64,000 bases of DNA from Parcubacteria group bacterium (GTDB lineage: Bacteria > Patescibacteriota > Minisyncoccia > Moranbacterales > UBA9337), in NCBI GenBank assembly GCA_041662245.1, contig JBAZSW010000002.1, positions 11,835 to 75,834 of the forward strand, read 5' to 3'. Shown one piece after another: positions 1 to 64,000 of the stretch. The notes under the pieces were generated by a model. The model was not told the DNA's origin. It was given only the letters and a program-made list of their open reading frames with translations, and did no database searches. The translations under genes were made by a program, and so were the position numbers. Within the stretch, counting starts at the first letter, position 1. Each line of letters opens with the position of its first letter.

Positions 1-125
1 AAAAGTGCAAATACATCAAATGTATTGACAAATTGAAATATATAAAGTACTTTATATAAAAGGAATTTTAATGCAAAAGATATAAATAACGTCGAAAATA
101 TCGTCATTTATATCGAGCAAATCAT

Positions 126-866
126 ATGATGATTATCAGAGAAGAATATCTATCAAAGCTGGGATTGCCGTATGCACAGGCAAAAATATACACGCTTTTA
201 TTGGAAAAAGGTGAAATGCGGATGCAACAAATCTCCGAGAGCAGTCAAATCAAAAGAACGACAATCTATCCGATCATAAAAAAAATGATTGGTAGCGGTT
301 TAGTAGGGGTGAATATCAAAGGTCGGACGAAATATTATTTTGCAAAAAATCCAGAGATGCTCTTGGATAGAACGCGGGAACAAAAGAATTTTCTCGAAGC
401 GTTGATGCCGCAGATGGCGATGCTTTTTAATGATCACGTCCAAAACGCACACGTGCAATTTTATAATTTACCGGGGGCGATCAAAGCAGTGATAAAAGAA
501 ATAAACACTCTCAATCCGCAAAAAGATGAACTCTTGGCGATTGAAGGCGACATTGAGTCCAGTTTTAAAATCGGATTTGATTTTTGGAAGGATGTTCTCA
601 AAGAAAAAAAACGGCTTGGTATTTCTTCACGAACGATAATCCCAAGTCATGAAAAGGAAAATTTTTTATTGAAAGATCATAAGATCAAATTGCGGACAAG
701 TGCGTCTTTGCAAAATTTCAAGATGTCATTATATCTTCTCCCGCACAAAGTGATTATCATGATCCCCAGCCAAACAATGGCACTAGTTATCGAAAACCAA
801 GTAATAAAAAATGGACTGGAAGACATGTTTGAGCTAATTTGGAAAAGGGCGAAAGTTATCAAATAA
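126..866 (+). CDS. TrmB-family HTH transcriptional regulator
   Basis: N-terminal winged-HTH resembling archaeal/bacterial TrmB sugar regulators (LLEKGEMRMQQISESSQIKRTTIYPIIKKM); 246 aa. Start could be 129. Confidence 0.5.
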   Translation: MMIIREEYLSKLGLPYAQAKIYTLLLEKGEMRMQQISESSQIKRTTIYPIIKKMIGSGLVGVNIKGRTKYYFAKNPEMLLDRTREQKNFLEALMPQMAMLFNDHVQNAHVQFYNLPGAIKAVIKEINTLNPQKDELLAIEGDIESSFKIGFDFWKDVLKEKKRLGISSRTIIPSHEKENFLLKDHKIKLRTSASLQNFKMSLYLLPHKVIIMIPSQTMALVIENQVIKNGLEDMFELIWKRAKVIK

Positions 867-992
867 TTTAAGAATTTTTTCAGTTAGTTCTCCTTTTGAC
901 TGGGGACGCATGATGTGATAGTGTGCAATATTGAACAATGTTTCATGTGGAGATGTATTTTAAAAAACTATCAAATATACGGAGGATATGTT

Positions 993-1310
993 ATGTCACG
1001 AATAATTTCTCAAGAAAGACTGCTAAAAGATGTGTTGAGGGTTTTGAATAATCCTCTGGGAATTCCTCATCTTTCTACTGAGGAGGCATACACGAGGACG
1101 CATGATGATCATGACGGAACCTTTGAAGGCAATCTTACGACGTTTATGTTGAGGGATGGGGATATGGTTGTGACGACTGACAAACACCATGGTCCGCCTA
1201 TGCGTTTCCGAAATTATTTTGGTGGAGGACAAAGTCCGCGTGTATACAATGCGCTTAAAATTTTAGCTCTTGCGATAAAGTTGGACAATGAGGATCGTCC
1301 GCAGAGATAA
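993..1310 (+). CDS. hypothetical protein (105 aa)
   Basis: ORF 915..1310 trimmed to the ATG at 993, which has a GGAGG Shine-Dalgarno at 981-985. No recognisable motifs. Confidence 0.4.
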   Translation: MSRIISQERLLKDVLRVLNNPLGIPHLSTEEAYTRTHDDHDGTFEGNLTTFMLRDGDMVVTTDKHHGPPMRFRNYFGGGQSPRVYNALKILALAIKLDNEDRPQR

Positions 1311-1388
1311 AAGAGGAACAATTAAAACAATTAAGAGTTTCTTCAAAGAAGCTCAAATATTTACATCATTCAATGTGATAAAAGAAAA

Positions 1389-1428
1389 AAGGCAGAAATC
1401 TAATATGATTCCTGCCTTTTATATTTTA
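1389..1428 (+). terminator. rho-independent terminator
   Basis: Stem AAGGCAG ... CTGCCTT followed by TTTTATATTTT. Confidence 0.5.
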
Positions 1429-1560
1429 TGAGAAATTTTTTATTCCAAACTTTTCCACTGTAATTCAAAAATATTTTTTAATATATTGTGATGTTCGGGG
1501 ATTTTTTTGTAAAAATCTCATTAATTGCTAAGTTCTTTAAAAAATAGTAATATAGATACG

Positions 1561-2262
1561 ATGTATAAAGTAAAAATAGAACAATTTGAAGGTCCCTTGG
1601 ATCTCCTTTTGGAGCTTATTAATAAGGAGAAAATGGATATTACCAATATCAGTTTGGCGCAGATTGCCGATCAATATTTGGATTATTTGGAAAAGAAAGA
1701 AGATATCAATATTATGAATCTGGCTGATTTTTTAACGGTGGCTGCAAAATTGATATTGATAAAATCTAAGGCCTTGCTTCCTCTTTTGGATTTGAGTAGC
1801 GAAGAAGAAGACGAAATTTTTGATTTGGAAACGCAGTTAGAAGAATATCGTAAATTTAAATTAGCGGCGATAGAAATTGAAAAGATTTTTAATAATAAAA
1901 ATCAATCTTTTTCTCGAGATAACTTTATCGAAATAGAACCACGTTTTGCTCCACCGGAAGGAATTGGAGCCAGAGAATTAGCTAAAATTTATGAAGATAT
2001 CTTGAGTCAAATTCCGGTTTTGGAAAAACTAGAAGAAGAAAGAATCACAAAAGTTATTTCGCTTAAAGAAAGAATTGATAGTTTAAAAGAGATGCTGACG
2101 AAAAAGGTAGAAATTAATTTTAGCGAATTAGTAAAAAAAGGTGGGGATAAGGTGGAGATTATAGTTTCTTTTCTAGCGGTATTGGAAATGGTTAAAAGAA
2201 GAATCGTAATAGTGGAACAAGGAGAAATGTTTTATGAAATTAAATTAAGAAGAAAAATTTAA
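1561..2262 (+). CDS. scpA: segregation and condensation protein A
   Basis: MYKVKIEQFEGPLDLLLELI... is the canonical ScpA N-terminus. ORF opens at 1525; the start at 1561 is chosen by homology. Confidence 0.8.
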   Translation: MYKVKIEQFEGPLDLLLELINKEKMDITNISLAQIADQYLDYLEKKEDINIMNLADFLTVAAKLILIKSKALLPLLDLSSEEEDEIFDLETQLEEYRKFKLAAIEIEKIFNNKNQSFSRDNFIEIEPRFAPPEGIGARELAKIYEDILSQIPVLEKLEEERITKVISLKERIDSLKEMLTKKVEINFSELVKKGGDKVEIIVSFLAVLEMVKRRIVIVEQGEMFYEIKLRRKI

Positions 2263-2296
2263 AACCCGTCAGTCGCGACTGACAGGTTAAAATATT

Positions 2297-2854
2297 ATGG
2301 AAAAAGAAAAAATAAAATCAATTATAGAAAGTATTTTATTTGCTCGTGGAGAAGAGATAAGTTTTTTGCAATTAGCTAAAGTTATCGAGGCAAAGAAAAG
2401 TGAGATAACAGTAGCAGTGGAGGAGCTAATAGATGAATATAAAGAAAATAAAAAAGGCTTTAATATTATTAAAAATGGAGAAAATATTCAATTGGTGACT
2501 AATGCGCAAAACGCCGAGTGGGTAGAAAAAACCATCAAAAGAAATTTGCAAGAAAGTTTAAGTCGGACTGCTCTAGAAGTATTGGCGATTGTGGCTTACC
2601 GTGGGCCAGTTTCTCGCGCAGATATTGAAGCTATTCGAGGAGTGAATTCCAGTTTTACCTTACGAAACTTATTGATGAGAGGGTTAATTATTAAAAATAC
2701 TAATGAGAACGATCAGCGTGGTTATCTCTATAATATTTCTGTAGAATTTATTAAAAAAATGGGATTGGGACAAATAGAAGAACTTCCTAATTATGAAAAT
2801 TTGTCCAAAGATAAAAGAGTGGAATCGATTATTAATTTAAATGTAGAAAAATAA
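2297..2854 (+). CDS. scpB: segregation and condensation protein B
   Basis: Tandem winged-helix ScpB pattern (IESILFARGEEISFLQLAKV; ALEVLAIVAYRGPVSRADIEAIRG). Directly downstream of scpA. Confidence 0.8.
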   Translation: MEKEKIKSIIESILFARGEEISFLQLAKVIEAKKSEITVAVEELIDEYKENKKGFNIIKNGENIQLVTNAQNAEWVEKTIKRNLQESLSRTALEVLAIVAYRGPVSRADIEAIRGVNSSFTLRNLLMRGLIIKNTNENDQRGYLYNISVEFIKKMGLGQIEELPNYENLSKDKRVESIINLNVEK

Positions 2855-2860
2855 GCTATT

Positions 2861-3907
2861 ATGGCAAGAAAAATATTTTCAATAAAAATATTAAGTTTGA
2901 TTATTTTTTTGATTTTGTGTGGAGGGGCTTTTTATAAAGGAAAATTTTTGATAGAAAAATATATTTTTAAAAATAATAATGAGAAGCTGGCGACTCCTAT
3001 GGTGATGGGTGAGACAGATTGTAAAGACGAAACTAGTGAAGAATCCTTGGTGAGTAAATACAATTTTCCTGTGGCATCTTATATTCCCGTAAAGAAAGCA
3101 CAAGCGGCTGATTTGACAATATCTAGAGCACACTCTTCTATTATTTTAGATGCAGATAGCGGAACAATTTTGCATTTTGAAAATGCCAAAGAAGAAAGAC
3201 AGATTGCTTCTCTGACAAAGATAATGACAGCTATTTTAGTGGTGGAAAATATAAAAGATTTAGAAAATGAGGCGGTGACTATCGATGAGGAAGCTGTTTA
3301 TGCTGATGGTACTAAAATTGGATGCCCTTCATCAGGAAATTGCATCGGCAATCGTCTCAAGATTGGAGAGGTGATATCGGTTAGCTCTCTTTTTAAAGCA
3401 ATGCTTATGAATAGCGCTAATGATTCAGCCATCGCACTAGCTAAACATATTGGAGGAACTCAGGAAAAATTTGCAGAAATGATGAACGACAAAGTTAAGG
3501 AGTTAGGGCTTAAAAATTCTCATTTCATGACTCCTTCGGGACTTGAAATTGATGGCAAAGAAACTGAAGGCTATTCGAGTGCTTATGATATAGCGAGGAT
3601 TACGGCTTATTCAATGCGGTACAAAATAATTTGGGATACATTTAGAATGCGAAATACTACTATTTATTCTATGGATGGCAAGACATCTCATGATATAATA
3701 AACACAGATAGATTATTAGATGAAATGCCTCAATGCCTAGGAACTAAAACTGGTTTTACTCCACTGGCGGGGAAATCTTTAATGTTGGCTGCTGAAGATA
3801 GCACTAAAAAACATAGAATTATAGCAGTGGTTTTGGATGATCCTTATATGTGGGAAGATATTAAGGAAATGGCTTATTGGGCGTTTAGTTCCTATAATTG
3901 GCAGTAA
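2861..3907 (+). CDS. D-alanyl-D-alanine carboxypeptidase (peptidase S11, PBP5-like)
   Basis: N-terminal TM; SxxK (ASLTK), SxN (SANDSA) and KTG (KTGFT) active-site motifs in the canonical order. Confidence 0.75.
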   Translation: MARKIFSIKILSLIIFLILCGGAFYKGKFLIEKYIFKNNNEKLATPMVMGETDCKDETSEESLVSKYNFPVASYIPVKKAQAADLTISRAHSSIILDADSGTILHFENAKEERQIASLTKIMTAILVVENIKDLENEAVTIDEEAVYADGTKIGCPSSGNCIGNRLKIGEVISVSSLFKAMLMNSANDSAIALAKHIGGTQEKFAEMMNDKVKELGLKNSHFMTPSGLEIDGKETEGYSSAYDIARITAYSMRYKIIWDTFRMRNTTIYSMDGKTSHDIINTDRLLDEMPQCLGTKTGFTPLAGKSLMLAAEDSTKKHRIIAVVLDDPYMWEDIKEMAYWAFSSYNWQ

Positions 3908-3955
3908 AATTAGTAACTAGTAACTCGTAATCAGTAACTAGTAATTAGTAATTAT
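3908..3955. repeat. array of AGTAACT-like heptamers (left arm of inverted repeat)
   Basis: agtaact agtaact cgtaatc agtaact agtaatt agtaatt. A 19-bp core, TAGTAACTAGTAACTCGTA, is perfectly inverted relative to 4021-4066. Confidence 0.7.
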
Positions 3956-3961
3956 TAATAA

Positions 3962-3990
3962 TTGACACTGAAATTAAAAGTGTATATTAT
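3962..3990 (+). promoter_or_regulatory. sigma70-like promoter for murG
   Basis: TTGACA (3962-3967), 17-bp spacer, TATTAT, preceded by a TG. Lies between the inverted heptamer arrays. Confidence 0.5.
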
Positions 3991-4020
3991 GCTAATATTT
4001 TTTAATAAAGTAAAATTTTA

Positions 4021-4066
4021 TCAGTTGCGAGTTACTAGCTACGAGTTACTAGTTACTAGCTACTAA
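4021..4066. repeat. array of AGTTACT heptamers (right arm, inverted)
   Basis: gAGTTACT AGCTACG AGTTACT AGTTACT AGCTACT. Reverse complement of the left arm core. Confidence 0.7.
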
Positions 4067-4071
4067 ATATT

Positions 4072-5178
4072 ATGGCGAGAATAGTTTTAACTGGTGGAGG
4101 AACAGGTGGACACATTTTTCCTCTAATATCGGTAGTGGAAAAATTAAGAGAAAAAGATAAAAACATCGAACTATTATATTTAGGATCAGGTGGGGAATTG
4201 GAAAGAAGAATCATGAAAGAAAATTCTATTGATACTAAATATATAATGAGTGGAAAAATGAGAAGGTATTTCTCTTTAGCTAACGTGATTGATTTCTTTA
4301 AAATACCTATGGGAATCATTCAAGCTCTGTGGCAACTTTTGTGGTATATGCCGGACGTAGTTTTCTCTAAAGGGGGATATGTTTCTGTGCCGGTCGCTTT
4401 GGCGGCTTGGGCTTATTCTATTCCAATTTTAACCCATGAATCAGATGCGATGCCGGGATTAGCTAATCGAATTATCGGAGTAATCTCGCAAAGGATTGCC
4501 ATCTCTTATCCTCACACTAGTAGATATTTTTCTGAGAAAAAGATTCTCTTAACTGGAAATCCTATTAGAACTGATATTGCCAAAGGAGATAAAAGTGTTT
4601 TTTTGGAGAGATTTGCTTTAACTGAGTCTAAGCCGATCATCCTTATCTTGGGGGGCAGTCAGGGTGCACGTAATATCAATGTTGCTATCACTAGTATATT
4701 GAAAGATTTAGTGAGAATCGCTCAAATTATCCATCAGACAGGAGAGGCTAATTATGACGAAACGGTTAAACTTGCTAGGATGGCGGGAATAAAGGAAAAT
4801 CATGATGGTTATTATCCCATTCCTTTTATCAGTTCAGCGGATATGAAAAATGCGTTAAGTGTAGCTGATATAGTTATCAGCAGGGCGGGAGCCAACTCTA
4901 TTTCCGAAATAGCTGCTAATGCAAAGCCAGCAATTTTAATTCCTTTGTCGACAGCTGCCAATAATCATCAAGGAATGAATGCTTATTTTATTACAGAAAA
5001 AGGAGGAGCAATTGTTCTAGAAGAATCTAACATTGGCAGAAGTATGCTGATTCAAAAAATAGAAAAACTTTTAGCTGATAAAAAGGCAATGGAGAAACTA
5101 TCGGAAAATATAAAAGAATTTTATCATGCCGATGCTTCAGATAAGATAGCTCAGGGAATTCTTGATTTAGCTCGATAA
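4072..5178 (+). CDS. murG: undecaprenyldiphospho-muramoylpentapeptide beta-N-acetylglucosaminyltransferase
   Basis: MARIVLTGGGTGGHIFPLISV... is the MurG G-loop. 368 aa, GT28 architecture. Confidence 0.9.
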   Translation: MARIVLTGGGTGGHIFPLISVVEKLREKDKNIELLYLGSGGELERRIMKENSIDTKYIMSGKMRRYFSLANVIDFFKIPMGIIQALWQLLWYMPDVVFSKGGYVSVPVALAAWAYSIPILTHESDAMPGLANRIIGVISQRIAISYPHTSRYFSEKKILLTGNPIRTDIAKGDKSVFLERFALTESKPIILILGGSQGARNINVAITSILKDLVRIAQIIHQTGEANYDETVKLARMAGIKENHDGYYPIPFISSADMKNALSVADIVISRAGANSISEIAANAKPAILIPLSTAANNHQGMNAYFITEKGGAIVLEESNIGRSMLIQKIEKLLADKKAMEKLSENIKEFYHADASDKIAQGILDLAR

Positions 5179-5348
5179 TTGTAGTACGGTGATGAATTGA
5201 GAGGCTTTCTGAAATTTTTTGTTTTAGGTGTTTCTAAAAATATCATTTTTTCTCGCCTTTTACATCCGCATCGGTAGTTTGAAAAAATAATATTTTTCAG
5301 AAACTAAAGTTATGGTAGCTTAAGCACTAAAATGTCGCTAATTTGAAT

Positions 5349-5382
5349 AATCAAGTGGCTTAAAATAACAACCATTAAGCTA
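5349..5382. promoter_or_regulatory. conserved 34-bp hairpin motif (copy A)
   Basis: aatcaagtggcttaaaataacaaccattaagcta with GCTTAA/TTAAGC stem. Repeated with one mismatch at 59073-59106. Confidence 0.5.
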
Positions 5383-5424
5383 GGCGGACAGGAACGATTC
5401 AAAGAATTATTTTATTATAAAATT

Positions 5425-6816
5425 ATGAAGCAAAAGATTTATATAATAAGCATTGAAGGAGCAGGAACCTCGGCCTTAGCTGTGATATATAAAAAATTAG
5501 GATTTGTCGTTGCTGGTTCAGATAATGGTGACCATTTTTATAGAGATATAATGAAAAATAATAGTATTGAAGTTTTTGATGAATATAGTGCTGGTAATAT
5601 TGATAAAAGTATTGATAAAATAATTTATTCTACTTGTGTAAGCGAAAGTAATCCAGAATTTCAAGAAGCTAAAAGAAGAGGAATTCCAATGATGAGCTAC
5701 CCAGAGGCTTTAGCGGAACTTTTCAATCAAAAAATGGGTATTGCAGTTTGCGGAACCCATGGTAAAACTACTACTACTGCTATTTTGGCTTCAGTTTTTA
5801 AAGAATTAGGATTGAAGCCCAGCGCCTTAGTAGGGAGTAAAGTGAAAGATTGGAAAGGAAGTAGCTTAGCGGGCAGTGGCGATTATTTTATCATTGAGGC
5901 TGATGAATATCAAAATAAATTAAAAAATTATAATCCTTGGTCGGTGGTATTAACTAGTATTGATTATGACCATCCGGATTTTTATCCAACTTTTGAGGAT
6001 TACAAGCAAGCCTTTATTGATTTTGTAAAAAAAATTCCTCGGCATGGATTTTTGGTGTATTGTAACGATGATAGTGATGTAGTGGAGGTGGCCAAGAATG
6101 CAATTTGCCAAAAAATTAGCTATGGTTTTAGCGAGGGGAGTATGTGTAAAATTGAGAACTATGATTTTCAAATTAACAACTTTCAATTGAATAATAGTGT
6201 AGGTCAATCTTTTGAAGTTTTTTCTAAAGATAAATCTCTTGGCAAATTTAAGATTGCTCTTCCCGGAAAGCACAATGCACTTAATGCTACGGCAGTAATT
6301 GCCATGTGCAATAAACTTAATTTAAATAATCTGAGAGTGGCTGATGCATTAAAAACATTTCAAGGAACCGTAAGGAGATTCGAATATATTGGAGAAAGTA
6401 AAGGAGCTATTTTAATTGATGATTATGCGCATCATCCCGAAGAAATAAAAACTACTTTAAAAACAGCGAGAAACATATTTCCTCAAAAAAATATTGTTAC
6501 AATTTTTCATCCGCATTCTTTTAGTCGTACAGAAGCATTATTGAGCGAATTTTCTCAAAGTTTTGACAATAGCGATGAGGTTATCGTTTTGGATATTTAT
6601 GGAAGTGCCAGAGAGAGTTCGGGTAATGTTAGCTCACAAGATTTAGTGAGGCTAATTAACAGATATAATCCAAAAAAAGCTCAATATGTACCCACTATTG
6701 AAGAAGCGACAGAAATTCTTCGTAACAGGATAGGGGAAAACGATTTGGTAATATCAATGGGAGCGGGGGACGTCTGGAGGGTAACGCAAGGACTCAAAAA
6801 TAAATATAAAGCGTAA
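5425..6816 (+). CDS. murC: UDP-N-acetylmuramate--L-alanine ligase
   Basis: Mur ligase P-loop GTHGKTTTTAIL. Domain order and length (463 aa) fit MurC. Confidence 0.9.
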   Translation: MKQKIYIISIEGAGTSALAVIYKKLGFVVAGSDNGDHFYRDIMKNNSIEVFDEYSAGNIDKSIDKIIYSTCVSESNPEFQEAKRRGIPMMSYPEALAELFNQKMGIAVCGTHGKTTTTAILASVFKELGLKPSALVGSKVKDWKGSSLAGSGDYFIIEADEYQNKLKNYNPWSVVLTSIDYDHPDFYPTFEDYKQAFIDFVKKIPRHGFLVYCNDDSDVVEVAKNAICQKISYGFSEGSMCKIENYDFQINNFQLNNSVGQSFEVFSKDKSLGKFKIALPGKHNALNATAVIAMCNKLNLNNLRVADALKTFQGTVRRFEYIGESKGAILIDDYAHHPEEIKTTLKTARNIFPQKNIVTIFHPHSFSRTEALLSEFSQSFDNSDEVIVLDIYGSARESSGNVSSQDLVRLINRYNPKKAQYVPTIEEATEILRNRIGENDLVISMGAGDVWRVTQGLKNKYKA

Positions 6817-7040
6817 GTATAGTTTTTAAAATTTATAAGGTTCGTAAAGTCATAAAGTTTTAGATATATATAAAATTTTATGTAGAAACGTGGTGTTGTT
6901 ATATATTTTTTAGACGTAATAAGTTGCCTTTCTGCAGCCTTTATTTTTTTATGTTGCATAATTAGAGGGTCGTGCCAAAGCACTCCAGATGTGCTATAAT
7001 GTACGCAGTAGAGGGTTAAATTTTAAAGAGTGGGCCCATT

Positions 7041-7208
7041 ATGAAAAAGGAGATAAGAAAATTGAATAGAACCTCTAAACATAGTTATTCGGTGGTTATC
7101 CCTAAAGATATAGTTAGAAAATACAAATGGAGAGAGCGGCAGAGACTGATTATAGAGGACAAAGGCAAAGGAATTTTGACTATTTGTGATTTAAAAAGAG
7201 GTAAATGA
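7041..7208 (+). CDS. small AbrB/MazE/SpoVT-fold (swapped-hairpin) DNA-binding protein, 55 aa
   Basis: Not in the ORF track. MKKEIRKLNRTSKHSYSVVIPKDIVRKYKWRERQRLIIEDKGKGILTICDLKRGK carries the SxxVxIPKxxR...G swapped-hairpin signature. A TGcTATAAT extended -10 lies about 30 bp upstream. Confidence 0.5.
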   Translation: MKKEIRKLNRTSKHSYSVVIPKDIVRKYKWRERQRLIIEDKGKGILTICDLKRGK

Positions 7209-7224
7209 AAATATAAATTGGATA

Positions 7225-8160
7225 ATGAATATGGAAATTCAAAAAGATGTTCCCTTGGCTCCTTACACTACTTTTAAAATAGGTGGGAATTCTAAATTTT
7301 TTACAGAAGCTAGGAATAGAGAGGAGATAAAAGAAGCAGTAAATTATGCTCAGAATAATAATCTTAAAATATTTGTATTGGGAGGAGGATCAAATGTTTT
7401 AGTTAGCGATAAAGGATTTGATGGATTGGTGATAAAAATAAAAAATAATGAGATAAAGGTTGATGATATGGAGATAAGTTGTGATGCGGGCGTATCTTTG
7501 ATGAATTTAGTAAATTTTTCAGTAAAAAATGATTTGGTAGGATTGGAATGGGCGGCAGGCATCCCTGGGACAGTGGGTGGCGCGATAAGAGGTAATGCGG
7601 GCGCTTTTGGTGGAGAAATAAAAAATTCTGTAGTAGAAATTGAAGTGTTGGATATAAATAAAAATCCTCTAGAAATAGTAACTTATGATAATAATGAATG
7701 TAAATTTAGCTACAGAAGTAGTATTGTCAAAGAAAACGAAAATTTAATCTTAATTTCAGTTAGACTAAGGCTAAAGAAAAGAGCAGATGAAAATAGCCAA
7801 GATATGATAAAAGAGATAATTGAAAAAAGATTAGCAAGTCAGCCTTCGGAAGCGAGTGCGGGGAGTTTCTTTAAAAATCCCATAGTTACCAAGGATGCAA
7901 TTATTGAAAAATTTCAACATGACACAGAGATGAAAATGAGAGGAGATAAATTGCCAGCGGGATGGTTTATCGATGATCTAGGTTTTAAAGGAAAAAAAAT
8001 TGGAGGAGCTCAGGTAAGCGAGAAGCATGCTAATTTTATTATTAATATAGAAAACGCTAAGGCGGAGGATATAATAATTTTAAGCAGTTTTTTGAAGCAA
8101 AAAGTGCGGGATAGTTATGGGGTGCAGTTAGAGGAGGAAGTGAGCAAGTTGGGTTTTTAA
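7225..8160 (+). CDS. murB: UDP-N-acetylenolpyruvoylglucosamine reductase
   Basis: FAD-binding N-terminus (PLAPYTTFKIGG), GGGSN motif and the MurB C-terminal domain. Confidence 0.85.
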   Translation: MNMEIQKDVPLAPYTTFKIGGNSKFFTEARNREEIKEAVNYAQNNNLKIFVLGGGSNVLVSDKGFDGLVIKIKNNEIKVDDMEISCDAGVSLMNLVNFSVKNDLVGLEWAAGIPGTVGGAIRGNAGAFGGEIKNSVVEIEVLDINKNPLEIVTYDNNECKFSYRSSIVKENENLILISVRLRLKKRADENSQDMIKEIIEKRLASQPSEASAGSFFKNPIVTKDAIIEKFQHDTEMKMRGDKLPAGWFIDDLGFKGKKIGGAQVSEKHANFIINIENAKAEDIIILSSFLKQKVRDSYGVQLEEEVSKLGF

Positions 8161-8225
8161 AAAATAATGATTAATTAAGATAAATTTATATATTTAAGGA
8201 ATATATAAAAATTATCTATAAAGGT

Positions 8226-8576
8226 ATGAACATAAAATATTTGTACAAAAATGTTACGATAATGGATAAACAAAGAGATTACATTGAAAAAAGATTGCTT
8301 TCAATCAAAAAGGTGGTAGATAATATCATAAAAACTGAAGTAGAGGTGGATATGGATAAAAAAGGACTTTTCCGAGTAGAAGTAATGATTCATACTCCTC
8401 GAGATATGTTTCGAGCAGAGGAAACCACAGATAGTGTAGAGGGCTCTATCGATTTGGTAGTAGAAGAATTAAAAACTCAAATTACTAGAAAAAAAGATAA
8501 AATCTGGACTAAAATTATGCGAGGTGCTCGTTCGGTAAAAAAAATGATATCGATTGATAAGGATGCAAGATTTTAA
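8226..8576 (+). CDS. hpf: ribosome hibernation promoting factor / RaiA family
   Basis: MNIKYLYKNVTIMDKQRDYIEKRL resembles the HPF/YfiA N-terminus (GKNIEIT..LRDYVEKKL). 116 aa, short form. Confidence 0.7.
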   Translation: MNIKYLYKNVTIMDKQRDYIEKRLLSIKKVVDNIIKTEVEVDMDKKGLFRVEVMIHTPRDMFRAEETTDSVEGSIDLVVEELKTQITRKKDKIWTKIMRGARSVKKMISIDKDARF

Positions 8577-8921
8577 GTCAATTAAAAATATAGGAATATA
8601 GGAATATGGGAATCTAATATTTCAGAAATATTCTCGATAAAGAAACAAGATACAAGAAACAAGGATACAAACAAAAAACAAATTAAAAATTACAAAAAGA
8701 AGCGGTTTTTTAGTTGAATATTGGAATTTGAACATTGTCTGGAAATTGTTTCTTGTATCCTTGTTTTTTCGCTCCTTTATTTTTTTATGTTCATTTGTTT
8801 TAATGTTACTTTGTTAATATATTAACGTGTTAAAATGCTACGCTATTGACTTTTTCTCTAAAAAATATATCATTAAGTCTGTGGTCATTTGGGACTGGGT
8901 AATTTTTGATTTACTAAAAAT

Positions 8922-17096: not shown

Positions 17097-17918
17097 TTAT
17101 CTAACTAAATCAAATCTTTTTTCTTGCCAAGAAGCAAACCCCCCTTTGAGAGTATAAGTAGCTATAAAACCAAGGTCGCTAAGTTTAACAGCGGCTTTGA
17201 AATCATCAGTGGCGGTTGTTCCGTAAACTAATATTTCCTTGGAGATGGTAAGTTCAGTTTTTCTTTTTTCGAGCTCATTTAAGGGAATGTTGATTGCTTG
17301 AGGAACATGTCCAGATAAATATTCCTTATTAGTACGTACGTCAACAATAGTAACAGGATAAGAGCTTTCAATGGCAAGTTTAAGCTGATCGGGTGTAATA
17401 TAATCTATTTTAGACCAATCCAGCGCAGATTCTTTATCTCCACCACTTATTGTTGGATCAGCAGATTGAGTCCAATTGGCAATTCCCCCTGAAAGAGCGT
17501 CAACATTCTTAAATCCCAATTCTGTTTTTAATTTTTTGATAATGGTAGCTACATTCTTGTTATCGCCACTGTCGTAACCGATAATAATGACAGATTGCTC
17601 TTTGCTAATAGTGGAAAAAGTTTTATCGAAATTTTCAGGGGAGATATTGACGGATTCTTCAATGTGATTTTTTTCAAAACTAACATTGTCACGAATATCA
17701 ATTAATTTTAAAACTTCTTGAGAAATTATTTTGGCATGTAATTCATCGGGGGTAAAATATTTGAAATCAGAAAATGTGGGTTCCTCGATTTGCTCTTTGG
17801 AAAGGGGCATATTTTTTTTATCGTAAGCGTACCTCCCTAAAGTTAGAAGTAAAATTAAAAAAATTACTCCAATGCCAATAAATAATATTTTGTTTTCCTT
17901 TTTATCTTTTTCATTCAT
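17097..17918 (-). CDS. tandem rhodanese-domain sulfurtransferase, membrane-anchored
   Basis: N-terminal TM, then two rhodanese modules (LIDIRDN...; IVDVRTNKEYLSGHVPQAINIP). Confidence 0.7.
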   Translation of the reverse strand: MNEKDKKENKILFIGIGVIFLILLLTLGRYAYDKKNMPLSKEQIEEPTFSDFKYFTPDELHAKIISQEVLKLIDIRDNVSFEKNHIEESVNISPENFDKTFSTISKEQSVIIIGYDSGDNKNVATIIKKLKTELGFKNVDALSGGIANWTQSADPTISGGDKESALDWSKIDYITPDQLKLAIESSYPVTIVDVRTNKEYLSGHVPQAINIPLNELEKRKTELTISKEILVYGTTATDDFKAAVKLSDLGFIATYTLKGGFASWQEKRFDLVR

Positions 17919-17921
17919 AAT

Positions 17922-18884
17922 TTATTTTAAAATGCTTCCAATAAAGTTTGGATATCCATTGAGAAAATCATCTATAAGTGTTTCATTTTTTCCAGCTAAT
18001 TGAATTTTATCAAGGATAATTACGCCACTGTTAGTTTGAACACCTATCTGAGATGGGGTATACTGAAAAACTTCCCCTAAATGATGTTTTTCCCCAAGTT
18101 TATTTTTTTGAACAGATATTTCATTTAAAGATAATTTTTGCAAATTTTCTTTATTTTCCCAAAAAGTGAAAATTCCTGGCCAAACATGAAAAGCTCTAAA
18201 TTTGTTATAAATTTCATCGGCATTTTCACTCCAGCTTATCTGCCCATCAGACTTCTCTATTAGTTGGCACATAGTAGCTTGAGAATGGTCTTGTTTTTGA
18301 GGTGAAGAAGTGCCCTCTATCCAAGAGGGAATTGTCTTAAGTAACAAGCTGGAAGCAGTAACAGCTAGCTTGCCGGTCAGAGTCAAATAATTGTCTTGGG
18401 GATCAATAGCTACACTTTTTTGTGATAAAATATCTCCCGTATCTATACCTTCATCCATCAGCATTACAGTAATTCCTGTTTCGGCCATTCCGTTTGCGAG
18501 AGCATTTTGAATAGGAGAGGCACCTCTCAATTTAGGTAGCATTGAAGCATGAATATTTAAGGATTTGAATTTAGGAATATCAAGAATCTTTTTAGGGATT
18601 ATTTTTCCAAAGGCAACTACTATTAGCAAATCAGGCTTTATTTTTTCTAGCCATTCTTTAAATTCATTATCTAATTTGTCTGGTTGAATTATCGGGATAT
18701 TTTTTTCGAGAGCCATTCTTTTTACAGGGCTAACTAGAGCTTCCTTTTTGTTTTTAGATATATAGTCGGGTTGAGTAACTACTGCTAAAATAGGATAATT
18801 CTCAAGACAAAGCGATTCCAGAACAATACTGGCAATATCGGGTGTTCCCATAAAGACGATAGTTGGTTTTTTTTTGTTTTCCAT
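17922..18884 (-). CDS. fmt: methionyl-tRNA formyltransferase
   Basis: IVFMGTPDIASIVLESL N-terminus; formyltransferase core and C-terminal domain. 320 aa. Confidence 0.9.
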   Translation of the reverse strand: MENKKKPTIVFMGTPDIASIVLESLCLENYPILAVVTQPDYISKNKKEALVSPVKRMALEKNIPIIQPDKLDNEFKEWLEKIKPDLLIVVAFGKIIPKKILDIPKFKSLNIHASMLPKLRGASPIQNALANGMAETGITVMLMDEGIDTGDILSQKSVAIDPQDNYLTLTGKLAVTASSLLLKTIPSWIEGTSSPQKQDHSQATMCQLIEKSDGQISWSENADEIYNKFRAFHVWPGIFTFWENKENLQKLSLNEISVQKNKLGEKHHLGEVFQYTPSQIGVQTNSGVIILDKIQLAGKNETLIDDFLNGYPNFIGSILK

Positions 18885-18911
18885 AAATATTTTAGGCCAC
18901 AGAGGCGTTTT

Positions 18912-19340
18912 TTATTTGTTTATAAAAAGAATTCCATCGAGATGATCAATCTCATGTTGAAAGGCTCGTGCCAATAAATCTTTTGCTTTTATCTTACACT
19001 TTTCTCCCTTTTCATTCAAATATCTAACCTGAACAGTTTCAAACCGAGTAACAGGAATGAACTTTCCTGGAAAACTCAAGCAGCCCTCTTCGGAATTTTT
19101 TTTTTCCTTGGAATGGGCAGTTATTTTAGGATTTATTAATATATAAATTTTTCCAAGATTTTCAATGATACAAAGTCTAATAGACTCACCAACTTGGGGT
19201 GCAGCCAGTCCCATTCCGCTATTTTCTCTCATGGCTTGTATCATTTGAGGGATTAGTTCTTGAATCTTAGCATCAAGTGGATTTTTGATATTTTGAGCTT
19301 TTTTTTCTAAAATTGAGTTAGGATAGGTTATAATTTTCAT
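18912..19340 (-). CDS. def: peptide deformylase
   Basis: Motifs GLAAPQVG, EGCLSFPG and QHEIDHLDG. Confidence 0.9.
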   Translation of the reverse strand: MKIITYPNSILEKKAQNIKNPLDAKIQELIPQMIQAMRENSGMGLAAPQVGESIRLCIIENLGKIYILINPKITAHSKEKKNSEEGCLSFPGKFIPVTRFETVQVRYLNEKGEKCKIKAKDLLARAFQHEIDHLDGILFINK

Positions 19341-19356
19341 TTATTTATAGACGTTT

Positions 19357-19707
19357 TTACTCAAAATTTTTATAAATCTCTCTGTCTTCTTTTGAGTGAG
19401 AAACTATTACTTTAATTGTTTTTCCCTTAGGAGGTTTATCAATACTAACATTTTTTTTATTTTTTTCCAAGACCTGAACTTCTCCTTGATTAAATAAGCT
19501 ATTATCGACAAATATTTTCCAGGAAAACTTAGTGTCATCAGAATAATTTTCTATTATGAAATTAGAGGAATCATCATTGATATTTTCAAAATATATAAAC
19601 CAGCTGTCCTTGATTTGATGTTGAGCGTTTTCCAAAATCGCTAAATAGGAAAAACTAATTAGAATGAATAAAGCAAGAGAAACTAGAATCGTTTTTTGAT
19701 TGGGCAT
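19357..19707 (-). CDS. small signal-anchored hypothetical protein (116 aa)
   Basis: The 172-aa ORF is trimmed to the internal Met (MPNQKTILVSLALFILISF...), which removes the overlap with the upstream gene ending at 19712. Confidence 0.4.
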   Translation of the reverse strand: MPNQKTILVSLALFILISFSYLAILENAQHQIKDSWFIYFENINDDSSNFIIENYSDDTKFSWKIFVDNSLFNQGEVQVLEKNKKNVSIDKPPKGKTIKVIVSHSKEDREIYKNFE

Positions 19708-19711
19708 ATTT

Positions 19712-21781
19712 TTAGTGGTTATTTTTGGAAAAAATAGATAGACTATCTCCTTGATAAACTTTCGAAAAATTAGAAGTGGCTTTAAACTGGGGTTCATCAA
19801 CGGAGGTGTTGATAATAATATATTTGGTGAAAGTATTAGAAAAACATTTTTGAGCTCTTTCGGAAGATGGTTCATTGATCATCCAAAGAGTGCACATTTC
19901 TCGAGGTTTGGTGGAATCTTCATAGCGCTTGAAATAGCCTCGGGAAAGAGGATAATTATAGTCTTGCATAAAGAATAGTTTTATCCAAGAATCCGAAGAT
20001 AAATAATTGTGATCCTTAAGAACATTGGAAAAGCTTGAATTTTTGTTTGATCTTATCTGGCTAGAAAGAAATTCCGATGCATGAAATGTTTGAAGAGCTT
20101 TTTGATTTTTTTGTCCCAGAGAAAGAGAATTGGCATTATCATAATAGCCACCGAAAATAATAGTTACAAAGAATAAAACAAAAATAAGATGAAATATTTT
20201 TTTAGAAATAAGCAACTGTTTATTTAGCTTTTCTAGAAAAGATATGAGACCAATCAGCCCAATAGAGGCTAAAAAAATGAAGGGAAAGTTGGCATAATTA
20301 GCCACTCGGTCAGAGGGGATATTTATATGAAGCCATTGCGGAGTAACCGTCATTAGTGTTAATGCCAAAGCCCAACCTAAAAGAATTGAGGGCATCCAAA
20401 TATAATGATAATTTTTATTTTTCTGATTATCAAATTTATTTTTTAGAAAAACTAAGGCTAAAATAAAAAGAGAACCAATAATTCCTAGCGTCAGACGCAT
20501 TTCTCCTACGGCGTATTTAAACTGATTTAGTGTTAATCCTGCTCGAGTAGATTTGGATGGAGCTCCTACCACTGTAGTTTGGGCATTGGTTGTGATATAG
20601 CTAGGCATATAAACAAAAAATAGAAATAAGATCGTGGAAATTAAAAAAATAATAATTTGAGGGGAATAAATTAAAGTAAAGATGTCTTTAAAAGTTTTTT
20701 TGTAGTTTAAAATAAGTGTTTTAATTTTTGATTCGGAATCATCTAAAAAAGTTTTTAATATTAAAAGAACATTAAAAATTATTAGAGTAAAGACTAAAAT
20801 AAAGATAAAAATAAAACCACTTAAGTGGTGCGTATAAAATATCCCAGCGCTTAAAAATAATCCCATAAAAAGCATCCAGGAATTTTTTTCTTGAATGGCA
20901 CGAAAATAAAAGTAGAGACAAAGTGGAATAAGGAGATTGCCGATTAAATTTCCGATTACCCCTCCGCTGACAAATTTGGCTTGGGGAGAAGTTATGGCGT
21001 AGAATGGTCCAATTAAAAATAAAGTAAGGATAGCTAGGTTAACAGGGTTAATTATTTTTTTATTTAAAATATTTTTAAGAAGACTAGAATCAAAAATCCT
21101 TAGAGCTAAAATGAACATTGCTAGCAAACTGAAGATATTTATAGCAAACAAGAGTAAAGCAGGAAAATAAGAAATAAAAGAAATTCGAGTTAGGAGATTA
21201 ATCCCAGCAAAAATTAGATGTTCTCCTATAATAAAATCTGCAATAGGTTGAGATTGAAGTTGATAAGAGTTGTCATTTATAGAAATTATTTCATTTTTCT
21301 TGTAATCCGGTAGCTGGCCTGTTTGGGAGATTAATTTAGACCAATACATGTGGTGACCGAGATCAGTAGAGGTGGGGAAAATGGCGTCAGTTAAATAAAT
21401 AGTTTTTATAAAAATAGTTAGAAATAAGATTAATATTATAAGAGCGGATTGATTGGAGCTAAATTTTAAAACAGAATCATTTTCTATTGGGGGATAGTTT
21501 TTTTTATTTTTTTTGAATTTATATAACGCGTAACAGGCTAAAATAAAAGCAGAAAAGAGAATTAATATTAAATTTCGGTTAATATTAAAATTAAGTTTTC
21601 CAAAGAAAATAATAAGAAAATCAAAAATTATAAGACTAGTTGAGAAAGCAATAACGATAGTTTCAATAGGAAGAAAACGTTGAGAAAGATTTTTTTTAAA
21701 AATAGCCAACAGCAAAAAATATCCTGGTAAAAACAGTAGAAAAACTAAGCTGGCAAAAAATAATAAAAGTTGGATAAACAT
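19712..21781 (-). CDS. large polytopic membrane protein, GT-C-like (putative polyprenyl-phosphate-sugar dependent glycosyltransferase)
   Basis: 689 aa, more than 12 predicted TM helices in the N-terminal two thirds, plus a C-terminal soluble domain. The architecture resembles ArnT/PMT/YfhO-type GT-C enzymes, but no diagnostic motif was confirmed. Confidence 0.35.
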   Translation of the reverse strand: MFIQLLLFFASLVFLLFLPGYFLLLAIFKKNLSQRFLPIETIVIAFSTSLIIFDFLIIFFGKLNFNINRNLILILFSAFILACYALYKFKKNKKNYPPIENDSVLKFSSNQSALIILILFLTIFIKTIYLTDAIFPTSTDLGHHMYWSKLISQTGQLPDYKKNEIISINDNSYQLQSQPIADFIIGEHLIFAGINLLTRISFISYFPALLLFAINIFSLLAMFILALRIFDSSLLKNILNKKIINPVNLAILTLFLIGPFYAITSPQAKFVSGGVIGNLIGNLLIPLCLYFYFRAIQEKNSWMLFMGLFLSAGIFYTHHLSGFIFIFILVFTLIIFNVLLILKTFLDDSESKIKTLILNYKKTFKDIFTLIYSPQIIIFLISTILFLFFVYMPSYITTNAQTTVVGAPSKSTRAGLTLNQFKYAVGEMRLTLGIIGSLFILALVFLKNKFDNQKNKNYHYIWMPSILLGWALALTLMTVTPQWLHINIPSDRVANYANFPFIFLASIGLIGLISFLEKLNKQLLISKKIFHLIFVLFFVTIIFGGYYDNANSLSLGQKNQKALQTFHASEFLSSQIRSNKNSSFSNVLKDHNYLSSDSWIKLFFMQDYNYPLSRGYFKRYEDSTKPREMCTLWMINEPSSERAQKCFSNTFTKYIIINTSVDEPQFKATSNFSKVYQGDSLSIFSKNNH

Positions 21782-21882
21782 TATTCTTCCGTATGGTTTT
21801 TAGAGCATTTAAGACTAACTATATAATAGCATAGATAGGAATTCGTCGGCAATTAATTCGTAGATAAATTGCATTGCTATAG

Positions 21883-22728
21883 CTATGTAAGTAAAATTAC
21901 TCCGATAGAAACTATAGCACCAGCGATAATTTTATTCATAATATTGGATTTTTCTTTAAGTAATATAATTCCACCTAAAACGATAAATATAGTAGAAACG
22001 GAAATCAATGGAATAACGACGGAAACATCAGCTAGCGAGGTAGCTTTTAGTTGAAAATAGTAGCCCAAAACATTTATGAGAGCCAAAAGAGGTATCTTCC
22101 AGGATCCGGTATATATTTCTGTTTTCAAATCTTGACGAGGTATTCGAGGTAAATAAATATATAGCAATGGAGCAGCCCAAATCAAAAGAGAATAAAATTG
22201 GGGAGAAAATTCGGTTGACATGACCTTTTTATCTATTGTCCAAGCGATGCCTAGCATCATAGCACAAATCAAAACTGTAATAAGAGCTTTGCTAAATTTG
22301 ATAGTGGTCTTTTTATAGCTGGCTAGGATAGTGGCAGTGATAATTAAGATTACCCCAATGAGTTTTTTTGTGCTAAAACTTTCTCCTAGTACTAAAATAG
22401 AAGAAATAAAGGTTATAGCAGGGGCTAGTCTAAATAAAACAGTGATAGTGGAAACTTCGATTTCTTTTCTAGCATAGAATTGAATCCTTTCATAAGTTCC
22501 ATAGAGAATTATAGATAAAAGCACGAGCAGTATGATTGAAATATCAGGTGTTGCAAAAGTTTGTCGAGGTTGAATAATAAATAACAGGAAAGCAAAAAGA
22601 GCTCCCCAAGAATTAAAAATAAAGGAGAAAGCTCTGGGATTTTTACTGTTTACTGCTAGCACTCGCATTAGTAAATTTAGAGCAGTAAGAAATATAACTG
22701 TTAAAATTGTATAGGTTATCCAATTCAT
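21883..22728 (-). CDS. DMT-superfamily (EamA-like) permease
   Basis: 281 aa, about 10 TM helices in a two-repeat arrangement. Confidence 0.45.
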   Translation of the reverse strand: MNWITYTILTVIFLTALNLLMRVLAVNSKNPRAFSFIFNSWGALFAFLLFIIQPRQTFATPDISIILLVLLSIILYGTYERIQFYARKEIEVSTITVLFRLAPAITFISSILVLGESFSTKKLIGVILIITATILASYKKTTIKFSKALITVLICAMMLGIAWTIDKKVMSTEFSPQFYSLLIWAAPLLYIYLPRIPRQDLKTEIYTGSWKIPLLALINVLGYYFQLKATSLADVSVVIPLISVSTIFIVLGGIILLKEKSNIMNKIIAGAIVSIGVILLT

Positions 22729-22836
22729 GGTTTAATTGTCCATTTTGATAAATTAAAGTAAAAAATATTTAATTTTTTAATTGCTTATTGGGAACATTGT
22801 TGATAAAATAAGTTTAATCTTTGTAATTAAGAAAAT

Positions 22837-23010
22837 ATGAAAGGACTTATTATTATTTTTGTGATTGTTGGTTCAAGTTTGGGAAGTTATGTCCCTGTTT
22901 TGTGGGGAGATAGTGTTTTTTCGATAGCCTCTATTCTTTTTAGCGCTGGAGGAGGATTTGCGGGGATTTGGTTGGGTTATCAGATAGCGCGAGGAATGGG
23001 GATAGAATAA
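22837..23010 (+). CDS. small membrane protein (57 aa)
   Basis: Not in the ORF track. MKGLIIIFVIVGSSLGSYVPVLWGDSVFSIASILFSAGGGFAGIWLGYQIARGMGIE has two Gly-rich TM segments, reminiscent of the GlsB/YeaQ/YmgE family. Confidence 0.3.
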   Translation: MKGLIIIFVIVGSSLGSYVPVLWGDSVFSIASILFSAGGGFAGIWLGYQIARGMGIE

Positions 23011-23108
23011 AAAAACTTTTAAGTTAAACAAATAAGAAATATGTATTGAGTTACGTATTTCTTATGCGTTTTGTTTTTCAAACTGAAATTTTTTTAAAAG
23101 TGGGTGTT

Positions 23109-24227
23109 TTAGATTTTTCTTAATTCTTCTAGATACTTTTTTCCAACTACTTCCCAAGAAAAATTCTCAAAAGTAAAATTTTGGGCACGTTTTCCAAAGG
23201 CTATTCGAAATTTATCATCCTCTAAGATAGCTTTAATTTTTTTCAGGTATTGTTCGGTATTTTTTGGTTCAACCATGAATCCATTTTTACCGTTAATGAT
23301 AGCGTCTTTTAAACCTTCCAAATTAGAAGCGACTACTACTTTGGCGCAAGCTGTTCCTTCAATAGCATTGATTCCAAACCCTTCCATCGAGCCTGCTACC
23401 TTAATATTAGGGGAGACAAACAAGTCAACAGTGTTAAAAATAATGTTGAGGGTTTCTTGGGGAATATTAGGAAATAACTTTACGCGATTTTCTAGATTAT
23501 TTTTTTTAATGTTTTCCTCACAATCAGGAAAAGTATCTTCATCACTGACAGTTCTTTTGCTTACCCGCCCGCCTGCTCCAATGAGAATATAATTTTCCGG
23601 CAAAAGAGGCATTACTTTATCAATAAACCAATCCAACCCTTTATGACGAACAAATCTTCCTACACGTAGAATAACTTTTTTGCCAGTCAAATCCATATTG
23701 AGAACCTCAGCTAAATCTTTGCGAGTATAATTATCGCAAACTTTATCAGCATCAAATCCATTGGGAATGAAAACACACTTCTCTTTATCAATCCCAAATT
23801 CAGTTGCTTCAGAAATGGTGTGGTTGCCTACCATAATTAGCTTGTTCATTTTTTTAAGAGCGGGAATATTTATAAGTCTGTAAATTTTGCCCATAAGAGA
23901 TTTTTTATAGGCGAAAGTTATGTCTAATCCGTGAATAATAGAAACAAATTTTTTTCTAGGATGAAAGAACTTTAAAAATACGCCCAAAGGAGCAAGAACC
24001 CCATCTCCAAAAAGAACAATATCATATTTCCAAAGAGAAAAAAGAGCGCCAAAAGTGGCTTGAAGCAAAAAAAATGGCAGATTTTTTTTACCTTTCTTGT
24101 TGGCAATTATTTTTACTTTAGTCAATTGAGAAAGTTCAGTGGCGATTCCATAATTTTGATTTTCAATCCCACCCAAAACAGGAGGATAAGCCCTAGAAAT
24201 AAATAATACTCGGGGATTTTTATTCAT
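23109..24227 (-). CDS. glycosyltransferase family 4
   Basis: GT-B fold with the EGFGINAIEG (ExFGxxxxE) C-terminal motif. 372 aa. Confidence 0.75.
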   Translation of the reverse strand: MNKNPRVLFISRAYPPVLGGIENQNYGIATELSQLTKVKIIANKKGKKNLPFFLLQATFGALFSLWKYDIVLFGDGVLAPLGVFLKFFHPRKKFVSIIHGLDITFAYKKSLMGKIYRLINIPALKKMNKLIMVGNHTISEATEFGIDKEKCVFIPNGFDADKVCDNYTRKDLAEVLNMDLTGKKVILRVGRFVRHKGLDWFIDKVMPLLPENYILIGAGGRVSKRTVSDEDTFPDCEENIKKNNLENRVKLFPNIPQETLNIIFNTVDLFVSPNIKVAGSMEGFGINAIEGTACAKVVVASNLEGLKDAIINGKNGFMVEPKNTEQYLKKIKAILEDDKFRIAFGKRAQNFTFENFSWEVVGKKYLEELRKI

Positions 24228-25197
24228 AATGTTTATCCTTATTCTTTTTTTTATTATAAAAATATGATTTCAATAAATACATTTCATCTTCAGTCAGCTT
24301 GCGGTTAGTCTTTATCATATCAGCGATGAGTGCAAAGATTATGGCTTGAAGTCCAATTAAAAACAGGGTTACTGAGAGGAGCAAATAATTCCGATAAGGA
24401 GAAACCTTGAAATCTTGAAAATAGAAAAAAAGAAAAACAAAAAAGATAGTTAGAGAAATAATAATTAAAATCAAACCCGGAATGCCAAAAAATTTCATCG
24501 GGCGTACATCCCGAATGGCTTTGATGATAATTTTAAAACTATTGTTGACAAAGTGATAAACACTTTTTACTACACGAGATTTTCTATCCGCGAAGTAGGT
24601 GACTTTAACAGGAATCCATTTTAACTTTAGATTTTTCCCTAGAGCATCAATAATAGTTTCTTGGGTGTAAGTAAATCCTCCAGGGAGATTTAGTTTAAGC
24701 ATCGTCTCACTGTTCATAGCTCGAAATCCACAAGTCAGATCTTTAATTTTAAATTGCATGAATTTTCCTACAATATTGGCAGCAAATCTATTTAAAAAGT
24801 CTTTTATCCAAGGAATATTTTTGGCTTTATGTTCCCCAAATCTATCGGCGATGACCATATCAGATTCTCCTTTTAAAATTGGGTCAAGTAACTGTTGGAT
24901 ATCATTGGGATCAAACTGTCCATCAGCATCAATATTAACCATTATATCTGCTCCATTTTCCAAAGCGTTCGTAATGGCTGTTTTGAAAACTACTCCAATC
25001 CCGCGGTTGGTGTTGTGAGAAACGATAAGATCAGCTCCTGCCTGACGAGAAACATCGGCGGTTTTATCTTTGGATCCATCATTTACAACTTGAATTAAAA
25101 CCTCATCTATCCCATCGAATTTTCTAGGAATTCTTTTAATAGTTTGTCCAATTTTTTCTTCTTCATTGTAAGCAGGTAAATTTATGATTAGTTTCAT
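24220..25197 (-). CDS. glycosyltransferase family 2, polyprenyl-phosphate sugar synthase type (DPM1/GtrB/ArnC-like)
   Basis: N-terminal GT-A domain (IINLPAYNEEEKIGQTI...VNDGSKDKT; DAD...) followed by two C-terminal TM helices. Confidence 0.75.
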   Translation of the reverse strand: MKLIINLPAYNEEEKIGQTIKRIPRKFDGIDEVLIQVVNDGSKDKTADVSRQAGADLIVSHNTNRGIGVVFKTAITNALENGADIMVNIDADGQFDPNDIQQLLDPILKGESDMVIADRFGEHKAKNIPWIKDFLNRFAANIVGKFMQFKIKDLTCGFRAMNSETMLKLNLPGGFTYTQETIIDALGKNLKLKWIPVKVTYFADRKSRVVKSVYHFVNNSFKIIIKAIRDVRPMKFFGIPGLILIIISLTIFFVFLFFYFQDFKVSPYRNYLLLSVTLFLIGLQAIIFALIADMIKTNRKLTEDEMYLLKSYFYNKKKNKDKHYE

Positions 25198-25329
25198 AGT
25201 TTGATTTACTTTAATTATTATCAGTAAAAGTTAATGTAATATTAGCCTAAAATTAGGGTTTTGACAATGAAAATAGTGTATGCGTAAAATAGTGTATGAA
25301 GTTCATAATATTTGTAAAGCAAATGTATA

Positions 25330-25394
25330 GTCATCAGTCAAAAGTCATCGGTCATCGAAGTCAAAATGCATTTTGATGACTTTTGACTGATGAC
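25330..25394. repeat. perfect 20-bp inverted repeat (GTCATCAGTCAAAAGTCATC) with 25-bp spacer
   Basis: Left arm 25330-25349 and right arm 25375-25394. The spacer also carries GTCATC/AGTCAAAA sub-repeats. About 60 bp upstream of the SEDS gene. Confidence 0.7.
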
Positions 25395-25455
25395 TGATTA
25401 CTAATGATTATGGTTGGCAAATGTTGTTTTTTAGATTAGGATAGTATGGAGATAA

Positions 25456-26607
25456 GTGAATTATCTTTTAAAAAATATGTTAGGAAAAATATTAAAATTA
25501 GATTGGATTTTGATTGTAGCTACGTTGCTTCTCTTGGGAGTGGGGCTTTTGGCACTTTATAGTATTTCAATTTCTGGAAAGAATATTGATGGTGGAGAAA
25601 TGACTTTTTTCCAAAAGCAAATGATAGCTTTTATTATTGGGATTGTGATTATGTTTGTTTTTTCTTTGACAGATTATCACTATTTCAAATCGCACAGTAA
25701 AATAATATATTTTTTAATGATTATTGTATTACTTTTGGTATTAGTGAAGGGGTCTTTGGTGAGAGGAACAACAGGCTGGATTTCCATTGGTTTTTTTAAT
25801 TTTCAGCCAGTAGAACTGGCTAAGATCTTGTTGATTGTATCTTTGGCAAGTTTTATAACCAAAAGCAAAGCCATGCTTAGCGAATTTTCTAGGCTGGTGG
25901 CTTCTTTCGCCATCACAGGAGTAGTTATTTTTTTAGTTTTGCTGCAACCTGATTTTGGGAGTGCTTTAGTATTGATGGCAATATTGATAGCTATGCTTCT
26001 TCTTTCAGGGATAGAATGGAAATATCTGGCCTCAATGTTTTTTTTGGGAGTGTTGAGTTTGATAGTTATCTGGTTTCTTTTAGCTGATTATCAAAAAAAT
26101 AGAATAATAAATTTTGTTAATCCAGAAAATGACCCTAGAGGAAGTGGTTATAATGTAATCCAATCGATGATTGCAGTGGGTTCGGGAGGAATAACGGGAA
26201 AAGGGCTGGGGCATGGTTCTCAATCACAACTTAATTTCTTGCCGGAAAATCATACGGATTTTATTTTTGCGGTGATTGTGGAGGAATTTGGCGTTTTTGG
26301 TGCGGGGGTAGTAGTAGTTTTAATTTCCATCATTTTTTACCGATTCAAAAAAATAGCAGAATTAGCTATGGATAATTTTGGCTATTTGATAGTGACGGGT
26401 AGTATGGCTATGTTTTTTACTCAAACAGTAGTCAATATAGGTATGAATATCGGCGTGATGCCCGTAACAGGAATCCCGCTTATTTTCCTAAGCTATGGAG
26501 GAAGCTCTCTTATTTCAGCTTTTATCGTAATAGGGATTGCAAATAATATTTTTTTGGTCGGTCGAAGAAATTTGGAAACTAGAATTCAGGTGGGAGATAA
26601 TTTTTAG
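25456..26607 (+). CDS. SEDS-family peptidoglycan glycosyltransferase (FtsW/RodA)
   Basis: 383 aa, 10 TM. Conserved SEDS blocks (GSQSQLNFLPENHTDFIF; the PVTGIPLIFLSYGGSSL C-terminus). Confidence 0.85.
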   Translation: MNYLLKNMLGKILKLDWILIVATLLLLGVGLLALYSISISGKNIDGGEMTFFQKQMIAFIIGIVIMFVFSLTDYHYFKSHSKIIYFLMIIVLLLVLVKGSLVRGTTGWISIGFFNFQPVELAKILLIVSLASFITKSKAMLSEFSRLVASFAITGVVIFLVLLQPDFGSALVLMAILIAMLLLSGIEWKYLASMFFLGVLSLIVIWFLLADYQKNRIINFVNPENDPRGSGYNVIQSMIAVGSGGITGKGLGHGSQSQLNFLPENHTDFIFAVIVEEFGVFGAGVVVVLISIIFYRFKKIAELAMDNFGYLIVTGSMAMFFTQTVVNIGMNIGVMPVTGIPLIFLSYGGSSLISAFIVIGIANNIFLVGRRNLETRIQVGDNF

Positions 26608-26703
26608 TGCTTAAAAGAAAAATTCATTTTTCTTTTGGTTATGAATAAAGAAAATTAGCATTAAAATAGATTTGGGGTTGATTTTTATATATTAATATGT
26701 ATA

Positions 26704-27009
26704 ATGGTTATTATGAGAGAACAAGAAAATAACCTAAAGAATTTGACTAAATGTCCTTTGTGTAAGGCTAAATATGATAATTCCCAAACTTTTGTTTTGG
26801 AAGAGGGAGCGAGTAGGACTATATTTCATTTAACTTGTAGCAAATGTCAAAGTGCTATACTGGCTTTTATTACAGAAGGTAAGCAAGGAGTTGTAAGTTT
26901 AGGGGTGGCAACGGATTTGAGTATGGAGGAGGCTCGCAGTATGTTTAAGAAGAACCCAATTAATAAAGAAGAGGTTTTAAAGGTATATAAGTATTTAAAT
27001 AATAAATAA
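26704..27009 (+). CDS. hypothetical zinc-ribbon protein
   Basis: CPLCKAKY ... CSKCQS gives CxxC-x24-CxxC. 101 aa. Confidence 0.4.
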   Translation: MVIMREQENNLKNLTKCPLCKAKYDNSQTFVLEEGASRTIFHLTCSKCQSAILAFITEGKQGVVSLGVATDLSMEEARSMFKKNPINKEEVLKVYKYLNNK

Positions 27010-27080
27010 AGAATGAAATTGAATTTACAGAGAAGGTAATGGTGTAGTTTTTCTGTGAATGTATTTCGGTATAAAGAATT

Positions 27081-27749
27081 ATGAAAAGCGTGAACCTAAA
27101 GGCAAATCCAAGAGATTTAAAAAATGAGAATCTAAACAGCAAGAGAATAAATGGTGAAATCCCTGCCGTTTTATATGGACAAGGAAAAGAAAATATAAAT
27201 ATTTGGGTTAATGCATTGGCTTTTGGAAAAGTTTTTGATGAAGCTGGTGAAAATACGGTGGTTGCCCTAGAAATTCAAGGAGGAGAAAAAGAAAATGTTT
27301 TGATCTATGATTTTCAATCTAATCCTCTTTCAGGAAAAATTACGCATATTGACCTCTTGAGAGTTAATATGAAAGAAGAAGTGGAAACGGAAATTCCATT
27401 AGTTTTTGTGGGAGAAGCTCCTGCTGTAAAAGAACTAGGTGGAACATTGGTTAAAGTTTTAGACGAAGTGGAAGTAAGATGTCTGCCTGGAAATATGCCT
27501 CATGAATTAACTGTTGATTTAACTAAATTGGTTAGCTTTGAAGATAAAATTACAGTGGGAGACTTGGTTGTTTCTGCAGATGTTGAGATTTTGGATAATC
27601 CAGAAACTATGATTGCAGCTGTGTCTGCTCCTAGAAGCGAAGAGGAACTAGCTGAATTAAATGAGAAAGTAGAGGAAGATGTATCAAAAGTAACGGCTGT
27701 CAAAGAAAAAACTGCTGACGCTGAAGGAAAAGCCGAAGATAAAAAGTAA
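27081..27749 (+). CDS. rplY: 50S ribosomal protein L25 / general stress protein Ctc
   Basis: bL25 N-terminal beta-barrel (LKANPRDLKNENLNSKRINGEIPAVLYG) plus the Ctc-type C-terminal extension. 222 aa. Confidence 0.8.
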   Translation: MKSVNLKANPRDLKNENLNSKRINGEIPAVLYGQGKENINIWVNALAFGKVFDEAGENTVVALEIQGGEKENVLIYDFQSNPLSGKITHIDLLRVNMKEEVETEIPLVFVGEAPAVKELGGTLVKVLDEVEVRCLPGNMPHELTVDLTKLVSFEDKITVGDLVVSADVEILDNPETMIAAVSAPRSEEELAELNEKVEEDVSKVTAVKEKTADAEGKAEDKK

Positions 27750-27825
27750 TTTTTTTAGTAGCTTTTAACTTGTAATAGTGTATATAAAAATAAAAAAATC
27801 TCCTATTGCGAATGATCTGTACCCC

Positions 27826-27870
27826 AAAAAGTGGACATGCTAAAAAAGCACCTGTCCACTTTTTTGTTTT
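27826..27870 (+). terminator. rho-independent terminator after rplY
   Basis: AAAAGTGGACA ...loop... TGTCCACTTTT followed by TTGTTTT. Confidence 0.6.
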
Positions 27871-27909
27871 GGTGTAAAATTTATAAATTAAAAGTCAGAA
27901 GTTTTGTTT

Positions 27910-27995
27910 GTACCCCCACCAGGAATCGAACCTAGATCTTCAGCTTAGAAGTCCTGAAAGCTAAACACTTTCAGCTCTAGGTCAGTTGAGCGTAT
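27910..27995 (-). pseudogene. partial tRNA-Arg(TCT) copy (D-arm, anticodon loop and 3' half retained; 5' acceptor strand missing)
   Basis: 27910-27951 is 42/42 identical to 28066-28107 (anticodon loop through 3' end). A D-arm-like GCTCAACTGACCTAGAGC follows. There is no complement for the TGGGGGT acceptor strand, and about 22 nt are inserted before the anticodon loop. Confidence 0.5.
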
Positions 27996-28066
27996 TTATT
28001 TTGATGGAAGTTTCTTCAAAAGTTTTTTCTTTAAATTCAAAATTTGAAATTTGAAATTATTATGCG

Positions 28067-28138
28067 TACCCCCACCAGGAATCGAACCTAGATCTTCAGC
28101 TTAGAAGGCTGTTGCTCTATCCGTTGAGCTATGGGGGC
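28067..28138 (-). tRNA. tRNA-Arg (anticodon TCT)
   Basis: Minus-strand GCCCCCATAGCTCAACGGATAGAGCAACAGCCTTCTAAGCTGAAGATCTAGGTTCGATTCCTGGTGGGGGTA, which folds as a cloverleaf with anticodon loop CTTCTAA and a GTTCGATTC T-loop. Confidence 0.8.
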
Positions 28139-28143
28139 ATATG

Positions 28144-28216
28144 TGCGCTGTGGGGGATTCGAACCCTCGACCGTTTGCTTAAGAGGCAACTGCTCTACCG
28201 ACTGAGCTAACAGCGC
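28144..28216 (-). tRNA. tRNA-Lys (anticodon CTT)
   Basis: Minus-strand GCGCTGTTAGCTCAGTCGGTAGAGCAGTTGCCTCTTAAGCAAACGGTCGAGGGTTCGAATCCCCCACAGCGCA. The 7-bp acceptor stem pairs perfectly and the anticodon loop is CTCTTAA. Confidence 0.85.
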
Positions 28217-28460
28217 AAAAGTCTTAATAACATGGTCAATAGTAGCAATAAAATATAAGTTAGTCAATATAAATTTGAAAATCAGAATTGTTATGGTGGC
28301 TACTAGTATGCATATAATAAAGATGGGTTCTTTATGGTATAATTTAGCCGTGTTAAAAATGTCGAAAAGACACTCCAGTACGATTATCAGAGATGTTTCA
28401 AGCAGAAAACAGAAGAGTGTTGCCTTAGTGAAGGTTTAAATAAACTTTTTTTATTATAAT

Positions 28461-29162
28461 ATGATAAAATTTTTTAAAAACAAAAAAGATATTTTGGCAG
28501 TTATGTCAGAAAAGGATGCTGGATCGATGAAATTATTGAAAAATGATATCAACGAAAAAAACAGAAATAATTTTTTCAAAGATTTAGGAATTGATAAAAA
28601 TAATGTTTTTTCAGCCGAGATAGTCCATAGTGACAAAGTTGAGATCGTGGATAATGATTCTCCCAAGATAATCAAAGGAGCAGATTCCTTAATAACAAGA
28701 AGAAAAGTTTTTTTAGCGGTAACAATAGCGGATTGCATCCCGGTTTATTTTTATGATGAAAAAAATAAGGTGATCGGACTGGCGCATGCTGGTTGGCGTG
28801 GAATTGCCGATGGGATAATTAAAAATACTCTAAATAAAATGCTAACTTTAGGTGCGACAGCCATAGAAATTAATATAATTATGGGACCTGGGATAAGAGA
28901 CTGTCATTTTGAAGTAGATAATGATGTGGCGGTTAATTTTAAAAATTATTCAGAATTTATTTTTAAAAAGGAAAATAAAATTTTTATTAATCTTTTTGGT
29001 ATTATTAACAAAGAATCTTTAGATTTTGGAATTAAAAAAGAAAATATTTCTGATTATGAAGAATGCACCTTCGAAAATAGTAATAAATATTTTTCCTATC
29101 GAAGAGATAACCCAAAAATAGTGGAGGCAATGATAGCGATTATGGGAATGAGAGATAATTAA
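28461..29162 (+). CDS. pgeF: peptidoglycan editing factor PgeF (YfiH/DUF152 family)
   Basis: HSDKV...ADSLIT...TIADCIPVYFYD...LAHAGWRGIADGI match the conserved His/Cys/His blocks of YfiH. Confidence 0.75.
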   Translation: MIKFFKNKKDILAVMSEKDAGSMKLLKNDINEKNRNNFFKDLGIDKNNVFSAEIVHSDKVEIVDNDSPKIIKGADSLITRRKVFLAVTIADCIPVYFYDEKNKVIGLAHAGWRGIADGIIKNTLNKMLTLGATAIEINIIMGPGIRDCHFEVDNDVAVNFKNYSEFIFKKENKIFINLFGIINKESLDFGIKKENISDYEECTFENSNKYFSYRRDNPKIVEAMIAIMGMRDN

Positions 29163-29165
29163 AAA

Positions 29166-30443
29166 TTAAAGATGGTTATCTTTTTTATAATCCTGCCACT
29201 CTTTAATAGACCAATTTTTTGGTTTGGAAGTTAAAAGTTCTCCTGGCTTGGGATAATCATTGGGAGAATTGTAACTACTTTTAAAGTTTTCATCAATAAG
29301 AATATTTCCATTGGCATCGGTGACTTTTTGGTTAAAAATTGTCTTCATCGATCCATCTGATTCTCGAGACAAGATATGCGGACCGTCTATTTCAACTTTC
29401 CTGCCATCGTCAGTGCCATAAAATCTAAAGATTAATTCTTTTTTCTCGATATTTAAATCGGTTTTAATTAAAATATATCCCGAAGTATTATTCTTAAAAC
29501 GTAAATCTGGACTAGGTACATAAACAGTGCTATCCATTCCTTGGGGAGCGTAATAATGAACTGCATAGGCATGATTTCTGCGAGCGGTAATTTCTAAACC
29601 ACTATAAATGGCAGCACGAAAGGCAGTAGTGGAAACTTGGCAAATTCCACCGCCAAATTCTGGTTCAGTGACTCCCTTTTTTATAACTAATTCTTGTTTG
29701 TAGCCATGCTCACCATCAACTTCTCCTAGATTTTTTACGAAAGAAAATTCTTCCCCTGGTTTGATGAGAAGTCCGTCAAAGCGACTAGTAGCCACTTTTA
29801 TATTAAAAATTCTGCTAAGAGTTGATCCGGTGAAATTTGATTTACCTTCTCCGATAAGGGTTTTGATGCCCAATTTTTCCGCGTCATTATTTCCTACTTC
29901 AGGACTAATGATATCAAAGGATAATTTTAGTTTATTAGAAGCTTGCTGCGTAGAAAGAAAATTGCTAATATCTTGAGTACTTTTTTCTATGTTTAAATCA
30001 TAGCCATCAGCGCTTAAGGAAAAAGTAGAGACTTTTCCTGTGTCGGTTACCGTAAAAGCAGCATTGGATGGCTTTTTGTTAAATTTTTGTGCTAAATTTT
30101 CTAAAAATAGAGTGATATTTTTTTTATCTATATCTTGAGTTTCTATCTTTTTGATAGTATGTTTTAATCTTTCAGTTTTGGTTAGGCTACAAATAATTTT
30201 TGAATTAGGACAGTAGTTGGTGTCCTCTACTTGAGAATCGTAATTGGGGTCATAAATAAGAGATGGCTGAGTAACTATCCATTTAGAAATATCTTTTTGA
30301 GATACGGTTATTTCTTGATCGGGTATTTCAAAAATTATATTTTCAAAATTATTTGAAAAAGCCGATGCTAAATTACCAGCTAATATTAATAAAAAAACTA
30401 GCAGAAATAAAAAACATTTAATTGGATTTTTTCTAATTTTCAT
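29166..30443 (-). CDS. VanW-family protein
   Basis: Signal/TM N-terminus. C-terminal VanW core (GGGICQVSTTAFRAAIYSGLEITARRNHAYAVHYY...GMDSTVY). Confidence 0.7.
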   Translation of the reverse strand: MKIRKNPIKCFLFLLVFLLILAGNLASAFSNNFENIIFEIPDQEITVSQKDISKWIVTQPSLIYDPNYDSQVEDTNYCPNSKIICSLTKTERLKHTIKKIETQDIDKKNITLFLENLAQKFNKKPSNAAFTVTDTGKVSTFSLSADGYDLNIEKSTQDISNFLSTQQASNKLKLSFDIISPEVGNNDAEKLGIKTLIGEGKSNFTGSTLSRIFNIKVATSRFDGLLIKPGEEFSFVKNLGEVDGEHGYKQELVIKKGVTEPEFGGGICQVSTTAFRAAIYSGLEITARRNHAYAVHYYAPQGMDSTVYVPSPDLRFKNNTSGYILIKTDLNIEKKELIFRFYGTDDGRKVEIDGPHILSRESDGSMKTIFNQKVTDANGNILIDENFKSSYNSPNDYPKPGELLTSKPKNWSIKEWQDYKKDNHL

Positions 30444-30557
30444 TTTCCGTGAAGTGTTTCAACTTAGTATTTTAAATAAGTAATATTAAGACAAAACTGC
30501 TAGTGATATAAAATTAGCAGTTTTGTTTATTATAGAAATAACTTTTATCAAAATTAT

Positions 30558-31097
30558 TTAGAAACCTCGGACTTTTATTTTTTTGGTTCGATTGGTGTCA
30601 GCTTTGGGCAATTTGATAGTTAAGATTCCATTTTTTAACGAAGCTTCTATCTTTTCGGCGATAACATCCACTGGTAAAACTACAGAACGAGAAAAACTCC
30701 CCCAATAACACTCTTGGTAATAAAAATTTTCTTGGTTAACTTCTTCCTCAAACTTGCGTTCCCCTTTGATGGTAACCATATCATTGTTTATGGAAACATC
30801 TAAATCCTCGGGGTTAACTCCAGCAATGGTGGATTTAATAACAATATCATCATCTGTTTGAAAAACATCGATAGTTAGCTGTCCTTCTCCTGATTCATCG
30901 GTAGTGTCTGGAGCCCCCCAGTTATCAGAAAAATTATCAGAAACACTTTCTGAATGAGAGCTGGGAATAGAGATATCATCCATCTCATCTTCGGTGGAAA
31001 TACTCATTGGTCTAATGGGGGTGGTCATATCATCATTATCGCTCATTCTTTTTGAACCAATTAATTTTTCCATAAATGATTTTTTTTCTTTTGTCAT
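30558..31097 (-). CDS. Hsp20/alpha-crystallin family small heat-shock protein
   Basis: The alpha-crystallin domain (DVFQTDDDIVIKSTIAGVNPEDLDVSINNDMVTIKGER...NGILTIKLPK) is preceded by a D/E-rich N-terminus. Confidence 0.8.
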   Translation of the reverse strand: MTKEKKSFMEKLIGSKRMSDNDDMTTPIRPMSISTEDEMDDISIPSSHSESVSDNFSDNWGAPDTTDESGEGQLTIDVFQTDDDIVIKSTIAGVNPEDLDVSINNDMVTIKGERKFEEEVNQENFYYQECYWGSFSRSVVLPVDVIAEKIEASLKNGILTIKLPKADTNRTKKIKVRGF

Positions 31098-31189
31098 ATT
31101 TTTTATTTTTTTAAATAGAATATTTATAAAACCAACATAAATAGAATGACTTCTATTTGTAATATTATATTTGAATTATAGGACATTTA

Positions 31190-31777
31190 TTAATCTGAGG
31201 CAAGTTTTTTATTCACAGCTAAAAGACCATAGATATTGACAATAAATAAGAGAAAAATTATTCCAGCAGAGGTATATTGGCTATAATTTTCTAAATAAAT
31301 TCTAAAATAGTTATAACTGAGATGAATAATAAAGTTAAAAAATAGAACGGATACGTTGGGCCCCTTTTTGTGGGTGGTAGATAAAAAATATCCTAATATT
31401 CCAAAAGTGAGAATATGCAAAGGGGCAGTAGCTAGTAAGTCAGATAAATTGAAATCAATTTTGTTGTAAGTGTATTTTTGATAAATTATAAATATTTCCA
31501 CTAAGGCGAAACCTATTCCAGCAATCCAAGTGTTTATCATAAATCCTTTTCCATAAGACAGAGAGAGTATTTTTTTACTAACAATGAAATATTTAAAAGA
31601 TTCTTCGGTGAGAGCATAGATAATCAAAAAAGTAAGAGAACTCATGAGCACGGAAGTGATTTTATCAGATGAATTTTGGGACAACAAAAGAGAAAGAATT
31701 ATTAGTTGAAGAACAAGGGACATTCCTGCGGTGATTATTCCCCAAAAAAGAGATTGAATGGCATTTCTAAAATTCAT
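31190..31777 (-). CDS. polytopic membrane protein, possibly a PrsW-like intramembrane protease
   Basis: About 6 TM helices. An EESFKY (EExxK-like) motif in TM2 and conserved His residues further on. This is a weak call. Confidence 0.3.
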   Translation of the reverse strand: MNFRNAIQSLFWGIITAGMSLVLQLIILSLLLSQNSSDKITSVLMSSLTFLIIYALTEESFKYFIVSKKILSLSYGKGFMINTWIAGIGFALVEIFIIYQKYTYNKIDFNLSDLLATAPLHILTFGILGYFLSTTHKKGPNVSVLFFNFIIHLSYNYFRIYLENYSQYTSAGIIFLLFIVNIYGLLAVNKKLASD

Positions 31778-31806
31778 TTTGTTGTTAAAGGTTAAGAGCT
31801 TAAGCT

Positions 31807-34455
31807 TTATTCTAGTTTTTCTAAATGTTTTTTTATTTCAGAAATATTGAGCTTGACTGAAGCTAGCTTTTCTTTTTCTTGTGCCACTATTTGGGAAGGA
31901 GCTTTTTTAATGAATTCAACATTATTTAATTTTTGTTCTAATCCCGCGACATATTTAGTTAAATTTCTTAATTCTTCTTGAATTCTTTGTTGTTCCTTTT
32001 CTTTATTTACTTCACTAATTAAATATATTTCAATTCCATCAACAATAGTGTAAATAGCATCAGCAGGTTTCTCTCCACTTTTAGCTAAAATTAATTCGCT
32101 AATTCCAGTACGAAGGTTTGTGATTAAAATTTCATTATTTTTAAGCTCATCAAAATTAGTTTCTGCATAAATAATGGCTTTTACTTTTTTAGTAGGTTCG
32201 ATTTTGTTTTCGGCACGCAGATTTCTTATAGCGGTTATGATGGTTTGAGTTTTTATAAAGATATGCGATTCCGTATCATGATTCTTGTCAGAAATTTCAT
32301 TCCAACTCTCTAAAGTAGGCCAAGCTTCGATTAGAAGCAATTTTTCCTTATTGAGATTGGACCAAACTTCTTCGGTTACAAAAGGAATAAAGGGGTGCCA
32401 AAGTTTCAACAGGTCTTCTAATATTTTCTTTAAGATAATATTTTTTTCCGTTTGGTTATCTTCAAATTTAGCTACCTCTAAATACCAATCAGCAAAATCA
32501 TTTTTGGTGAAATCCTGGAGTTTTTCTCCAGCTAAGGAAAAATTATATTTTTCTAAATTAGTTGTGACTTCAGTAATTAAGTTTTTGGCTTTGCTAATAA
32601 TCCACTTATCTGCTGAGGTAAGATTTTCTTCATCAATTTTTTCTTCGGTAACATTAGCTCCAATTTTAGCGATGACGAATCGGCTGATATTCCAAAGTTT
32701 GTTAACAAAATTTCTGTAGCTCTCAATTTTTGTTTCTCCTAAATTCATATCATTTCCAGGAGAAGATCCTATGAGGACAGATAAGCGAACAGCGTCAGTT
32801 CCAAATTTTTCAATCATTTCCAGCGGTTCAATCCCATTTCCTTTGGACTTGGACATTTTGAGTCCTTTTTCATCGCGGATTAATCCTGTGAAGTATAGAT
32901 TCTTAAAAGGAATTTGTTTTGTTTTATATAAGCTAAGAATTATCATACGAAAAGCCCAGAAAGGTAGAATGTCCCGCCCCATAATCATATTATTGCTAGG
33001 ATAAAAGTCTTTAAAATCTTTTCCTTCAGGATATTCTAAAGTAGTGTAAGACCACTGACCAGATGAAAACCAAGTATCAAAAGTATCCTCTTCTTGTACC
33101 CAATCTTTTCCAGGGGAATCTAATTGAACTTTTATTTCTCCATCTTTGTACCAAGCGGGAATTCTGGGTCCCCACCAAATTTGCCGAGAAATGCACCAAT
33201 CATGGACGTTATCAATCCAATTTAGCATTATTTTTTTGAAAGAGGCTGGATGTATTTTTATGTCTTCATTTGAAATTACTTTTCGAGCTTCATTTTTAAG
33301 GGAGAAATTTTTGTGATCAACATTAATAAACCATTGTTCAGATGGAATTGGCTCAATGGGTGTTTTGCAACGTTCGCAAACAGAAAGGTTCTGAATATAA
33401 TTATCTTCAATATGATCAATTAATCCCATCTTTTGCATATCAGTAACTATGGCTTCGCGAGCTTCTTTTGTGGACATGCCGGCATATTTTCCACAGTTAG
33501 CCATCATTTTTCCTGATTCATCTATTATTTGTCGAGAGGGCAGACGATGTCTTATGGCGATTTCATTATCAGTGAAACTATGGGCGGGAGTAACTTTTAT
33601 AGCTCCCGAGCCGAAGCTCATATCAACTTCTTTATCCGCGATAACCAGAACCTCAAATTCACCCAAAACTCCTGGTATCATATATTTTTTCCCCACCATA
33701 TCCTTATATCTATCATCATCGGGATGAACAGCTACAGCAGTATCGCCCAATTTTGTTTCTGGACGAGAAGTGGCCAATACAAAAGGACCATATTTTATCC
33801 AATAAAGTTTAGATGTTGTTTCTTCATGTTCAACCTCAACGTCAGCTAATGCGCTAGCGCAACGCGGACACCAATTTATTATTCTTTTACCCTTATAGGC
33901 CATCCTATTTCCTTCGTTGTCAACTTCATTGTACATTTGTACGAAAGTTTCTAGAACTATATTAACTAAATTAGGATTAAGGGTAAATTTCTCCCTGCTC
34001 CAATCAGCACTGAGTCCAAGTTTCTTTTCTTGGTTTCGCATGTATTGAGAACGATCAATGCAAAAATCATAAATTTCTTGGTAAAATTTATCTCGCCCTA
34101 AATCATGTCTTGAAATTCCACGTTCTTTTTTAATTTTCTTTTCGTAAACAACCTGGGTTTGAATCCCAGCATGATCTTTGCCTGGTAAAAGAAGAACTTT
34201 TTTCCCCAACATTCTATTATATCTTCCAAGTAAATCCATAGTCACATAACCACTGGCATGACCAATATGAAGCTCTCCATTGGCATTGGGCGGTGGCAGA
34301 ATATTGGCATATTTTTCTTTGCGGTCGGATAAATTATCCGGGTTAAAAAAACCTGAATCTTCCCAGATTTTATATATTTTATCTTCTACTTTCTTAGGGT
34401 CGTATATTTTTGGCAACTCTGATTGCGACATATAGTTTAAGTTTTTCATAGACAT
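31807..34455 (-). CDS. valS: valine--tRNA ligase
   Basis: HIGH motif (LHIGHASGY), KMSKS motif (KMSKSKGN), and the editing and anticodon-binding domains plus a C-terminal coiled coil. 882 aa. Confidence 0.95.
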   Translation of the reverse strand: MSMKNLNYMSQSELPKIYDPKKVEDKIYKIWEDSGFFNPDNLSDRKEKYANILPPPNANGELHIGHASGYVTMDLLGRYNRMLGKKVLLLPGKDHAGIQTQVVYEKKIKKERGISRHDLGRDKFYQEIYDFCIDRSQYMRNQEKKLGLSADWSREKFTLNPNLVNIVLETFVQMYNEVDNEGNRMAYKGKRIINWCPRCASALADVEVEHEETTSKLYWIKYGPFVLATSRPETKLGDTAVAVHPDDDRYKDMVGKKYMIPGVLGEFEVLVIADKEVDMSFGSGAIKVTPAHSFTDNEIAIRHRLPSRQIIDESGKMMANCGKYAGMSTKEAREAIVTDMQKMGLIDHIEDNYIQNLSVCERCKTPIEPIPSEQWFINVDHKNFSLKNEARKVISNEDIKIHPASFKKIMLNWIDNVHDWCISRQIWWGPRIPAWYKDGEIKVQLDSPGKDWVQEEDTFDTWFSSGQWSYTTLEYPEGKDFKDFYPSNNMIMGRDILPFWAFRMIILSLYKTKQIPFKNLYFTGLIRDEKGLKMSKSKGNGIEPLEMIEKFGTDAVRLSVLIGSSPGNDMNLGETKIESYRNFVNKLWNISRFVIAKIGANVTEEKIDEENLTSADKWIISKAKNLITEVTTNLEKYNFSLAGEKLQDFTKNDFADWYLEVAKFEDNQTEKNIILKKILEDLLKLWHPFIPFVTEEVWSNLNKEKLLLIEAWPTLESWNEISDKNHDTESHIFIKTQTIITAIRNLRAENKIEPTKKVKAIIYAETNFDELKNNEILITNLRTGISELILAKSGEKPADAIYTIVDGIEIYLISEVNKEKEQQRIQEELRNLTKYVAGLEQKLNNVEFIKKAPSQIVAQEKEKLASVKLNISEIKKHLEKLE

Positions 34456-34539
34456 TATATGCCTATCTTAACAGTAGATAGGGTATTTTTCAAGAGGAAT
34501 CTGTACAAATTTCAAAAAGTTTTTTTAAGGATGGTTAGT

Positions 34540-35679
34540 CTAAATTTTTAATTCAGCATTGGCTTCTAGAGTTTTCCAGTTATCGAGAGTTGATTTCCTT
34601 TGATCAGAATTCATTTTATTCCAACGATAGTTAGCTGCAATGGCTATCATGGCGGCATTATCTGTGGAGTAAGTGGCAGGTTGCGACTGATAATTAATAT
34701 GGGGAATATTTTTTTTAACTGCCAAAGCCAGCTTATCTTTTAAATTATTATTAGCCGAAACTCCTCCAGCTAGAAAAATAGTTTGAGGATTATATTTGAG
34801 TGCAGCTTTGATGGTTTTAATTACTAAAACATCAGTAGCTGCTTCTTGAAATTCATAAGCTATCTTTTGAATAAAATTTTCCGGCAAATTTTCAGTTTCT
34901 TTTAAATTATTTTTTTTGCGGTAATCTTTTACTTTATACAAAACAGCAGTCTTTAATCCTGAAAAAGAAAAATTAAGATCCTGACTATGAAGCATGGGAC
35001 GGGGAAGAAAAGGTTTTATATTTTTTTTAGACGATTTTGTATCATTAGAAATTAAGTTATTATTTTTTAACTTAAAATCGGCTGCTTTGGTAGCAATAAT
35101 TGGTCCACCTGGGTAACTTAAGCCTAGGATGCGAGCTACTTTATCGAAAGCTTCTCCTGCGGCGTCATCTTGAGTTTCTCCTATAATTTGATATCTAAAA
35201 TGGTCAGTCATTAAAATTAATTGAGTATGTCCACCTGAAACTACTAGTGACAAAATGGGAAACTTTATTTCTTTTTGTGATGTGTTGCTTGGGCTAATTT
35301 CATTTCCAATAAAATTAGCATAAATATGCCCTTCAATATGGTGTATTCCCATTAGAGGTTTTTGCCAAATGTAAGAAAGCGTTTTGGCAAAATTGGTACC
35401 AATAAGAAGAGCAGGAATAAGTCCTGGACCTTGAGTGACAGCTATTAAATCAATATCAATTATTTTTTTATTTGCTTTTTTGAGGGCTAATTTTAAAACG
35501 GGAATAATGTTTTTAAGGTGTTCTCTGGCAGCCAGATTGGGAACTACTCCTCCCCAAGCGGCGTGCAGAGCTATTTGTGAAGAGATTGTATTGGATAATA
35601 TGGATAGATTTCCATTTTTCTCTTCCAAGATAGCGATAGCGGTTTCGTCGCAAGACGTTTCAACGCCTAAAATTAACAT
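34540..35679 (-). CDS. tsaD: tRNA N6-adenosine threonylcarbamoyltransferase TsaD
   Basis: MLILGVETSCDETAIAI... and the Kae1/Gcp HxxH metal site (HHIEGH). Confidence 0.9.
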   Translation of the reverse strand: MLILGVETSCDETAIAILEEKNGNLSILSNTISSQIALHAAWGGVVPNLAAREHLKNIIPVLKLALKKANKKIIDIDLIAVTQGPGLIPALLIGTNFAKTLSYIWQKPLMGIHHIEGHIYANFIGNEISPSNTSQKEIKFPILSLVVSGGHTQLILMTDHFRYQIIGETQDDAAGEAFDKVARILGLSYPGGPIIATKAADFKLKNNNLISNDTKSSKKNIKPFLPRPMLHSQDLNFSFSGLKTAVLYKVKDYRKKNNLKETENLPENFIQKIAYEFQEAATDVLVIKTIKAALKYNPQTIFLAGGVSANNNLKDKLALAVKKNIPHINYQSQPATYSTDNAAMIAIAANYRWNKMNSDQRKSTLDNWKTLEANAELKI

Positions 35680-36212
35680 AATTTTTTGAATTAATAGTAC
35701 TTAATTATGATAGTAGGTAATGGGGAAATAGGCAAGGAACACTTAAACTTTAAATTTCAAATTATCACCTAAAACGCTGTGGTATTTGCGAGCAGGGGAG
35801 AAGATGGTAAATATTTTCTATTCTTTTTTGTTTATTCTGTCATTGTTTATTTTGAATACAGAATTAGTTTGCAAAGATAACATATGGAGTAAAGTTTTAG
35901 AAATAAAAGTTGGTCAAATATTGCACGTGTGTTTATTTGGCCAACTTTATAAACCTTACAAACTTTAAAAACTTTATGAACTCATATATTTCCTTGACAA
36001 CACACTGTTTCCTTCTTAATAAGCTAAGTCTAAGTTCTTTAAAATTTAGAAAATAGGGATACGTTAATTTGTTAATTAAAAATGGTAACAAATATTAGAC
36101 AAAAACCTTTGGATAAACTATATTAGATACAGATAATTGTTGTGTTTTTCAGTTAAGATATCGCAAATCTAATGAATGAGAAAATGTATTATAAATAAAA
36201 AATTTTAAGTAA

Positions 36213-37655
36213 ATGATAAATACTAAGTTAAAAAAGATATTTTTTTGGATTTTGGTGGTAATATTTTTAGCGATTACTCCAGCCATAGTTTATTACGCAA
36301 TGGGTTATCGTTTTAACCCTGAAAGGGGAATTTTTATTTATTCCGGTTCAGTTACATTAAAACCAACGCCAAGGGAGATTGAAGTTTATATAAACGGCAA
36401 GCAGGTTTCTACTGGAATAGTTAATTTTTTAAATTATTCTTATCATGTAGGATCACTTTTGCCAGGGAAATATATGTTGGAAGTAAAGTCTGCTGGATAT
36501 AGGCCGTGGTCTAAGGAAGTGCATGTCCATAGCGGGGTTTCAACCGAGTTCTGGAATATTTTTTTAGTTAGAGAAAACTATACTAAAATACAATATCCTA
36601 CTCAAAAAACAGAAAACTTTTTTATTTCTCCTGATGGGAAAAGAATTGCTTTAGTGGAGAAAATGGATGAGGGGGTAGTCGTCAAAATTCTAGATATTAA
36701 AAAAGAGGAAATATTATATACTTTTCCTTTTGCGGGTTATGGGTTTTCTCAAAATAAAAAAGAAAATATTGAGTGGTCACCCAAAGAAGGGAGGCTAATC
36801 GTGCCTTTGGAAAAGGAGGGAAAAGAAGAATATTTTGTGGTGAGCATCGGTGGCAAGGAAGTCTTTAGCTTAAATGGAAAAATAAATCATTCTGATATTA
36901 GAAAGCTAAGATGGAGCAGTGATGATACTAATACTATATTTTATATTTCTCAAGACAGGCTTTTTCGAGTAAACTTGGATAACCCTGACGGAGCAATGGA
37001 AGTAGCTAGCAATATTGCCGGATATGATTTGTCAGGTTCCAATATTTATTATTTTTCTAAAGAAAATGGGATAATTTATCAAAAGAATATTATAGGAAAA
37101 GATGCCGAGAAACAGATAACTACAGATTCAATTGTGGCCGAAGCTGGATCTGATTTCGAGGTAATCGTTTATGATGAAGATAGAATTGCGGTAATTTCTC
37201 AAGATAAGAAGCTATATTTGTATAATCAGGGAGAGGTGGATAAAGGATTTAAAAAAATTGGGGAAGGAGTCCTAGGAGTCCATTTTTCTAATGATGGGAA
37301 AAAGATTGCTTTTTGGAGCAATAATGAAATCACTGTTTATTTCGTGAGGAAATGGGAAACTCAGCCTGCTCGAGAAGAAGGTCAAAAAATAGACATTGTT
37401 CGTTTTTCTCAATCAATTGATAATGTTAGTTGGCTGAAAGATTATGAACATCTTATTTTTAGCGCAGGTAATCAAGTAAAAATAGTGGAATTAGATAATC
37501 GTTCGGCTAAAAATATTGGTGATTTAGCCAGTTTGAATTCAGCCAATCCCAAAGCTGTTTATAATACCAGAGAAGATAATTTATTTTATATTGATAAAAA
37601 CAACGATACTGACAGTCTATATTTGATTAGTTTAATTGAAGAAACGGTAAAATAA
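36213..37655 (+). CDS. membrane-anchored PEGA-domain protein with a beta-propeller-like C-terminal region
   Basis: N-terminal TM. PEGA motif region (PREIEVYINGKQV...GKYMLEVKSAGYRPW). The C-terminal repeats resemble a TolB/WD40-like beta-propeller. Confidence 0.5.
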   Translation: MINTKLKKIFFWILVVIFLAITPAIVYYAMGYRFNPERGIFIYSGSVTLKPTPREIEVYINGKQVSTGIVNFLNYSYHVGSLLPGKYMLEVKSAGYRPWSKEVHVHSGVSTEFWNIFLVRENYTKIQYPTQKTENFFISPDGKRIALVEKMDEGVVVKILDIKKEEILYTFPFAGYGFSQNKKENIEWSPKEGRLIVPLEKEGKEEYFVVSIGGKEVFSLNGKINHSDIRKLRWSSDDTNTIFYISQDRLFRVNLDNPDGAMEVASNIAGYDLSGSNIYYFSKENGIIYQKNIIGKDAEKQITTDSIVAEAGSDFEVIVYDEDRIAVISQDKKLYLYNQGEVDKGFKKIGEGVLGVHFSNDGKKIAFWSNNEITVYFVRKWETQPAREEGQKIDIVRFSQSIDNVSWLKDYEHLIFSAGNQVKIVELDNRSAKNIGDLASLNSANPKAVYNTREDNLFYIDKNNDTDSLYLISLIEETVK

Positions 37656-37664
37656 CAAAAAGAT

Positions 37665-38174
37665 ATGAATGAAAATTTTCAATTGGTAGAACCTTATTTA
37701 TTGGGAGGAATTTTGTTTTTGGCAATAACATTGCTTATTCTTAATATTGTTCTTTTTTTAAAATTTAGAAAGATAAATAAACTTTCAGAGATATTTTTTT
37801 CTGGTAAAAATGGAAAAGATTTGGAAGAATTTGTAATTAATCAAGGTAAATCAATTCAAAAAATAGAAAAGGATATTAAAGAATTGTTTGATGGCTATGA
37901 GAAAATATATAATATTGCCGCTCGGGGAATTCAAAAAATAGGCGTGGTGAGGTATAACCCATTTAAAGAAATGGGGGGAAATCAAAGTTTCTCAATTGCC
38001 ATGATGGATAGCGATAATTCCGGTTTAATAATTTCTACTTTGGCTACTCGAGAAGGCGTAAGGGTTTTTTGTAAAGCGATTATCAATGGAGAGTGTGCTG
38101 ACCTTCCTTTGATAGACGAAGAAAGAAGAGCAATAAAAATAGCGCGGGCATCAAAGAAGAGTGCGACAGTGTAA
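37665..38174 (+). CDS. membrane-anchored hypothetical protein (DUF4446-like)
   Basis: Single N-terminal TM followed by a 120-aa soluble domain. The size and layout resemble DUF4446, but this was not verified. Confidence 0.35.
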   Translation: MNENFQLVEPYLLGGILFLAITLLILNIVLFLKFRKINKLSEIFFSGKNGKDLEEFVINQGKSIQKIEKDIKELFDGYEKIYNIAARGIQKIGVVRYNPFKEMGGNQSFSIAMMDSDNSGLIISTLATREGVRVFCKAIINGECADLPLIDEERRAIKIARASKKSATV

Positions 38175-38199
38175 CAGGATTTGATACCATTTTTGAAAT

Positions 38200-38240
38200 A
38201 AAAAAGCCTTGAGGTGTTTTATTTTACTCAAGGCTTTTAT
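38200..38240. terminator. bidirectional rho-independent terminator between convergent genes
   Basis: AAAAGCCTTGAG ...loop... CTCAAGGCTTTT, with A/T runs on both sides. Confidence 0.55.
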
Positions 38241-38254
38241 AGTACAACAAAAAT

Positions 38255-38590
38255 CTATTTTATTTTTTTAAAAGTAACTTTGTAAACTGGTTCGTATTCT
38301 ACCTCGTATTCATCTTTAATCTGAATGCTTTTGCCTTCCATTAGTTGACTAATGGCGATATCAGAAGCCATTTCATTAAGACTATCAATTTCGTGTTTGA
38401 GCTCATCTAAACGAGGACTTTTGTTGATCTCTTCAATTTTTTTCTTTTGGTCTCTGAGTTTTTTGGCTTCCTCGGTTATTTTTTGATAATTTCCATCATT
38501 GTCTAATAAATATTTGTATTCTCGGCTAATTTCCCTTTTCTCTTTTTTGAATTTTTGAATTTCATCAAAAACTTCTTGGATGTTTTTCAT
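38255..38590 (-). CDS. coiled-coil hypothetical protein (111 aa)
   Basis: K/E-rich heptad pattern, no other features. Confidence 0.4.
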   Translation of the reverse strand: MKNIQEVFDEIQKFKKEKREISREYKYLLDNDGNYQKITEEAKKLRDQKKKIEEINKSPRLDELKHEIDSLNEMASDIAISQLMEGKSIQIKDEYEVEYEPVYKVTFKKIK

Positions 38591-38761
38591 GTTTTTTATT
38601 TTTTAAATTTGTTTACAAATAACAAAAATAATTTTAACATAGAAGGAAGTAAATTCAAAATTTAGATTATAAATTTTAAATTGCAGATAAATTATAAAAT
38701 AATTGAATATAAAAATAATTTATTCAAAAATTTAAATTTGGGAATTTTTAGAATATCTATT

Positions 38762-39706
38762 ATGAAAAAGTATCAAACAATATTAATAGCAACATTGCTT
38801 ATTGGCGGAGGATTTATTTTTTATGCAAAACATTCAGGAGAAATTAATCAAGACGCGAGAGATATGCTTAAAAACGCTAATTTTTTAACTGTTTGTGATG
38901 AGACTCTATATTATTCTTTAGGTGAGGTAGATTCACGATTTGAAATTTCTCAAGATGAATTAATAAATGTCTTGGCTCAAGCGGAGAACGTTTGGGAAAA
39001 AGATTTAAATAGAAATGTACTTGAATATAGGGAGGGAGCGACATTTAAAATAAATCTTGTTTTTGACAGTCGACAACAGCAGACAATTGAAAAAAACAAA
39101 TTAGATAGCCAATTAGATAGGCTGGAAGCGATTAGAGGTAACCTTTCAGATGAATATCAATCTTTACAAAATAAATATGATAAATTATTGACTGAATATA
39201 AAAAGGATTTAAAGACTTATGAAAAAACAGTGGCCATTTTTAATAAAAAAGTAAATGATTGGAATAAAAAAGGTGGGGCTTCAGAAGATGAATATGAAAA
39301 ATTGAAAGAGGAGGAAGACGCTATCACTAAATTAAAAAAAGATTTGGAATTGCAAAGAAAGGTGGTTAATAAGTTAATAGCGGATATGAATAATCTAGCC
39401 CAAAAGGAGAATGGGCTAGTGGATGCTTATAATAATAAAATAAAAACTTATAAAGATACTTTTGGAGAAGGTAAAGAATTTGATCAGGGAGTATATAATG
39501 GGGTAGGTATAAATGTTTACCAGTTTCATGATAAATCTGATTTAGAATTAGTATTGGTGCATGAGTTGGGACACGCTTTGGGGCTAAATCATTTAGAAAA
39601 TCCCGAGTCGGTGATGTACTATTTAATGGAGAAACAAAATTTAGAAAATATAAAATTAACTGCTCAGGATCTGCAGGCTATCAAGGATGTTTGTAGGATA
39701 GAATAA
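38762..39706 (+). CDS. membrane-anchored metzincin (matrixin/M10-like zinc metalloprotease) with a coiled-coil spacer
   Basis: HELGHALGLNH is a full HExxHxxGxxH motif, followed by a Met-turn (SVMYY). An N-terminal TM starts at the internal Met at 38762, and a long coiled-coil lies between the TM and the protease domain. Confidence 0.65.
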   Translation: MKKYQTILIATLLIGGGFIFYAKHSGEINQDARDMLKNANFLTVCDETLYYSLGEVDSRFEISQDELINVLAQAENVWEKDLNRNVLEYREGATFKINLVFDSRQQQTIEKNKLDSQLDRLEAIRGNLSDEYQSLQNKYDKLLTEYKKDLKTYEKTVAIFNKKVNDWNKKGGASEDEYEKLKEEEDAITKLKKDLELQRKVVNKLIADMNNLAQKENGLVDAYNNKIKTYKDTFGEGKEFDQGVYNGVGINVYQFHDKSDLELVLVHELGHALGLNHLENPESVMYYLMEKQNLENIKLTAQDLQAIKDVCRIE

Positions 39707-39768
39707 CGCTTGTTTATCTTTGTGATTTTTGGTGTTACAATAATGGAAATAAGAGCGTAAAAACAAAA

Positions 39769-40755
39769 ATGAAAGAGAAAATAAAAATATTTAAATATTT
39801 CGGACTAGCTCTAATTATTTTAACAGGAACTGCTATTTGGTATTTTGCCAATAAGCTTTTTAGCGTAGATTATTTAAACAATTGGAGTGGGGTTTTGATA
39901 GCCGTAGCATTATTTTTTGTAGGATGGTCATTGGGAGCAATCATCATTAGAGATAAAAAACTATTTTTAGGAGCTACTTTTATTTCTTTAATAACTCAGT
40001 TGTTTTTTACTAAGAATATCAAGTCTTTTCTAATTATAGGCATCTCTTTTTTAATTTTATGGCTAGCAAGGAAATATATACGAAAGGAGATAAAAATGAG
40101 ATTAAAAATTGATACTTGGAATTATCTTAGAATAGGGAGGAGATTTATAATTCTAACAATAGCGTTAATGTTGGCAGGTCAATATTTTTTTTCTATTAAT
40201 CCTCAGATAAAATCAGAAAATTTGCCAAGATTAAAATTATATTCTAGCCAAGGAAGCTTTGTAACAAGAGTAGTGTCTTTTGTTCAGCCAGATTTGATAA
40301 AAGAAAATAGGGAGGCTGTTACAGTGGATGAATTTATTATTGATAAATTTAATGATGATCCTTTGGCATCAAAAAGATTTGGATCAAATGTAGATTTTGG
40401 CAACATCGACTATAATTTAAGAGAGGCTATCTTAAAGGAGGGCAGGAATGATGTGGCTAAAATGATTGGCCGAGATGTACAGGGAGACGAAAAAATGGTA
40501 GATATTTTCTTGGGAATTATAAACAATAAAATTGACGACTTTTTAAATGTTAATGTGGGATATATGAATAAAGATATGCCAATTGCTCAACTAATATTTA
40601 CAGTGGCAATCTTTTTGGCCATTATGGGTATGGGAATGATCATGAGTGTTTTTTTAATTTTTTTGGTAGCGATTGTTTTTAGGGGATTAATTTTTGTTGG
40701 CATGTTGTCTATTGATAAAAAAGCCGTTAATATGGAGGTAATTAAAATAGGCTAG
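39769..40755 (+). CDS. hypothetical polytopic membrane protein
   Basis: 328 aa, TM helices at both ends, central soluble domain. Confidence 0.4.
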   Translation: MKEKIKIFKYFGLALIILTGTAIWYFANKLFSVDYLNNWSGVLIAVALFFVGWSLGAIIIRDKKLFLGATFISLITQLFFTKNIKSFLIIGISFLILWLARKYIRKEIKMRLKIDTWNYLRIGRRFIILTIALMLAGQYFFSINPQIKSENLPRLKLYSSQGSFVTRVVSFVQPDLIKENREAVTVDEFIIDKFNDDPLASKRFGSNVDFGNIDYNLREAILKEGRNDVAKMIGRDVQGDEKMVDIFLGIINNKIDDFLNVNVGYMNKDMPIAQLIFTVAIFLAIMGMGMIMSVFLIFLVAIVFRGLIFVGMLSIDKKAVNMEVIKIG

Positions 40756-40810
40756 TTTTTAAGTAAATTCGAAATGTTAAATTGACCAAGACGGTAATAT
40801 TAGAAATTAT

Positions 40811-41818
40811 ATGAATAAAAAAATAGGAGGAATAGTCTTAGTGGTAGTGATAATTTTAGTAGGATTGTTTTTATCGAAGGGGCCAAAGGAGAGTGGGAAT
40901 GTGGTTGATTTTGAAATAAAAAAGGGAGAGAATATCTGGAACACAGCGAGCAATTTAAAAAAGAACGGAATTATCGAAAGCAAAATTTATTTTGTTTGGT
41001 ATGTTTATACCAAAGATTATCGAGGAAAAATAAAAGCAGGGAAATATATGCTTAATTCAAATTTAAAGGTGGAAGAAATTTTGATGATTTTAGCTCAGGG
41101 CGATAGACAGGAAATAGATAAATCAATAAAAATTACTTTTCCAGAAGGCTTTTCACTAGAACAAATGAGTGAGAGATTAACTGAAAATGGATATGACGGG
41201 AAAAAATTTCTAGAATTATCAAAAAATCCTCAATATTTTATAGATAAATATAGATTTTCCTTTTTAGATAGTGTTCCAATAGGAAAGGGCTTGGAGGGAT
41301 ATCTATTTCCAGATACTTATTTTTTTTCTGAAGATGAAAATATGGAATCAATTATTGCAAAAATGTTGGATAATTTTGATAATAAATTATCTGAAGATTT
41401 GAGAAATGAAATAAAAAATCAAGGTAAGACAATTTACGAAATTGTGACTATGGCTAGCATTATAGAGAAAGAGGTAAGAACTTTGGAAGACAAAAAGATA
41501 GTAAGTGGAATTTTTTACAATAGGATGAAAAATGGGCAGGCTTTTCAAAGTTGTGCTACGTTAGCTTTTGCCTTGGGGGAAAATAAAAAACAGTATTCTT
41601 ATGAAGATACTCAAATAGATTCTCCTTATAACACTTATATCAACAAAGGATTGCCACCCGGACCGATTGCCAATCCCGGAATAGATTCAGTTATTGCTGC
41701 TATTCATCCCATTTGGTCTAATTATAATTTTTTTCTAAGTAACGCAGAAACAGGGAAAACTGTTTTTTCGATTACTTTAGAAGAGCATAATCGTAATAAA
41801 GATAGGAATGGATTGTAG
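40811..41818 (+). CDS. mltG: endolytic murein transglycosylase MltG (YceG-like)
   Basis: N-terminal TM plus the YceG fold, with the conserved GLPPGPIANPG block near the C-terminus. Confidence 0.75.
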   Translation: MNKKIGGIVLVVVIILVGLFLSKGPKESGNVVDFEIKKGENIWNTASNLKKNGIIESKIYFVWYVYTKDYRGKIKAGKYMLNSNLKVEEILMILAQGDRQEIDKSIKITFPEGFSLEQMSERLTENGYDGKKFLELSKNPQYFIDKYRFSFLDSVPIGKGLEGYLFPDTYFFSEDENMESIIAKMLDNFDNKLSEDLRNEIKNQGKTIYEIVTMASIIEKEVRTLEDKKIVSGIFYNRMKNGQAFQSCATLAFALGENKKQYSYEDTQIDSPYNTYINKGLPPGPIANPGIDSVIAAIHPIWSNYNFFLSNAETGKTVFSITLEEHNRNKDRNGL

Positions 41819-41937
41819 ATGAAGGAGTTTGTAAAGATATTAAAGGATTTTGAATTTGAAATTTTATTTGCATTATATTCCTATGCTTTAATGCTTCTTA
41901 TTTTAATGTTAAATTGTTAATATGTTAACATGATTTT

Positions 41938-42537
41938 ATGTTTTTTACTGGACCAGAAATTTTAAATTTTCTAAGTAATTGGGGATATCTTATTGTTTTG
42001 CCCTTGATGATTATTGAGGGTCCCATTGTAACAATTCTTTCGGCGATGTTAGCTTCGGCAGGAGTTTTTAATGTTTGGATTATTTTGATTCTCTCTGTGC
42101 TGGGAGATATTGTTGGAGATGTAATTTTGTATTGGATAGGAAAAATATGGGGAATGCATTTCGTGGATAAGGTTGGAAAATATATGGGGATTACCAGAAA
42201 GTTAGTGCTGAGGATGGAAAAATATTTCAATGGCCATGGTGGAAAAACCATTTTTGCAGTAAAATCTACCACGGGATTATGCTGGGCAACTTTTGTAGCG
42301 GCTGGAATTGTTAAGATGGATTTTGTAAAATTTGTGAAGTATTCAGTTTTGGGAGGAGTCATCTGGAGTGGATTTTTAGTTGCGATGGGTTATTTTTATG
42401 GATATATGTGGCAACAAATAAGACAATACATAGAATGGGCGGGTTGGTTAGCGATAGGATTAACTACAATTACATTTATTGGAATAACTTTATATAAGAA
42501 ATATAAATCAAAACAGCTATTGACAAATGGGGAATAA
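41938..42537 (+). CDS. DedA/VTT-domain membrane protein
   Basis: GYLIVLPLMIIEGPIVTILSAML...VLGDIVGDVILYWIGK is the DedA signature. Confidence 0.7.
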   Translation: MFFTGPEILNFLSNWGYLIVLPLMIIEGPIVTILSAMLASAGVFNVWIILILSVLGDIVGDVILYWIGKIWGMHFVDKVGKYMGITRKLVLRMEKYFNGHGGKTIFAVKSTTGLCWATFVAAGIVKMDFVKFVKYSVLGGVIWSGFLVAMGYFYGYMWQQIRQYIEWAGWLAIGLTTITFIGITLYKKYKSKQLLTNGE

Positions 42538-42609
42538 TTTAGTATTGTATGAAGCTAGTTCTTATCAAAATTATATATTCAGATTAACAACTTATGTGTG
42601 AGGTAAAAC

Positions 42610-43587
42610 ATGAGAATATCAATTCTTGTTTCTGATTTGCACATTGCACCCTTTAAAGAGGAAAAATTTAAGACTCAGCAAAAAAACTTCATCGAATGGA
42701 TTATCCAGTTTTTTGCGAATGTTTTACAGAAAAAGGAAAAAAATATCTATGAAAAAATGAAAAAAGTTGTTGGTGAAAAAATGATCAATGTTGGAATATC
42801 CAATGGAGATCTAATGGAGTCTGTAGCTACTGAGCGTGGCTGGGCTACAAAACAGGATGTTGAGGAAGCAAAAGAAGTGGTACAAGAGCTTAAAAATAAC
42901 TTGAGCTTAAAAAAACTAGAATTAAATATGGGCAACCATGAATCGGGTTATATTCTGCCACTTTCAACCGATAACAATGGAGGAGTTTCTCTTCAGAGTA
43001 TTAGAAATTTCTTGGTTGTTGCTAAAAGAGATAAATTGTATCATTCATTTCTACTGGAGGGTTTTCAATTTATCTTTGTGCCGTATCTTTTTACCGAGCA
43101 AGTCGCTAAGGATTTTGATTTGAGTAAAGAGAAGAAAAAATTCTTAGCAGAAATGGAAAAAGAGTTTTCTTTTTCTAAAACGCCAATTATTTTGTTTGTC
43201 CATGATCCGGATTCATTGATGGATGAAGATTTGCTCAGTTTAATTCGGGTGAATCGCAAAAAAATAAAAGCCATCTTTTATGGACACTATCACTCTTGGA
43301 TGAATTTGTTTTTCTCCAAAATTTTGGTGAATATTTTTAATTGTTGGTGGTTACTTCCATTAAGGATGCTAGCTAATGCAATTTTCTGGATTATTTCAGG
43401 AAAAAATATGAGAATTGTTCGCGTGCTGGGAAAATATTTTCAATTGCGAAAAAATATTCCCGCAATAATCAAGGAGTTGAAAATGACCTTGATTCCTGCT
43501 CCGACTGGAATGTTTGGAATAGGGGGTGGCTTTCTAGTATTGGAAATATCTGATAATGGGAAGCTGGAAATAATAAAATATGATTAA
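42610..43587 (+). CDS. calcineurin-like metallophosphoesterase
   Basis: VSDLHI (motif I), GNHE (motif III), VHDPD and GHYH blocks. The C-terminal part is hydrophobic. Confidence 0.55.
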   Translation: MRISILVSDLHIAPFKEEKFKTQQKNFIEWIIQFFANVLQKKEKNIYEKMKKVVGEKMINVGISNGDLMESVATERGWATKQDVEEAKEVVQELKNNLSLKKLELNMGNHESGYILPLSTDNNGGVSLQSIRNFLVVAKRDKLYHSFLLEGFQFIFVPYLFTEQVAKDFDLSKEKKKFLAEMEKEFSFSKTPIILFVHDPDSLMDEDLLSLIRVNRKKIKAIFYGHYHSWMNLFFSKILVNIFNCWWLLPLRMLANAIFWIISGKNMRIVRVLGKYFQLRKNIPAIIKELKMTLIPAPTGMFGIGGGFLVLEISDNGKLEIIKYD

Positions 43588-43601
43588 TTTGGGGGTAAAG
43601 A

Positions 43602-43835
43602 ATGGACGCAAACGGAATTTTTTGGATTGTTATGGGTATTGTTGGTCTAACTGTTTATTTCGTCGCAGTTACTCGTCCAAGATTTCATATTTATGCGAGT
43701 AATGCAGATCTCGCGGGATTGCCAGGGGCTATTATTGCTACGGCCATCTCTTTGACAACCGTAGGTGTCTTGATAGCAATAATATTTTTGTCGGGTTTAG
43801 CCACCAAATACGAGATAGTTATCCCATTACAATAG
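43602..43835 (+). CDS. small membrane protein (77 aa)
   Basis: Two TM segments. Confidence 0.35.
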   Translation: MDANGIFWIVMGIVGLTVYFVAVTRPRFHIYASNADLAGLPGAIIATAISLTTVGVLIAIIFLSGLATKYEIVIPLQ

Positions 43836-43847
43836 GTTGTTTGAATC

Positions 43848-43886
43848 CCGTTTTCCTTGAGGAGGAAAACGGGTATTTATTTTTGT
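43848..43886 (+). terminator. rho-independent terminator
   Basis: CCCGTTTTCCT tgagg AGGAAAACGGG followed by TATTTATTTTT. Confidence 0.55.
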
Positions 43887-43934
43887 TGTGTTATAATTAA
43901 GGTATAATTTGTTAATTTTTTAAAAAATAAAAGT

Positions 43935-44093
43935 ATGGCGGATAACTTATCTCAATTAAAAGACAAAATTCACAATCTAGAAAAACAACGGGAAATGATG
44001 TCCGATAAAATTCATGAATTAGATAGAGAGCTGGAAAAAATGAAAGAAAATATCAGAGAGATAGAGATGATAGTGGAAGATATAGAGAAATAG
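43935..44093 (+). CDS. small coiled-coil protein (52 aa)
   Basis: Not in the ORF track. MADNLSQLKDKIHNLEKQREMMSDKIHELDRELEKMKENIREIEMIVEDIEK. Confidence 0.3.
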   Translation: MADNLSQLKDKIHNLEKQREMMSDKIHELDRELEKMKENIREIEMIVEDIEK

Positions 44094-44371
44094 TATTTTA
44101 ACACGTTAGCGTATTAACATTAAAACAAATGAGCAAATATAATGATTTCAGATGCCAAATTGCAAAGTCCCAATAAAATCCAAATTTATTAATTTAATAT
44201 ATTTAGTCATTTATTTGAAATTAGGCATTGGGATTTTGATATTTTTATATATGCACAATTTTCAAATCAAAAATGCTATTGGCGTCGTTAAATGCCCTTA
44301 TTTATTCCTGAACTTCATATGGAAACTCTCTCTTGCCCAAAAAATCTAAAAGGAATAGAATTATTTTGCAT

Positions 44372-44520
44372 GAACTGGTAGCGAGTAGAGAATTTATTTC
44401 CCAAAAAAGTTTCTTTTTCCCCGGCTTTTCGTTTCACACAGTAGCTACAAAAAAGAATCCTTTTTCGGTAAATAAATTCAACGTTATAGTATTGAAATAG
44501 TTTTTACTCGATACCGCTTA
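44372..44520 (+). repeat. 149-bp intergenic repeat, copy 1 of 3 (MITE-like, imperfect terminal inverted repeats)
   Basis: 100% identical to 54675-54823 and 60670-60818. The ends GGTAGCGAGTA and TACTCGATACC form an 11-bp TIR with one mismatch. Confidence 0.8.
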
Positions 44521-44525
44521 TATGA

Positions 44526-45389
44526 TTGCCGAGGAGAAATAGAATAAAAATTCAAAATAGACTAAATATGGTAGGAAAAATTTTAAGAAAAACAAAGAGT
44601 ATTTTGTTTGCTAATCCAAAGCTTCTTTATGAAAAAGAAAAGCATTTAATTAATAAATCTTTTTATTTTAAAGGAACCAATAGAAAAGCGGTACTTCTTT
44701 TGCATGGTTGGTCAGCTACGCCTTATGAAGTAAGAAGATTAGGAAAGTATCTCAATGAGGCAGGATATACAGTTTATGGTCCTACACTGACAGGTCATGG
44801 AACAAGTCCCGAAGATTTGGAAAATGTTAAGTATGAAACTTGGCTAAATGATACTGACAATTTTATAAAAAAATTAAAAGATGGTTACGAAAAGGTTTAT
44901 GTGGGTGGAACTTCTATGGGGGCAACTTTGGCGCTTTGTGCTGCCAAAAATCATCCGGATATTGCGGGCTTGATATTGATGGCGATGCCTTATAAGGTCA
45001 GATATGAACGAACAGGGACATGGGCATTAAATTTTTTGAAAATTTTCAAAAAATATCGAAAAAAAATATATCCACCAACTTTTGGTTCCAGAAGAACAAT
45101 TACTCGGCTTATTTCTTATCAAGAATATCCCATTAGCAGTGTTTTGGAGCTGGCTAAATTAATAAAAAAATCAAGAGAGTGTCTAGCGGAAGTGACTCAG
45201 CCATGTTTTATCATGCAATCAAGCACAGATCATATCGTTACAAAAAGTAGCATGAAAAATATTTATAAAAAGATAGGTTCTCAAGAAAAAAAGAAAAAGT
45301 ATATAAGAAAATCTTATCACACTTTTATCTCGGATATAAAAAATGAAAATGTTTTTGAGGAAATACTTAAATTTATAGAGTCGATATAG
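44526..45389 (+). CDS. alpha/beta-hydrolase fold esterase/lipase
   Basis: GxSxG nucleophile elbow (GGTSMGA), HGW oxyanion region, C-terminal His. The start may be the internal Met at 44565. Confidence 0.6.
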   Translation: MPRRNRIKIQNRLNMVGKILRKTKSILFANPKLLYEKEKHLINKSFYFKGTNRKAVLLLHGWSATPYEVRRLGKYLNEAGYTVYGPTLTGHGTSPEDLENVKYETWLNDTDNFIKKLKDGYEKVYVGGTSMGATLALCAAKNHPDIAGLILMAMPYKVRYERTGTWALNFLKIFKKYRKKIYPPTFGSRRTITRLISYQEYPISSVLELAKLIKKSRECLAEVTQPCFIMQSSTDHIVTKSSMKNIYKKIGSQEKKKKYIRKSYHTFISDIKNENVFEEILKFIESI

Positions 45390-45551
45390 GAGGATAGTTT
45401 TTAACTAGTAGCAGGTAGCTTTTTAGATTAGGAGACATTAATTGAGTGATGAAAACGTATACTTGTGAAAAAATGATTAAACTTTTTATTTTAAGAAGCT
45501 GTAAGTTAATTTTCTAAAAAGCTAATTACTAAAAAACTAAAAAGCTAAATT

Positions 45552-46715
45552 ATGAAAATTGCTATTTTCACCAACAATTATTTGCCGAATCCTTATGGCG
45601 TGACTACTTCCATTGAAAGTTTTCGAAAAGAGTTTGAAAAAAAAGGGCATACGGTCTATATCTTTGCTCCAAAAACGAAAGGATATGATGATAAAAACAA
45701 AAATGTTTTTCGTTATCCTTCTTTGGATATAAAATATAAAATAAGATTTCCTTTGCCTATCCCATATTCTAGTGAAATTGACAGAATAATAGAAAAATTG
45801 AAAATTGACATTATCCATTCCCAGCATCCCAATCTTTTGGGAAGTGTGGCTCGGCGTTGGGCGAAAAAAAAGAACATTCCTATCGTTTTTACTTGGCATA
45901 CTATTTATGATAAATATACGCACTATACGCCAATTATCCCTCAGAAATTTTCTGCTTATTGGGTGATAAAAAACTCAGTTAGGTATGCTAATAATGTAGA
46001 TAAAATAATTATCCCTACCGAGTCTGTAAGAAAGATTGTAAAAAAGTGGGGAGTGATTAAGGATAATATTGAAGTTGTAGCCACTGGAGTAGATGAGGAA
46101 ACTTTCAGAAACGGTGATTGGAAAAAAATAAGAGAAGAGCTGAATATTAAAAGTGATAAGAAAATAATTCTTTCCATTTCTCGTTTAACAGAAGAAAAGA
46201 ATGTTTTATTTTTAACAAAGGAAGTGATCAAAGTGTTGAAAAGAAATCCCAAAACAGTGTTTATTTTAGGAGGAGATGGGTATCTCAGGAATAGACTAAT
46301 AAGACTAGTAAATGAATCGAAAGTAGGAGAACAAGTTTTTTTTGTGGGTTTAATTGAACGTGAACAAATAAAAAATTATATGGGCTTGGCTGATATTTTT
46401 GTTTATGCCTCACAAAGTGAGACTCAAGGAACGATTATCACCGAAGCAATGTATTTGGGGCTTCCTATCGTGGCGATAGATGCTTTGGGGGTGGGGGATT
46501 TAATAGAAGATGGCGTAACGGGAATATTATCTTCGGGTAAAGGAAATGATTTTTCTAAAAAAATAGATAGGCTTTTGTCGAGAGAAAAATTGGCTTTATC
46601 AATCGGAAACAATGCCAAGAAAAAGGCTAAAAATAATTATACTAGCAAAGTGTGCGCAGATAAGATGCTAAAAATATATGAGAAATTAATTCAAAGTGCA
46701 AAGATAAAAAATTAG
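45552..46715 (+). CDS. glycosyltransferase family 4
   Basis: MKIAIFTNNYLPNPYGVTT N-terminus, and a C-terminal donor-binding domain carrying the ExxGxxxxE-type motif (ETQGTIITEAM). 387 aa. Confidence 0.75.
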   Translation: MKIAIFTNNYLPNPYGVTTSIESFRKEFEKKGHTVYIFAPKTKGYDDKNKNVFRYPSLDIKYKIRFPLPIPYSSEIDRIIEKLKIDIIHSQHPNLLGSVARRWAKKKNIPIVFTWHTIYDKYTHYTPIIPQKFSAYWVIKNSVRYANNVDKIIIPTESVRKIVKKWGVIKDNIEVVATGVDEETFRNGDWKKIREELNIKSDKKIILSISRLTEEKNVLFLTKEVIKVLKRNPKTVFILGGDGYLRNRLIRLVNESKVGEQVFFVGLIEREQIKNYMGLADIFVYASQSETQGTIITEAMYLGLPIVAIDALGVGDLIEDGVTGILSSGKGNDFSKKIDRLLSREKLALSIGNNAKKKAKNNYTSKVCADKMLKIYEKLIQSAKIKN

Positions 46716-46916
46716 AGTTAAGATGATCAAGCTGTTATAGAAGGATAATATTTTGTGAGTATTTTTTAGATAGCAGTTAAGATTTGAAAAGGCACGTTTC
46801 GTTTTTGATGCAGCTTCTTTTGTTGATAAAATTAATATTTTAGTTTATCATAATGAAAATATTAGTAGGGGGCAATTTGGCCAAAATGGTTAGCTCTTTT
46901 TATAGGAGGTAGACAA

Positions 46917-47324
46917 ATGCATAGCAGAATGCTGTGGGGAATTGTTTTTATAGGAATTGCTTTTTTGACGAGCTCTTGTGGACGTAATGTAAGTGAGGGA
47001 ACTACAAAAATAAATCCCCCCTTAAATCAAGATGCTGGAGTAAGTAAGAAAGACTCGGTAGCAACGAAGAAAGATAATAACAAAAAAGTTACAAAAAAAT
47101 CTTCCACTAAAAAAAGTAAAAAGATAGGGAAAAAAGCAGAGGAAGAAGTTGCTGCTAGTGCCAATGAAAGAAAATCGACGAATGGCAGGACTGGTTTGAT
47201 TGGTGCCTATATGGATTTTGTAGACAATAGTCCACTTAATCCTATGAATATGAAGGGCGCAGGCGCACTCCCGCCACCTGTAACTAAGGCAATGGAAATG
47301 CAGGGCATGAAAAAACAGGAATAA
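46917..47324 (+). CDS. Lys-rich secreted/lipoprotein-like hypothetical
   Basis: Signal peptide ending ...FLTSSCG (near-lipobox). The mature part is low-complexity and K-rich. Confidence 0.4.
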   Translation: MHSRMLWGIVFIGIAFLTSSCGRNVSEGTTKINPPLNQDAGVSKKDSVATKKDNNKKVTKKSSTKKSKKIGKKAEEEVAASANERKSTNGRTGLIGAYMDFVDNSPLNPMNMKGAGALPPPVTKAMEMQGMKKQE

Positions 47325-47351
47325 GGAAATTTTTATGGATGAGGCTATAGG

Positions 47352-47390
47352 AGCGTTTCGAATGTACTACTTCGAAACGCTAATTTTTTG
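47352..47390 (+). terminator. rho-independent terminator
   Basis: AGCGTTTCGAA tgtactac TTCGAAACGCT followed by AATTTTTT. Confidence 0.6.
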
Positions 47391-47443
47391 GAGATGTTCA
47401 ACTTTTTTTGATTCTTGACTAATTATTTTTTTGGAGTACTATT

Positions 47444-47565
47444 TTAATAGGAAGGGGGTTGGATCCTCTTTATAGCGAAAATTGAATAATAATCAAGGTG
47501 TCCCGTTAAATCGGGAAAGCTAGATGGAACCGCGAGAATTCTCGTTCTAGCAATTTAATTTTTTA
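47444..47565 (+). promoter_or_regulatory. candidate glycine T-box leader upstream of glyQS
   Basis: TTGACT-16-TACTAT promoter at 47415-47442. UGGAACCGCG at 47524-47533 matches the T-box core UGGN-ACCGCG, with N=A as expected for the U73 discriminator of tRNA-Gly. It sits in the 5' strand of a terminator-like helix (GCTAGA...CGAGAATTCTCG...TCTAGC) followed by AATTTAATTTTTT. Confidence 0.3.
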
Positions 47566-47661
47566 GATTGTTTGGGATGAGGATTTTTTTTATTTTTTAT
47601 AATAAAATTTAATTTTTTCTGGCTAATTTAGCTAAAGGTTAAAAAGCTAAGAAACTAAAAT

Positions 47662-49050
47662 ATGATTTTAAAAAAAGAAAGAGAAGAGAATAATTTAATG
47701 GAGAAAATCGTTTCTTTTTGCAAAAGAAAGGGTTTTATTTTTCCATCAAGTGAAATTTACGGGGGATTTGCCAACTCTTATTCCTACGGTCCTTATGGAG
47801 CGGAACTGAAAAATAATATTAAAAAGTTGTGGTGGAAAAAGGTAGTGCAAGAAAGAGAGGATATCATCGGAATTGATGGACCGATTTTGCTTAATTCAAA
47901 ATTATGGGAGGCTTCAGGGCATACTAGTGGATTTAACGATGCTATGGTGGATTGTAAAAAATGTAAAAAAAGATTTCGAGCTGATCATGTTGTCGAGGAG
48001 GCGACGGGCAAAGATTTGGAGGGACAGCTAGAAGCAATGACTAAAGTTTTAAAAGAAGAAAAAGTAAAATGTCCCGAATGCGGTGAATCAGATTGGACCA
48101 ACGTGAGAGAAATGAATATGATGTTTAAAACGGAAATGAATGGTTATTACGGGGATGTTTATTTACGACCAGAAACTGCGGGAGCTATCTTTATTGAGTT
48201 TAAAAATATCGTTGATTCTATGCGAGTGAAAGTTCCCTTTGGGATTGCTCAAATAGGAAAGGCTTTTCGTAATGAAATAGTGGCGGGTAATTTCATTTTT
48301 AGACTTCGTGAATTTGAACAGATGGAGATTGAATTTTTTATTGATCCAGAAAAAGATTGGGAAACTGTTTTTGAAAATTGGACTATTTTTCAAGAGAATT
48401 TTGCGATGGCTTTGGGAGCGAAAAAAGAAGATTTAAGAAGATATGAACATGCTAAAGAAAAATTATCGCATTATTCAAGAAAAACTGTGGATATCGAATA
48501 TAAATTTCCTTTTGGTTTTGGAGAACTGTTTGGTTTGGCTCATCGAGGAGATTTTGATTTATCCCAACATGCTAAATTTTCGGGTAAAAAATTGGAATAT
48601 TTTGATGCTGAAAAAAACAGAAGATTTGTGCCTCATGTTATCGAGCCAACTTTTGGCTTGGACAGGAGCATTCTTTTGACGTTGCTGGCGGCTTATCGCG
48701 AAGAGCAGATGGAAGATGGAAGCGAAAGAGCAGTGATGAAATTTCCTAAAAATTTAGCGCCTATCAAAGTAGCAATTTTTCCTTTGCTAAAAAATAAACC
48801 GGAATTAGTTAAAAAAGCCAAAGAAATTTTTGATAATTTGAAAGGTGACTTTATGTGCGAATTTGATGATAATGGGAACATTGGGAAAAGATACCGTCGT
48901 CAAGATGAAATTGGAACTCCTTATTGCTTGACGGTAGATTTTGAAACATTGGAAGACGGATGTGTTACTGTGCGGGACAGGGACACGATGGAGCAAAAAA
49001 GAATTAAAATTGAAGAATTAAAAAGTTTTCTAGGTGAGAATTTAAAATAA
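47662..49050 (+). CDS. glyQS: glycine--tRNA ligase (alpha2 dimeric type)
   Basis: N-terminus FPSSEIYGGFANSYSYGPYGAELKNNIKKLWW, the class II motifs, the Zn-binding CxxC...CPEC insertion, and a C-terminal anticodon-binding domain. Confidence 0.9.
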   Translation: MILKKEREENNLMEKIVSFCKRKGFIFPSSEIYGGFANSYSYGPYGAELKNNIKKLWWKKVVQEREDIIGIDGPILLNSKLWEASGHTSGFNDAMVDCKKCKKRFRADHVVEEATGKDLEGQLEAMTKVLKEEKVKCPECGESDWTNVREMNMMFKTEMNGYYGDVYLRPETAGAIFIEFKNIVDSMRVKVPFGIAQIGKAFRNEIVAGNFIFRLREFEQMEIEFFIDPEKDWETVFENWTIFQENFAMALGAKKEDLRRYEHAKEKLSHYSRKTVDIEYKFPFGFGELFGLAHRGDFDLSQHAKFSGKKLEYFDAEKNRRFVPHVIEPTFGLDRSILLTLLAAYREEQMEDGSERAVMKFPKNLAPIKVAIFPLLKNKPELVKKAKEIFDNLKGDFMCEFDDNGNIGKRYRRQDEIGTPYCLTVDFETLEDGCVTVRDRDTMEQKRIKIEELKSFLGENLK

Positions 49051-49086
49051 TTTTCAAAGATAAATTTCACAAAAGGGGGATAGGCT

Positions 49087-49212
49087 ATGCCGGAATATGA
49101 AATTTTAAATGAAAATGGTTTTTTTGTGGGCAGTGCTCCAGCGAATAGAACTGAAATAAAGGAACGTATCGGATGGCTAGGTTCAACGGCTGATGAGCTG
49201 CCGGAGAATTAA
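49087..49212 (+). CDS. small ORF (41 aa) with a strong Shine-Dalgarno
   Basis: GGGGGA sits 7 nt upstream of the ATG. MPEYEILNENGFFVGSAPANRTEIKERIGWLGSTADELPEN. Elevated GC. Not in the ORF track. Confidence 0.25.
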   Translation: MPEYEILNENGFFVGSAPANRTEIKERIGWLGSTADELPEN

Positions 49213-49320
49213 TTAATACCACACAGGGACTTGAGAAGGAATAAACAAAAGGATAAGGAAAGGAACATCGCTCCTTTCCTTAAAGCTAGTTGATTGAGTA
49301 AATCTATATCTAGATAAAAT

Positions 49321-50832
49321 ATGCAAAAAGAATTAATGGAAAAATTTAAAGAGGAACTATTAGAAATAAGTTATCTTAGTTCTGCTGTGGCGGTTTTGCA
49401 TTGGGATCAAGAAGTTAATATGCCGAGTAAGGGAAATGATTTGAGAGCAAAGATAATTGGAAGTCTTTCGGGAGAATTGCATAATAAATTTACGTCTGAT
49501 AATTTTGAAAAATTATTATTGGAACTAAGGAAAGAAATGGATGCGGGAAAACTTAGTGATGAAGATAACTGTATTGTGAGAGAATCTTGGCGAGAATTTT
49601 CTAGGGAGAAAAAATTGCCATTGAATTTCGTGAAAGAGCTGGCTGAGACCACTTCGAAAGCACAAATGATTTGGGCCAAGGCAAGGAAGAAAAATGATTT
49701 CAAATTATTTCTTCCTGAACTTAAAAAGATAGTGGCCCTCAAAAGAAAAGAAGCCAAACTGGTGGGATATAAAGATTCGCCTTATAATGCACTTTTGGAC
49801 ATCTATGAGCCTTATGTGGATGTAGAGGAAATTGAAATGATTTTTTCGGAGTTAAAAGATTTCTTAGTGCCCTTTTTAGCTAAAATAAAGAAATCGAAAG
49901 TTAAAATAAATAGCAATACCCTAAAAGGAAATTTTGCAATTGAAAAACAAGTTAAATTTAATGAATTTGTAGCAAAAAAGATTGGATTTGATTTTGAAGC
50001 GGGGAGATTGGATAAAAGCACCCATCCTTTTACGATAGGATTTCATCCTCAAGATGTGCGGATAACAACTCGTTATGACGAAAAAGATTTATTTCATTCG
50101 ATAAATAGTACTATTCATGAAACTGGACACGCTCTTTATGATCAGGGGATTTTGCTGGAGGGTTTTGGGACACCACTGGGGGAATCAATTTCACTAGGAA
50201 TTCATGAGTCTCAATCGAGAATGTGGGAAAATATCATTGGAAAGAGTGAGATTTTTTGGCAATATTTTTATCCAAAAATGCAAAAAGATTTTTCGGAAAG
50301 CTTTGAAAGAATAAAACTTAGCGATTTTTATAAGGCAATAAATATCGTCAGGCCATCTTTAATAAGAACAGAAGCGGATGAGGTGACTTACAATTTGCAT
50401 ATTATTTTGCGTTTTGAAATTGAGAAAGATTTAATTGAGGGGAGTATTGCGGTAGAAGATTTGCCTCAAATATGGAATGATAAATTTAAAGAATATTTTG
50501 GAATAAAAGTTTCTAGCGATGCGATGGGAGTTTTGCAGGATGTGCATTGGTCAGGTGGGATGATTGGGTACTTTCCTACCTATACTTTGGGAAATCTTTA
50601 TTCAGCTCAATTTTTTAACACCGCCAAGAGGGATATCCTAAATTTAGAAAAAGAAATAAAACGAGGTCAATTTGGTCATATTTTGGAATGGTTAAGAAAA
50701 AATATTCATATTCACGGAAAACTTTTTTCAGCTGAGCAATTAGTGGAGAAGGTAACAGGAGAAAAATTGACTAGTAAATATTTTATTGACTATTTAGAAA
50801 AGAAATATTCTAAGATATATGAATTGAAATAA
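49321..50832 (+). CDS. M32 carboxypeptidase (carboxypeptidase Taq family)
   Basis: HETGHALYDQG (HExxH), HESQSRMWEN, DVHW and IRTEADEVTYNLHIILRFEIE blocks. 503 aa. Confidence 0.8.
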   Translation: MQKELMEKFKEELLEISYLSSAVAVLHWDQEVNMPSKGNDLRAKIIGSLSGELHNKFTSDNFEKLLLELRKEMDAGKLSDEDNCIVRESWREFSREKKLPLNFVKELAETTSKAQMIWAKARKKNDFKLFLPELKKIVALKRKEAKLVGYKDSPYNALLDIYEPYVDVEEIEMIFSELKDFLVPFLAKIKKSKVKINSNTLKGNFAIEKQVKFNEFVAKKIGFDFEAGRLDKSTHPFTIGFHPQDVRITTRYDEKDLFHSINSTIHETGHALYDQGILLEGFGTPLGESISLGIHESQSRMWENIIGKSEIFWQYFYPKMQKDFSESFERIKLSDFYKAINIVRPSLIRTEADEVTYNLHIILRFEIEKDLIEGSIAVEDLPQIWNDKFKEYFGIKVSSDAMGVLQDVHWSGGMIGYFPTYTLGNLYSAQFFNTAKRDILNLEKEIKRGQFGHILEWLRKNIHIHGKLFSAEQLVEKVTGEKLTSKYFIDYLEKKYSKIYELK

Positions 50833-50948
50833 GATGAGATGTCATTTCGCTAGGGAGTTATGTTTAGAGGTTTCTGATACCTATTCTGTTTCTCTTCTTT
50901 GAAGGGGAGGGGAATTAGTTGTGAGGGGCTAGTTACAGGGAATTCTGA

Positions 50949-50977
50949 TTTGACTTTTCTCATTAATCTGCTATAAT
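50949..50977 (+). promoter_or_regulatory. sigma70-like promoter for typA
   Basis: TTGACT, 17-bp spacer, TATAAT. Confidence 0.5.
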
Positions 50978-51033
50978 AATCAAGCTGCTATCAGGTGGGG
51001 CAGTTTTTATTTTTGAATTTTAAATTAATTTTT

Positions 51034-52815
51034 ATGGATATACGAAATATTGCGATTATCGCACATGTGGATCATGGAAAAACTACAATTACTGATGCGA
51101 TTATGAAGCAAACCGGAGCAGCTGGACAAGATGATAGCATGGATAGTAATGCTCTGGAAAAAGAAAGAGGAATTACTATTTATGCCAAAAATACCTCAAT
51201 AATCTACAGAGATACAAAGATTAATATTGTGGATACCCCCGGACATGCTGATTTTGGCAGTGAAGTGGAGAGAGTGTTGCGTGCGATTGATAGCGTGGTT
51301 TTAGTTGTGGATGCCCAAGAAGGTCCAATGCCTCAAACTAGGTTTGTGCTTAAAAAATCATTGGAATTGAGACACAAACCGATGGTAGTGATAAACAAAA
51401 TTGATAAACCAGCGGCCAGATTGGGAGAAGTAGAAGATGAAATCTTTGAATTATTTTTAGAATTGGGGGCAGACGATGAACAATTAGAATTCCCAATTAT
51501 TTATAGTATTGGCAAACAGGGAATTGCCAAAAATAAACCTGAAGATGAATCTGACAGCATGACTCCTCTTCTGGATAAAATATTGGAGCATGTACCGGCT
51601 GCCAAAAATGACACTAGCGTACCACTTCGTTTGCAACCTTTTTCTTTAGCTTATGACGATTATCTGGGGCGATTAGCTGTGGCTAGAATATATGAGGGAG
51701 TTTTAAGGTTGGAGCCGGTTTTCATTAAGTCAAAAGATAAAGAAACCCGAAAAGGAAAAATTATAAAAATGTTTTCTTTTGAGGGAGTAAAAAGAAAGGA
51801 AACTCAGGAAGCTCTAGCGGGGGATATCGTGATGATTGCCGGAATTGATGATATTGATATCGGAGAAACTATTTGTGCTAAAGAAGATGCCCAAGCCTTA
51901 CCAGCGATTACGGTGGATGAGCCAACGATTGCTTTGGAATTTTTAGTAAATAGCTCCCCTTTTGCCGGAAAAGAGGGGGAATTCGTAACCAGAGAGCAAA
52001 TCCGTGAAAGACTAAAAAAAGAATTAGAAATAAATGTAGGACTTAAGGTGGACTTTACCAGTGATAACTTTACTGTTTATGGAAGAGGGGAATTACATGT
52101 GGCAGTCTTACTGGAAAATATGCGTCGAGAAGGTTTTGAAGTACAAGTTTCTCAACCGAGAGTAATCATTAAAGAAGTAGATGGTGCGAAGATGGAGCCA
52201 TTTGAAGAATTAACTGTAACTGTACCCAGTGAATTTTCGGGTGCAATTATTGAAAAATTGGGAAAAAGAAAGGGAATCATGATCGATATGAAACAAGCTC
52301 CAGATGGAACTAGAATGTTATTTGAGATTCCTACTCGTGGAGCATTGGGCTACAGAAGTGAATTTATCGTAGATACAAAAGGAGAAGGAATTTTGTCTAG
52401 TCGTTTTTTGGAATTTCGTCCTTATGTGGGAGAAATCAAAAAACGGGCAGTGGGTTCGATGATTTCAGGAGAAACCGGAAAAGCTCTCGGGTTTTCATTA
52501 TTTAATTTGCAACAAAGAGGTTCACTATATGTAAATGCTAGTCAAGAAGTTTATACGGGGCAAGTTATCGGGAATACTTCCAAAGGAGATGAGATGACAG
52601 TTAATCCGATTAAAGGAAAACATCTGACCAATATGAGAGCTAGTGGAAGTGATGATGCCATTACTTTGGTTCCGCCGATTGAAATTACCATTGAAAAAGG
52701 TTTGGAAATTATGGCAGGGGATGAATATCTGGAAGTCACACCCAAGAGTGTAAGGCTACGAAAACAATTCTTAACAGAAGCAGACAGAGTGAGAGCGAGC
52801 AGGAAGAGTAAGTAA
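51034..52815 (+). CDS. typA: translational GTPase TypA/BipA
   Basis: [19 protein letters not shown]1 motif, [13 protein letters not shown], and EF-G-like domains. ORF trimmed from 50995 to the Met at 51034. Confidence 0.9.
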
Positions 52816-53153
52816 GAATGAAGAATTAAGAATCTGGGAATATGGGAATTTGAGAATTTAGGATTGTTGAGGATGTTATAATTGTTCAAACTGTTGTAGA
52901 TGATAAAAGATTTACGAATAAAAAAGTATATACTTAGGTATATACTTTTTTGATTTTAATGACAAATATCCAATGTCAAATGCCAAATAAATTTTTAATA
53001 ATTAAATTTTAAAATTAAAAGGTGTCACTTTTGTCCACGTGCGACTGAATGGACACTAATTTCTTTGGGGCGAGTTGTTGCTTGGATGGTTTGAAAATAT
53101 CATAAAAAAGTGTATTATTGAATTGTAATATATTAAATTTAATAGTAAAAAAT

Positions 53154-54575
53154 ATGAAGATAAATCCATATATTTTTCGTGGCTATGATTTAAGAGGAGT
53201 TGTTGATAAAGATCTTAATGTTGAAATAGTTGAGCATATCGGAAAAGCATTCGGGACATATCTAAAAAGAGAGGGTATCACTAGGGCTCTGATTTCCTAT
53301 GATTGTAGATTCACTAGTAAGGATTATAGCGAAGCGATGATCAGGGGCTTAACTTGGGCAGGTACGGATGTAGTTAATATAGGAATGAACTTGGTGGGCA
53401 CTTTTTATTGGGCTCAATATCATTTAGATTGTAAAGGCGGAGTTTTCGTAACAGCCTCGCATAATCCTGCTGAATATAACGGGTTTAAATTTGCCAATGA
53501 TTTTTCGGAAACTCTTGTAAGTGAGGGGATGCAAGAACTCAGAAGAATGACCGAAGAAGATGACTGCGAAAAAGGTGAAACGGTTGGAAAAGTAGAAAAT
53601 ATTGATATTCGGAAAGAATATTTAACAGATATTTCTAATCGGTTGCCTCTTTCGGGAAAGTTTAAAGTAGTAGTCGATCCAAGTTGTTCGACATCGGGAG
53701 TTATTATCCCAGATTTTCTAAGGGCGGTTGGTTGTGAGGTTATTGAAAAAAATTGTGAAATTGACCCTAGCTTTCCAATGGGAACTCCTGATCCGACAGA
53801 ATCAGCAGTAGCGGAAAGATTAAAAAATGAAGTGCTAGAAGTAGGAGCGGATATTGGATTCTCTTATGATCCAGATGGTGATAGAATCGGGATCGTTAGC
53901 GATAAAGGAGAAATAATTTGGAATGATGTTTTAGTGGCTATTTTTGCTATCGATGTTCTTTATGCTCATCCTGGAGAAAAAATAATGTTTAATACTCTCT
54001 GCTCAAAAGTCGTCCCAGAAACGATAACAAAATATGGAGGAGAGCCTTTTATGTGGAGAACAGGGCATTCCTTTTTAAAAAAGAAAAACCAAGAAATCAA
54101 AGCGGCTTTTATTGGAGAGTTATCTGGCCATTTTTTCTTTTCAACTGATTATTACAATCATGATGATGGATTTTATTCTACAATGAGGTTACTTTCTTAT
54201 CTGTCTAGAACAAACAAAAAAATGTCCCAAGCAATTGAAGATTTGCCAAAATATTTTTCAAGTCCAGAAATAAAAGTGGGTTGTGCTGATGATAAAAAGG
54301 TGGCTCTGATAGATAAAGTCAGTGAAGTGTTGAGTAAGGATTATCCTGACGCACAAGTTATTAATGATGAACGGGCAGGAGATGGAGTCAGATTGGACAT
54401 GGAAGATTCAATGTTTATAGTCAGATATTCTCAAAACGGTCCTTATTTAACTATAAAATTTGAAGCTAACAATCGAGATAAATATAATCAATTGAAAGAA
54501 TATATAAATAAATTGTTACATGAATACGAAGAAATCGATTGGAGCTATGGAGTTAATGTAGAAAGTTTAGCATGA
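53154..54575 (+). CDS. phosphoglucomutase/phosphomannomutase family protein
   Basis: TASHNPAEYNGFK active-site serine loop, the metal-binding DPDGDR motif and a sugar-binding loop. ORF trimmed to the Met at 53154. Confidence 0.85.
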   Translation: MKINPYIFRGYDLRGVVDKDLNVEIVEHIGKAFGTYLKREGITRALISYDCRFTSKDYSEAMIRGLTWAGTDVVNIGMNLVGTFYWAQYHLDCKGGVFVTASHNPAEYNGFKFANDFSETLVSEGMQELRRMTEEDDCEKGETVGKVENIDIRKEYLTDISNRLPLSGKFKVVVDPSCSTSGVIIPDFLRAVGCEVIEKNCEIDPSFPMGTPDPTESAVAERLKNEVLEVGADIGFSYDPDGDRIGIVSDKGEIIWNDVLVAIFAIDVLYAHPGEKIMFNTLCSKVVPETITKYGGEPFMWRTGHSFLKKKNQEIKAAFIGELSGHFFFSTDYYNHDDGFYSTMRLLSYLSRTNKKMSQAIEDLPKYFSSPEIKVGCADDKKVALIDKVSEVLSKDYPDAQVINDERAGDGVRLDMEDSMFIVRYSQNGPYLTIKFEANNRDKYNQLKEYINKLLHEYEEIDWSYGVNVESLA

Positions 54576-54674
54576 TATTCTTGAGGTATAAATTTGAATA
54601 GAAAACTGCTAGTTTATTTGGCAGTTTTTTTGTTTTGTTTTTTGGGTTATGTAATATATAATTAAAGAAATAGA

Positions 54675-54823
54675 GAACTGGTAGCGAGTAGAGAATTTAT
54701 TTCCCAAAAAAGTTTCTTTTTCCCCGGCTTTTCGTTTCACACAGTAGCTACAAAAAAGAATCCTTTTTCGGTAAATAAATTCAACGTTATAGTATTGAAA
54801 TAGTTTTTACTCGATACCGCTTA
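54675..54823 (+). repeat. 149-bp intergenic repeat, copy 2 of 3
   Basis: Identical to 44372-44520. Confidence 0.8.
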
Positions 54824-54829
54824 AGAAAG

Positions 54830-54960
54830 AATCAATTTTCTTCTCCTCATCCCCTTTGAAGGGGAGGTGTCCGAAAGGCGGAGGGGTTGGAAATCTAAAA
54901 AGAAACCCCCTCTGTCCTAACGGACATCTCCCCCTTTGGGTACAAAGATGGAGAGGGGAA
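54830..54960. other. GC-rich extended palindromic element in the 5' region of the acyl-CoA synthetase gene
   Basis: GGGGAGGTGTCCG ... GGAGGGGTT ... AACCCCCTC ... CGGACATCTCCCC forms nested inverted repeats. Flanking CCCCTTTGAAGGGG and CCCCCTTTGGG mini-hairpins. The local GC is far above the window background. Confidence 0.35.
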
Positions 54961-54985
54961 AGTTTTATTTTTAAAAAATAAAAAA

Positions 54986-57058
54986 ATGAAAAAAAATTTA
55001 GAAAAACTTTTTAATCCAACTACTGTGGCGATCGTGGGTTCTTCAGACAGAGAAGGAAGCGTGGGTTATGCTATTGTTAAAAACCTTTTAAATTTGGGTT
55101 ATGCAGGAGAAGTATTTTTAGTTAATCCTAAATATACAGAACTTTTAGGCAAAAAATGTTATGCTTCTTTAAATGATGTGGAAAAAGAAATTGATTTAGC
55201 TATTATTGTTATTCCTGCAACTTTTGTGAATGAGACAATCAAATTGGCAGAGAGGGTAAAGAACTTCATCGTTATTTCAGCGGGTTTTTCGGAAATTGGA
55301 AAAGATGGAAGAACGAAGGAGTTTGAGTTAGCAAAACTTGCGCGAGATAAGGGGGTGAATATTTTGGGACCAAATTGTTTGGGATTTATCTCACCAAAAA
55401 TAAAATTGAATGCTTCTTTTGCGAGCGGTCTTCCGGAGAGTGGAGGAGTTTCTCTAATTTCTCAATCAGGAGCTTTGGTAGTAGCGATGTTGGATATGGC
55501 CAAGGAGAAACAAATTAAATTTTCTCAAATAATTTCCGTAGGCAACAAGATGCAATTAGATGAAATAGAGTTGATAGAGTATCTAGCTAGTGATGAAGAG
55601 ACAAAGGTAATTGCTCTTTATCTAGAAGGGATTAGAGATGGTCAGAAATTCATCGAAGTAGTAAAAAAAGTTTCTCAAAAAAAACCAGTTATCATCCTTA
55701 AGGCAGGCAGGAGCGAAAAAGCACAAAAAGCTATTGCCTCTCATACGGGTTCTCTCGCGGGAAGCGATGAAATAATGAATGTGGCCTTTGAAAAAGCAGG
55801 AGCTGTCAGAGCAGAAAGTTTGGAAGATTTTTTTGTATTGATAACATTGATGTCTAATTTTAAAAATTCTGTTAGCAAGGATTGTATAATTATCACTAAC
55901 GCGGGTGGCCCTGGAGTGTTGGCTACAGATGCATTTGCAAATAAAAATATAAAGTTAAAAGAATTTTCAGAAAAAACCAAGGAAAAATTAAGAAGTTTTT
56001 TACCTAGTGAATCTTCAGTGGAAAATCCCATTGATTTATTGGGTGACGCGGGAATAGAAAGATATCAAAAAACATTGGAGTTGCTAGAAGAGGAAGATGC
56101 GGGTAATATAATCTGTTTAATGACTGCTCAAGATCAGACTCCCACTAAAGAAATTTCTCAAATTATCGTAGATTTTAGTAAAAAAACCAAAAAGAATATT
56201 TTGCCAGTTTTTATTGGAGGAGAAAAAATGAAAGACGCGATTGCTTTACTAAAAAATAATAATATTCCTAATTTTGACTTTCCTAAAGAAATATTGGATG
56301 CTTTAAATAAAATGTTAGGAAGTAAGAAAAATGAAGATATTCTTCCTGCTAAAATTAAAAAAAATGAATCTTTGCTCAAAAAATTGTTTGGTTCTAAAAA
56401 GGAAAGCATTATAGAAAAAGCTACAAGTAAAAATAGGAAAGCCCTTTTATTTGGTGAGGCAGGGGAGCTGATGAAACAATATTCTATTCCTGTAGTGGAC
56501 TTTTTGAATCTTTCTCCCGAGGGAAAAATCGACAGTAGTCGAGTTAATTTTCCGGTAGTTTTAAAAGTGGATAGCGAAGATGTTCTCCATAAGACCGAGA
56601 AGAAAGGCTTGATATTAGGAATTGGTGATGCGATTGAGTTAGAAAATAACATTTTGGAGATGAGAAATAATTTTCCTAGAGAAAATTTGATTATTCAGCC
56701 GATGGTGAGTTATGAAACGGAATTGATTTTGGGATTAAAAAGGGATTTAGTTTTCGGTCCTGTAATAGTTTTTGGTTTGGGAGGAATTTATACGGAAGTT
56801 TTTAAGATGGTGGATTTTTTGATTTTACCTTTAAGCAAAAATGAAATAGAAAAAAGAGTAATAGAAAGCAAAATAGGATTTTTATTTAAAGAAACTAGAG
56901 GAAAGAAAGCGGGAGATATCGATGAATTTGTAAATTTGATTTTTAATTTTGCGAGCTTGGCGGAAACCGAAGAAAAAATAAAGGAAATTGATATCAATCC
57001 GCTTTTAATAACTAAAGAGGGAAGATTGAAGGCGGTAGATGTGAAAATAATACTTTAA
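54986..57058 (+). CDS. acetate--CoA ligase (ADP-forming) / NDP-forming acyl-CoA synthetase, fused alpha-beta
   Basis: N-terminal CoA-binding Rossmann (TVAIVGSSDREGSVGYAI), a succinyl-CoA-synthetase-like ligase-CoA domain with a conserved His loop (IASHTGSLAG), and a C-terminal ATP-grasp. 690 aa. Confidence 0.75.
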   Translation: MKKNLEKLFNPTTVAIVGSSDREGSVGYAIVKNLLNLGYAGEVFLVNPKYTELLGKKCYASLNDVEKEIDLAIIVIPATFVNETIKLAERVKNFIVISAGFSEIGKDGRTKEFELAKLARDKGVNILGPNCLGFISPKIKLNASFASGLPESGGVSLISQSGALVVAMLDMAKEKQIKFSQIISVGNKMQLDEIELIEYLASDEETKVIALYLEGIRDGQKFIEVVKKVSQKKPVIILKAGRSEKAQKAIASHTGSLAGSDEIMNVAFEKAGAVRAESLEDFFVLITLMSNFKNSVSKDCIIITNAGGPGVLATDAFANKNIKLKEFSEKTKEKLRSFLPSESSVENPIDLLGDAGIERYQKTLELLEEEDAGNIICLMTAQDQTPTKEISQIIVDFSKKTKKNILPVFIGGEKMKDAIALLKNNNIPNFDFPKEILDALNKMLGSKKNEDILPAKIKKNESLLKKLFGSKKESIIEKATSKNRKALLFGEAGELMKQYSIPVVDFLNLSPEGKIDSSRVNFPVVLKVDSEDVLHKTEKKGLILGIGDAIELENNILEMRNNFPRENLIIQPMVSYETELILGLKRDLVFGPVIVFGLGGIYTEVFKMVDFLILPLSKNEIEKRVIESKIGFLFKETRGKKAGDIDEFVNLIFNFASLAETEEKIKEIDINPLLITKEGRLKAVDVKIIL

Positions 57059-57143
57059 TGAAATTTCAAATTTCAAATATCCAATTTCAAATAATAAAAT
57101 ATTGGATATAATATTTTCTCGAGAAGATAGATTGTGGTGAAAT

Positions 57144-58886
57144 TTGCAATTTAAAATATATATGATTTGGAAATTAAAGGAAAATGATATTGAGATTTTT
57201 GAGAATGATTCATCGGAAGATGAATCATTGTCTTTGCATCCCAAAGTGCTGAAATTACTTAGACAAAGAGGGATAAAAACCGCTAGTGAAATTAAAAAGT
57301 TTATGTTTCCTAATTACGATAATGATATCTTGGATCCATTCCTTTTCAAAGATATGAAAGTGGCGATGATCCGATTGGAAATAGCTAAAAAAAATAAGGA
57401 AAAAATTTTAATTTTTGGGGACTATGACGCAGATGGAATTACTTCGGCTTTGATTTTAAAAATTGCTTTAGAAGATGTGGGCTTTAAAATTAAGGTATAT
57501 ATTCCCAATAAAGAAGAAGGCTATGGACTCAGTGATGAAGTGTTGAGGGATTTTGCTAAAAAGGGAGTAACTTTAATAGTAACTACTGATTGTGGAATTG
57601 CCAATAAAGATGAGGTAGCGGGAGCTAAAAAAATTGGAATAGATGTAATTATAACCGATCATCATCATATTCCACCCGAAATCCCTCAAGCGGTGGCGGT
57701 GATAAATCCTAAAATAAAAAAGTGCGGTTATCCTGAAGAAAATTTAGCAGGGGTGGGAGTGGCTTTTAAATTTGTCCAAGCAATTTATGAAACTTTTTTG
57801 CCAGAAAAAAAAGAAACAATCAAATGGATGTTGGATCTAGTAGCGATTGGAACGATTGCCGATATGGTTCCACTCACGGGAGAAAACAGAACGATGGCTA
57901 AATTTGGATTGTTAGTTTTGTCAAAAACTCGTCGAGTTGGATTGCAAGAAATGTTTAAAGTGGGAAGGATTTTAATTGATGAAAATAACTTTCCCGATGC
58001 ACAGAAGATTTCTTTTCAAATTGCGCCAAGAATTAATGCAGCTAGTAGGATGACTCATGCCGAGAGAGCTTTTTTTCTTTTAGCAGAAGAAGATCGAATA
58101 AAAGCCAGAGATATGGCGTTGGATATCGAAGAACAAAATACACGAAGACAAAAGGAAACTACTCAAATAGTAAGTGAAGCGGAAAAAATTATTAAGAATA
58201 CTTTTAAAGATAAAAACTTTATACTTTTAGATAATCCTAATTTTCCGGTAGGAACATTGGGCTTGGTAGCGGGAAAATTAACTGATAAATTTAAGCGACC
58301 GGTCGCAATTTTAAAAAAGGGAAAAACGGAAAGCAAGGGATCATTTCGCAGCATTCCGCAAATAGATATCATTGAATCGATAGAAGCTTGTAGCGAGTTG
58401 TTGCTTAAATACGGAGGGCATCGTCAAGCGGCAGGCATTTCTATAAAGAATGAAAATTTAGAAAAATTCTATGAGAAAATGGATAAAATTATCAACAAAA
58501 AATTGAAAGGGATAGATTTATCTCCAGAAATAAAAGTAGACGTAGAATTATCTGCAGAAGATATAGGGATAGAGTTAATTGAAGATTTGAAGAGAATGGA
58601 GCCTTTTGGACAGGGAAATTTAATGCCGGTTTTCATGATGAAAAATTTAATAATTCAAGATTTAAAATGGGTAGGCAATGGCGAAAAACACTTAAAGTTA
58701 TTTGTTCGAAGCAAGGATGGCAGTCCTAAAATTTTTGAAGCAATTGGATTTAATTTGAGTGAACGTTTTGGCGAATTAAAAACGGGAGACAAAATAAATT
58801 TACTTTTTAATCTTGAGCAAGACGAATGGAATGGAAATAAAAAAATTCAGATGAAAATTATAGATTTGAAGAGTGATAGACAATGA
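57144..58886 (+). CDS. recJ: single-stranded-DNA-specific exonuclease RecJ
   Basis: DHH motifs (ILIFGDYDADGITS; VIITDHHH), a DHHA1 domain (GGHRQAAG) and a C-terminal OB-like region. The true start may be the Met at 57163. Confidence 0.85.
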   Translation: MQFKIYMIWKLKENDIEIFENDSSEDESLSLHPKVLKLLRQRGIKTASEIKKFMFPNYDNDILDPFLFKDMKVAMIRLEIAKKNKEKILIFGDYDADGITSALILKIALEDVGFKIKVYIPNKEEGYGLSDEVLRDFAKKGVTLIVTTDCGIANKDEVAGAKKIGIDVIITDHHHIPPEIPQAVAVINPKIKKCGYPEENLAGVGVAFKFVQAIYETFLPEKKETIKWMLDLVAIGTIADMVPLTGENRTMAKFGLLVLSKTRRVGLQEMFKVGRILIDENNFPDAQKISFQIAPRINAASRMTHAERAFFLLAEEDRIKARDMALDIEEQNTRRQKETTQIVSEAEKIIKNTFKDKNFILLDNPNFPVGTLGLVAGKLTDKFKRPVAILKKGKTESKGSFRSIPQIDIIESIEACSELLLKYGGHRQAAGISIKNENLEKFYEKMDKIINKKLKGIDLSPEIKVDVELSAEDIGIELIEDLKRMEPFGQGNLMPVFMMKNLIIQDLKWVGNGEKHLKLFVRSKDGSPKIFEAIGFNLSERFGELKTGDKINLLFNLEQDEWNGNKKIQMKIIDLKSDRQ

Positions 58887-59072
58887 ATAACGGGTAGCAA
58901 CCGGATATATTTAGGATTGATAAAATAGCGATTGTTTTATAAAATTAATTTTTGTGTTAAAATGTACATTGATATAGTCAATTAAAGTCAATCCCTCTAG
59001 GGTCTTTATTCGGCTAGCTTAATAGTTTTTTAGCATCTTCAATTGTTTAATTTAAATTTCTATAAAATAAGC

Positions 59073-59106
59073 AATCAAGTGGCTTAAAATAATAACCATT
59101 AAGCTA
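59073..59106. promoter_or_regulatory. conserved 34-bp hairpin motif (copy B)
   Basis: aatcaagtggcttaaaataataaccattaagcta, 33/34 identical to 5349-5382. Confidence 0.5.
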
Positions 59107-59141
59107 TATGTCGTGAATTAATTTAAATGAGCTGATAATGA

Positions 59142-60479
59142 TTGAAAATAGTCAATTTTCAAATGATAAAAAATAAAACAACAATTGCAATAGGAATAAT
59201 ATTCTTTTTAGCAACTCTAAATCTGTTTGGGGGCGGTTTTGGGGTTGATAAAGCTTTAGCCGTGGATTGTAGTGCTCTGACTGGTGATGAACAGACCTCT
59301 TGTGAAGAAGAGAAGGACGACATCAAAGATGATATCAACGACTTGCAAAAGAAATTAGACAAAAAAAATGCAGAAAAGGCTCTATTGGAACAAAATTTGG
59401 GAAAAGTTCAAGGAGCGGTTTATGTAACCCAAAAGGTTATTAATGATACGCAAGCACAGATAGACGCAGTTGAAAAAAGCATCAAGGATAAAGAATCAAA
59501 CTTAGTAAGTTTGGAGGAAAGCAAAGAAAGGAAAAAAGAAGCACTTAAAAAAATGATTCAAGAAAATTATTTAGATTCTGATCAGCCATTTATATTTATT
59601 TTTCTAAACAAAGATAATTTTTTGGAGGCGGTAACAAGCGTGGATAATTTATTACGAGTAAAAGAGGAAGTGCTGGCGTTAATGGGTGATATAAAAAATG
59701 ATAAAGAAAGTATTAAAACGGAAGCTCAACAGTTAGATGTTTCAAGGAAAGAAAAAGAATCTTTGCTAGTTACCAAAGAAAAACAAAAGTTAGCATTGGA
59801 AAATCAGGCGGATGGAATTCAGGAAGATGTTGATCAGGCTATGGAAAGCATTGCCAGTTTACAAGAAAAATTATCTGAATTAAAAAGTGATTTAAATAAA
59901 TTATTAGGGAAAAGTTATAATACTAATGATGTTAAAGAGGCAATAAAATTTGCAGCTAAGCAAACAGGGGTAAGAAAAGGATTTCTTTTTGGGATGTTAT
60001 CTATCGAATCAAGACTGGGAGCCTCAGTGGGAGGATGTGATTATAAGCAAAGTCGGATGAGTGCCACGCGATTGGCAATATTTAAAGATATTTGTGATAA
60101 GCTAGATTACAATTATAAAAAGCAAAAAGTTTCTTGTCCACCATCTAGTTATAAGGGCACAGGAGGGGCAATGGGGGCGGCACAGTTTATGTCAGATACT
60201 TGGAGGGGTTATCAATCAAAAATCGCTTCTGCAACAGGACATAACCCTGCCGATCCATGGAATCTAGTTGATGGTGTGACTGCTATGGCTTTAAAATTGG
60301 CAAACGATGGAGCCACTAAGAGTGGAAAAACGACCATTACTAGTCCTTGTACGGGAAAGAAGATCTCAATTAAATGGGAAGAATATGCTTCATTAAAATA
60401 TTTAGGATGGAGTTGTTATGGACTGACTAATTATGCTAAAAGAGTTCAGGCTTTGTCGGGAAATTATGACCAACTTTAG
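59142..60479 (+). CDS. secreted coiled-coil protein with a C-terminal lytic-transglycosylase-like (GH23/SLT-like) domain
   Basis: Signal/TM N-terminus, about 250 aa of coiled coil, then GMLSIESRLGA (ES catalytic-Glu context) and AMGAAQFM (GxMQ-like) motifs. Confidence 0.45.
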   Translation: MKIVNFQMIKNKTTIAIGIIFFLATLNLFGGGFGVDKALAVDCSALTGDEQTSCEEEKDDIKDDINDLQKKLDKKNAEKALLEQNLGKVQGAVYVTQKVINDTQAQIDAVEKSIKDKESNLVSLEESKERKKEALKKMIQENYLDSDQPFIFIFLNKDNFLEAVTSVDNLLRVKEEVLALMGDIKNDKESIKTEAQQLDVSRKEKESLLVTKEKQKLALENQADGIQEDVDQAMESIASLQEKLSELKSDLNKLLGKSYNTNDVKEAIKFAAKQTGVRKGFLFGMLSIESRLGASVGGCDYKQSRMSATRLAIFKDICDKLDYNYKKQKVSCPPSSYKGTGGAMGAAQFMSDTWRGYQSKIASATGHNPADPWNLVDGVTAMALKLANDGATKSGKTTITSPCTGKKISIKWEEYASLKYLGWSCYGLTNYAKRVQALSGNYDQL

Positions 60480-60669
60480 AAATATTAAAATTTTTAAATT
60501 TTATTATTCCTAAAGAAACAAATTTCAAATCAATTTTAAATGTGAGACTGTGTCAATATATTTTTTGTGAGTTTGAAATTTGTTTGTGTCTTGTGGCTTG
60601 GAATTTATGATTTTAAAGTAGTTTTTTGGTTTGCTTTGTGTTTATTTATGTGCTAAACTCTATAAGTAT

Positions 60670-60818
60670 GAACTGGTAGCGAGTAGAGAATTTATTTCCC
60701 AAAAAAGTTTCTTTTTCCCCGGCTTTTCGTTTCACACAGTAGCTACAAAAAAGAATCCTTTTTCGGTAAATAAATTCAACGTTATAGTATTGAAATAGTT
60801 TTTACTCGATACCGCTTA
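60670..60818 (+). repeat. 149-bp intergenic repeat, copy 3 of 3
   Basis: Identical to 44372-44520. Ends 36 bp upstream of ndk. Confidence 0.8.
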
Positions 60819-60853
60819 TATTAAAAAATAAATTATTTAAATTTTTAAAAAAT

Positions 60854-61477
60854 ATGACTGAAGAAAAGATGCATCCTAAAAAAGAAAGAACCCTAGTTAT
60901 TATCAAGCCAGATGGAGTACAGAGAACTTTGATTGGAGAAATTATCAAAAGATATGAGCGCGTGGGACTTAAACTGATGGGGTTAAAAATGCTTATTCCA
61001 ACTGAGGAAATGGCGATTAAGCATTATTACGAAGTAGGGGGCGATGCTTGGCTGGAAGAGGTGGGAAGAAAAGCTTCGGCTTCTTATGAAAAGAAAGGGC
61101 TAAAATCACCTTTCGCAACTTTCAAGGACAATGGAATAGCCATTATGAACGCCAATGCTAAATATTTAAGCTCAGGTCCTGTAATTGCAATGATTTGGGA
61201 GGGCAATCAAGCTGTGGCTTTGGTACGAAAAATTACAGGAGGAACAGAACCTTTATCATCTGACATGGGAACTATTCGCGGAGATTTTACCTTGGATACT
61301 TACCAGATGGCGGATGTCGATCAGCGAAGTATTCGAAATTTAATTCATGCTTCAGGTCTTGTGGAAGAGGCGGAAAAAGAAATTCCAATTTGGTTTAGCG
61401 AAGGTGAAATTTTAACTTATCGATTAATTCAAGATGAAATTTTATATGACGTTAATCTTGATGGCATACTTGAATAG
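60854..61477 (+). CDS. ndk: nucleoside-diphosphate kinase with an internal insertion of about 45 aa
   Basis: ERTLVIIKPDGVQRTLIGEIIKRYE N-terminus, GTIRGDF, and NLIHASG...AEKEIPIWF (catalytic His). 207 aa against a typical 135-150 aa, with the extra sequence in the Kpn-loop region. Confidence 0.8.
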   Translation: MTEEKMHPKKERTLVIIKPDGVQRTLIGEIIKRYERVGLKLMGLKMLIPTEEMAIKHYYEVGGDAWLEEVGRKASASYEKKGLKSPFATFKDNGIAIMNANAKYLSSGPVIAMIWEGNQAVALVRKITGGTEPLSSDMGTIRGDFTLDTYQMADVDQRSIRNLIHASGLVEEAEKEIPIWFSEGEILTYRLIQDEILYDVNLDGILE

Positions 61478-61506
61478 TATATTCTAAAAAATATTTTTAT
61501 AAACTT

Positions 61507-61535
61507 AAAAACCCTTTATTTTAAAGGGTTTTTTG
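61507..61535 (+). terminator. rho-independent terminator after ndk
   Basis: AAACCCTTTA tttt AAAGGGTTT followed by TTTGCTTTT. Confidence 0.6.
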
Positions 61536-61546
61536 CTTTTTATAAA

Positions 61547-61592
61547 AAAAGTATAAGTATATACTTAAGTACTTACCTAAGTAAGTACTTAA
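61547..61592. repeat. cluster of AAGTA-based palindromes
   Basis: AAGTATATACTT (61555-61566) and the perfect 10-bp inverted repeat AAGTACTTAC ctaa GTAAGTACTT (61567-61590). Confidence 0.6.
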
Positions 61593-61848
61593 ATATAAAT
61601 TTAAAAATGAGTGAATTGAAATCTCACTGTGTATAAATTTTTTAAGTATCCCAGTTATTTAACGGGGCACGCAAAAATTTATTTGGGCGAGATGCTACAA
61701 CGTTGGCATATTGTAATTTGCAGATTTATATTAATACAAAAATGCTAACGTGTTAGAATATCAATATAATTTTTTCTTGCATTTTTTTTTATTTATCTTT
61801 ACCATAGGGATAATGTCAAAAAGAATAAATTTTAAAAAATATCATTTT

Positions 61849-62559
61849 ATGGATAAAATTAATCTTCCCAATCACGTGGTGATAATTCCCGATGGTAACA
61901 GGCGTTGGGCAAAAGAAAGAGATCTTAAACCTTGGAAGGGGCATGTAGCAGGCGCAGATCGGATTGAAGAGTTGGTGAGAAAAGCTCTAAAAATGAAAAT
62001 TAAAAATATTTCTTTTTGGGGATCATCAATGGATAATCTTAAAAAAAGACCGCTAATGGAAAAAAAAGCACTTTTGAGTATCTATGAAAAGTATTTTAAA
62101 AAGCTTATGGATAGTGAGGAAATTCATGAAAACGAAGCAAAAATTAATATTATTGGTCGTTGGAAGGAACAGTTTCCAGAAAGTTTAAAAAAAATTTTAG
62201 AGCAGGGAATGGAAAAAACTAAGAATTATAAAAATTATAATTTAAATTTCTTTTTAGCTTATAATGGTGATGATGAAATGTTGGAAGCGATCAAAAAAAT
62301 ATCAGCTAAAATTGGAACCAGCACAAAAAACATTACTGCTAATTTGGTGAAAGAAAATTTGATGACTAAAAATTTACCTGCAGTGGACTTTCTCATCAGA
62401 ACTGGAGGCGAGCCACATCTCTCGACAGGATTTTTGATGTGGGATTTGGCTAATGCGCAACTTTATTTTTCCAAGAAATTATTTCCCAATTTTACCAAGA
62501 AAGATTTTGAGAAAGCAATTTTAAATTTCTCTCAAAGAGGGAGAAGGTTGGGAAAATAA
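61849..62559 (+). CDS. uppS: isoprenyl transferase (undecaprenyl-diphosphate synthase)
   Basis: HVVIIPDGNRRWAKER and the FWGSS...N block with a C-terminal RxG motif. ORF trimmed from 61750 to the Met at 61849, by homology only. Confidence 0.8.
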   Translation: MDKINLPNHVVIIPDGNRRWAKERDLKPWKGHVAGADRIEELVRKALKMKIKNISFWGSSMDNLKKRPLMEKKALLSIYEKYFKKLMDSEEIHENEAKINIIGRWKEQFPESLKKILEQGMEKTKNYKNYNLNFFLAYNGDDEMLEAIKKISAKIGTSTKNITANLVKENLMTKNLPAVDFLIRTGGEPHLSTGFLMWDLANAQLYFSKKLFPNFTKKDFEKAILNFSQRGRRLGK

Positions 62560-62730
62560 AATGGATAGCCCATGATGTTTTTAAAGTTTGTAAAGTCAAA
62601 GAAAATAATAAAATTACAAATTTGGAAATTTAAGATTTTGGGAATTTGATTCTTGAATTCTTAACGTTTTTTTAAATTTTTGAGATAGAGAATAATTCAA
62701 TAATTAAACAATTTTATTTGTTTTTTGAAT

Positions 62731-62760
62731 AAAGCCTTTAGACAAGGGCTTTTTTGTTTT
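62731..62760 (+). terminator. rho-independent terminator
   Basis: AAAGCC tttagacaag GGCTTT followed by TTTGTTTT. Confidence 0.45.
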
Positions 62761-62981
62761 TGAGTTCGCTTCAAACGGGAATATTTTAAGTGATTTTTGA
62801 TTAAAAAATGAGTAGAAAAATGATGTTAAAAAACGGTATTTTTTTATCCACATTTTTGACGAAAAAAGACTTGGAGGTTTTTAGAAAAAGGTGTATAATT
62901 TAAAAGTAAATTTGTAATCTATAAATTGGATAAAAAGCCTTTAGTTTATTAAGTTTTTTAAGCTAAAATTTATAAGATTTA

Positions 62982-63692
62982 ATGGATGAAAAAATCGAAA
63001 ATAATAGCGAAAAAAAATCCAAAAAAAAGAGGATTCTATTTTGGATTATTTTACTGTTATTTTTGCTTACCGGAGCGATGATTATCTGGGTTGTAAATAG
63101 CCGACAAAAAAACAGCGCAGAAGTCGACAATCAAACTGAGAATATCGCGACCGATACAGCCAATGATAATCAAGCGACAAAAGATGTAAATGATAGTTCA
63201 AGCAATGATGAAAGCAGCGCTACAATTGCAGATACTGCCAATAACGACAAGGCAATGGTTAGTGAAAATTATAAAGTCACCCAAGTAAAATTTGGCGGTA
63301 GTACGATAATGGATAATGGCAAACCACTAAATCTGCCTTTGGAAATTTATCAGGTAAAAAGTGAAACTATAATTTCTCAGGAGGACAATGAACCGAGAAT
63401 ATTAATCACTTGGAAGACAAACAAAGAAGCTGTTTCAAATGTGAATTATGCTAAAAGTGATGGGAAGGATGCTATAAATATTACAGAGGAGGGCTATGGA
63501 TTTGAACACAGTATGCTTTTGAAGAATATGGAATTTTCAACAATTTATACTTACCGAATTGAAGCCAGGGATAAATGGGGAAATAAATTTGATACGGAAT
63601 ATTTTAGCGCTTATACGGGTGACAAAACAGCATCGATTTTTGATTTAATAACCAATGCAGTGGAAGATGTCTTTGGATGGGCGATGAAATAA
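62982..63692 (+). CDS. membrane-anchored hypothetical protein with a beta-rich (FN3-like) C-terminal domain
   Basis: N-terminal TM, a low-complexity S/N/D linker, and a C-terminal domain resembling purple-acid-phosphatase N-terminal/FN3 folds. This is a weak call. Confidence 0.35.
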   Translation: MDEKIENNSEKKSKKKRILFWIILLLFLLTGAMIIWVVNSRQKNSAEVDNQTENIATDTANDNQATKDVNDSSSNDESSATIADTANNDKAMVSENYKVTQVKFGGSTIMDNGKPLNLPLEIYQVKSETIISQEDNEPRILITWKTNKEAVSNVNYAKSDGKDAINITEEGYGFEHSMLLKNMEFSTIYTYRIEARDKWGNKFDTEYFSAYTGDKTASIFDLITNAVEDVFGWAMK

Positions 63693-63756
63693 AATTCGGT
63701 TAGGAAAAAGAAAAAAAGTTTATAAAAAAATAAAAAATAAAACCAACTAAATAAAG

Positions 63757-64000
63757 ATGTTATTAGTTGAAAAAAATAAAATTCGGGTGTTAATTTTCGC
63801 TACAATTTGTACATTGTTGGCTGGTTTTGTTTTTGGTTTAAGGGAAGTTGACGCTCAATCAACCGACAGTGAATTGCTGGATGTTTCAGCCTATATTTCC
63901 AATCAAGATAGCAAGGAAGTGCTTAACGGAAAATATAAAATAAGATTTGCTATTTATACTTCCGACAGAACTGAAAGTGATCCATATCCATCAGATAGCG
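63757..64000 (+). CDS. hypothetical signal-anchored protein, 5' fragment (runs off the window)
   Basis: MLLVEKNKIRVLIFATICTLLAGFVFGL... Partial. Confidence 0.3.
   Translation, partial: MLLVEKNKIRVLIFATICTLLAGFVFGLREVDAQSTDSELLDVSAYISNQDSKEVLNGKYKIRFAIYTSDRTESDPYPSDS

Follow-up and report, generated by a model that had tools for sequence, protein, structure and literature searches.

An exact tRNA-Arg(TCT) repeat forms part of a module shared at the same site by related Moraniibacteriota: an old tRNA derivative or an integration relic?

A 42-nt segment that repeats the 3′ part of a tRNA-Arg(TCT) gene exactly turns out to be one half of a larger module, which recurs with the same layout and at the same place in related genomes. 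Partial tRNA copies beside tRNA genes are routinely taken as footprints of phages or genomic islands; here the copy appears to belong to a conserved, remodelled tRNA derivative. We regard the chances as about even that the repeat is no recent integration scar but the half, identical to the tRNA, of an old derivative of tRNA-Arg(UCU) that the lineage has conserved and that was tandemly duplicated, kept like its parent by gene conversion, selected for RNA pairing and co-transcribed with the tRNA genes.

Results

The repeat and its parent gene

The window, by which we mean the whole 64,000-nt stretch of DNA analysed, carries two tRNA genes in this region, both on the minus strand (Table 1). An initial annotation had described 42 nt of the tRNA-Arg gene recurring identically, and this was borne out: positions 27910–27951 and 28066–28107 form an exact direct repeat (42/42 identical), and they are the only two matches to the 42-mer in the window even when up to three mismatches are allowed (none in 100 shuffled sequences). 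Read in the sense of the tRNA, the repeat opens with C32, where the anticodon loop begins, and extends one base beyond the discriminator; the copy comprises the anticodon loop, the 3′ strand of the anticodon stem, the variable loop, the full T arm and the 3′ acceptor strand. It had been placed upstream of the intact gene, which is true only in plus-strand coordinates, since in gene orientation it lies 3′ of, and thus downstream from, tRNA-Arg(TCT). The gap between the two repeats, given earlier as about 115 bp, measures 114 nt, and the end of tRNA-Arg is 74 nt from the GCTC of the D-arm-like segment.

Table 1. Features of the tRNA-Lys/tRNA-Arg region, in window coordinates
Feature	Position	Strand	Basis or remark
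Third GGGGTAC (heptamer of the tRNA-Arg 3′ end), past the terminator	27819–27825	-	Sequence
Bidirectional terminator hairpin, U run on both strands	27831–27859		Fold -21.3 kcal/mol, z -4.2
D module, 85 nt	27910–27994	-	42-nt repeat is its 3′ part
Copy of tRNA-Arg(TCT) positions 32–73 plus one trailing C	27910–27951	-	Exact repeat of 28066–28107
Hairpin h (CUGAAAG-UGUUUAG-CUUUCAG) plus GA linker	27952–27974	-	Kept by all D and U units
D-arm-like hairpin GCUC-AACUGACCUA-GAGC	27974–27991	-	Alignment, pair counts, U-unit link to the real D arm
AT-rich spacer between tRNA-Arg and module, with phased A/T tracts	27992–28065	-	Sequence
tRNA-Arg(TCT), functional, parent of the copy	28066–28138	-	ARAGORN; Rfam tRNA 67.2 bits
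tRNA-Lys(CTT), first gene of the operon, 4 nt upstream of tRNA-Arg	28143–28216	-	ARAGORN; Rfam tRNA 66.8 bits
Promoter-like TTGACT-17-TACTAT (with TG), upstream of tRNA-Lys	28239–28267	-	Consensus scan

The copy lacks both the 5′ acceptor strand and the 5′ anticodon-stem strand of a functional tRNA gene. ARAGORN, the check that the initial annotation had proposed for the partial copy, called no tRNA at 27910–27995, and the best that the Rfam tRNA model returned was 16.9 bits (E 7.8) at 27911–27982 on the minus strand, below its gathering score of 29. A search of the window with the complement of the hairpin/anticodon segment matched the module alone. The heptamer GGGGTAC occurs three times in the 64 kb, always on the same strand and all within one 260-nt stretch; judged from the sequence, the outermost instance, at 27819–27825, may be a relic of another unit. 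A third decayed unit beyond the D module was considered as well and rejected, as nothing aligned past the heptamer. Strain-level variants of the window were sought as well, but the proteins are present in only one other assembly, whose contigs end at 27840 and resume at 28180 and so leave out the module. In practical terms, assemblies based on 31-mers break at this tRNA cluster.

Anatomy of the D module

In tRNA sense the module runs from the D-arm hairpin through hairpin h to tRNA-Arg positions 32–73. The annotation's description of this part, with a D-arm-like segment (GCTC-N10-GAGC), no 5′ acceptor strand and 22 nt ahead of the anticodon loop, agrees with the sequence in each respect. The D stem and C32 are separated by 22 nt (TGAAAGTGTTTAGCTTTCAGGA) in the module, against 6 in the real gene, and hairpin h, an extra hairpin of 7–8 bp, occupies the place of the 5′ anticodon-stem strand. 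The position of the 5′ acceptor strand is taken by AAATAAA, and since that strand is absent the D module is unable to fold as a tRNA. Its own predicted fold has an energy of -27.5 kcal/mol (z -2.2). The spacer between gene and module contains no terminator and no stable hairpin (its fold reaches only -6 kcal/mol); its 3′ end (CUUUUGAAGAAACUUCCAUCAAAAUAAAUAC) is partly kept in relatives.

Three further pairings were examined and set aside. An acceptor-like helix between UACGCUC of the leader and GGGGGUA at the 3′ end, proposed by RNAfold and RNAalifold, is broken in two of six species and competes with the better-supported D stem. The long-range helix GACCUAGA/UCUAGGUU of the window's minimum-energy fold is not kept in modules of the GAGAGAG type and so is no family feature. 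A switch-like pairing of CUUUCAG with a downstream CUGAAG showed no covariation, is broken in L064 and is absent from the U units described below.

The transcription unit

The D module lies within the transcription unit of tRNA-Lys and tRNA-Arg, ahead of its only terminator, which the operon shares with the convergent gene for L25 (27081–27749, plus strand). The motif at 28239–28267 is the probable operon promoter by its match to consensus, and the same motif stands upstream of tRNA-Lys in L002, L064 and L085; no sigma-70-like site that could serve the module by itself was found on the minus strand of the spacer. Since a probable promoter precedes tRNA-Lys and the first terminator comes only after the module, the module is probably co-transcribed as a structured 3′-trailer RNA.

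Distribution in relatives and copy number

Modules of the same layout stand 66–100 nt downstream of tRNA-Arg(TCT) in about nine lineages of Moraniibacteriota (CPR) among the matches listed, with L086 a further example read directly in the sequence. Relatives also carry a sister U unit upstream of tRNA-Arg, in zero, one or two tandem copies, which has the same hairpin h, retains a 5′ acceptor strand and a D arm, and is decayed in its 3′ part. The window has no U unit. U and D units are paralogous across the D arm, hairpin h and the anticodon loop, and through this homology the U units link the module's D-arm hairpin to the real D arm. Both kinds of unit always adjoin tRNA-Arg(TCT). A covariance model built from 13 units scored the window module at 83.6 bits and those of relatives at 56.6–79.5 bits, whereas canonical tRNA-Arg reached only 42–43 bits.

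The recurrence of the duplication and of the 22-nt hairpin at the same position in related species indicates that the arrangement is old. The initial annotation had reasoned that a duplication found in all relatives without variation would point to an ancient and unrelated origin; the duplication is in large part shared, at the same site and with the 22-nt insertion included, while copy number varies. L080 has two U units of 88 nt and the otherwise identical L078 has one, and L002 has two D units, which together point to the dynamics of a tandem array. The module is absent from L003 and truncated in L001 and L065, and it is therefore dispensable in at least some lineages.

Whereas the window module has an intact T arm, T-loop inserts of 21–32 nt are present in L064, L070, L072, L042 and L002, and the second unit of L002 has a degenerate T arm; such heterogeneity of the 3′ half speaks against a single fixed three-dimensional structure. 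The flank that follows the gene is duplicated after the module, with an identity of 95% in L070, 80% in L042 and 59% in the window, and the L042 module carries the CTAAAG variant of its own tRNA-Arg gene. Taken with the 42/42 identity of the window copy, these likenesses argue for concerted evolution of gene and module. The clusters of L042, L081 and L085 also contain 5′ fragments of tRNA-Lys.

Conservation and covariation

Across D and U units, 97.8% of the cells of hairpin h are paired and three of its pairs have changed on both sides; the D stem is 96% paired, and its variant pairs include A-U and G-U in place of G-C. Double compensatory changes affect four of the eleven pairs of hairpin h and the D stem, and the closing pair that RNAalifold adds to hairpin h is split 3:3 between C-G and U-A; the compensatory events number roughly five or six in about 15 sequences. 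These helices include 17 G.U cells, which pair on the tRNA-sense strand alone. None of 500 shuffles reached the observed covariation score, a comparison drawn from only about 15 sequences of about nine lineages and with a control that takes no account of relatedness. The loop of hairpin h varies in length (6–7 nt, or a further 25 nt).

Mean identity between species is 79% for the 40 nt specific to the module (49% in shuffles), 65% for the spacer (56% in shuffles) and 55% for the trailer; the neighbouring PgeF proteins are only 53–66% identical. Rfam 15, run over 26–30 kb of the window (E <= 10) and over the loci of seven relatives (E <= 1), returned tRNA and chance matches only, and the T-loop inserts of relatives' modules matched no known ribozyme family. 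In the full-text literature on CPR tRNA introns and inserts and on pseudo-tRNAs we did not find these units described.

The search for a mobile element

In the window, the 10 kb to each side of the locus contain no gene for an integrase, a transposase or another recombination function; from 17.9 to 38.2 kb, all genes identified with Pfam are housekeeping ones. No recombination gene was found at the relatives' loci. The comparison of related genomes suggested by the initial annotation, which looked for an insertion between the repeats, gave no cargo between tRNA-Arg and the module in any of the roughly nine lineages among the matches listed. Its other suggestion, an element carrying the 42-nt sequence as an attP, fared no better: IMG/VR viral contigs gave zero matches to the 42-mer, to a 24-mer of the T arm and acceptor, to the module junction and to the U-unit hairpin, BLAST against INPHARED phages retrieved phage tRNA-Arg genes only, and plasmids yielded nothing. 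The absence of an attP is weak evidence, given that CPR mobile elements are poorly sampled.

Discussion

Comparison with known systems

Williams is said to have sorted integration sites in tRNA and tmRNA genes, in 2002, into classes by their sublocation within the gene. A close parallel to the present locus is given by the direct repeats of a tRNA or tmRNA 3′ end at integrated genomic islands, such as the ssrA islands of Dehalococcoides (PMC3146451), in which a partial 3′ copy likewise lies downstream of the intact gene, the repeat extends from a loop to the 3′ end, conserved non-tRNA sequence directly precedes the repeat, and several tandem repeats are possible. Here, in contrast to tRNA and tmRNA islands, only 114 bp separate the repeats, no integrase, integration module or cargo is present and no attP-bearing element was found; moreover, the arm is itself derived from a tRNA (the D arm) with a hairpin that shows compensatory changes, and units of the 5′ side lie upstream of the gene. 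CIMEs are reportedly the attL-attR pairs that remain when the genes of an integrative element have been deleted, as in the ICESt family of Streptococcus thermophilus, and they resemble our locus in having two att-like repeats around a short segment free of genes at a tRNA-type site. They are, however, kilobases long and are recognised against a resident ICE with the same att sites, whereas the present segment measures about 0.15 kb and has no known cognate element or integrase.

Non-decoding relatives of tRNA offer other points of comparison. The pseudo-tRNA of Bacillus cereus known as tRNA-Other has a near-complete cloverleaf and experimental phenotypes, and it too is a tRNA-derived, non-decoding element beside tRNA or island DNA, expressed within a longer RNA (PMC3399842), as the module probably is. 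The module differs in having neither acceptor stem nor anticodon stem and in its added hairpin. In E. coli, 3′ETS-leuZ has reportedly been characterised by Lalaouna et al. in 2015 as an sRNA sponge that derives from the 3′ external transcribed spacer of a tRNA operon. Like the module, it follows the last tRNA of the operon and precedes the terminator, and it is freed by tRNA 3′ processing, a step that is predicted for the module; unlike the module, it is not derived from a tRNA and base-pairs with known sRNAs, and the window held no partner for the module. Finally, the non-canonical tRNA introns and split tRNAs of archaea, studied by Kanai and co-workers (summarised in PMC10714607), also place extra sequence at odd positions, here before the anticodon loop and, in relatives' modules, in the T loop. 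The present case is set apart by its bacterial host, the lack of a bulge-helix-bulge context and of a complete exon set, and the intact tRNA-Arg, free of introns, that stands alongside.

The origin of the module

The possible integration or excision scar of the initial annotation has in its favour that the geometry of the repeat is that of anticodon-loop-class integration, and against it the want of an integrase, of cargo and of an attP-like copy. An older form of the idea, which we judge unlikely, is that a tyrosine-recombinase element of this class entered the tRNA-Arg gene of the clade's ancestor. The intact gene would then correspond to attL and the module to attR, in which the displaced 3′ half from the chromosome follows an element arm made of the D-arm-like segment and hairpin h; deletion would have left about 70–100 bp of the interior, and the miniature, attP-only remnant either fixed or left mobilisable in trans, like a cis-mobilisable element. 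A repeat that extends from C32 to the 3′ end downstream of an intact gene suits such a history, as do the AT-rich spacer, whose phased tracts resemble attP arms, and the precedent of conserved non-tRNA sequence directly upstream of each repeat in the Dehalococcoides ssrA islands (PMC3146451). L003 even resembles an empty site, in that the flank of its tRNA is 64% identical to the flank that follows the module in the window (above 300/300 shuffles) and 48% identical to the one that follows the tRNA. Gene content and orientation between L25 and the tRNA cassette also vary among relatives, although the variable genes lie beyond the module and the interval between tRNA and module is empty in every lineage. 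The window has no recombination gene in the 10 kb that flank the locus on each side, no attP-like copy was found among viral contigs, phages and plasmids, and the upstream U units, which set hairpin h beside a 5′ acceptor strand and change in tandem copy number, are left unexplained by integration. The compensatory changes, the G.U pairs and the variable loop of hairpin h suit a folded single strand better than a protein-binding site in duplex DNA.

The initial annotation had also allowed for local duplication, and this fits better than a scar. Duplication need not imply function, and the units might be neutral pseudogenes, produced in tandem by slippage or unequal crossover and now decaying, their likeness to one another owed to slow decay and to conversion from the functional gene, perhaps with exchange between species anchored on the identical tRNA sequence. 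Polymorphism in copy number (L080 against L078), the absence of the module from L003 and its truncated form in L001 and L065, the assorted inserts of a heterogeneous T-arm region, and the presence of other tRNA-derived fragments (those of tRNA-Lys) in the clusters would all be expected of such debris. We nevertheless think a wholly neutral history quite unlikely. As the functional gene has no hairpin h, the 40 nt specific to the module could not have been copied from it; even so, their conservation far exceeds that of the spacer, which has the same conserved anchors on either side. Nearly every substitution in these two helices, hairpin h and the D stem, preserves pairing, and some 90 nt of useless DNA kept in about nine lineages would be unexpected in streamlined CPR genomes. 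The suggestion that the copy is a degenerate tRNA with an intron-like insertion, or that U and D are the halves of a split tRNA-Arg, seems to us hardly credible. Some relatives do have U, with the 5′ acceptor strand, and D, with the T arm and 3′ acceptor strand, flanking the gene, and split and multi-intron tRNAs exist in archaea (PMC10714607). But U and D are paralogous and not complementary halves, the window lacks a U unit, and neither ARAGORN nor Rfam called a tRNA. The 22 nt are a conserved hairpin with compensatory changes and no intron; their removal leaves the 5′ anticodon-stem strand still missing and yields no complete tRNA. With 22 nt the insertion falls far short of a group I intron, which is the one kind of tRNA intron known from bacteria (bioRxiv 10.1101/2020.01.27.920355); such an intron would be expected to span 200 nt or more and to have a group I core, and Rfam finds no intron family.

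We return to the reading of an old, pairing-selected tRNA-Arg(UCU) derivative, to which we have given about even weight. The units share homology with the parent beyond the exact repeat, lie head to tail and differ in number among close relatives, as the members of a tandem-duplication array do. Their origin would lie in a tRNA-Arg gene that was duplicated in tandem and recombined unequally; gene conversion would keep the tRNA-identical part, and in some species the flank, like the parent, while selection on RNA pairing would hold the unit-specific hairpins. Co-transcription would yield a structured 3′ trailer, tRNA-like in form, that is then released; this RNA could serve the processing or stability of the precursor or, as a decoy, draw away factors that would otherwise bind tRNA-Arg at its anticodon loop or T arm. 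Besides the loss or truncation of the module in some lineages and the heterogeneity of its 3′ half, two observations weigh against this account. The edge of identity falls exactly at the anticodon loop and the L003 flank has the likeness described above, both of which integration would also predict. Further, U and D share a hairpin that is missing from the gene between them, so that plain tandem duplication is insufficient and gene conversion between the two pseudo-copies is needed.

A bolder proposal, which we put forward tentatively and with some doubt, is that D and U units constitute an undescribed family of conserved, expressed, structured RNAs derived from tRNA-Arg(UCU) in CPR (Moraniibacteriota), retained because they act on tRNA-Arg biology. 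In such a family tRNA function would be disabled through the hairpin added ahead of the anticodon loop, through T-loop elbow inserts or through the loss of one acceptor strand. The RNAs might, for example, take part in precursor processing or dosage control, or serve as decoys, binding enzymes or toxins that would otherwise attach to the anticodon loop or T arm. Other CPR lineages carry 3′ fragments of tRNA with structured, GC-rich inserts beside canonical tRNA-Lys, tRNA-Glu and tRNA-Arg genes. Such insert-bearing tRNA 3′ fragments may reflect a wider CPR habit, of which the D and U units show one face.

Implications

The module bears signs of selection on RNA pairing in uncultured, genome-reduced bacteria that should not keep idle DNA. 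Should it prove to be an ancient att relic, it would show for how long relics of this kind, arms included, are able to survive, and would warn against calling integration sites from repeats alone. AGA is the main arginine codon in AT-rich genomes, and tRNA-Arg(UCU) is thus heavily used. If an RNA is indeed expressed from the module, a tRNA derivative with no decoding role would have been maintained across species, which is rare in bacteria, and the module would provide a concrete locus at which to ask how CPR bacteria process and regulate such a tRNA.

Results

The 42-nt sequence GTACCCCCACCAGGAATCGAACCTAGATCTTCAGCTTAGAAG has two exact matches in the window (see Table), which bears out the identical recurrence claimed in the initial annotation; no third copy was found in the 64 kb with up to three mismatches, and the repeat was absent from 100 dinucleotide-preserving shuffles. 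ARAGORN calls two tRNA genes in the 64 kb, tRNA-Arg(tct) and tRNA-Lys(ctt), and since both are on the minus strand the partial copy, originally placed upstream of the intact gene, is upstream in plus-strand coordinates only and lies 3′ of tRNA-Arg in gene orientation. In the tRNA sense the repeat opens with C32, exactly where the anticodon loop begins, and takes in the 3′ strand of the anticodon stem, the variable loop, the complete T arm and 3′ acceptor strand, and the discriminator with one base beyond it. On the 5′ side of the repeat the copy reads AAAAUAAAUAC-GCUC-AACUGACCUA-GAGC-UGAAAGUGUUUAGCUUUCAGGA: after a D-arm-like hairpin come 22 nt in the position taken by AACAGC in the functional gene, and AAAUAAA occupies the place of the 5′ acceptor strand. 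The earlier description, with its D-arm-like segment, about 22 nt before the anticodon loop and no 5′ acceptor strand, is correct in all but orientation. ARAGORN makes no call in this region, and with the Rfam tRNA model it reaches 16.9 bits (E 7.8), short of the gathering score (29). The last 7 nt of the repeat, GGGGTAC, occur three times in the 64-kb window, all on the same strand within one 260-nt stretch; nothing else of the tRNA unit aligns around the third occurrence, which could be all that is left of a further unit.

On sequence grounds the source organism is assigned to Candidatus Moraniibacteriota (Patescibacteria/CPR), the best relatives of the window's L25 protein (68–80% identity) being found in Moraniibacteriota MAGs. 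The genes within about 10 kb on each side of the copy are all housekeeping genes (formyltransferase, deformylase, glycosyltransferases, FtsW/RodA, L25, PgeF, VanW, Hsp20, ValRS and TsaD), and no integrase, transposase or phage gene was found over the same distance. The spacer after tRNA-Arg is 71 nt long, AT-rich and weakly folding (only -6 kcal/mol), and the sole strong hairpin with a U run is positioned past the partial copy. Because a conserved promoter-like site precedes the operon, the spacer folds weakly and the only strong terminator lies beyond the copy, the latter would be transcribed within the 3′ trailer of the tRNA-Lys/tRNA-Arg operon. A 31-mer-based assembly, the only other one of this organism, is interrupted here (contig L056 stops at window position ~27840 and L057 starts at ~28180), and contigs L085, L086 and L087 also end inside the tRNA cluster; tRNA sequences common to strains, together with the repeats, probably break 31-mer-based assemblies at this locus.

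Loci of relatives (numbered with the prefix L) were collected through L25 (55 genome loci), through the exact 42-mer (16 metagenome loci) and, in further cases, through PgeF homologues. No exact repeat of the 42-mer was found within any relative's genome or metagenome locus. The same construction, here termed the D module, is present 66–100 nt downstream of tRNA-Arg(TCT) in the lineages listed in the Table, reading the flanks in the tRNA sense: a leader ending in AAAAUAAWUAC, a D-arm hairpin, an extra hairpin (CUGAAAG-loop-CUUUCAG, or the variant UUGAAAG/CUUUCAA) and then the stretch from GGACUUCUAAGCUGAAGAUCUAGGUU to CCUGGUGGGGGUAC. With a covariance model of 13 units the window module scores 83.6 bits and the other units 56.6–79.5 bits, against only 42–43 bits for canonical tRNA-Arg genes; in other CPR clades with an identical tRNA-Arg the model detects no unit, and ARAGORN called none of the units in the loci examined as a tRNA. 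In L003, where L25 is 76% identical, tRNA-Arg is directly followed by a terminator and L25 with no module, and upstream of tRNA-Lys there is only a 14-nt remnant, AGGACTTCTAAGTT.

Several D modules of relatives carry structured T-loop inserts between C56 and G57, in the form of 21 nt (CTCCTCCAGAGGCGGACAGGG) or a 32-nt hairpin (CTCAACCAGAG..CCTCTGG..), while the T arm of the window module is intact. The L065 module is cut off after the D arm. Together, its leader and D arm serve as one side of an inverted repeat of 30 nt (77% complementarity) enclosing 246 nt, which looks like a MITE-like insertion.

A sister unit, the U unit, lies between tRNA-Lys and tRNA-Arg in six loci, and is cut by the contig end in L006. 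It consists of a 5′ acceptor strand (GCCCCCA-UA), a D arm, the same extra hairpin (CUAAAAG-UGUCAG-CUUUUAG), AGGACUUCU and a 3′ part that has decayed and, immediately ahead of the functional tRNA-Arg, terminates in ACAAUUUAAUAUAU; across the individual units this terminus reads ACAATTTAATATAT. Five species are identical over the central 28 nt. No U unit is present in the window, where 4 nt separate tRNA-Lys from tRNA-Arg.

In the 13-unit alignment, paired cells make up 97.8% of the extra hairpin and 96% of the D stem. Double-sided changes occur at four pairs of these two stems (G-C to A-U and A-U to G-C within the extra hairpin, G-C to A-U in the L064 U unit's D stem). None of 500 shuffles reached the observed covariation score, and sliding the partners by 1–3 columns lowers pairing to 26–54%. 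RNAalifold on six D modules adds a closing pair (C-G:U-A = 3:3), and 17 cells are G.U, a pairing confined to the tRNA-sense strand. The loop of the extra hairpin is free to vary: most units have 6 or 7 nt there, whereas L001 and L072 have a GC-rich palindrome of 25 nt, CCTGCCTGCCGGTAGGCAGG. This is easier to reconcile with a folded single strand than with a palindrome bound by protein as a duplex. In L065 the palindrome itself carries a further nested 30-nt insert. Mean between-species identity is 79% over the 40 module-specific nt (shuffles 49%), 65% over the adjoining spacer (shuffles 56%) and 55% over the trailer, and the neighbouring PgeF proteins are only 53–66% identical. The tRNA on one side and the 42-nt copy on the other are perfectly conserved anchors for both the spacer and the module-specific part, and therefore interspecies exchange or gene conversion alone cannot explain the better preservation of the module part. 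The sample behind these comparisons is small, with about nine lineages and perhaps five or six independent compensatory events.

The arrays vary in copy number. Across an aligned 750 nt, L080 and L078 are identical except that L080 has two tandem 88-nt U units and L078 has one, as do L079 and L064; the two units of L080 differ at five sites, and its tRNA-Arg acceptor stem has a C-to-T change. L002 carries a tandem pair of D-type units. Comparing the 40 nt that follow the gene with the 40 nt that follow the module gives 95% identity in L070, 80% in L042 and 58% in the window, against a between-genome background of ~61%; the duplicated unit therefore once included the 3′ flank, which is still homogenised in some lineages. 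In L042 the module has the CTAAAG variant found in its own gene and not the CTGAAG of other species. The 42/42 identity in the window, next to a D-arm part that has diverged, is most readily explained by gene conversion from the functional gene, in a tract that would be bounded on one side by the heterologous hairpin.

Other tRNA fragments in these loci are remodelled. In other CPR lineages a GC-rich insert of ~65–70 nt (GGGCGYGAGUA...CUCCGAGUCGGAGCGAGGAG), with compensatory differences and no Rfam match, occupies a T-arm-like stem and is followed by the 3′ acceptor strand of the tRNA just upstream (Lys in L061, L071 and L073; Glu in L067); in L071 an exact 54-nt repeat, composed of the tRNA-Lys 3′ end and its flank, borders the insert. 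It could be a mobile or functional RNA element travelling with tRNA 3′ fragments. T-loop inserts of 58 and 37 nt occur in a tRNA-Arg 3′ fragment downstream of tRNA-Arg (L071) and in a tRNA-Lys-like 5′ copy upstream of the canonical tRNA-Lys (L067). Mini-units of the tRNA-Lys 5′ fragment (GCGCTGTTAGCTCAGTTGG..GCCAGTTGGCGC), upstream of canonical tRNA-Lys in three lineages, parallel the tRNA-Arg U units. Between the tRNA cluster and PgeF in L081, in otherwise AT-rich intergenic DNA, lies an 11-nt GC-rich tandem repeat, GGGTCCCCCTT (4.8 copies, 97% matches).

Table. Coordinates of features in the window and in loci of relatives
Feature	Locus	Position	Strand	Remark
42-nt repeat, partial copy	window	27910-27951	minus	
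42-nt repeat, gene copy	window	28066-28107	minus	
tRNA-Arg(tct)	window	28066-28138	minus	ARAGORN
tRNA-Lys(ctt)	window	28143-28216	minus	ARAGORN
L25	window	27081-27749	plus	convergent with tRNA operon
PgeF	window	28461-29162	plus	neighbour gene
Promoter-like TTGACT-17-TACTAT	window	28267-28239	minus	upstream of tRNA-Lys; sequence kept in relatives
Hairpin and U run	window	27831-27859		-21.3 kcal/mol, z -4.2; after partial copy; also serves convergent L25
Third GGGGTAC	window	27819-27825	minus	just past terminator
D-module lineages	L001; L002; L042 = L076 = L081; L070; L072; L086			two units in L002
D-module lineage	L064 = L069 = L078 = L079			plus variant assembly L080
D-module lineage	L065 = L068			truncated
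U units	L001; L002; L042	8581-8642; 6505-6565; 6820-6884		
U units	L064; L065; L070	11933-11993; 1804-1865; 22-85		
U unit	L006	4908-4943		cut by contig end
U-unit copy-number difference	L080; L078	1079-1227; 1167-1227		
Rearrangement intervals	L001; L042; L002	4667-8400; 4747-6520; 4664-6400		also L070, L086
T-loop inserts	L064; L070; L072	~11650-11685; ~330-350; ~235-260		
T-loop inserts	L042; L002	6555-6590; 6690-6725		
Inverted repeat	L065	1357-1386 / 1633-1662		
Palindrome	L001; L072	8360-8385; 175-200		
Palindrome, nested insert	L065	1560-1600		
GC-rich insert	L061; L073; L071	9771-9890; ~4745-4860; 1640-1740		
GC-rich insert	L067	14030-14140	minus	
tRNA-Arg 3′ fragment	L071	1905-1995		
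tRNA-Lys-like 5′ copy	L067	~1925-2030		
tRNA-Lys mini-units	L042; L081; L085	6990-7045; 2945-3090; 60-100		two copies in L081
Tandem repeat	L081	3329-3381		

Discussion

The reading that we favour, at roughly even probability, is that the repeat is the tRNA-identical half of an old, conserved unit derived from tRNA-Arg. Tandem duplication and unequal recombination would have given rise to such a unit, gene conversion would keep its 3′ half like the parent gene, and the unit would be transcribed as a tRNA-like 3′ trailer. As part of this reading, the unit-specific hairpins would be held by selection on RNA pairing; that the unit is a functionless, decaying pseudogene seems to us quite unlikely. 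It cannot decode, because it has neither an acceptor stem nor an anticodon stem, and this anatomy essentially excludes an intron-containing or split tRNA, a highly improbable reading of which the initial annotation had raised one form, a degenerate tRNA with an intron-like insertion.

Considering the possible integration or excision scar of the initial annotation, the extent of the repeat is exactly that expected for integrases of the anticodon-loop class, and L003 resembles an empty site; its flank after the tRNA is 64% identical to the window's flank after the module, above all 300 shuffles, and 48% identical to that after the window's tRNA. The region from L25 to the tRNA cassette also varies in gene content and orientation among relatives: the genes there encode a P-type ATPase and an HD protein (L001) or a 113-aa protein and an FAD-binding protein, a reductase (L042 and L064 groups), and the cassette of L002, L070 and L086 is inverted relative to the window. 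The L25–PgeF interval is a rearrangement hotspot. However, no genome has anything between tRNA and module, the variable genes lying beyond the module; no recombinase is nearby, and the U units are left unexplained by integration. An attP-like copy on mobile elements, for which the initial annotation had suggested a search, was not found: in 2.9 million viral contigs there is no match to the 42-mer, the T-arm/acceptor 24-mer, the module junction or the U hairpin, phage records match only via their own tRNA-Arg genes, and plasmids give no match. An ancient integration with fixed arms, or a gene-less mini-element made of att arms only, is in our view unlikely.

tRNA operons can carry functional 3′ external transcribed spacers. 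The closest functional analogies for the favoured tRNA-Arg-derived unit are such spacers and, in Bacillus cereus, the pseudo-tRNA ‘tRNA-Other’, a tRNA-like element inside a longer regulatory RNA (PMC3399842). The geometry is also like that of tRNA and tmRNA 3′-end repeats at genomic islands, such as the tandem ssrA repeats of Dehalococcoides, which have a conserved motif upstream of each repeat (PMC3146451), but the defining integrase and cargo are absent here. No Rfam family matches the unit, and full-text literature searches returned no description of such units in CPR bacteria. It is best classed as a tRNA-derived pseudo-tRNA or tRNA-like element, for which candidate roles would be in the processing or stability of the precursor, or as a decoy that captures factors binding to the tRNA-Arg anticodon loop or T arm. 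We tentatively suggest that these units may represent a new family of expressed tRNA-derived RNAs, as one instance of a broader CPR tendency in which tRNA fragments are remodelled and carry structured inserts.

Follow-up and report, generated by a model that had tools for sequence, protein, structure and literature searches.

A recently mobile 149-bp element, very probably a MITE, upstream of three genes in a Moranbacteria genome

We find that the streamlined genome of an ultra-small member of the Moranbacteria (CPR/Patescibacteria) hosts what is very probably a MITE, that is, a non-coding, AT-rich and non-autonomous DNA transposon of 149 bp that has moved recently. The element is present in three identical copies in the 64-kb stretch of DNA that was analysed (hereafter the window), and its mobility is shown by the precise empty sites that related genomes carry at the positions of two of these copies. 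MITEs are a well-known kind of element that is newly seen here in the Moranbacteria/CPR group; in full-text literature searches we found no papers describing MITEs in CPR/Patescibacteria. The GC content of the window is ~33%, and its GC skew is strongly positive. For its TypA, proteins of ~95% identity occur in Candidatus Moranbacteria/Moraniibacteriota MAGs, and an exact look-up identified its proteins on record as MFA6183718-MFA6183729.

The initial annotation of the window, made from the sequence by itself, had described a 149-bp element in three identical copies. A repeat search of the 64-kb window, together with a MAFFT alignment of the copies with their flanks, recovers exactly this arrangement: the copies are 149 nt long and 100% identical, and their flanks are mutually unrelated. 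The three copies are as follows:

44372-44520, + strand: copy 1 of the element, 149 nt, in the leader of an alpha/beta-hydrolase gene
54675-54823, + strand: copy 2, between the genes for phosphoglucomutase (PGM) and ADP-forming acetyl-CoA synthetase
60670-60818, + strand: copy 3, in the leader of ndk

A search with the leading 19 nt of the element finds exactly three matches in the window (+ strand positions 44372, 54675 and 60670), a number that was reached in none of 100 dinucleotide-preserving shuffles. All three copies are intergenic, lie on the + strand and stand 5' of + strand genes, just as had been described. The distance of 6-160 bp initially given between the copies and these genes survives in part only: copy 1 does end 6 nt before an ORF, albeit one that starts with TTG, whereas the annotated ATG of the hydrolase at 44568 (record protein of 273 aa, MFA6183718.1) lies 47 nt from the end of the copy, and the corresponding distances are 162 nt for copy 2 (ATG of the ADP-forming acetyl-CoA synthetase at 54986) and 35 nt for copy 3 (ATG of ndk at 60854). 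On its other side, copy 2 starts 44 nt past a terminator-like hairpin of the PGM gene. Sensitive blastn and nhmmer searches detected no diverged or partial further copies in the 64-kb window or in any of the fetched loci, and the count of three copies refers to the 64-kb window. Neither the fact that 16.4 kb of the 64-kb window contains all three copies (estimated P ~0.16) nor their shared orientation (estimated P 0.25, or 1 in 4) was judged to be significant.

The anatomy of the element, given here for copy 1, comprises a pair of terminal inverted repeats (TIRs) that enclose a second, longer palindrome:

44372-44387, + strand: left TIR, GAACTGGTAGCGAGTA, with its core GGTAGCGAGTA at 44377-44387; same offsets in copies 2 and 3
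44505-44520, - strand: right TIR, reading TACTCGATACCGCTTA on the + strand, with its core TACTCGATACC at 44505-44515; same offsets in copies 2 and 3
44390-44479, unstranded: inner imperfect palindrome with 29-nt arms (44390-44418 and 44451-44479) that are 79% complementary, around a 32-nt centre

The termini had been described as reverse complements apart from one mismatch, and this is true of the 11-bp cores GGTAGCGAGTA and TACTCGATACC, which are 91% complementary. Counted from the tips, 12 of 16 positions match, with a poor match in the 5 nt nearest each tip. Within the window the TIR motif occurs at the six element ends, plus a single match with one mismatch elsewhere. The element has a GC content of 33.6% and its termini are GA...TA. 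It had also been suggested that the two ends would pair into a stem on transcription, and folding indeed predicts that the inner palindrome and the TIRs form one long imperfect hairpin on either strand (MFE -35.7 kcal/mol, z = -4.2 on the + strand; MFE -40.8 kcal/mol, z = -4.6 on the - strand), with ~25 nt of the right arm (element positions ~109-133) largely unpaired in the predicted + strand fold. No usable ORF is present in the element, its six frames being interrupted by stops or lacking a start shared between copies, and a chimeric peptide of the six frames, meant to pick up other copies through spurious gene calls, found no match among 5.8 billion proteins. In Rfam, the element matches no family at the gathering threshold, which only tRNAs passed in the window; the sub-threshold matches returned for the element by a permissive search were to miRNA-precursor models, and we reject them as generic-hairpin noise.

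Evidence for mobility comes from the sequences that border the copies. A 3-bp direct repeat, which we interpret as a target-site duplication (TSD), flanks each of them (cAT/TAT, AGA/AGA and TAT/TAT, the pair at copy 1 being imperfect); by chance, flanks would agree over 3 nt with a probability of ~0.02 per copy. These triplets, for which no strand applies, are:

44369-44371: left TSD of copy 1, CAT
44521-44523: right TSD of copy 1, TAT
54672-54674: left TSD of copy 2, AGA
54824-54826: right TSD of copy 2, AGA
60667-60669: left TSD of copy 3, TAT
60819-60821: right TSD of copy 3, TAT

The junctions read TTTTGCAT-element-TATGATTG at copy 1 (longer right flank TATGATTGC), AAATAGA-element-AGAAAGAA at copy 2 and ATAAGTAT-element-TATTAAAA at copy 3. 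No sequence consensus is visible around the three targets, whose left flanks end in GCAT, TAGA and GTAT.

Contigs of related Moranbacteria reveal the corresponding empty sites. At the position of copy 1, three contigs from other samples that carry the same hydrolase gene at ~88% nucleotide identity (L008 from ENA, L009 and L010 from JGI) have no element and a single TAT, the site reading ...GAATTATTTCGTAT / GATTGC (also given as ...GAATAGAATTATTTCGTAT / GATTGCAGAG). At the position of copy 3, a Logan contig (L012) that encodes an NDK with 94% amino acid identity, in the same gene order as in the window, likewise has no element and a single TAT, in the context ...CTATAAGTAT / CGAAAATT (also given as ...CTATAAGTAT / CGAAAATTAAATT), where CTATAAGTAT is also the left flank of copy 3. 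Once the window sequence is stripped of the element and of one TAT, the sites of copies 1 and 3 align to these relatives without a gap at the junction. The element is also missing from relatives that are syntenic but more distant (L002, L003 and L018); its absence from the ndk site applies to both L018 and L002. The empty-site evidence covers copies 1 and 3, for which close relatives were available. The element is thus mobile, its insertion being shown by precise empty sites at two of the three copies, and the copies are young, since they are 100% identical to one another as against a divergence of ~12-18% between orthologous genes of the window and of the relatives with empty sites. The original suggestion of a MITE-like element that transposed recently is consequently well supported, by 3-bp TSDs at all three copies and by empty sites at two; a lack of empty sites in relatives had been named as part of the outcome that would speak against it, and such sites are present in L008-L010 and L012.

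Prokaryotic MITEs are defined as AT-rich, intergenic elements of <500 bp with TIRs of 4-30 bp and stem-loop transcripts (Minnick 2024, PMC10969869), in which flanking direct repeats are found in young copies (PMC10969869). Every structural feature that this review lists for prokaryotic MITEs is present in the element: it is non-coding and, at 149 nt, below 500 bp; its TIRs have arms of 11 bp, or 12 matches in 16 positions from the tips; direct repeats of 3 bp flank all three copies; it occurs in multiple copies (three) and shows insertion polymorphism, given the empty sites of L008-L010 and L012; and it is intergenic and AT-rich (33.6% GC) with a stable stem-loop in the predicted fold. Given the presence of TSDs and TIRs, we infer staggered cutting by a trans-acting transposase of the DDE type. 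A putative DDE-type transposase, encoded elsewhere, would have bound the TIRs in trans, and cuts staggered by 3 bp at insertion would have yielded the 3-bp target-site duplication, the element presumably having moved very recently by cut-and-paste or copy-and-paste.

The absence of a transposase from the window, as initially reported, holds for the 50 ORFs that were scanned against Pfam, none of which has a transposase domain. The definition of prokaryotic MITEs also includes a cognate autonomous insertion sequence (IS) with matching TIRs, by which a MITE can be mobilised in trans. Such an IS had been proposed as something to look for, and none was found in the window, the GTDB species genomes, the JGI metagenomes or IMG/VR. 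Across 185,579 GTDB species genomes (one per species), the TIR-pair pattern GGTAGCGAGTA-N100-130-TACTCGATACC gave one match, in a Verrucomicrobia MAG of 62% GC (L001) with GTAGCGAGTAG-type repeats, which we reject because alignment shows no relation to the element. A scan of JGI metagenomes with 18-mers gave four matches (L004-L007) of only 18-21 nt, 20-mers from the left and right ends had no match in IMG/VR, and distant-mode blastn of the element against PLSDB plasmids and INPHARED phages gave no match. As no relatives were found in the collections searched, the element in its present form appears to be confined to its lineage. The match in L006 (positions 730-750 of a 129-kb JGI contig of 37% GC) covers 21 nt of the element's left end, AACTGGTAGCGAGTAGAGAAT, without a mismatch; it directly follows a stop codon, and no matching right end occurs within 11.7 kb. 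It is probably a chance match, and could conceivably be the solo end of a related element. A TSD of 3 bp is typical of the families IS3, IS30 and IS982 and of the IS5 subgroups IS1031 and ISL2. Members of the IS3 family generate TSDs of 3-5 bp and have the termini 5'-TG...CA-3'; the 3-bp TSD of our element would fit, yet its termini are GA...TA rather than TG...CA, and they argue against a canonical IS3 end.

Several described MITEs resemble the element in form. Correia elements (CREE/NEMIS) of Neisseria are likewise non-coding, of similar size (~100-200 bp), bounded by TIRs and intergenic, often just upstream of genes. They duplicate TA and have TIRs of ~26 bp and an IHF site, whereas the element described here has a 3-bp TSD (TAT or AGA) and TIRs of 11-16 bp, resides in Patescibacteria/CPR and is present in three copies in the 64-kb window, compared with >100 copies for Correia. 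We consequently reject membership of the Correia/NEMIS group, on the grounds of TSD and TIR length; the two also appear to share no sequence similarity. A Correia element directly downstream of the mtrCDE promoter is co-transcribed, and its TIR hairpin is cut by RNase III (PMC10969869). By analogy, Correia offers the closest functional parallel for a MITE hairpin embedded in a leader. The ERIC/IRU elements of Enterobacteriaceae and RUP of Streptococcus pneumoniae are also intergenic imperfect palindromes (~107-127 bp), from other hosts and with no sequence similarity to our element. RUP duplicates TA (IS630-type), and ERIC copies are old and diverged, whereas those of our element are 100% identical. 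ERIC/IRU and RUP are transcribed with neighbouring genes and can change mRNA stability, and RUP is presumed to owe its mobility to an IS that acts in trans (PMC10969869). QMITE1 and QMITE2 of Coxiella burnetii and Chunjie of Geobacter have TIRs, direct repeats and stem-loop transcripts, are located in intergenic regions or UTRs, and in some cases have no clearly assigned parent IS (PMC10969869). These three elements exist as many copies with graded decay and size variants, as opposed to three pristine copies in the window, and QMITE2 is found mainly in 3' UTRs rather than in 5' leaders.

The sole potentially unusual feature of the element is the promoter-proximal and sense-oriented placement of all three copies. 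A promoter-like site lies just upstream of each:

44333-44361, + strand: promoter-like site at copy 1, TTGCCC-17-TAGAAT, ending 10 nt before the copy
54635-54662, + strand: promoter-like site at copy 2, TTGTTT-16-TATAAT, ending 12 nt before the copy
60631-60659, + strand: promoter-like site at copy 3, TTGCTT-17-(TGc)TAAACT, ending 10 nt before the copy

The hexamers at copy 1 belong to a stretch of 46 nt whose conservation in L008-L010 is 93%, the sequence farther upstream being not alignable, and the site at ndk has promoter-like counterparts in L012 (TTGCCC-17-(TGt)TAAAAT) and L018 (TTGCTA-17-(TGc)TAAAAT). Transcripts from sigma-70 promoters start ~7 nt past the -10 hexamer, which would place the duplicated target triplets at about +2 to +6. 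With copies that follow a -10-like hexamer by 10-12 nt in the sense direction, the element is probably, by a modest measure, transcribed from the resident promoter together with the downstream gene, whose direction it shares. If so, the promoter geometry implies that it would occupy the initial ~150 nt of each 5' leader, and the mRNAs of ndk, the hydrolase and the acetyl-CoA synthetase would each gain a predicted stable imperfect hairpin of 140 nt. By analogy with Correia elements cleaved by RNase III, we consider the chances somewhat better than even that such a leader hairpin could alter mRNA processing or stability. An alternative explanation, to which we also give slightly favourable odds, is that the insertions are merely tolerated, leaders being among the few dispensable positions in a genome of ~1 Mb. 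The three loci offer natural comparisons, with and without the element, of how a 140-nt leader hairpin relates to the expression of ndk, acetyl-CoA synthetase and the hydrolase.

A more far-reaching hypothesis is that the transposase itself selects positions +2 to +6, for example at the edge of an open complex. The -10-like hexamers that end 10, 12 and 10 nt before the insertions are consistent with such targeting, as is the shared orientation of the three copies; moreover, a -10-like hexamer whose end lies 10-12 nt upstream is found for only 1.4% of the window's intergenic positions when a -35 TTG is required (8.4% under relaxed criteria). However, this regularity rests on three copies, and both the criteria and the distance window were picked after the data had been seen, so that the fixed spacing of 10-12 nt is suggestive only. 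Furthermore, -10-like hexamers are frequent in AT-rich intergenic DNA, purifying selection in a compact genome could produce a similar pattern, and there is no visible target consensus. We consequently regard promoter-proximal targeting as unlikely, and as equally unlikely its corollary that the element is a selected mobile 5'-leader module rather than a tolerated insertion. Less likely still is the extended version, in which sense insertion aimed at +2 to +6 would provide a gene with a new 5'-leader hairpin at each jump and make the element a mobile module for post-transcriptional control or stability that spreads among the leaders of one streamlined CPR genome; its mobiliser might then be a yet-unrecognised transposase, given that no matching IS was found in the public collections searched. 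Should the promoter spacing hold genome-wide, the element would clearly exemplify, in a bacterium, the choice of targets close to the transcription start; failing that, it is an ordinary MITE, of use mainly for annotation and as a strain marker.

A different role for the element would be that of a mobile promoter, each insertion bringing an outward sigma-70 promoter from which the downstream gene is expressed. Working promoters are known from some subtypes of Correia and from several other MITEs (PMC10969869), and all three copies of our element point at the downstream gene, an orientation common to all three being expected by chance in 1 of 4 cases. The initial annotation had named a TTGAAA...TATAT pair near the 3' end as the promoter; we reject this candidate, since its 21-nt spacer is not plausible for sigma-70 and it passed neither of our promoter scans. 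The relaxed scan did return one weak internal match that faces the downstream gene and reaches into the unpaired bulge of the right arm:

44462-44490, + strand: weak internal promoter-like match, TTTTCG-17-TATAGT, 8/12 positions, element positions 91-119

The -35 hexamer of this match is poor, however, and stricter consensus scans found no promoter inside the element. In addition, a resident promoter-like site closely precedes each insertion, and two of these three are conserved in relatives that are without the element. Promoter activity of the element is possible but weakly supported by its sequence, and promoter donation at each insertion strikes us as doubtful.

We consider it very improbable that the element is a small element of a non-DDE kind, such as a PATE of IS200/IS605, a MITE of the IS110/IS1111 type or a REP/BIME-like repeat. 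Its strongly palindromic interior and the fact that no DDE parent was found would be compatible with this possibility. However, elements of the PATE, IS110/IS1111-type and REP/BIME classes insert without target duplication and are without TIRs, IS200/IS605 elements insert 3' of a fixed motif of 4-5 nt, and REPs are 20-40 nt long and linked to RAYT. The element has both TSDs and TIRs, which excludes the PATE and REP classes; in addition, its left flanks differ from copy to copy (GCAT, TAGA, GTAT) and it is 149 nt in length.

The reading of the element as an immobile, conserved cis-regulatory RNA or operator of three operons, which the initial annotation had offered as its alternative, might draw on the strong predicted hairpin and on the position of all copies 5' of genes, yet it is contradicted by the absence of the element from the orthologous leaders of L002, L003, L008-L010, L012 and L018, by the 3-bp duplication at each copy, by the 100% identity of copies beside unrelated flanks, by the lack of an Rfam match and by the functional unrelatedness of the three genes, and we give it almost no credence.

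An assembly artefact, in which repeated or chimeric sequence was introduced at contig joins of a MAG, is just as improbable. It is true that the source is a metagenome-assembled genome and that short-read assemblies break at the element: among the Logan contigs of SRR18595301, which are independent assemblies 100% identical to the window, one (L011) starts inside copy 1 at 44494 and another (L019) inside copy 2 at 54795, and the 5,903-nt contig behind L019 is predicted from its recorded size to end ~28 nt into copy 3. Short-read assemblers usually end contigs at repeats in this way, and the element accounts for the fragmentation of such assemblies of this organism at the loci concerned. The same contigs join 27-29 nt of the element to unique flank at copies 1 and 2, which confirms the right junctions of both, and an artefact would not yield site-specific 3-bp duplications that match single copies in the empty sites of relatives. 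We therefore exclude, for practical purposes, both this explanation and that of an immobile, conserved regulatory element.

The surroundings of copy 2 contain two further features. Between this copy and the acetyl-CoA synthetase start, positions 54834-54965 (+ strand) form a GC-rich, long imperfect hairpin of ~130 nt (RNA MFE -67.7 kcal/mol, z = -5.6) in a genome of 33% GC; the window contains it once, the fetched relatives are without it and no Rfam family matches it. It may represent either a leader structure or a second kind of palindromic insertion. On the other side, the phosphoglucomutase gene (53118-54575), which is on the + strand in the window, is inverted in L002 (11979-13337) and L003 (12085-13443), pointing to a local rearrangement that adjoins the copy 2 site.

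Elsewhere in the window, a block of 34 nt, AATCAAGTGGCTTAAAATAA(C/T)AACCATTAAGCTA, recurs nearly identically at 5330-5382 and 59054-59106 (+ strand), with an internal GCTTAA/TTAAGC inverted repeat, and lies ~40 nt upstream of two cell-wall genes, encoding a Mur ligase (5425) and an SLT-like transglycosylase (59142). A similar AAGTGGCT...AAGCTA motif is found upstream of ndk in L018 (1700-1735), and the block may be a shared operator or RNA motif. A direct repeat of 79% identity (27866-27951 and 28022-28107), the last ~45 nt of which duplicate the 3' half of tRNA-Arg(tct) (28066-28138, - strand) at a distance of 156 nt, looks like an att-type remnant of an integrase event beside a tRNA-Arg/tRNA-Lys pair. 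Finally, positions 13062-16406 (+ strand) encode a 425-aa ORF without a Pfam match and, immediately after it, a TrwB/TraG-like coupling ATPase of 687 aa that includes a zinc finger, possibly the remnant of a conjugation or DNA-uptake module.
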